From: an uncultured virus (IMG/VR IMGVR_UViG_3300021197_001811)
Lineage: Duplodnaviria; Heunggongvirae; Uroviricota; Caudoviricetes
IMG/VR virus record: IMGVR_UViG_3300021197_001811
Direction: 5' to 3' (one strand)
Length of the DNA stretch: 20,000 bases
The translations under genes and the position numbers were made by a program. A model generated the notes under the pieces. That model saw only the letters and a list, made by a program, of their open reading frames with translations. It ran no database searches and was not told the origin of the DNA. Each line of letters starts with the position of its first letter. The stretch's first letter is position 1. This document shows, piece after piece, positions 1 through 20,000 of the stretch.

Positions 1-1725
1 AGCTCTTGATAAGAATTGCTTAAGCTCGTTAATCGCACGGGCTGTTCTTGCTTTATCCGTAGCAGTATTCGGGAAATGAGACTCTGCAAACTGCCTTATT
101 TGTGCAGACGTGATCTCATCGGAATTAAAGATTGCGCTGTTGTCCTTAGTTCCGGTAGTGGGATTGAATTGGACTTCCTTGCTAAACTTTTTTCTCAATT
201 CTAACTCGAAGGCTCTGTTGTCGTCCGCTACTTGTTGTTTTACCTTTTTCGAACTGAGTAGATCTAATTCGTCAAGGCCTCCCATTATGCGAGACTTGTA
301 TCTTAAGTTTAATCCAAAAGTTCCGTCTTGATTGAATTCAAAAGTGTGCTCAACAAGCTCCATTATTAGCGTTACAATATTATTATCTATAGCAGACTTG
401 AGGTCTGAGCTTATCAGGCTTTCTGGTGCACCCTCTGGTACTGCCCAGCCGCATTGCACCTTGAACTGAAGGTCTCTATCTCTTGTCAACAGATCCGCGA
501 ACTTAATCGCGCGTGGTGTTGCCATCGAAAAGTTTTGGGCCATATTACCAGCCTCAAAGTTTTTTTGAAAATTCTTGAAGTTGAGCTTAGAGGCATCTTC
601 AATGTTTGGAACAAAAGTGCCAACGGTCTTATCAAACACTGCAAGGTTGTCTCCGTAAAGTCTCAAATTAGATTCGATTTGCTTCTTTGCAGTTTCCAGA
701 TACTTACCTTCGTAGGTCCAATCAAAGTTTTGGAAGCCTAACGATCTTGCCCTGCCGTGCTTTAATACCTCTTCTGCATCGATAAAGGTTCCCTGAAATG
801 GTAGCTCGAATTCTTGAGAGCCATATACAATGAACATCCTAAAATAGGGCACTAAGGCTGATATCTGTAGGTTCGTCATTCTCATGAACTCTTGCTTTCC
901 CCTGAACGCATATACCTCGTTTTCCAACGATGCGTCTGCTGGCTGACCTCTTAAGAAAGAGAATTTTTCATATTGGTGCTTGCTGTTTTGCTTTACTAGA
1001 TTCTCAATATTTGCTAGCAGCATCAGCTGTTCTTTAAAACTGTTCTGTTCTCGTTCCTTCTTCTTAACAGCTATTTCGGTGATTTTCTGTTTGGCTCTCT
1101 GCGTCCTGAGCGCGTTGCTCTCGCCCATAACGACGCCGAAAGTCGTCTTTTCACCCTTTATGTTAAACAGCTTGGGTGCGTTAGTATCAAAATTATTAAG
1201 TTCTGCGCTGAGGAGCTGGAGCCCGTCTCCATCTCCTACTGTCGAGATGGCTCTCCACTGGTCCGCAAAGGCAAAAGGATCTGTGAAATGCCGGCGGCCT
1301 GGATCGGATGGAGTATCAATATCTTGCCTTCCGAGGAAACTTTTCCAAAAAGCTCGGGCTTTGAGAGACTTTTTAGAGATGATATTCCCATCATCCTTGT
1401 TCATTGCCAGATATATTTTTAAGGCGTGGTCACCAACTCTACCACTGGGGAGCCTGGCATCAGTGGCGGAATGGCTTTTGGTTAGTACTAGTGCTTCGAT
1501 TCCCCATCGCGCGGTGTTGTTGAGGTTTGTGACCCTCACCCCTATGGTAGAAGAGCGTCGAAATAGTTGTGACCAATCAACCCCCTTATAGTCTTCCTGC
1601 TTGAACGCGAAATGAAGACCCAGAAGGGACGCTCCCCACCTGGCGATACGTTCTTTGGCATCAGGTTTAGTTGTATCTGACCACTTCATGGATAGAAGCT
1701 TTTTCTGTATCTCTCTTACCGACAT
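1..1725 (-). CDS. Large baseplate-region protein, probably baseplate hub-like (partial, at least 575 aa, runs off the left edge)
   Basis: Not in the ORF track. Manual translation: ATG at 1725 preceded by AAGGAG (overlapping the upstream TAA), open to position 1: MSVREIQKKLLSMKWSDTT...LGFQNFDWTYEG...FKVQCGWAVP...ELVEHTFEFNQDGTFGLNLRY... It follows the tube-initiator and LysM genes, where hub genes usually lie. The function is inferred. Confidence 0.7.
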   Translation of the reverse strand, partial: MSVREIQKKLLSMKWSDTTKPDAKERIARWGASLLGLHFAFKQEDYKGVDWSQLFRRSSTIGVRVTNLNNTARWGIEALVLTKSHSATDARLPSGRVGDHALKIYLAMNKDDGNIISKKSLKARAFWKSFLGRQDIDTPSDPGRRHFTDPFAFADQWRAISTVGDGDGLQLLSAELNNFDTNAPKLFNIKGEKTTFGVVMGESNALRTQRAKQKITEIAVKKKEREQNSFKEQLMLLANIENLVKQNSKHQYEKFSFLRGQPADASLENEVYAFRGKQEFMRMTNLQISALVPYFRMFIVYGSQEFELPFQGTFIDAEEVLKHGRARSLGFQNFDWTYEGKYLETAKKQIESNLRLYGDNLAVFDKTVGTFVPNIEDASKLNFKNFQKNFEAGNMAQNFSMATPRAIKFADLLTRDRDLQFKVQCGWAVPEGAPESLISSDLKSAIDNNIVTLIMELVEHTFEFNQDGTFGLNLRYKSRIMGGLDELDLLSSKKVKQQVADDNRAFELELRKKFSKEVQFNPTTGTKDNSAIFNSDEITSAQIRQFAESHFPNTATDKARTARAINELKQFLSRA

Positions 1726-1737
1726 CGATAAACTCCT

Positions 1738-2076
1738 TTATACCCCGTAGTAAGACAGAACGTCTTGTACTGGCGTTGGAATGTACACTACTTGGCCAAG
1801 TTCTAGGTGTGCCTCTGTGGGTGCTTGGTTAAACCAGGCTATGACCCACCACATTTCTGAGTTACCATAATACTGGTGAGCTAGTTTGAAATACTTGTCC
1901 CCGATTTTCCATCTGTGGGAGATGATGTTTAATTCTGCGATGTCTTCTGATGTTGGGTGCACCAAAACGGGAGTAGTAAAGATCTTTGCAAACTTTATCC
2001 CTCTCTCTTTTAATATCGGCTTATATCGATCCAGATCGTTGACCACTACCGGTCTATTTAAATATCTATCAGTCAT
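1738..2076 (-). CDS. LysM-like baseplate wedge protein (T4 gp53 / P2 gpX-like)
   Basis: Motif HRWKIGDKYFKLAHQYYGNSEMWWVIAWFN...LELGQVVYIP is the typical GD..LA..YYG....WW.IA..N pattern. TAATG overlap with the upstream gene. Confidence 0.85.
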   Translation of the reverse strand: MTDRYLNRPVVVNDLDRYKPILKERGIKFAKIFTTPVLVHPTSEDIAELNIISHRWKIGDKYFKLAHQYYGNSEMWWVIAWFNQAPTEAHLELGQVVYIPTPVQDVLSYYGV

Positions 2077-2912
2077 TACAGCTTCATCCTATTCAGTAGG
2101 GCATCTTCTTCGCCCATCTTGACTTTGGTCTTTGCCTTGCCGGGTGTGTCTTGCTGTGTTGCAGGCTTCTCCTTTTCACTTACCTTTAAATTTATAGGTG
2201 CAATCCATTTCTCACCTTCGACATTGGCGTTGATAGCCTTTGCTCCAGTCGCATTTGGAAATGCCTGCGCTCCTATCCACTTCTTCTTTGAAGCGTCCCA
2301 TCCCAAGTCGTGACTGTGAAGTACTTTGAAGTTTACGTCAACAGAATAGATTATTGGGTGAAATACTCCATAAGCTTCTGGAACAAAACCCATCTCTAGT
2401 TTTGGAGTGTATGAAAACCCATCCACATAGCCTATCAGGCCAGCTTCTAGAGGGCTTGTGCCTGTCTTGCTACCGGCATTAGCAGCGTTTTGTATTAAGT
2501 TAGCAAACTTAATCTTTATTAGAGGTGGTGCTGCCAGAGTCTTCGTTCCATTCTCTTTTGAAATCTCGTATGCTGGATATAGAAAGCTCGAAAGGTGCTG
2601 AAACTTGTGGGTATTTGCTTCTGCTTGCAAGCCAGACTCTGCCAATACATCGAAACCGAAAGTAATGGTTCTTTTTGTATTCTGGAATGTTGCTATAGGG
2701 TCCATTCGACCATATACATCTTCTTCTGACCAAGCTGAGCGAAACGCATCTTGAAACGATGTTAAGAAGGCCTCAAAGAATACTCCGTGACCGCTTGGTA
2801 CATGCTGGAAATGTATTGACCAACCACCTTGATTAGTTACTTGCTCAACTCCCGAGGTGTATCCATCTTTGTTCGTGTCTGTTTTCGATGTTGGATGCCT
2901 ATCTGATGACAT
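2076..2912 (-). CDS. Baseplate tube-initiator-like protein (P2 gpU / T4 gp48-gp54 / CIS tube-2 type)
   Basis: Motifs FEAFLTSFQDAFRSAWSEEDVYGRMDPIATFQNTKRTITFGFDV and LYP...APPLIKIKFANLI. Lies between the tape measure and the LysM gene. Confidence 0.7.
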   Translation of the reverse strand: MSSDRHPTSKTDTNKDGYTSGVEQVTNQGGWSIHFQHVPSGHGVFFEAFLTSFQDAFRSAWSEEDVYGRMDPIATFQNTKRTITFGFDVLAESGLQAEANTHKFQHLSSFLYPAYEISKENGTKTLAAPPLIKIKFANLIQNAANAGSKTGTSPLEAGLIGYVDGFSYTPKLEMGFVPEAYGVFHPIIYSVDVNFKVLHSHDLGWDASKKKWIGAQAFPNATGAKAINANVEGEKWIAPINLKVSEKEKPATQQDTPGKAKTKVKMGEEDALLNRMKL

Positions 2913-2915
2913 TGT

Positions 2916-5663
2916 TTAAACTCCCACGTTGTAAAAATCGTTATTCACTGTTGAGATCACAGATCTTGCAATCTCTTTCCTGTCTATCTTCAACACAATT
3001 TCCTTACCGTTGCCGCCGGCCATTAGACTTATAAGCTTATCTAGTTTCCTCGCAATGAGACCGCCCTCTTTTATTCCGACTATTTCATCGGACATGTTTG
3101 CGTTGGCGGCGCTCTTAAAGTCACTAACTGTAAAATCATTAACGGTCGGTGTCTTCGCCCTCGGTGAGACTTTGCCCGTTAGGTTTCCTGCTTCTTTGTT
3201 GAACTTATAGTTGACGGCGCCACAGCTGGGACCTCCCTGATTGGGTGGCGCGTTGCCGTTATTGTTTGCGCAGTAGTTGTACCGCTCTTTGGTAGACGCC
3301 TTTGCCCAATCTATACCAGATGACAATCTGGATTCCTCTGCAAACTCGCTTTTACCCTTGCTAAGGTCTATTGCTGTTCCTCCAGTACCGCCAAGGTAAC
3401 CGCCACCCTTCATAAGCGCCTTCGTTTGGTTTCCAGATTCCTGACTTCCAAGAGAGTCATAGAGGAGGTTGCCGAGGGCGAGGCCTCCCGCGAGGGCTAC
3501 GGCACCGCCCAATAGGCCTGCGCCTAGGCCGACGCCTCCTGCTCCAGCAGCTCCAGCAGTTCCAGCAGTTCCAGCAGCTCCAGCAGCTCCAGCAGCGCCA
3601 CCAAGGCCTCCCACTCCACCGACAGGAGGCACGACATCACCGACGCCGCCTCCACCGAATTGATCTCCCATCGCCATCAAAGAGTCGTTGCATATTCTAA
3701 CGCAGTCGCCCAGCAGGCCTCCTCCGCCTCCTCCGCCTTCGCCTCCGCCGCCGCCTCCGCCGCCTCCGGCAACGGCACGAAGAGCTGCAGCTGCTCCTCC
3801 CCCTTTACCACCTTTAAACATTGATACCATTCCTGCGATCTGAACACCTGCCGAAATTGCGGAACCAACTCCAAGAATAGTATTTTGGTTCCTTGCAACA
3901 AAGTCCATTACGCCGGAGGCCTCTTCTTGCATGCCAGTGAGCTTCTCTGATTCTAGTTTTGCTTTCTGATCTGACGTTAGGTTTTTAAATGTTTTCTCTG
4001 CTATATCTTCTTTCTTTTGTTTTCTTGTCTCCATTAAGAGTTCTTTATTAGTGTCGACACCGTTTTTAAGTAACTTATGAAGATCACCTGGATCCATTCC
4101 CAGTTTCTCCGAGACGGCCTTTACTATCTTTCTGTTGTCCATCAGTGCGCCGGAGGGATCCATATCTAGAATTGTTTCTCTAACCATCTTAATCTTGTCT
4201 GGTATGTCCGCATTTGCTAGTGCAATTGCATTAAGACCTTCGCCGATGCCCGCTCCTAAGATCTGGTTTATCGCTCCTGCTGTCTCTGCAGCACCTTCTA
4301 TTGTATCCATCGCGTCAAAGGAACCTATTAGGCCACTAACTTCTATTCCCAACTTGCTAGCAACGCGGATCATCTTCTCTTGAACTTTGACGAAATTGTT
4401 TCCGTATGCTGCAAGGCTCTTACTTCCCTGTTGGAAAGCTGCTGCGATCTCTGAAGGAGGTCGCTTAAGCTCGTCGGCGAGCGCCATCATATTTAGTGTC
4501 AACTGTTCTGCTTCGGCATCTGTCTTGCCCAACGCGTCTCTAAAAAACGCAAAGTTCTCTGCACTTTGTTGTGAAGATATTCCCGCTTGCTCCAGTATCG
4601 CAAAAGTCGTGGCTATACCAGCAACGTCCATCTTTTTAGGATCAGGATCAAACTTTGAATAAGCAGCCTGCAGATTCACAAGCGAGCTTACAAGTTCGTC
4701 ACTTTGAACGCTTAAGGATTCAGAAGCTAGAGCCTGTTCCGTCAGTATGTCTCTGAATCGGCCTCCATCTTCACTAGTAAGTCCTGTGGCTTTGTATACT
4801 TCTAAGCCTTGTTGCTGGATTGTTTTAACTTGTTCGAAAATCTGCTGAACACGAGAGAAGGCGATGTTTAGCGGATCGAACTGCTTTGCAATTCCCTTCC
4901 CGAATTTAGAGTTTACTAGCTTATTAACGCCCAAGAGCAACTTGCCCGTGGACCCTCCCGCTTTATCAGTTTCTTTGGCCAGGCCTGCGTTTGCATCAGC
5001 TAAGGCCTTTGTTGCTGCTTCAGCATCGGATTCAGCTTCAGCGAGGGCGCCGACGCCAGCGACAAGGTCTTTAGTCTTGTCTTGTTTCTCTTGAAGCGCT
5101 TTAAGCCTCTTTTTGGCTTCTTCGTCTTGTGTCTTTGCTTCTTCTGCTGCTTTTTGTGCAGCTGACTTGTATTCGTTCGCCGCTCCTGTGAGCGATTTAA
5201 ACCCATCGTAGAGATCAGTAAGTGTACCTTGTGTTGTTAGTCCAGTGTTGCCCAAGTTCAACATACTCTGGGCTGTATTCTTCATTACGCCAGCGAACAC
5301 CTGGCCTGCTGCGCCTGCCCTCTCTTGTGCTGCTGAAAGAGTGTTGAATCTTTTTTCGGCATCTTGGAGCGCGGTCGTTAGGGGACCTTGGATGGTTTCC
5401 CCCTGATCTATAGCCGCCTTGACATTGAGTTTTGCTATTTCGAACTGTTTCTCAGCTAGCGAAACGTCTAGCTTTCGCATCTCTGCGACACGACCGAGAA
5501 CAGCTGCGAGGTCTCTTTGCTTTTGAATGCTTGCTGTGTCTACTGCGCCTGCGGCGCCTGTGGAACTAACAATGGCTTTTGCCAGGTTGTCAAGCTCTTG
5601 GGCGTTAAGAGCGCCACCGACAGACTTTTGCAGAATAGCCTTAATTTCATTATAATTAGCCAC
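2916..5663 (-). CDS. Tape measure protein (915 aa)
   Basis: GTG start with GGAGG. Long Ala/Leu/Lys helical and coiled-coil sequence, two hydrophobic Gly/Ala segments, C-terminal IVLKIDRKEIA motif. Located downstream of the tube and chaperone genes. Confidence 0.85.
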   Translation of the reverse strand: MANYNEIKAILQKSVGGALNAQELDNLAKAIVSSTGAAGAVDTASIQKQRDLAAVLGRVAEMRKLDVSLAEKQFEIAKLNVKAAIDQGETIQGPLTTALQDAEKRFNTLSAAQERAGAAGQVFAGVMKNTAQSMLNLGNTGLTTQGTLTDLYDGFKSLTGAANEYKSAAQKAAEEAKTQDEEAKKRLKALQEKQDKTKDLVAGVGALAEAESDAEAATKALADANAGLAKETDKAGGSTGKLLLGVNKLVNSKFGKGIAKQFDPLNIAFSRVQQIFEQVKTIQQQGLEVYKATGLTSEDGGRFRDILTEQALASESLSVQSDELVSSLVNLQAAYSKFDPDPKKMDVAGIATTFAILEQAGISSQQSAENFAFFRDALGKTDAEAEQLTLNMMALADELKRPPSEIAAAFQQGSKSLAAYGNNFVKVQEKMIRVASKLGIEVSGLIGSFDAMDTIEGAAETAGAINQILGAGIGEGLNAIALANADIPDKIKMVRETILDMDPSGALMDNRKIVKAVSEKLGMDPGDLHKLLKNGVDTNKELLMETRKQKKEDIAEKTFKNLTSDQKAKLESEKLTGMQEEASGVMDFVARNQNTILGVGSAISAGVQIAGMVSMFKGGKGGGAAAALRAVAGGGGGGGGGEGGGGGGGLLGDCVRICNDSLMAMGDQFGGGGVGDVVPPVGGVGGLGGAAGAAGAAGTAGTAGAAGAGGVGLGAGLLGGAVALAGGLALGNLLYDSLGSQESGNQTKALMKGGGYLGGTGGTAIDLSKGKSEFAEESRLSSGIDWAKASTKERYNYCANNNGNAPPNQGGPSCGAVNYKFNKEAGNLTGKVSPRAKTPTVNDFTVSDFKSAANANMSDEIVGIKEGGLIARKLDKLISLMAGGNGKEIVLKIDRKEIARSVISTVNNDFYNVGV
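3541..3594. repeat. 9-bp tandem repeat (gYtccagca x6) encoding AGA/AGT repeats in the tape measure
   Basis: gctccagca gctccagca gttccagca gttccagca gctccagca gctccagca, read directly. Confidence 0.9.
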
Positions 5664-5684
5664 AGTTCGCCTCCAACTTTAGCA

Positions 5685-6002
5685 TCACTTGAATGGCCAA
5701 ACCAATCCAGTATCTTTCTGAAATTTGCCTACTGCGCCGTCGAGACGATACTTGGTTTTATATGTAGCTGGATTGTTTAGGCCATATTTGTTGTATGCTA
5801 TGATATAATCTTTCTCTGCAGACAATGCTCGCGTAAAACGGTCGATCTGCATCTCATTACCCTTCACCTTTACAGGATAGTATGTTCCTGTCATGAGGAC
5901 ATTCATCAGGCGCTGAAATTGTGCTCCCAGCTGGTGCATCGACAACGGAACTTCGTTCATTGCCGTGAAGTCAATCACTATTTCTTCGTTTTCTTTTGAC
6001 AA
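5685..6002 (-). CDS. Hypothetical protein (about 105 aa), probable TTG start at 6002
   Basis: GGAGG-ATCTAAAA-TTG TCA AAA GAA. The longer start in the track (6068) lies inside a terminator hairpin. The protein ends in TGLVWPFK. Confidence 0.75.
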   Translation of the reverse strand: MSKENEEIVIDFTAMNEVPLSMHQLGAQFQRLMNVLMTGTYYPVKVKGNEMQIDRFTRALSAEKDYIIAYNKYGLNNPATYKTKYRLDGAVGKFQKDTGLVWPFK

Positions 6003-6033
6003 TTTTAGATCCTCCAAGATATACAAGTAATCA

Positions 6034-6047
6034 AAACTAATTAGTTT
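6034..6047 (-). promoter_or_regulatory. Palindromic AAACTAATTAGTTT containing the recurring ACTAATTA motif (putative late promoter)
   Basis: Lies just after a terminator and about 35 nt before the TTG start. A similar core occurs upstream of other units. Confidence 0.5.
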
Positions 6048-6049
6048 CC

Positions 6050-6080
6050 AAAAAACAAAATGGGGCACGATGGCCCCATT
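6050..6080 (-). terminator. Rho-independent terminator
   Basis: Minus strand AATGGGGC-CATCGT-GCCCCATT followed by TTGTTTTTT, directly at the stop of the gp51-like ORF. Confidence 0.85.
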
Positions 6081-6265
6081 TATTTTTGCATTGCCTTTTC
6101 AGCTTGCTTGTTTTCCTGATCAAACTGCTTACTGAGTCTGTCAAGAAACCATCTTCTAATCTGAATTGGCAAATTATACGCTTCCGTAAAGCTCCAGCCT
6201 CCGTGGTGCTTCAGCAAAAAGAACTCTTCGTAAACGCTTTTTATGTAGTTATTATCCAGGCCAAA
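6080..6265 (-). CDS. gp51-like / tail assembly chaperone C-terminal segment, probably made as a frameshift extension of 6252..7094
   Basis: YEEFFLLKHHGGWSFTEAYNLPIQIRRWFLDRL resembles the gp51 / gpT-type pattern. The track's GTG start at 6310 has no SD. The frame overlaps the upstream ORF in +1. Confidence 0.7.
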   Translation of the reverse strand, partial: FGLDNNYIKSVYEEFFLLKHHGGWSFTEAYNLPIQIRRWFLDRLSKQFDQENKQAEKAMQK

Positions 6266-7094
6266 AGAAATCCCCCGTGATGGGGACCTCACTTTCCATC
6301 GTGTATCCACAATGACTACATTCAGCTTCCTGAATAAACTGCACGTTTGGCATAGACTCTTTATAAGCCTTTCTTATTTTCCTGGCGTCTAAGGCTGGCA
6401 TATTATCCACGAAGCCTGCGATATCATTACCGTCCGTAACACCGTTAACGCTATGAATCATTGCCTTAAGCATATCGGTCAAAGAACTATCTGGAAGGCC
6501 GTGCTTTTCCTTCATCTCTCTTGTCTTTGTTAGCCGTTCATCATCAGAACCTGTAAGGGCTTTGATTTCAACAACGGCTTCCGTCTTTGGAAGCTCAACT
6601 TCTATTGTGCCTCGCGGTGTATACTTAACTTTTTCATTGTTTCTGTTCGTATAACAATCTGTAAAGTTTCCTAAATCAAACGTGTGATCAAATTCCTTAG
6701 TACACGCCTCACAACTCATCTTTACTGGATATTCGTTACCATATCCTGTTATTCTTGCAGCAAACATCAAAGCGTTTCTGTCCCCTATCAAAAGGTCCGC
6801 TACAGAGACATCTTCCATGATGATATTCTGCAGCATTCTATCTATTGCGATTCCTCTTTTTAGGAGAGCCTGACTTGCCAATATATCTTCCTCTTTGGCA
6901 GTCATATGACGTATCTCTATTTCTTCCTTTCCGTGCAAAGCATGTCCAACAGGATATAGCTTCCCTCCCGAAGGGAGTTCCACTATTTCCGTTGGTACTG
7001 AAAAGTTTAATAGAGAGCCACCTTGAGGAGCGGTGGTTTGATGGAGGAGGGCGTCTGCCGATTGGCGCCTCCTCTGTTCATTTCTGTCTGACAA
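6252..7094 (-). CDS. Baseplate hub / tail assembly chaperone, T4 gp26-like, with two CxxC motifs
   Basis: TTG start with GAGAGG. Motifs VELPSGGKLY, IRHMTAKEEDIL, DRNALMFAARITGYG, CEAC and CSHCG, ending in FFWPG. Confidence 0.8.
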   Translation of the reverse strand: MSDRNEQRRRQSADALLHQTTAPQGGSLLNFSVPTEIVELPSGGKLYPVGHALHGKEEIEIRHMTAKEEDILASQALLKRGIAIDRMLQNIIMEDVSVADLLIGDRNALMFAARITGYGNEYPVKMSCEACTKEFDHTFDLGNFTDCYTNRNNEKVKYTPRGTIEVELPKTEAVVEIKALTGSDDERLTKTREMKEKHGLPDSSLTDMLKAMIHSVNGVTDGNDIAGFVDNMPALDARKIRKAYKESMPNVQFIQEAECSHCGYTMESEVPITGDFFWPG

Positions 7095-7118
7095 CTTAAC
7101 CTCTCTTTCTTATGTTGT

Positions 7119-7127
7119 ATTATAACA
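7119..7127 (-). promoter_or_regulatory. Extended -10 sigma70-type element TGTTATAAT
   Basis: Perfect TGnTATAAT about 25 nt upstream of the TTG at 7094. No consensus -35. Confidence 0.55.
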
Positions 7128-7155
7128 CATCTAAATGGTTATTTTACTATTTCTT

Positions 7156-7788
7156 CTAGTTTCTTGTAGCAGTTCCCTGATTGAATCCCTGACGCTTGCC
7201 ACCGATTGGGGTCTGCGCTGCCAGGTGTACACGACTACTGTCTGGTGACTTAATTGATGCCCAGTCGTACCTAATGGTAACCGTGAGATTCAACAGGTCG
7301 TCAGACGTATAATCAAGTTCATCAAAATCAACAGACTTTATCCAAGCGTTATAGAAAGTCCACTCTTCAACTGGTGCGCCTTCGGCGTCCAAGAGCATCA
7401 AGTACATTCCGTTGATAGCTTGGGTTGCTGCTTTTTTGGTTATAACGCCGATGTTGTTCTCAGCGCCTTTACCCAATCCGAGATTATTCTGAGCAAACTT
7501 ATCTGGAGTTCTGTAGCCGGATTTCTCTAAGAGTTTATACATCGTAAGTGATGCATCCGGATTTATAGGATCAGCCATTGTCATAGTTAACTCATCATAG
7601 GAAACTCTTCCTGGATAATAAAACTTGTAATTTAGAAAATCGTGCTCTGCTTCACTTAGACTGATCTTTGGACGTGAAGCTTTCTTCATGATCCAGTGTG
7701 GAACACCATTGAAGCCCATTATCCATCGAAACTTTCTTTTTGGTTCGACGTCTACGCTGCTCCAAAAATTGTTAAATCCGGTACTCAT
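7156..7788 (-). CDS. Tail tube protein (T4 gp19-like)
   Basis: Motifs EPKRKFRW, YYPGRVSYDELTMT..DP, VEEWTFYNAWIKSVDFDELDYTSDDLLNLTVTIRYDWA. SD AGGAGG. Follows the sheath gene. Confidence 0.92.
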   Translation of the reverse strand: MSTGFNNFWSSVDVEPKRKFRWIMGFNGVPHWIMKKASRPKISLSEAEHDFLNYKFYYPGRVSYDELTMTMADPINPDASLTMYKLLEKSGYRTPDKFAQNNLGLGKGAENNIGVITKKAATQAINGMYLMLLDAEGAPVEEWTFYNAWIKSVDFDELDYTSDDLLNLTVTIRYDWASIKSPDSSRVHLAAQTPIGGKRQGFNQGTATRN

Positions 7789-7814
7789 ATTTCAAATTCC
7801 TCCTAAAAAGTTTG

Positions 7815-7840
7815 TGTCACAACTTTAATTAGTTGTGACA
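7815..7840. promoter_or_regulatory. Perfect 10-bp inverted repeat (TGTCACAACT-N6-AGTTGTGACA) between sheath and tube genes
   Basis: Read directly. On the minus strand it contains ACTAATTA and is followed by CAAACTTTTT and the SD. Confidence 0.65.
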
Positions 7841-7855
7841 ACTGTTTTATCTATC

Positions 7856-10800
7856 TTAATCTTCGAAAGCCGCGCCGCTATTTGTGATAACAAAATCGAT
7901 GGCGATGAACTCTAGAGCCTTTGTCGGCTTTAGGAAGATCTTTGCATACATAATGTTTCTGTCAATAAGGTCAGCAGTCGTAGTAGAAGAATCGAGAACA
8001 ACTTTGAAGTCATCCAGTCCTAATCTAGCCTTGAGCGAAGCCAAGAATGGCTCAACCTGACCCTTAAATCGATTCCAAGTCGACTGTACGTTCTGATCAA
8101 AGAGCAGTACCGAAGCAGTTCTTGAAATTTCCTTCTTGACGTAAATCATCAGTCTTCTTACATTAACCCTGTCAAGAGCAGATGGCGTAGCCATCAGTGT
8201 CTTTTGTCCGAAGATCACGATACCCTCTGCAGGGAACTGTGCGATCGGATTGATACTGTGCTCATAGAGGTCGTCTCTATCCTGAGCTGAAAGTCTCTGT
8301 GAGACTCCCAAGACCGGGATTCCTGCTGCTCCGTTACTGAGGCCACCGCGAGTGAAGCCTGCAGGAGCAAACCAGAGTGAGTGATTACGCTCAGTGTTCG
8401 CAAAAGTTCCGAGTGCCACGACTGAAGGTGGTACCCAAACCTGCTGATCATTAATCTCGTCTTGAATCTTAACCCAAGGGAAGTATGCACAACCGTAGCT
8501 GGTGTTAAGGCTTCTTGTCTTGACTTGGTTCACACAGTCAGTTACGTTGTTGTTTGTTATTCTTGTCTTGAACGTATTGGTTGTCTCCGTCGAAGGTTGG
8601 TAACCGTTATATTCGAGGTCAATGATGGCCAGTGAGTCTCCGCGATCCTCACACACGCTAAGCATGTGATTGGTGATGAGGGGCTCTCTGACGCCCGGAA
8701 CTACCATTGCGTTAATATCTACAACCTCTGGCTCTGCGACAGCGTCTATCGCGAGCTTAAGTGAGTTGGCAGCATAGTTGCCCTTCAAGCTAACTCCAGA
8801 AAGAACGTGATGACCGAAAGGCTCTCTTTCCTTGATATCTAGGCCGTCGAAGCCACCATACATTGGAGAGGTAAACTTAGTAAACCCAGTCTTAACCAGG
8901 TCGGTATAACCACCTCTAAGCGCCGTGTATGATACTCCATCCTTTCTAGATCCGGATACATAGTGTGCCTTTCTAACCGAAGTAGCTGCAGAGTCGGCAG
9001 CAACAAGATCGTCAAGAGTAAATATGAAAGAATACTCTGTGTTAGAGGCTGCGTCCCAAGCGTCTGCAGCGATACCCTTACCGCCAGCGACGACGTCCAA
9101 ATAGGACTCGTCAAATCTGTGACTGGATGGTGATCTCGCAGTCGAGACACCAAAGTGAGCCAACTTATCGAATCGTAGACTGTCGTCAGAACTCGAAACC
9201 CTCAAAGGAAGCGAAGGAAAAATGACCGCCGCTCGTGGGTGTGGAAAAGCCGCGTCTGCTGGGATGCCGGCAATAGTGCTGGCGGATGGGTGCAATCCAC
9301 CAAATATTGCTGTTGTCTTAAATGGTGAAGCACCAACCGCTCCAGAAAGGATGCCGCTCGCACTACCAGATAGGAAAACAGATCCGGTAGCTAAGGTGCC
9401 TTCTGCGGCTCCTAGGCCAACGCCGCCGTCGTCGGTACTAGACGCGTGAACCGTAGATCCAGTCATCTTACCTACGTGAATGCCTGACAGGTCAATCTTC
9501 TTGTATCTTGGAGGTCCGTAAAAACCCCAAGGAAGAAGTGCTGGATCCGTAATACCCTCTTCAACGTCAGAGTTTACTTCAACTCTTATGAATCTTGACT
9601 GATTTGGATGCTGTCCATATACTCTGAATCGTTTCTCGACGTCACTCCATTCCTGATACATATCGCCGATCTTTGATCCGATATAATTTCTAGAATTGGG
9701 ATTAAGACTACAGTTAGAGAACTTCTCCATAACTCTCACTGCACCGTCATGGTCTCGGACGGAACGAAGAGTTACAGTAAACGATCCGTAAGGACTCGCA
9801 TCGCTGCCGGCTCTGAGGTCTGATATCGAGACCTTAATATTCCTGGAGGCCCAGGCGCCGTCGTCCAGTGCAGTTATTCTGAATAGCTTTTGCTGCTTGG
9901 CAGCGTCGAACTTTGTCGTGTTGCTTGAAAGGTCCTGACCAAAGAACCAGCCAGACTTTGCAGGCTGAGTGCTTATCTGGTTTGATCCCCAGTTTGTTGT
10001 ACCCTCTAGGCCAACGATGACGCCGTACAAGGAAGGATCTGCTGCAAGGTTACCCTGGTGCAGGGTTCCGCTACTGTGCAAATCTCTTGCGTGCCTATCG
10101 AAGGTTTCACCGAGCCAGTACCCAGACGTGTTACTAACAGCTGCCGTTCTGCCGCATAGGGTCGGATTCGTATTGAAAACTTTTCTTATGTATTTGTCAG
10201 AATCTCTATCGAAGTTAAAAGTAAGCTTCTTACCAACATCCGAGGCGTCAAAGAGAACTGCTGTGAACTCCATTGTCGCTATTGCGCTCGTCTTAAGAGC
10301 AACGCCGTTTCCGGCTATTGATGTCCGACCTTCGCTTAGGCTGGCGTCGTCCAAATAACCAGCTCGTATTCCGTTGAGCAGCGCTCCTGAAAGCTCTATT
10401 GCGCCCTCATCAAAATACCAAACTGCCGCCAATGAACCAGTTGCTCTAGCTCGGCCTCGTCTGGCCACAGGTGCCGAGTCTCCCAGGAATGCTCCCTGGT
10501 TGTCGATCTGGTGTGAGCCCGAAGTAAACAAGAATAAACCGAAGGCGCCACCGTTTCCAGAAGGAGTTACATCCGTGTTTGCTGCGTGTGAATTATCCAC
10601 CTTCCAGCCAGCTTCACCACCGGTTACTGCGTCAGGGTGCGCTTCACCCAAAACTCTGACTACGGTTATTGGTGCTGAGTTTCTTAGGTAAGCCTGTGCC
10701 GCGTATGCTGCATAAGTAGGGGCAAGATAGTTGCCCTCTCTCCAGACGTCTCCGCCGCGGCCGCCGGGGATGGGGTTACCGAAAATCTCGATAAACTCGC

Positions 10801-10960
10801 TCATACTCTCAACGGTGACTGGTCGGTTTCCTGGGCCTCTTTCTAAGCGGCCTATAATGGCTGGTCCTCTCGCGCCTGCATCTGCGTCAGGTCTTCCTGT
10901 GTTGTCAATCTCGTTAACAAAGACTCCAGGCGAGACGAACTTAAATGAATCAACGGACAT
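7856..10960 (-). CDS. Contractile tail sheath protein (1034 aa)
   Basis: N-terminal FVSPGVFVNEID. C-terminal sheath core WFAPAGFTRG, INPIAQFPAEGIVIFGQKTL, ALDRVNVRRLMIYVKK, IFLKPTKALEFIAIDF. SD AAGGAG. Confidence 0.96.
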   Translation of the reverse strand: MSVDSFKFVSPGVFVNEIDNTGRPDADAGARGPAIIGRLERGPGNRPVTVESMSEFIEIFGNPIPGGRGGDVWREGNYLAPTYAAYAAQAYLRNSAPITVVRVLGEAHPDAVTGGEAGWKVDNSHAANTDVTPSGNGGAFGLFLFTSGSHQIDNQGAFLGDSAPVARRGRARATGSLAAVWYFDEGAIELSGALLNGIRAGYLDDASLSEGRTSIAGNGVALKTSAIATMEFTAVLFDASDVGKKLTFNFDRDSDKYIRKVFNTNPTLCGRTAAVSNTSGYWLGETFDRHARDLHSSGTLHQGNLAADPSLYGVIVGLEGTTNWGSNQISTQPAKSGWFFGQDLSSNTTKFDAAKQQKLFRITALDDGAWASRNIKVSISDLRAGSDASPYGSFTVTLRSVRDHDGAVRVMEKFSNCSLNPNSRNYIGSKIGDMYQEWSDVEKRFRVYGQHPNQSRFIRVEVNSDVEEGITDPALLPWGFYGPPRYKKIDLSGIHVGKMTGSTVHASSTDDGGVGLGAAEGTLATGSVFLSGSASGILSGAVGASPFKTTAIFGGLHPSASTIAGIPADAAFPHPRAAVIFPSLPLRVSSSDDSLRFDKLAHFGVSTARSPSSHRFDESYLDVVAGGKGIAADAWDAASNTEYSFIFTLDDLVAADSAATSVRKAHYVSGSRKDGVSYTALRGGYTDLVKTGFTKFTSPMYGGFDGLDIKEREPFGHHVLSGVSLKGNYAANSLKLAIDAVAEPEVVDINAMVVPGVREPLITNHMLSVCEDRGDSLAIIDLEYNGYQPSTETTNTFKTRITNNNVTDCVNQVKTRSLNTSYGCAYFPWVKIQDEINDQQVWVPPSVVALGTFANTERNHSLWFAPAGFTRGGLSNGAAGIPVLGVSQRLSAQDRDDLYEHSINPIAQFPAEGIVIFGQKTLMATPSALDRVNVRRLMIYVKKEISRTASVLLFDQNVQSTWNRFKGQVEPFLASLKARLGLDDFKVVLDSSTTTADLIDRNIMYAKIFLKPTKALEFIAIDFVITNSGAAFED

Positions 10961-11091
10961 ATTTTGTTTCTCCTTAAAGCGATTAATTTATAAAAGAATC
11001 GTGTGATCTTTATACTTCTTACTTAAATAAATAGTCTTCAACAATCCAAAAGGTATTGTAAATAATTCTTTAAACCGCACTATGCAGAAAC

Positions 11092-11119
11092 AAAAAAGGA
11101 GGGGCCGGATGGCCCCCCC
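11092..11119 (-). terminator. Rho-independent terminator after the fibre gene
   Basis: Minus strand GGGGGGCC-ATCC-GGCCCCTCC followed by TTTTTT. Confidence 0.85.
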
Positions 11120-11148
11120 AAGATATCATTACGATACTATCTAATCGA

Positions 11149-14100
11149 TTAGGAAACTACGCCCGAACCGGAGAGATAAGTGATTGTCAGGATATCGTCA
11201 CTGTCCAACGCGAGGTCTTCATTGAGAAGAACCTTATAAGCATTAGCAGAACCTGTCGCCAAGTGATAATCTGCGCTGCCAATATTACGTCCAGCGTCAG
11301 AGATCTGATGGTGATCACCGTGGAGCAGGATACCGTTCAAGTAAACCATAATGGTACCCGAAACTGGCTGTGCGCCAAGTGATGCAGTTGTGTATGGTGT
11401 CGCGACCGCATTGGTAGCGAACATACCATGCGTAGGCACGGTACCACTGATGTTAGAGCCATCTGCGCGAACGAAGATGCCCTTTCTCCAGCCAACACTC
11501 AAACGACCAGAAGTAAATACGAGACCACCGTGGGCATCGTTGTTGTTCTGGATGACGTCGTTAGCTAGCTTTGCCTTAGTGACCGATGCGTTATTGATCT
11601 TCGCAGTCGTAACAGCGGAATCAAGAATCGCAGCAGACAAGACAGAACCAGTCTGTAGGTTGTCCTGTGTGACAACTCCCTTACCAATCAAGCGGTTGAT
11701 GTCAATTCGGTTGAACTGACCCATCGCGCCGGAGATAGCAGAACTGGCTCCAGTACAAGTGATACCACCTGCAGAAGACAAAGCTCCGACAGTAGCAGTT
11801 CCGGCGATGCCGACAGCACCTGCAATAGATGCAGACATTGCACTCACGAGGCTATATCTCTTTGTTGCCGAACCAAGGGCAACCTTGTTATCATTCTGTG
11901 GGATAAGATCAGTGATCTGACCACCCAAGAACGAAAGATCATCAGTGTTCGCTGAACCTAGGATAACGCCATTTGAAGCAGTTATACTGCCCGCCTGGAG
12001 TCCACCGAGGACTGCATCGTCACCAGTAAGATCGTGGAAGTTACCAGTTGCACCGGAAACCGATGTTGAACCAACTAGAGCAACACCGCTGACCTTGCCG
12101 ACAGAAACGTGGCCAATTTCAGCTCTCTTACCCTGTAGGAGAGAACCAGAAACAGAACCAGTAACGCCAAAGCGCATACCTGGAGTGCCCAACATAGCCT
12201 GAGTAACGCCACCAGACATGAAGCTTGCGCCCGACTGTCCGTCAACATTAATGACCATAGAGTCACCAGTCACCTTTCTATTTCCTAGTGTCATCGACAT
12301 AAGCGGGAGAGAACCAGTGCCAGAGACACCGACCTTACCACCGAGCTGGAAACCAGCACCGACGAAGTCACCAGCAACCGAACCAGAAACACCTGCGATA
12401 ATCAGGTTATCCTGAATCTCTAGTGAATCCTTTGTAACTGTTCTAGAAACGATAGTATCAACATCCAACTGTGTGATCTTCGCGTAAGAAGCAGTAATTG
12501 CTGTTGCAACAACTGTATCAATGTTACCTGTGTCGATGTGAGCTTCAGCGAACTGCTTCGAAGAAGTACCCAAGTCAACCTTGCTGTCATTCTGTGGTAC
12601 AAGGTCTGTAATGAGACCACCCAAGATTGACAAGTCATCTGTGTTCGCTGAACCTAGGATAACGCCATTTGAGGCAGTCAGGCTACCTGCTGTCATCACA
12701 GATGCAGTCAACTGACCCGTGGTGCCATAAATTGCTGCAACACTGCCAACGACAGTATTTGCGGCGGAACCGTCAAGTAAGTTAATTTCTGCAGCAGTTG
12801 AAGTAACAGCCGTACCTNNNNNNNNNNNNNNNNNNNNNNNNNNNNNNNNNNNNNNNNNNNNNNNNNNNNNNNNNNNNNNNNNNNNNNNNNNNNNNNNNNN
12901 NNNNNNNNNNNNNNNNNGTGACCTGACCACCCAAGAATCCCAAGTCGTCAGCATTTGAACTACCGAGTAGGACGCCGTTTGAAGCCGTAATGCTGGAAGC
13001 AACAATGCCACCAACAGTAAGATCATCAGCAGCGAGATCGTGGAAAGTAGATGCAGAACCAGAAACAGTAGCAGCCGAGACTGTATCAGTAACTGTTAGA
13101 CTGTTTCCAATACCAACATTGTCACTAAAAGAACCGGATTCTGCGAAAACGGTGTTCCAAGCTAGTGCGTTTGTACCCAAGTCGTTCAAGCCGTCCGTCT
13201 TTGGAATAAGGCCTGAAATAATTCTAGCAGTGATATTAAGAGTATCACCTGTTGCGTCACCTATGAGAACGTCGCCAGATGCGGTGATGTTCGTGAGAAC
13301 TGAAGAAGAAATATAACTCTTTAGTGCTCCTAGTGTAAGACCCTTCATCCCGGCTGACGCGCCGCGAGATGAGGAGAGTGCCAAGGTATCTGCATCTTGC
13401 AAATCCGTGACAAAATCTGCTGCAGCTAAGTCGCTAAAACTTAGGTGCTTAACTTCTATTGAACCTGAACTGATGTTGTCTTTGGTCAACCCACCGACTG
13501 CGATGAGTTTTGCCCCTATTCTTGTTCTTGCCATGATTGATGTTACTCCTGAGGATTCTCCTCCTCCGCTCATTCCAGATACGGAAAAAAGGGATCCCTT
13601 GTTCGTTGTTGTGATTGTTACGTTTCCGACGTCACTATCATTGTCGTTAGTTAAATTAACTGTGGCGTCCGAGCGAGTCGCAGTGATTTCCAGCTTTGAA
13701 CCATTAATTATGTCTTTAATGGACTCCGCGATGTCTGCTGCACTCAGCGAAGCATCTGAACCAGATCCCGCCTTCGTACCACCTCTGAAATATATCTCAG
13801 TGTTGACGTTATTGTAAAGAAACTGGTCATTGTCTGCGGACGCATTCAAAGTATGTCTTGCGATAGCAGGGGCCTGAGCATATTCGTTATAACCATAAGA
13901 CGCTGCAATCTTTTCAGCTGCCGAAGAAGCTGTCAAGTGAGCCTGTGCGTCCACCAAGTTAAAAGAACAAGCATTTCCCTTTGCTCCTGCTGTCTCATAC
14001 TCCAAGCGTATACCAACAGACTCAGCCGATGTGTAAGAGCCTGCGCCGCCAAGAGTACCAAGAGATGCAGACATCAAAGATCCGTCTGACTTAATACCCT

Positions 14101-14743
14101 GAACGTCGATGTTGATCAGACCGGACGTGTACGCATGTTTAATCGCACCAAAGAATACCTGGTGCGCTTTCCACGCATTAGTGCCCTCGTTAACAACTCT
14201 TATAAAATAGTTCCTGCTTGAAGCAGTCTCTCTATAGAGCCAATACCTAGGAGAACCTGTAGCTGAATACTTATAAAGCAATACAGCGCTCTGGTTTGTT
14301 ATCGCGGTGGCATTGGTTGAACCAAAGCCAATCTTGATTGAATCTCCGTCAGCGTCTCTTATAACCCAGTGAGGTCTAACTGCAATGTCCTTAAACCCGG
14401 CATTACCTGCCGTTGCAATTTCACCATACTGGTTAAGCGCGTTGTCTATGTTCGCTGAGTCCGTAAAATAAAACGATATGCCTGCCTTTGTCGCGCCATC
14501 TGACTCGTCAAAGGTTGGGATAACTACTCTGCCTCTTTGAGAATCCTCAAAAGGTGTCTGAGTAGAAGCCGTGTATGCCGTTGCAAGTTCTCCGACGTAT
14601 CGGGTCTGCAATTGGCTTGCATGATTATCTATAACAAAAGTTAAACTATTAGTACCATCTCCTAAAACAAAACGTGGGTAATCAGCTGAGTCGAATTCGC
14701 CCCCAGCTTCAGCGATTACCACTGTTCCTGTTGATGCTGCCAT
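11149..14743 (-). CDS. Large Gly/Ser/Thr/Ala-rich virion fibre or appendage protein, probably a single gene spanning the N gap
   Basis: The open frame from ATG 14743 (SD GGGAG) reaches the gap, and a second open frame runs from the gap to TAA 11149. The same repeat module (SITASNGV.LGS.N.DDL..LGG) occurs on both sides. Fibre-type motifs VTSTAAEINLLDG and AVTTAKI/SVTKAKL are present. Confidence 0.7.
11945..12672. repeat. Intragenic direct repeat, 32-bp identical core at 11945-11976 and 12641-12672
   Basis: gtgttcgctgaacctaggataacgccatttga occurs twice. A more diverged copy lies at about 12920-13000. Confidence 0.85.
12818..12917. other. Scaffold gap (exactly 100 N, placeholder length)
   Basis: Run of N, counted directly. 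Confidence 0.98.
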
Positions 14744-14880
14744 GTTAATGGTCTCCCTCTCTATTTAGATGGATGTTCGTATCTATAAAATGTAAGTATA
14801 TGATTAATAAACCAGAACAGGTTTAAAATAGGTCTTAAAGATTGGATTAACGGAATTGAACGGAAAAGTAAAAAACGATA

Positions 14881-15117
14881 CTACGAAAACAGAAGCTTTT
14901 TTAAGTTTCTTACATTGTTATCGAATCTACAAAATTCTGAACTAAGAAACTCTATTGATCTTTTTTTACATTCATCGGGATTATCAAACTCAAAATGGAA
15001 GCGCCCACCCTCTAGTCGATGACACTTCAGCAGCCTCACCTCAAACATCTGAAGATACGCGGCGATACCGATATCTGATGTTACATAAGTTTGTTGTGCC
15101 TGTTGTTCCTCGCTCAC
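14881..15117 (-). CDS. Small protein, DUF5659-like
   Basis: GTG start with AAGGGG. YVTSDIGIAAYL...L......GRFHFEF matches the DUF5659 pattern as recalled, unverified. Confidence 0.6.
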   Translation of the reverse strand: MSEEQQAQQTYVTSDIGIAAYLQMFEVRLLKCHRLEGGRFHFEFDNPDECKKRSIEFLSSEFCRFDNNVRNLKKLLFS

Positions 15118-15249
15118 TTTAAATTTCCCCTTTATGGTTTTGTGTCCTAATAGTATGTAGTCCAGTCGGTCCTTAACTCCCGAGACTTATAAGTATACTT
15201 ACAATATTATTCCAACTGTGAGTTTCTTGTAAGAGTTTGGTAAGAAAAA

Positions 15250-15882
15250 CTATTGCCTCTTCACGAACCTTGCCTTTTCTCCCTGCTGACGCGGGAACTC
15301 TAGACTGTATTCAGCATGAGGATCTAAGTTGTATGTACTCCTTAAGCCGGCGATATACTCTGTTAGAAGTTTATGCTTTCGCTCTATATACTCCAACAAC
15401 TCATCCTTGTCTGATTCATAGTTCTGCAACAATAAGCCCAAGTCTGTAATTTTTTGGTTTATCTCTGAGCGCTCTTCTATTATCTCTTTCAAGTGTGCGA
15501 ACTTAAGTTCCACAACCTCTGGAAATATTGGCTTTTTTTCTATTTCTGCCTCAGGTTCGGGCTCAGGCTCGGGCTCAGGCTCGGGCTCAGGTTCGGGCTC
15601 AGGTTCCGGGGCCGGAGGGGGCTCAGGAGGGGACTCCGGAGCAGGGGCAGGGGCAAGAGCAGGGGCTTTAGGCGCAGGAGTTGATACGGGCTCTGGTGGT
15701 GGAGTTGGTTCCGAAACGACCTCTTCCACGTCTGCATCTTCAACCTCCAAGATCACCTCCTCATCATCGTCGTCATCTTCTCCGATTAGTGCCTCTATTG
15801 CCTTTCCAGCCTTCTCAGTAAACGCTGGGTCTGTCTCTTTTATCTTTTCAAGCAAGTCAATTAGTTTGTCTAAATCGGGCAT
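15250..15882 (-). CDS. Hypothetical acidic protein with a Pro/Glu-rich linker and a coiled-coil C-terminus
   Basis: SD AAGGAG. Contains a poly-Asp run, a (PE)n tract and a heptad-like C-terminal region. Confidence 0.8.
   Translation of the reverse strand: MPDLDKLIDLLEKIKETDPAFTEKAGKAIEALIGEDDDDDEEVILEVEDADVEEVVSEPTPPPEPVSTPAPKAPALAPAPAPESPPEPPPAPEPEPEPEPEPEPEPEPEPEAEIEKKPIFPEVVELKFAHLKEIIEERSEINQKITDLGLLLQNYESDKDELLEYIERKHKLLTEYIAGLRSTYNLDPHAEYSLEFPRQQGEKARFVKRQ
15550..15609. repeat. 12-bp tandem repeat (ctcaggYtcggg x about 5) encoding (PE)n
   Basis: Read directly. Confidence 0.9.
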
Positions 15883-15931
15883 GTCGATCTCCTTTGTTCC
15901 GATAATATAAATAGATATTTAATTACAAAAA

Positions 15932-17206
15932 CTACGACTTAACATAACTTATGATCAAGTTTTCATCTGACTTTGGAGGGTCTTCGTCGTTAAATTCTAT
16001 AGTTGTACTATTGGTGACAGTGTAATCATTATCGTCTCCGACAGACATTAGAACACCGTCCCTGAAGACTTGTTGCGTGCCTATGATGAAGGCCTCTGAA
16101 GTTGTAAAAGTCGTTCTGCTTCCGTCGCCGGTTTGCTGGAATTCTCCGTTCGGAGTATAGTTTGTAGTTGTTACTGATCCTGCCACAGCTGCTGTAGTGG
16201 TGGAGCCACCACCTCCTCCTCCTGTACTTTCTGCCCCCCTATCAAAAACAAATGGGCTTACTTGAAAATCTGCCTCTCCTTTGTCTATCAGCCTCACAAC
16301 ACCTGCGAGGCCATAAAACCTACCGTTCTCGCTCTCTGGAGAATCTCCGAACACTAGCCTCTCTCTTGGCATCTTGATATCCACAGCGTTCTCTCTTATG
16401 GAATAAGTCGGCTGTGCTGCGTTCGGACCTTCTCCTATTAAATAGGCAAGGATCTTTATATCAATGGTCGTTTCTATTTTTCTTTCTTCTTTCGTAAAGG
16501 AAGAATAATTGTTTTTATGAGAGAATTCCTGCTGGATAAAGCCTTCGTATCGGTGACCGTGGCGAGATACAAGAATATAATTAACTCCTCCTGGAGCTGT
16601 GATGAATGGGGTTATCGCCTCGTTCATCTGCTGTTGATACTCTGTTCTGATCGTGATCCTATATGTCATCTCAACGTATACCGGCTGAGGTATACTTATG
16701 GTTTCGTATACTATTTTGTCTTTATACTGGCCAGGGAAGTTAATTTGACCTCTCTTTTTATATGTTCGTGCGTTTACAAAGTTTGATGTCTTATCTTGCT
16801 TCAGTCTTCTGGCTATCCTTATTGAGCCACCCTTCTCATCAGCGTGGGGAACGATGTTAGCCCAAACAGCGCCCTTCTTATTCAGATCCTTTGTTATTCC
16901 TGTTCTCTCAACTGCGATAATAGGTAATATTAGAGCACCAGAGTTGTCCCTGAAGTGTAGTTCTCTCTTTGCTGACATGCTTCTCTCTGGAGACACCCAA
17001 ACAATGGACAGAGGTTCGAAGCCACGATGGGTAGTCGTGCTTATGTTTAACTTCTTTATATAATCGAACAGCGCAGAGTCAACATTCTCTATGTTGGAAG
17101 CCTGAAATGGTATCGGAGTCTGATAGTCATGAGGTATAAACAAATCTGCTGTAGATATGCCTCGACGCATTGCTTCTTTTCTGCCTATATCCTTTTCCCT
17201 AATCAT
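15932..17206 (-). CDS. Tail terminator / sheath stabiliser (gp15-like) paralogue 2, with a Gly/Thr linker and an extra C-terminal beta domain
   Basis: Motifs LILPIIAVER, YETISIPQPVYVEMTYRITIRTEYQQQMNEAI. ATG overlaps the upstream stop, SD GAGGA. Confidence 0.75.
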   Translation of the reverse strand: MIREKDIGRKEAMRRGISTADLFIPHDYQTPIPFQASNIENVDSALFDYIKKLNISTTTHRGFEPLSIVWVSPERSMSAKRELHFRDNSGALILPIIAVERTGITKDLNKKGAVWANIVPHADEKGGSIRIARRLKQDKTSNFVNARTYKKRGQINFPGQYKDKIVYETISIPQPVYVEMTYRITIRTEYQQQMNEAITPFITAPGGVNYILVSRHGHRYEGFIQQEFSHKNNYSSFTKEERKIETTIDIKILAYLIGEGPNAAQPTYSIRENAVDIKMPRERLVFGDSPESENGRFYGLAGVVRLIDKGEADFQVSPFVFDRGAESTGGGGGGSTTTAAVAGSVTTTNYTPNGEFQQTGDGSRTTFTTSEAFIIGTQQVFRDGVLMSVGDDNDYTVTNSTTIEFNDEDPPKSDENLIISYVKS

Positions 17207-18071
17207 AGTATAGGTCCTCTATCCCTGCAAGGCCATAAAGTTCTCCTAACTTTCTATCTACCTCGTCTTTTGTCAAGATTCTCTCTCTAGGCATTTTGAA
17301 ATCAACAGCGTTCTCTCTAATTGAGAATTGTGGTTGATCATCATTCGGTCCAGCTCCTATTAGATGACCCAGTATATTAATAGTTATTTTTGTCTCGAAC
17401 TTCCTCTCCTCGTTTGAGAAAGAGCCTAAGTTGTTGTTGTGTGCAAAGTCCTGGTCTATGAAGCCCTCGTATCGATGGCCCTCGTCCTTGACCAAAATGT
17501 AGTGTACGCCTCCTGGTCTGGTTAAGAAGGGAGTTATAAGGTCATTCATTTGCTGCTGGTATTCTGTTCTTACCGTTATTTCGTATTGGACCGTGATATA
17601 TATCGGTAGTGGGATCGTTATAGTCTCGTAGACTATCTTCTTATTTGCAGTCGGGAAATTTGGCTGACCCCTCTTTCTCTGAGCGCTTGCATTGGCAAAG
17701 TTTGATGTCTTATCCTGCTTTATTCTTCTTGCAATCTTTATAACGCCACCTTTCTCATCGGGCTCTGGGAGTAACGCTGCTTGAACTGATCCTTTTCTTT
17801 CTAAATCTTTTGCCACTCCCTTTCGCTCAACACTGATTATAGGCAGAACAAGAGAACCGTCCTTGTCTCTTATGCCTGAATCCCTTTTGCTTTGGAACAT
17901 CCTCTCTGCAGAGGCCCAAATGACAGGAACCTTGTTCCATCCGCCGTTTGTTGTTGTGTGAAGGTTTAGTTCTCTGTCCAAATAGGTCACCATAGCCGCA
18001 TCGATGTTTTCTATTTTGGAAGATGAGAACGGTATTTTAATTTCTTCTTTGGAGTCTTCTCTAATTGGCAT
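17199..18071 (-). CDS. Tail terminator / sheath stabiliser (gp15-like) paralogue 1 (290 aa from ATG 18071)
   Basis: Motifs VPVIWASAER, LVLPIISVER, PIYITVQYEITVRTEYQQQMNDLI. ATG 18071 has GAGGG 8 nt upstream and overlaps the neck gene end. Confidence 0.78.
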   Translation of the reverse strand: MPIREDSKEEIKIPFSSSKIENIDAAMVTYLDRELNLHTTTNGGWNKVPVIWASAERMFQSKRDSGIRDKDGSLVLPIISVERKGVAKDLERKGSVQAALLPEPDEKGGVIKIARRIKQDKTSNFANASAQRKRGQPNFPTANKKIVYETITIPLPIYITVQYEITVRTEYQQQMNDLITPFLTRPGGVHYILVKDEGHRYEGFIDQDFAHNNNLGSFSNEERKFETKITINILGHLIGAGPNDDQPQFSIRENAVDFKMPRERILTKDEVDRKLGELYGLAGIEDLYYD

Positions 18072-18549
18072 CGAAGAGACCCTCTCTTGCCTTGACACAT
18101 TCTGCTGTTATTTCCATTTTGTGTCCAACCTGCCCAAATATCTGCTTGGGCTCGTTGAGAGTGACTATTTCGTAATATTGGTCTCCATATAAAACAAAAT
18201 CGCCTTCTCTAACAAACAAGTTTTGGTCTTCTGTTAATCTTCTCTTGTGGAAGTGTACTGTAATTTTAGACAGCCTGTCGACGCCTAAGTGGGTAGTCTC
18301 TGTTTCGTACCCCTGCCATTCTACAAGGGCATACACTCTTATAGGGTTGAGGAAGTTCTTTCGTATCGCCTCTCCGTAAACAGGGTGAAAGTCTGTGTCT
18401 TCAATGCTTATGGGATAATACAATATCTGCTGGCCAATAACTCTTTCTACTAGCTCATCATTGATTTGCTTTACTAGATCCCGCTCTTTCTTTCCCAGGA
18501 ATAAGGGTGCGGGCGGCTGTTTAGGCTGCTTCCATTTATTATCTGCCAT
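18061..18549 (-). CDS. Neck / head-closure protein (T4 gp14-like)
   Basis: GQQILYYP...VYGEA..K.F..P......EW and VREGDFVLYG..YYEI. Synteny between the gp13-like and gp15-like genes. Confidence 0.8.
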   Translation of the reverse strand: MADNKWKQPKQPPAPLFLGKKERDLVKQINDELVERVIGQQILYYPISIEDTDFHPVYGEAIRKNFLNPIRVYALVEWQGYETETTHLGVDRLSKITVHFHKRRLTEDQNLFVREGDFVLYGDQYYEIVTLNEPKQIFGQVGHKMEITAECVKAREGLFDAN

Positions 18550-18555
18550 TTTTCA

Positions 18556-19857
18556 TTACCCCACGAATACCGATACTGGAACCTTTTCCTGTATCTTGCC
18601 TGTAGCATCCACAATTTCGGAGTCTACTTGAACTAGCTTCGAGTAGGTCATCTCTGCCAAGGTAGTCTTCAGCTCCTCTCTCAGCTTGTCCTGCTCTTCT
18701 TTAGCCTGGGATATGAGGTCGTTGCCATTCAATGTCACGGATTCGCCTGGGATCGGAATTGTCTGGAACTTGCTTCTTATTTGTCCTAGCATCTCTTTGC
18801 ACACTGCGAGCGCGAAGCGTCGGATCCACTGCTTGCCAATACTGTTAATGCTCTTGAATGGCAAATTAGAGAATGGTAGAGTGTTCATATTGTTTATCCC
18901 GTCAACACCACTGTTGACGCCGGAGTCCTCTTCAAAGAACGGATCAGTCGCTACAGAGAACTGCACCCACATTTTTGATGGTCCGTTCCTTTCTGGTATT
19001 GGGAACAATCTTAGGTTATTGTTTTTCAACTCATATGAAAAGTGAGACATTCTCGTGTATATCGAGTCCTCGAAGGCCATCGCTTGAGCCTTGTTGTGCC
19101 AAGCTGGAATCAGTTCGAATGTTGAAGAGTCTGAGAATTGTCCATAATTGTGTAAGTTTCCAACAACATTCAAGCCACCGTAGTATCCAAAGAATCTCCA
19201 CATTGCATGAGGTGTCTTGTAGAACACCTTCTTTATTAGGATCTTCTTGTTACCGATCTTCTGAAAGTATGGAACGGAACCGGAAGACACAGCTGACGAC
19301 GAGATTATTGTCTGAAGATTATAATCTTGTTGGCCGTTGATAGTGTCAAAAGAAGCCGAATACTCCTGTTGGCCTCTTCCGACGCCGACTTCGGCGCCGA
19401 CAGCCTCTGTCGCTCTTCTTGCATACCCAAAATCAAATCTTGGATACTTTAAGGCAACCTGCTGACCATCAAGAGAGGAGGATAGTGTCGTATCTCCCGT
19501 TGACTTAAGGTTACCCAAGTGATCAAACGCGCCCGTTGAGTGGCCCAAGTAAGATGAAAGCGAATTGTTCGCCTGGTGAATGTTTATAATGTACGAGTAT
19601 TCTAATACTGCCTCTTCGTATGCAGTGTACACATTTGCAGTAGTAAGCTCGATGTCTAAAACATCTCCTCCGAGCTTCCTGTATACATATGTAACTTGGT
19701 CTACAGCACCAGACAAAAAGTTGGTGTCGTACAGTGGTGACGTTGTCTTAGAATAAATCTTATAAGCAACAGATTTGTTTACATCTCCCTCGCTGCCCGA
19801 AGAAGCAAGAATAGACTTGCTCATCGTACTAGCTGGTGTCAAAGTTGTTGTTGGCAT
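18556..19857 (-). CDS. Neck / head-tail adaptor protein (T4 gp13-like)
   Basis: YRKLGGDVLDIELT, QWIRRFALAVCKEMLGQIRSKF..IPIPG..VTLNG..L..QA.EE..KL.EEL. SD GGAGG. Confidence 0.85.
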   Translation of the reverse strand: MPTTTLTPASTMSKSILASSGSEGDVNKSVAYKIYSKTTSPLYDTNFLSGAVDQVTYVYRKLGGDVLDIELTTANVYTAYEEAVLEYSYIINIHQANNSLSSYLGHSTGAFDHLGNLKSTGDTTLSSSLDGQQVALKYPRFDFGYARRATEAVGAEVGVGRGQQEYSASFDTINGQQDYNLQTIISSSAVSSGSVPYFQKIGNKKILIKKVFYKTPHAMWRFFGYYGGLNVVGNLHNYGQFSDSSTFELIPAWHNKAQAMAFEDSIYTRMSHFSYELKNNNLRLFPIPERNGPSKMWVQFSVATDPFFEEDSGVNSGVDGINNMNTLPFSNLPFKSINSIGKQWIRRFALAVCKEMLGQIRSKFQTIPIPGESVTLNGNDLISQAKEEQDKLREELKTTLAEMTYSKLVQVDSEIVDATGKIQEKVPVSVFVG

Positions 19858-19880
19858 CTAGAGAATCCTCCGTTCTTCTT

Positions 19881-19892
19881 TTAACTAGTTAA
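19881..19892 (-). promoter_or_regulatory. Palindrome TTAACTAGTTAA containing ACTAGTTA (putative late promoter)
   Basis: About 25 nt upstream of the neck gene ATG. Matches the recurring motif. Confidence 0.5.
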
Positions 19893-19914
19893 CTAAACGA
19901 GGAAAACCGCTGTG

Positions 19915-20000
19915 TTATTCGCTGTTTGCTTTCTTTGTGGTTGTCGCCTTGCGAGAAGACGAGCGTCTTCTTCTCTTCTTTTTCGGAGTGGCAGTAGCAA
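19915..20000 (-). CDS. 3' end of an upstream gene with a highly basic tail (partial)
   Basis: Manual translation ...ATATPKKKRRRRSSSRKATTTKKANSE*, with TAA at 19915-19917. Confidence 0.6.
   Translation of the reverse strand, partial: ATATPKKKRRRRSSSRKATTTKKANSE

What the first reader, a model, noticed from the sequence alone, without database searches (positions are those of the whole stretch)
6080..6290. Candidate +1 programmed ribosomal frameshift fusing the gp26-like and gp51-like chaperones
Seen: the gp26-like ORF ends ACG GGG GAT TTC TTT TGG CCT GGA TAA. The downstream gp51-like frame is +1, has no SD-supported start, and its protein-like part begins at the overlap (F-G-L-D-N-N-Y...). 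A P-site tRNA-Phe on UUU can re-pair perfectly on the +1 UUU (UUU_U, 6263-6266). An SD-like GGGGG lies 5 nt upstream, and it can also pair in a TCCCC/GGGGA hairpin. Known: tail assembly chaperones upstream of tape measure genes often use frameshifts (lambda G/GT -1, P2 E/E' -1, Mu -2), and prfB +1 shifting is stimulated by an internal SD. Inference: 280-aa and about 337-aa products are made, a +1 analogue of G/GT in a T4-like gp26/gp51 pair that is normally annotated as two genes.
Basis: partly seen in the sequence, partly recalled or inferred. Interest (0 to 1): 0.8.

Follow-up and report, generated by a model that had tools for sequence, protein, structure and literature searches.

The report
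Forward frameshift in phage tail chaperone
One tail-assembly gene of this uncultured marine phage very probably makes both a short and a long protein, because some ribosomes slip forward one base on UUU-U near its end, much as phage lambda makes its G and GT tail chaperones by slipping back.

Summary
A 280-aa gene of the T4 gp26 family (PF12322) ends ...GAT TTC TTT TGG CCT GGA TAA. A +1 frame stays open for 57 more codons and ends at a terminator.

In 178 related loci from three scans, two of them blind to the motif, every evaluable locus has the same layout:
- a T-rich slip site (TTT TTT T, TTC TTT T or TTT CTT T);
- a stop 2-6 codons later;
- a +1 ORF of 53-96 codons whose peptide is conserved from the junction onward (FFGLxxxYxxxVYE...WSFxEAYNLP...).

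The +1 frame has no ATG, GTG or TTG in 17 of 82 loci and in 22 of 56 distinct contexts. That includes the window's 89%-identical relatives.

One natural in-frame fusion aligns with the predicted 337-aa product straight through the junction. The gene lies between the tail tube and tape measure genes. Its model's best structural matches are tail assembly chaperones.

My reading is a +1 ribosomal frameshift, a forward counterpart of lambda G/GT. Hairpin-aided transcriptional slippage is not excluded. ORF2 shows no detectable sequence similarity to gp51, but the long product has gp51's architecture.

This scan noted the same slip before on other DNA. My literature searches found no report of it.

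The parts
6252..7094 (-). ORF1, 280 aa, T4 gp26-family tail/hub assembly chaperone; this is the short product
   Evidence: PF12322 E 1.1e-18, 68.2 bits against a cut-off of 24.5. phrog_150 'baseplate hub' E 6e-21. Model pLDDT 86.6, with tail assembly chaperones as the best structural matches.
6263..6269 (-). Slip site TTC TTT T: E-site codon UUC, P-site codon UUU (6266..6264), and the U (6263) that is skipped
   Evidence: Sequence. YTT-T is kept in 82 of 82, 17 of 17 (as a T-run) and 79 of 79 loci. TTC is never the last codon.
6083..6262 (-). Trans-frame (+1) coding part, 60 codons from GGC to the last sense codon; stop at 6082..6080. It gives the C-terminal extension of the 337-aa long product.
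   Evidence: The peptide is conserved from the junction in 76 distinct relatives. There are 758 hits at E<=0.001 among 1.84 billion representatives. Similarity to DUF6760 is weak.
6267..6290 (-). 5' hairpin GAGGUCCCC / AUCACG / GGGGAUUUC that ends at the base before the P-site codon; its 5' arm carries the SD-like GAGGU (6290..6286)
   Evidence: -16.4 kcal/mol.: -14.4 against -6.9 +/- 2.2 in synonymous resamplings, 0 of 100 as low. Flagged as terminator-like. GGAGGT is kept in 75 of 90 contexts against 17.9 expected.
6048..6081 (-). Intrinsic-terminator-like hairpin and T-run that starts inside the ORF2 stop codon
   Evidence: 9-pair stem AAATGGGGC...GCCCCATTT followed by TGTTTTTTGG.
7156..7788 (-). 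Tail tube gene directly upstream
   Evidence: PF06841 and phrog_4542. A tube gene lies upstream of ORF1 in 131 distinct related loci.
2916..5663 (-). Tape-measure-like gene (915 aa, with a glycine-rich tract) downstream, after one small ORF (6002 or 6068..5685)
   Evidence: Position and size. It has no family hit. The matching gene is annotated as tape measure in the Flavobacterium, Bacillus and Listeria phage records.

Best explanation
ORF1 and the +1 ORF behind it are one recoded gene for a tail assembly chaperone of the T4 gp26 family. Most ribosomes read ...GAU UUC UUU UGG CCU GGA UAA and release the 280-aa short form. A minority slip while peptidyl-tRNA-Phe sits on UUU (6266..6264) and the A site waits for UGG. 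The tRNA re-pairs one base forward on UUU (6265..6263), GGC is read next, and the 337-aa long form is made (...ITGDFF-GLDNNYIK...).

Shown: the anatomy, its strict conservation, the lack of a start codon in many relatives, the coding conservation of the extension, one natural fusion, the position between tube and tape measure genes, and the chaperone-like fold.

Inferred:
- that the shift is ribosomal;
- that it happens on this codon;
- that the conserved 5' hairpin and the SD-like GGAGGU promote it. My guess is that the hairpin pulls the mRNA out of the exit side as it re-forms, which favours forward movement;
- that, as with lambda G/GT, the shared part binds the tape measure protein and the extension recruits another tail part. 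T4 would reach the same end with two paralogous genes, 26 and 51.
For: Anatomy.

Frame and site conservation:
- 82 of 82 loci have YTT T GG (TTTTTTTGG 72, TTTCTTTGG 5, TTCTTTTGG 5) and a stop 2-6 codons after TGG. All 81 loci whose DNA reaches that far have a complete +1 ORF of 53-86 codons; L055 runs off its contig.
- Two scans whose search patterns did not contain the motif agree. One search gives 17 of 17: 14 TTTTTTTGG, 1 TTT CTC TGG, 1 TTT TTT TTC and 1 TTT TTT TAC. One search gives 79 of 79 evaluable out of 80 loci.
- Distant cultured phages show the same layout, always +1: Microcystis Mel-JY01 TTT TTT TGG, Flavobacterium immuto TTT CTT TGG, Bacillus HSE3 TTC TTT CGT, Listeria LIS04 TTT TTT AGT and Bacillus SP-15 TTT TTT CAC.

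No independent start: 17 of 82 loci and 22 of 56 distinct contexts have no ATG/GTG/TTG between the upstream +1 stop and the junction. Some have only 3-5 codons there. The 89%-identical relatives L105 and L106 are among them.

Codon choice: the last codon is TTT 74, CTT 5 and TTC 0 of 79. Elsewhere in these genes Phe is TTT 552 and TTC 178. This phage itself uses TTC slightly more than TTT, 152 to 136.

The extension is coding:
- It is conserved from its first residues, with G1, L2, Y11, F15, W23, E27, L31, P32, R36 and W38 invariant in 76 sequences.
- Its profile finds 758 proteins, called with arbitrary starts.
- It also recognises the +1 ORFs of the distant phages.

Fusion: P0277 (313 aa) carries PF12322 and the extension in one frame. 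It aligns with the predicted trans-frame product through the junction, E 1e-35.

Role:
- The order is tube, ORF1/ORF2, small ORF, tape measure.
- The best structural matches of the ORF1 model among 48,161 chains are YqbN 3klu (Z 6.2), 3fgx (Z 6.2) and the HK97 tail assembly chaperone 2ob9 (Z 6.0). The next unrelated rows have Z of 3.4 or less. The fusion's model gives the same matches.

5' element.

DNA is stable at the site in two further studies, with no indel.
Against: - There is no RNA, protein or reporter evidence. The RNA contigs I could lay do not reach the site.
- UGG is not a rare codon here, at 14.6 per 1000 against 27.5 for GGC. No stop codon sits in the A site, so the pause that known +1 sites rely on is not evident.
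- In-frame YTT TGG occurs in three other ORFs of this window, so the tetranucleotide alone cannot be the signal.
- The SD-like GGAGGT lies 19 or 25 nt upstream. As I recall them, the spacings known to act are 3 nt for +1 and about 10 nt for -1, so this is outside that range.
- Most relatives have seven T in a row behind a hairpin, and the scan flags the window's site as terminator-like. Transcriptional slippage could therefore give the same product.
- Support for the hairpin is mixed. It stands out against synonymous resampling. Against dinucleotide shuffles it is only z -1.7. Only 1 of 10 pairs shows a change on both sides.
- Only one natural fusion was found, and it is a singleton on a 2,192-base contig.
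- The window itself has two GTG codons in the +1 frame upstream of the junction.
Confidence: 0.76

Rival explanations
1. The shift is made by RNA polymerase, not the ribosome. The GC-rich hairpin just 5' of the T-run acts like the hairpin of an intrinsic terminator. It makes the nascent RNA slip forward on the template, so that a fraction of transcripts lack one U and encode the fused protein in one frame.
For: - The consensus scan flags TCCCCATCACGGGGG + ATTTCTTTTG (6286..6272) as terminator-like.
- Of the 82 loci, 72 have seven T in a row, as do 46 of the 56 distinct contexts.
- The 30 nt upstream fold better than synonymous controls in 118 contexts, mean -7.33 against -2.97 kcal/mol.
- The T-to-C variants fall at the two columns where C turns a G-U pair of the hairpin into G-C (pairs 9-34 and 10-33).
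- Hairpin-dependent slippage that deletes one base is known from an IS element. I cite this from memory (Penno et al. 2015) and did not read it here.
Against: - The window and 14 other loci (TTC TTT T: 5 of 82 counting the window, and 10 of 56) have only four T in a row. The TTT CTT T loci have three.
- All variants keep exactly what a P-site tRNA needs, YUU followed by U. None has TTC as the last codon.
- Distant phages keep only TTT followed by T or C.
- The protein product would be the same, so sequence comparison cannot settle this.
Confidence: 0.13
2. ORF2 is a separate small gene. It is translated from its own start, or by re-initiation after ORF1 terminates, and no fused protein is made.
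For: - The window has GTG codons at 6310 and 6292 in the +1 frame.
- GenBank records annotate a separate small CDS: Mel-JY01 from a TTG, HSE3 from an ATG and SP-15 from an internal ATG.
- Gene callers list hundreds of free-standing small proteins.
Against: - 17 of 82 loci and 22 of 56 contexts have no ATG/GTG/TTG at all before the conserved peptide. Ten of the 82 also lack CTG/ATT/ATC/ATA.
- Where starts exist, their positions are not conserved. The called proteins begin at many different profile positions.
- The peptide is conserved from the very junction.
- The Leu codon at the junction is CTA, CTG or CTC, so it is not a kept near-cognate start.
- LIS04 has no CDS annotated there at all.
- P0277 is a one-frame fusion.
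Confidence: 0.04
3. The overlap is an accident, an assembly error or a decaying gene, and the +1 frame has no function.
For: Nothing specific. A single window cannot exclude an indel.
Against: - The same frames occur in 178 other loci.
- Two other studies' DNA contigs match the window with no indel.
- The extension is under strong amino-acid conservation.
Confidence: 0.01

Closest known systems
Lambda gpG/gpGT and the conserved tail-assembly-chaperone frameshift of long-tailed phages (Levin 1993 and Xu 2004, as cited in Atkins et al. 2016, PMC5009743; I read passages only)
   Same: There are two overlapping ORFs between the tube gene and the tape measure gene. A short and a C-terminally extended product come from one start. 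The slip site lies a few codons before the stop. The second ORF has no start codon.
   Different: The direction is +1 on YUU_U, not -1 on X XXY YYZ. The protein is a 280-aa, two-domain, zinc-ribbon-bearing PF12322 member, not a ~130-aa G-type chaperone. The conserved RNA element lies 5' of the site. Binding partners are untested.
Phage T4 gp26 (208 aa) and gp51 (249 aa), hub assembly chaperones (Leiman et al. 2010, PMC3004832, Table 2; passages read)
   Same: ORF1 is in the same Pfam family as both. gp26 ends at the same ...EFF motif. gp51 is the same domain plus a 48-aa extension, so the T4 pair mirrors the short and long products here.
   Different: T4 has two divergently transcribed genes and no overlapping frame; gene 25 follows gene 26. 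The extension of gp51 shows no detectable sequence similarity to ORF2. In T4 these genes are not next to the tube gene.
prfB (release factor 2) +1 frameshift, CUU UGA C with an upstream SD (from memory, and from passages of PMC10885494)
   Same: P-site YUU re-pairs on UUU. Five to six relatives even have CUU_U followed by GG C. There is a G-rich SD-like element upstream.
   Different: The A-site codon is the sense codon UGG, not a stop. The conserved SD-like GGAGGU is 19-25 nt upstream rather than 3 nt. There is no autoregulatory logic.
+1 frameshifts already proposed in tail chaperone genes: haloarchaeal myovirus HSTV-2 (Atkins 2016) and 350 forward cases annotated in actinobacteriophages (PRFect paper, PMC10885494)
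   Same: A forward shift is used to make the long chaperone form.
   Different: These are other protein families and hosts. No link to the T4 gp26 family was reported in the passages I read.
Influenza A PA-X, UCC UUU CGU C (recalled; it is only listed as a reference)
   Same: tRNA-Phe slips forward from UUU onto UUY while the A site waits. Bacillus phage HSE3 has the same TTC TTT CGT at this place.
   Different: It is eukaryotic, and a rare CGU codon is the pause. Here the A-site codon is mostly UGG.

Membership tests
Frameshifted tail assembly chaperone pair (G/GT type) | Lies between the tail tube (major tail) gene and the tape measure gene | tested here: met
   Tube 7788..7156, ORF1/ORF2, small ORF, then the 915-aa tape-measure-like gene. 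The order is the same in annotated phages. A tube gene lies upstream in 131 distinct loci.
Frameshifted tail assembly chaperone pair (G/GT type) | Second ORF overlaps the end of the first, has no start of its own, and is conserved as coding sequence | tested here: met
   no canonical start in 17 of 82 loci and 22 of 56 contexts.
Frameshifted tail assembly chaperone pair (G/GT type) | -1 shift on an X XXY YYZ heptamer | tested here: not met
   The frame is +1 in all loci of this clade. A -1 form on T TTT TTC does exist in Rhizobium phage LG08, another member of the gp26 family.
Frameshifted tail assembly chaperone pair (G/GT type) | Tail-assembly-chaperone fold | tested here: inconclusive
   The top three of 48,161 chains are 3klu YqbN (Z 6.2, rmsd 4.6, 87 aligned), 3fgx (Z 6.2, rmsd 4.4, 84 aligned) and 2ob9 HK97 chaperone (Z 6.0, rmsd 5.1, 85 aligned). 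All three fall on residues 24-127, and the fusion's model repeats them. These Z values are below the level the tool calls safe. That 3klu and 3fgx are chaperones is my recollection.
Frameshifted tail assembly chaperone pair (G/GT type) | Short form binds the tape measure, the extension binds the tube; both are needed and both are absent from virions | not testable with these tools
   Needs pull-downs, genetics and virion proteomics.
Pfam PF12322 T4_baseplate (T4 gp26/gp51) | Score above the curated cut-off over the whole domain | tested here: met
   68.2 bits against 24.5, residues 38-278 on profile positions 6-219 of 219. T4 gp26 scores 215.6 bits and gp51 177.5 bits.
prfB-type +1 frameshift site | P-site codon that can re-pair one base forward | tested here: met
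   UUU_U in the window; UUU_U or CUU_U in 82 of 82 loci.
prfB-type +1 frameshift site | Stop codon in the A site | tested here: not met
   The A-site codon is UGG. The stop comes 2-6 codons later.
prfB-type +1 frameshift site | SD-like sequence about 3 nt before the P-site codon | tested here: not met
   The window's GGGGG is 5 nt away and is not kept in relatives. The conserved GGAGGT ends 19 or 25 nt before the P-site codon.
Pfam PF20546 DUF6760 (for the extension) | Score above the curated cut-off | tested here: not met
   18.4 bits against 27 for the window. 64 of 76 relatives match at E<=1, with a best E of 1.7e-5; the one score I saw is under the cut-off. At most a distant relative.
Hairpin-dependent transcriptional slippage site | Stable hairpin directly 5' of a slippery run | tested here: met
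Hairpin-dependent transcriptional slippage site | Transcripts with one base fewer than the DNA | not testable with these tools
   Only contigs of RNA runs were on hand, and they do not cover the site.

The most novel reading that the evidence does not exclude
The T4 gp26 family is the tail-assembly-chaperone system of a very large group of contractile-tailed phages. Its short/long pair would then be made in three interchangeable ways: a +1 shift (this marine clade and the Flavobacterium, Microcystis, Bacillus and Listeria phages), a -1 shift on T TTT TTC (Rhizobium phage LG08 and the T4-like phages noted earlier by this scan), or two paralogous genes (T4 genes 26 and 51). That would dissolve the stated 'except T4' gap in the G/GT rule. 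In addition, the +1 form would use a stimulator not yet described: a 5' hairpin that ends at the E-site codon, with an SD-like GGAGGU in its 5' arm, acting on a sense-codon A site.
Probability: 0.45. Interest if true: 0.78.

Novelty: new variant of a known kind. Interest (0 to 1): 0.64.

Why it matters
- Annotation: the extension is missed or mis-started in all six named phage records that I opened and in hundreds of metagenomic gene calls. The gene is labelled 'baseplate hub' rather than chaperone.
- Biology: it ties T4 gp26/gp51, whose roles are still vague, to the best-understood tail chaperone logic. The main review of recoding names T4 as the exception to the tail-chaperone frameshift, and this offers an explanation.
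- Recoding: it offers a natural series of +1 sites on a sense codon, spread over about 4,500 stored viral stretches by the scan's own estimate. These sites carry a conserved 5' element that can be dissected, and bacterial +1 signals of this kind are few.

Tried and rejected
- Complex prediction of the tail tube protein (alignment A6) with the extension (A2) gave no verdict, score 0.00. It says nothing either way.
- RNA evidence: of 24 runs listed I laid 4. The two RNA-library contigs cover only 5700..6035, not the slip site, and contigs cannot show rare variants.
- gp51 homology of ORF2: BLASTP found nothing, the ORF2 HMM gave no hit on gp51, and hhalign of A2 against 41 gp51 homologues gave probability 0.6%. 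A likeness that I saw by eye between the two C-terminal tails is therefore unsupported. gp51 homologues carry a Pfam family, PF28602, that is not in the held Pfam copy.
- The search for longer proteins holding ORF2 gave 7 hits and no clean fusion. P0127 reads ORF1's tail in the +1 frame from further upstream, which looks like an indel or a miscall. P0132 and P0133 carry unrelated flanks.
- Solved structures by sequence: nothing for ORF1 or ORF2. Foldseek against the PDB found nothing at E<=0.001. The helical extension gave only unspecific matches.
- phrog_150's unmatched C-terminal 50 positions do not match the extension.
- A consensus structure from my own RNAalifold run on -36..+45 was empty. 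Covariation for the hairpin is weak.
- No whole genome is held for the window.
- DUF6760 hits in three MAGs are all below the cut-off.
- Literature: searches found no report of this frameshift. The SP-15 genome paper does not contain the words frameshift, chaperone or tape measure. Supplements were not opened.
Full report
**What is there**

The window's genes run on the minus strand. ORF1 (7094..6252, TTG start, 280 aa) ends ACG GGG GAT TTC TTT TGG CCT GGA TAA. The +1 frame is open from 6373 to a stop at 6082..6080. Read with a single +1 step after the TTT at 6266..6264, it gives a 337-aa protein with ...ITGDFF-GLDNNYIK... at the junction. The coordinates and letters of the finding are correct. 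A terminator-like hairpin with a T-run starts inside the ORF2 stop codon.

**What the proteins are**

- ORF1 is a clear member of Pfam PF12322, the family of T4 gp26 (68.2 bits, cut-off 24.5). It also matches PHROG 150, 'baseplate hub'.
- It lies directly after the sheath (10960..7856) and tube (7788..7156) genes. One small ORF separates it from a 915-aa tape-measure-like gene (2916..5663).
- The same order, tube, PF12322 gene, small ORF, tape measure, is annotated in Flavobacterium phage immuto, Bacillus phages HSE3 and SP-15 and Listeria phage LIS04. A tube gene lies upstream in 131 distinct related loci.
- An AlphaFold model of ORF1 has pLDDT 86.6 and pTM 0.79. Compared with 48,161 solved chains, its three best matches are YqbN (3klu, Z 6.2), 3fgx (Z 6.2) and the HK97 tail assembly chaperone (2ob9, Z 6.0), all on residues 24-127. 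The next unrelated rows have Z of 3.4 or less. The model of a natural fusion gives the same matches.
- These Z values are modest, so I call the fold evidence suggestive. Together with the gene's position it points to a tail assembly chaperone.
- The 60-residue extension is helical. It resembles DUF6760 only weakly: 64 of 76 relatives match at E<=1, and the window's score is below the cut-off.

**Comparative test of the frameshift**

I used three sets of loci.

- Set A: 80 viral contigs, plus Mel-JY01 and the window. One of the two search patterns contained FFW, so this set is biased towards the motif.
  - All 82 have YTT-T-GG: TTTTTTTGG 72, TTTCTTTGG 5, TTCTTTTGG 5.
  - The stop comes 2-6 codons after TGG.
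  - All 81 loci whose DNA reaches that far have a complete +1 ORF of 53-86 codons; L055 runs off its contig.
- Set B: 17 loci from genome bins, found with patterns that do not touch the site.
  - All 17 have the T-run and a +1 ORF of 57-96 codons.
  - 14 are TTTTTTTGG, one is TTT CTC TGG, one TTT TTT TTC and one TTT TTT TAC.
- Set C: 80 viral loci found with patterns from elsewhere in ORF1.
  - 79 could be evaluated, and all 79 have the arrangement.
  - The 56 distinct TGG contexts are TTTTTTTGGCCT 42, TTCTTTTGGCCT 10, TTTTTTTGGCCA 2 and TTTTTTTGGTCT 2. Four further loci have TAC.
  - Some contigs recur between sets A and C.

I saw no locus with the second ORF in frame 0 or -1, and none without it.

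More distant cultured phages keep the +1 relation with TTT followed by T or C. Mel-JY01 has TTT TTT TGG. Flavobacterium immuto has TTT CTT TGG, HSE3 TTC TTT CGT, LIS04 TTT TTT AGT and SP-15 TTT TTT CAC. An uncultured 484-kb phage has TTT CTA.

The profile of the extension recognises these distant +1 ORFs, with E-values from 2e-26 down to 3e-4 in a 19-sequence set.

**No independent start**

In 17 of 82 loci and 22 of 56 distinct contexts the +1 frame holds no ATG, GTG or TTG between its upstream stop and the junction. Several have only 3-5 codons there. The window's closest relatives, L105 and L106 (89% identical), have a +1-frame TAA five codons before the junction. So the two GTG codons of the window (6310, 6292) cannot be a conserved start.

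The peptide is conserved from its first residues, GLxxxYxxxVYExFFxLKYHGGWSFxEAYNLPxxxRxWF. Gene callers give its 758 database relatives many different N-termini.

**Codon choice**

The codon before the shift is TTT 74, CTT 5 and TTC 0 in 79 distinct contexts. Phe elsewhere in these genes is TTT 552 and TTC 178. This phage itself uses TTC slightly more than TTT. TTC is allowed only one codon earlier, as in the window. This is what P-site re-pairing (YUU to UUU) needs. The overlapping frame also constrains these bases, so this point alone is not proof.

**Fused forms**

- Among the 120 best homologues of the fused query, all are 277-301 aa and cover only the ORF1 part. 115 of the 120 end in FFWP plus 0-2 residues.
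- Among the 150 best representatives found with the extension profile, 149 are 39-165 aa and one, P0277, is 313 aa. P0277 has PF12322 at 31-226 and the extension at 235-296 in one frame.
- P0277 aligns with the predicted trans-frame product without a break through the junction, at 29% identity over 284 residues and E 1e-35. It lacks the T-run there.
- P0277 is a singleton on a short contig.

The rarity of fusions fits selection for making both forms.

**Signals around the site**

- GGAGGT ending 19 nt, or in some loci 25 nt, before the P-site codon is conserved. It occurs in 75 of 90 distinct contexts. In 1,000 resamplings of synonymous codons the mean was 17.9 and the maximum 30.
- There are strong synonymous preferences: GAG, CCG and GAC.
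- The 30 nt up to and including the slip codons fold better than synonymous controls. The mean is -7.33 against -2.97 kcal/mol over 118 contexts. The window gives -14.4 against -6.9, with 0 of 100 resamplings as low.
- In the window the stem GAGGUCCCC/GGGGAUUUC ends at the base before the P-site codon.
- The controls are mixed. Against dinucleotide shuffles the window's hairpin has z -1.7. Covariation is weak, with one pair changing on both sides. Relatedness of the sequences inflates all these counts.

I infer, and have not shown, that re-formation of this hairpin at the mRNA exit favours forward movement. An upstream-hairpin 'nudge' of this kind is discussed as a model in PMC10885494 (passages).

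**Points against, and the main rival**

- UGG is not rare (14.6 per 1000), and YTT TGG occurs in frame in three other ORFs of the window.
- The SD-like motif is too far from the site for the known effects.
- A hairpin followed by seven T looks like a terminator. It could therefore drive transcriptional slippage that deletes one U, which would give the same protein.

I rank that below the ribosomal reading. The window and at least 14 other loci have only four T in a row, the TTT CTT T loci have three, and all of them keep YUU_U. Sequence comparison cannot settle the matter. The RNA data on hand do not cover the site. The DNA itself is stable: contigs from two other studies match the window with three substitutions elsewhere and no indel.

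**Relation to T4 and to the -1 form**

- In T4, gene 26 (208 aa) ends ...KEFFELL and is followed by gene 25. Gene 51 is transcribed divergently.
- gp51 is also PF12322 (residues 1-201, E 3.9e-52) and has a 48-aa extension. T4 therefore has a short and a long paralogue where this phage has one recoded gene.
- Both are listed as hub assembly chaperones (PMC3004832). The recoding review says that G-T frameshifting is conserved 'except T4' (PMC5009743).
- I could not show that gp51's extension and ORF2 are homologous.
- Rhizobium phage LG08, another tube-adjacent PF12322 gene, ends GAT TTT TTC and has its open frame at -1. The ORF2 profile scores that frame only weakly, at E 0.008 in the small set.

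So the direction of the shift differs between clades of the family but is constant within this one.

**Earlier notes of this scan**

- e1-5859724 describes the same +1 slip on a U7 run in another marine phage.
- e1-6053025 and seven other notes listed (66 findings hold all the search words) describe a -1 slip on TTTTTTC in T4-like phages and the gp26/gp51 parallel.

I reached the T4 comparison before I read these notes. I tested the +1 claim fully on this family and the -1 claim on one phage only. The notes are not independent evidence.

**Novelty**

Frameshifted tail chaperones are textbook. Forward shifts in them have been proposed for HSTV-2 and are annotated in 350 actinobacteriophage cases. 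My searches found no report for the gp26 family, and none of the six named phage records that I opened annotates a slippage. I class it as a new variant of a known kind.

Noticed in passing
window 6048-6081 (-): A strong terminator-like hairpin (9 pairs) with a T-run begins inside the ORF2 stop codon. It is symmetrical, so it also scores on the plus strand. It separates the sheath-tube-chaperone genes from the small ORF and the tape measure gene.
   Followed up: partly
window 2916-5663 (-): The tape-measure-like protein matches no Pfam or PHROG family and contains long glycine runs (GGGGGGGGGEGGGGGGG and Gly/Ala-rich stretches) in its last third.
   Followed up: no
window 11149-13026 and 12782-14743 (-): Two long ORFs (625 and 653 aa as listed) overlap by 245 bases in different frames. 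Neither has a PHROG match at E<=1e-5. The downstream gene may simply start later, or this may be another recoding site.
   Followed up: no
window ORFs 1-1725, 7156-7788, 11149-12781 (-): In-frame YTT TGG, the bare slip tetranucleotide, also occurs once in each of these three ORFs, including codon 7 of the tube gene. I did not check whether any +1 frame behind them is open.
   Followed up: no
L189 (Rhizobium phage LG08) 3130-3400: The PF12322 gene next to the tube gene ends GAT TTT TTC TCC TCC TGA, and the -1 frame is open for about 70 codons. This is a -1 version of the same arrangement on T TTT TTC. It is annotated as separate small genes.
   Followed up: partly
L091 (genome-bin contig) about 3800-4100: A variant in which ORF1 ends ...GGG TTT CTC TGG CCA ACG TTC GAT AAG TGA, and the FFG motif of the extension lies about 10 codons further on in the +1 frame, after the ORF1 stop. 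The shift would have to occur at TTT_C.
   Followed up: no
L083 (phage T4) and proteins P0284-P0375: gp51 homologues carry a second Pfam family, PF28602, on record in the protein collection. It is missing from the Pfam copy that I could scan, and it probably models the C-terminal extension.
   Followed up: no
window 5700-6035: Contigs from two RNA-type libraries of seawater cover only the small ORF between ORF2 and the tape measure gene. One contig ends at 5999, close to that ORF's likely TTG start at 6002.
   Followed up: no
L086 (Listeria phage LIS04) 3208-3439: About 230 bases between the 'baseplate hub' and tape measure genes carry no annotated gene. They hold the conserved +1 extension, which has no start codon.
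   Followed up: partly
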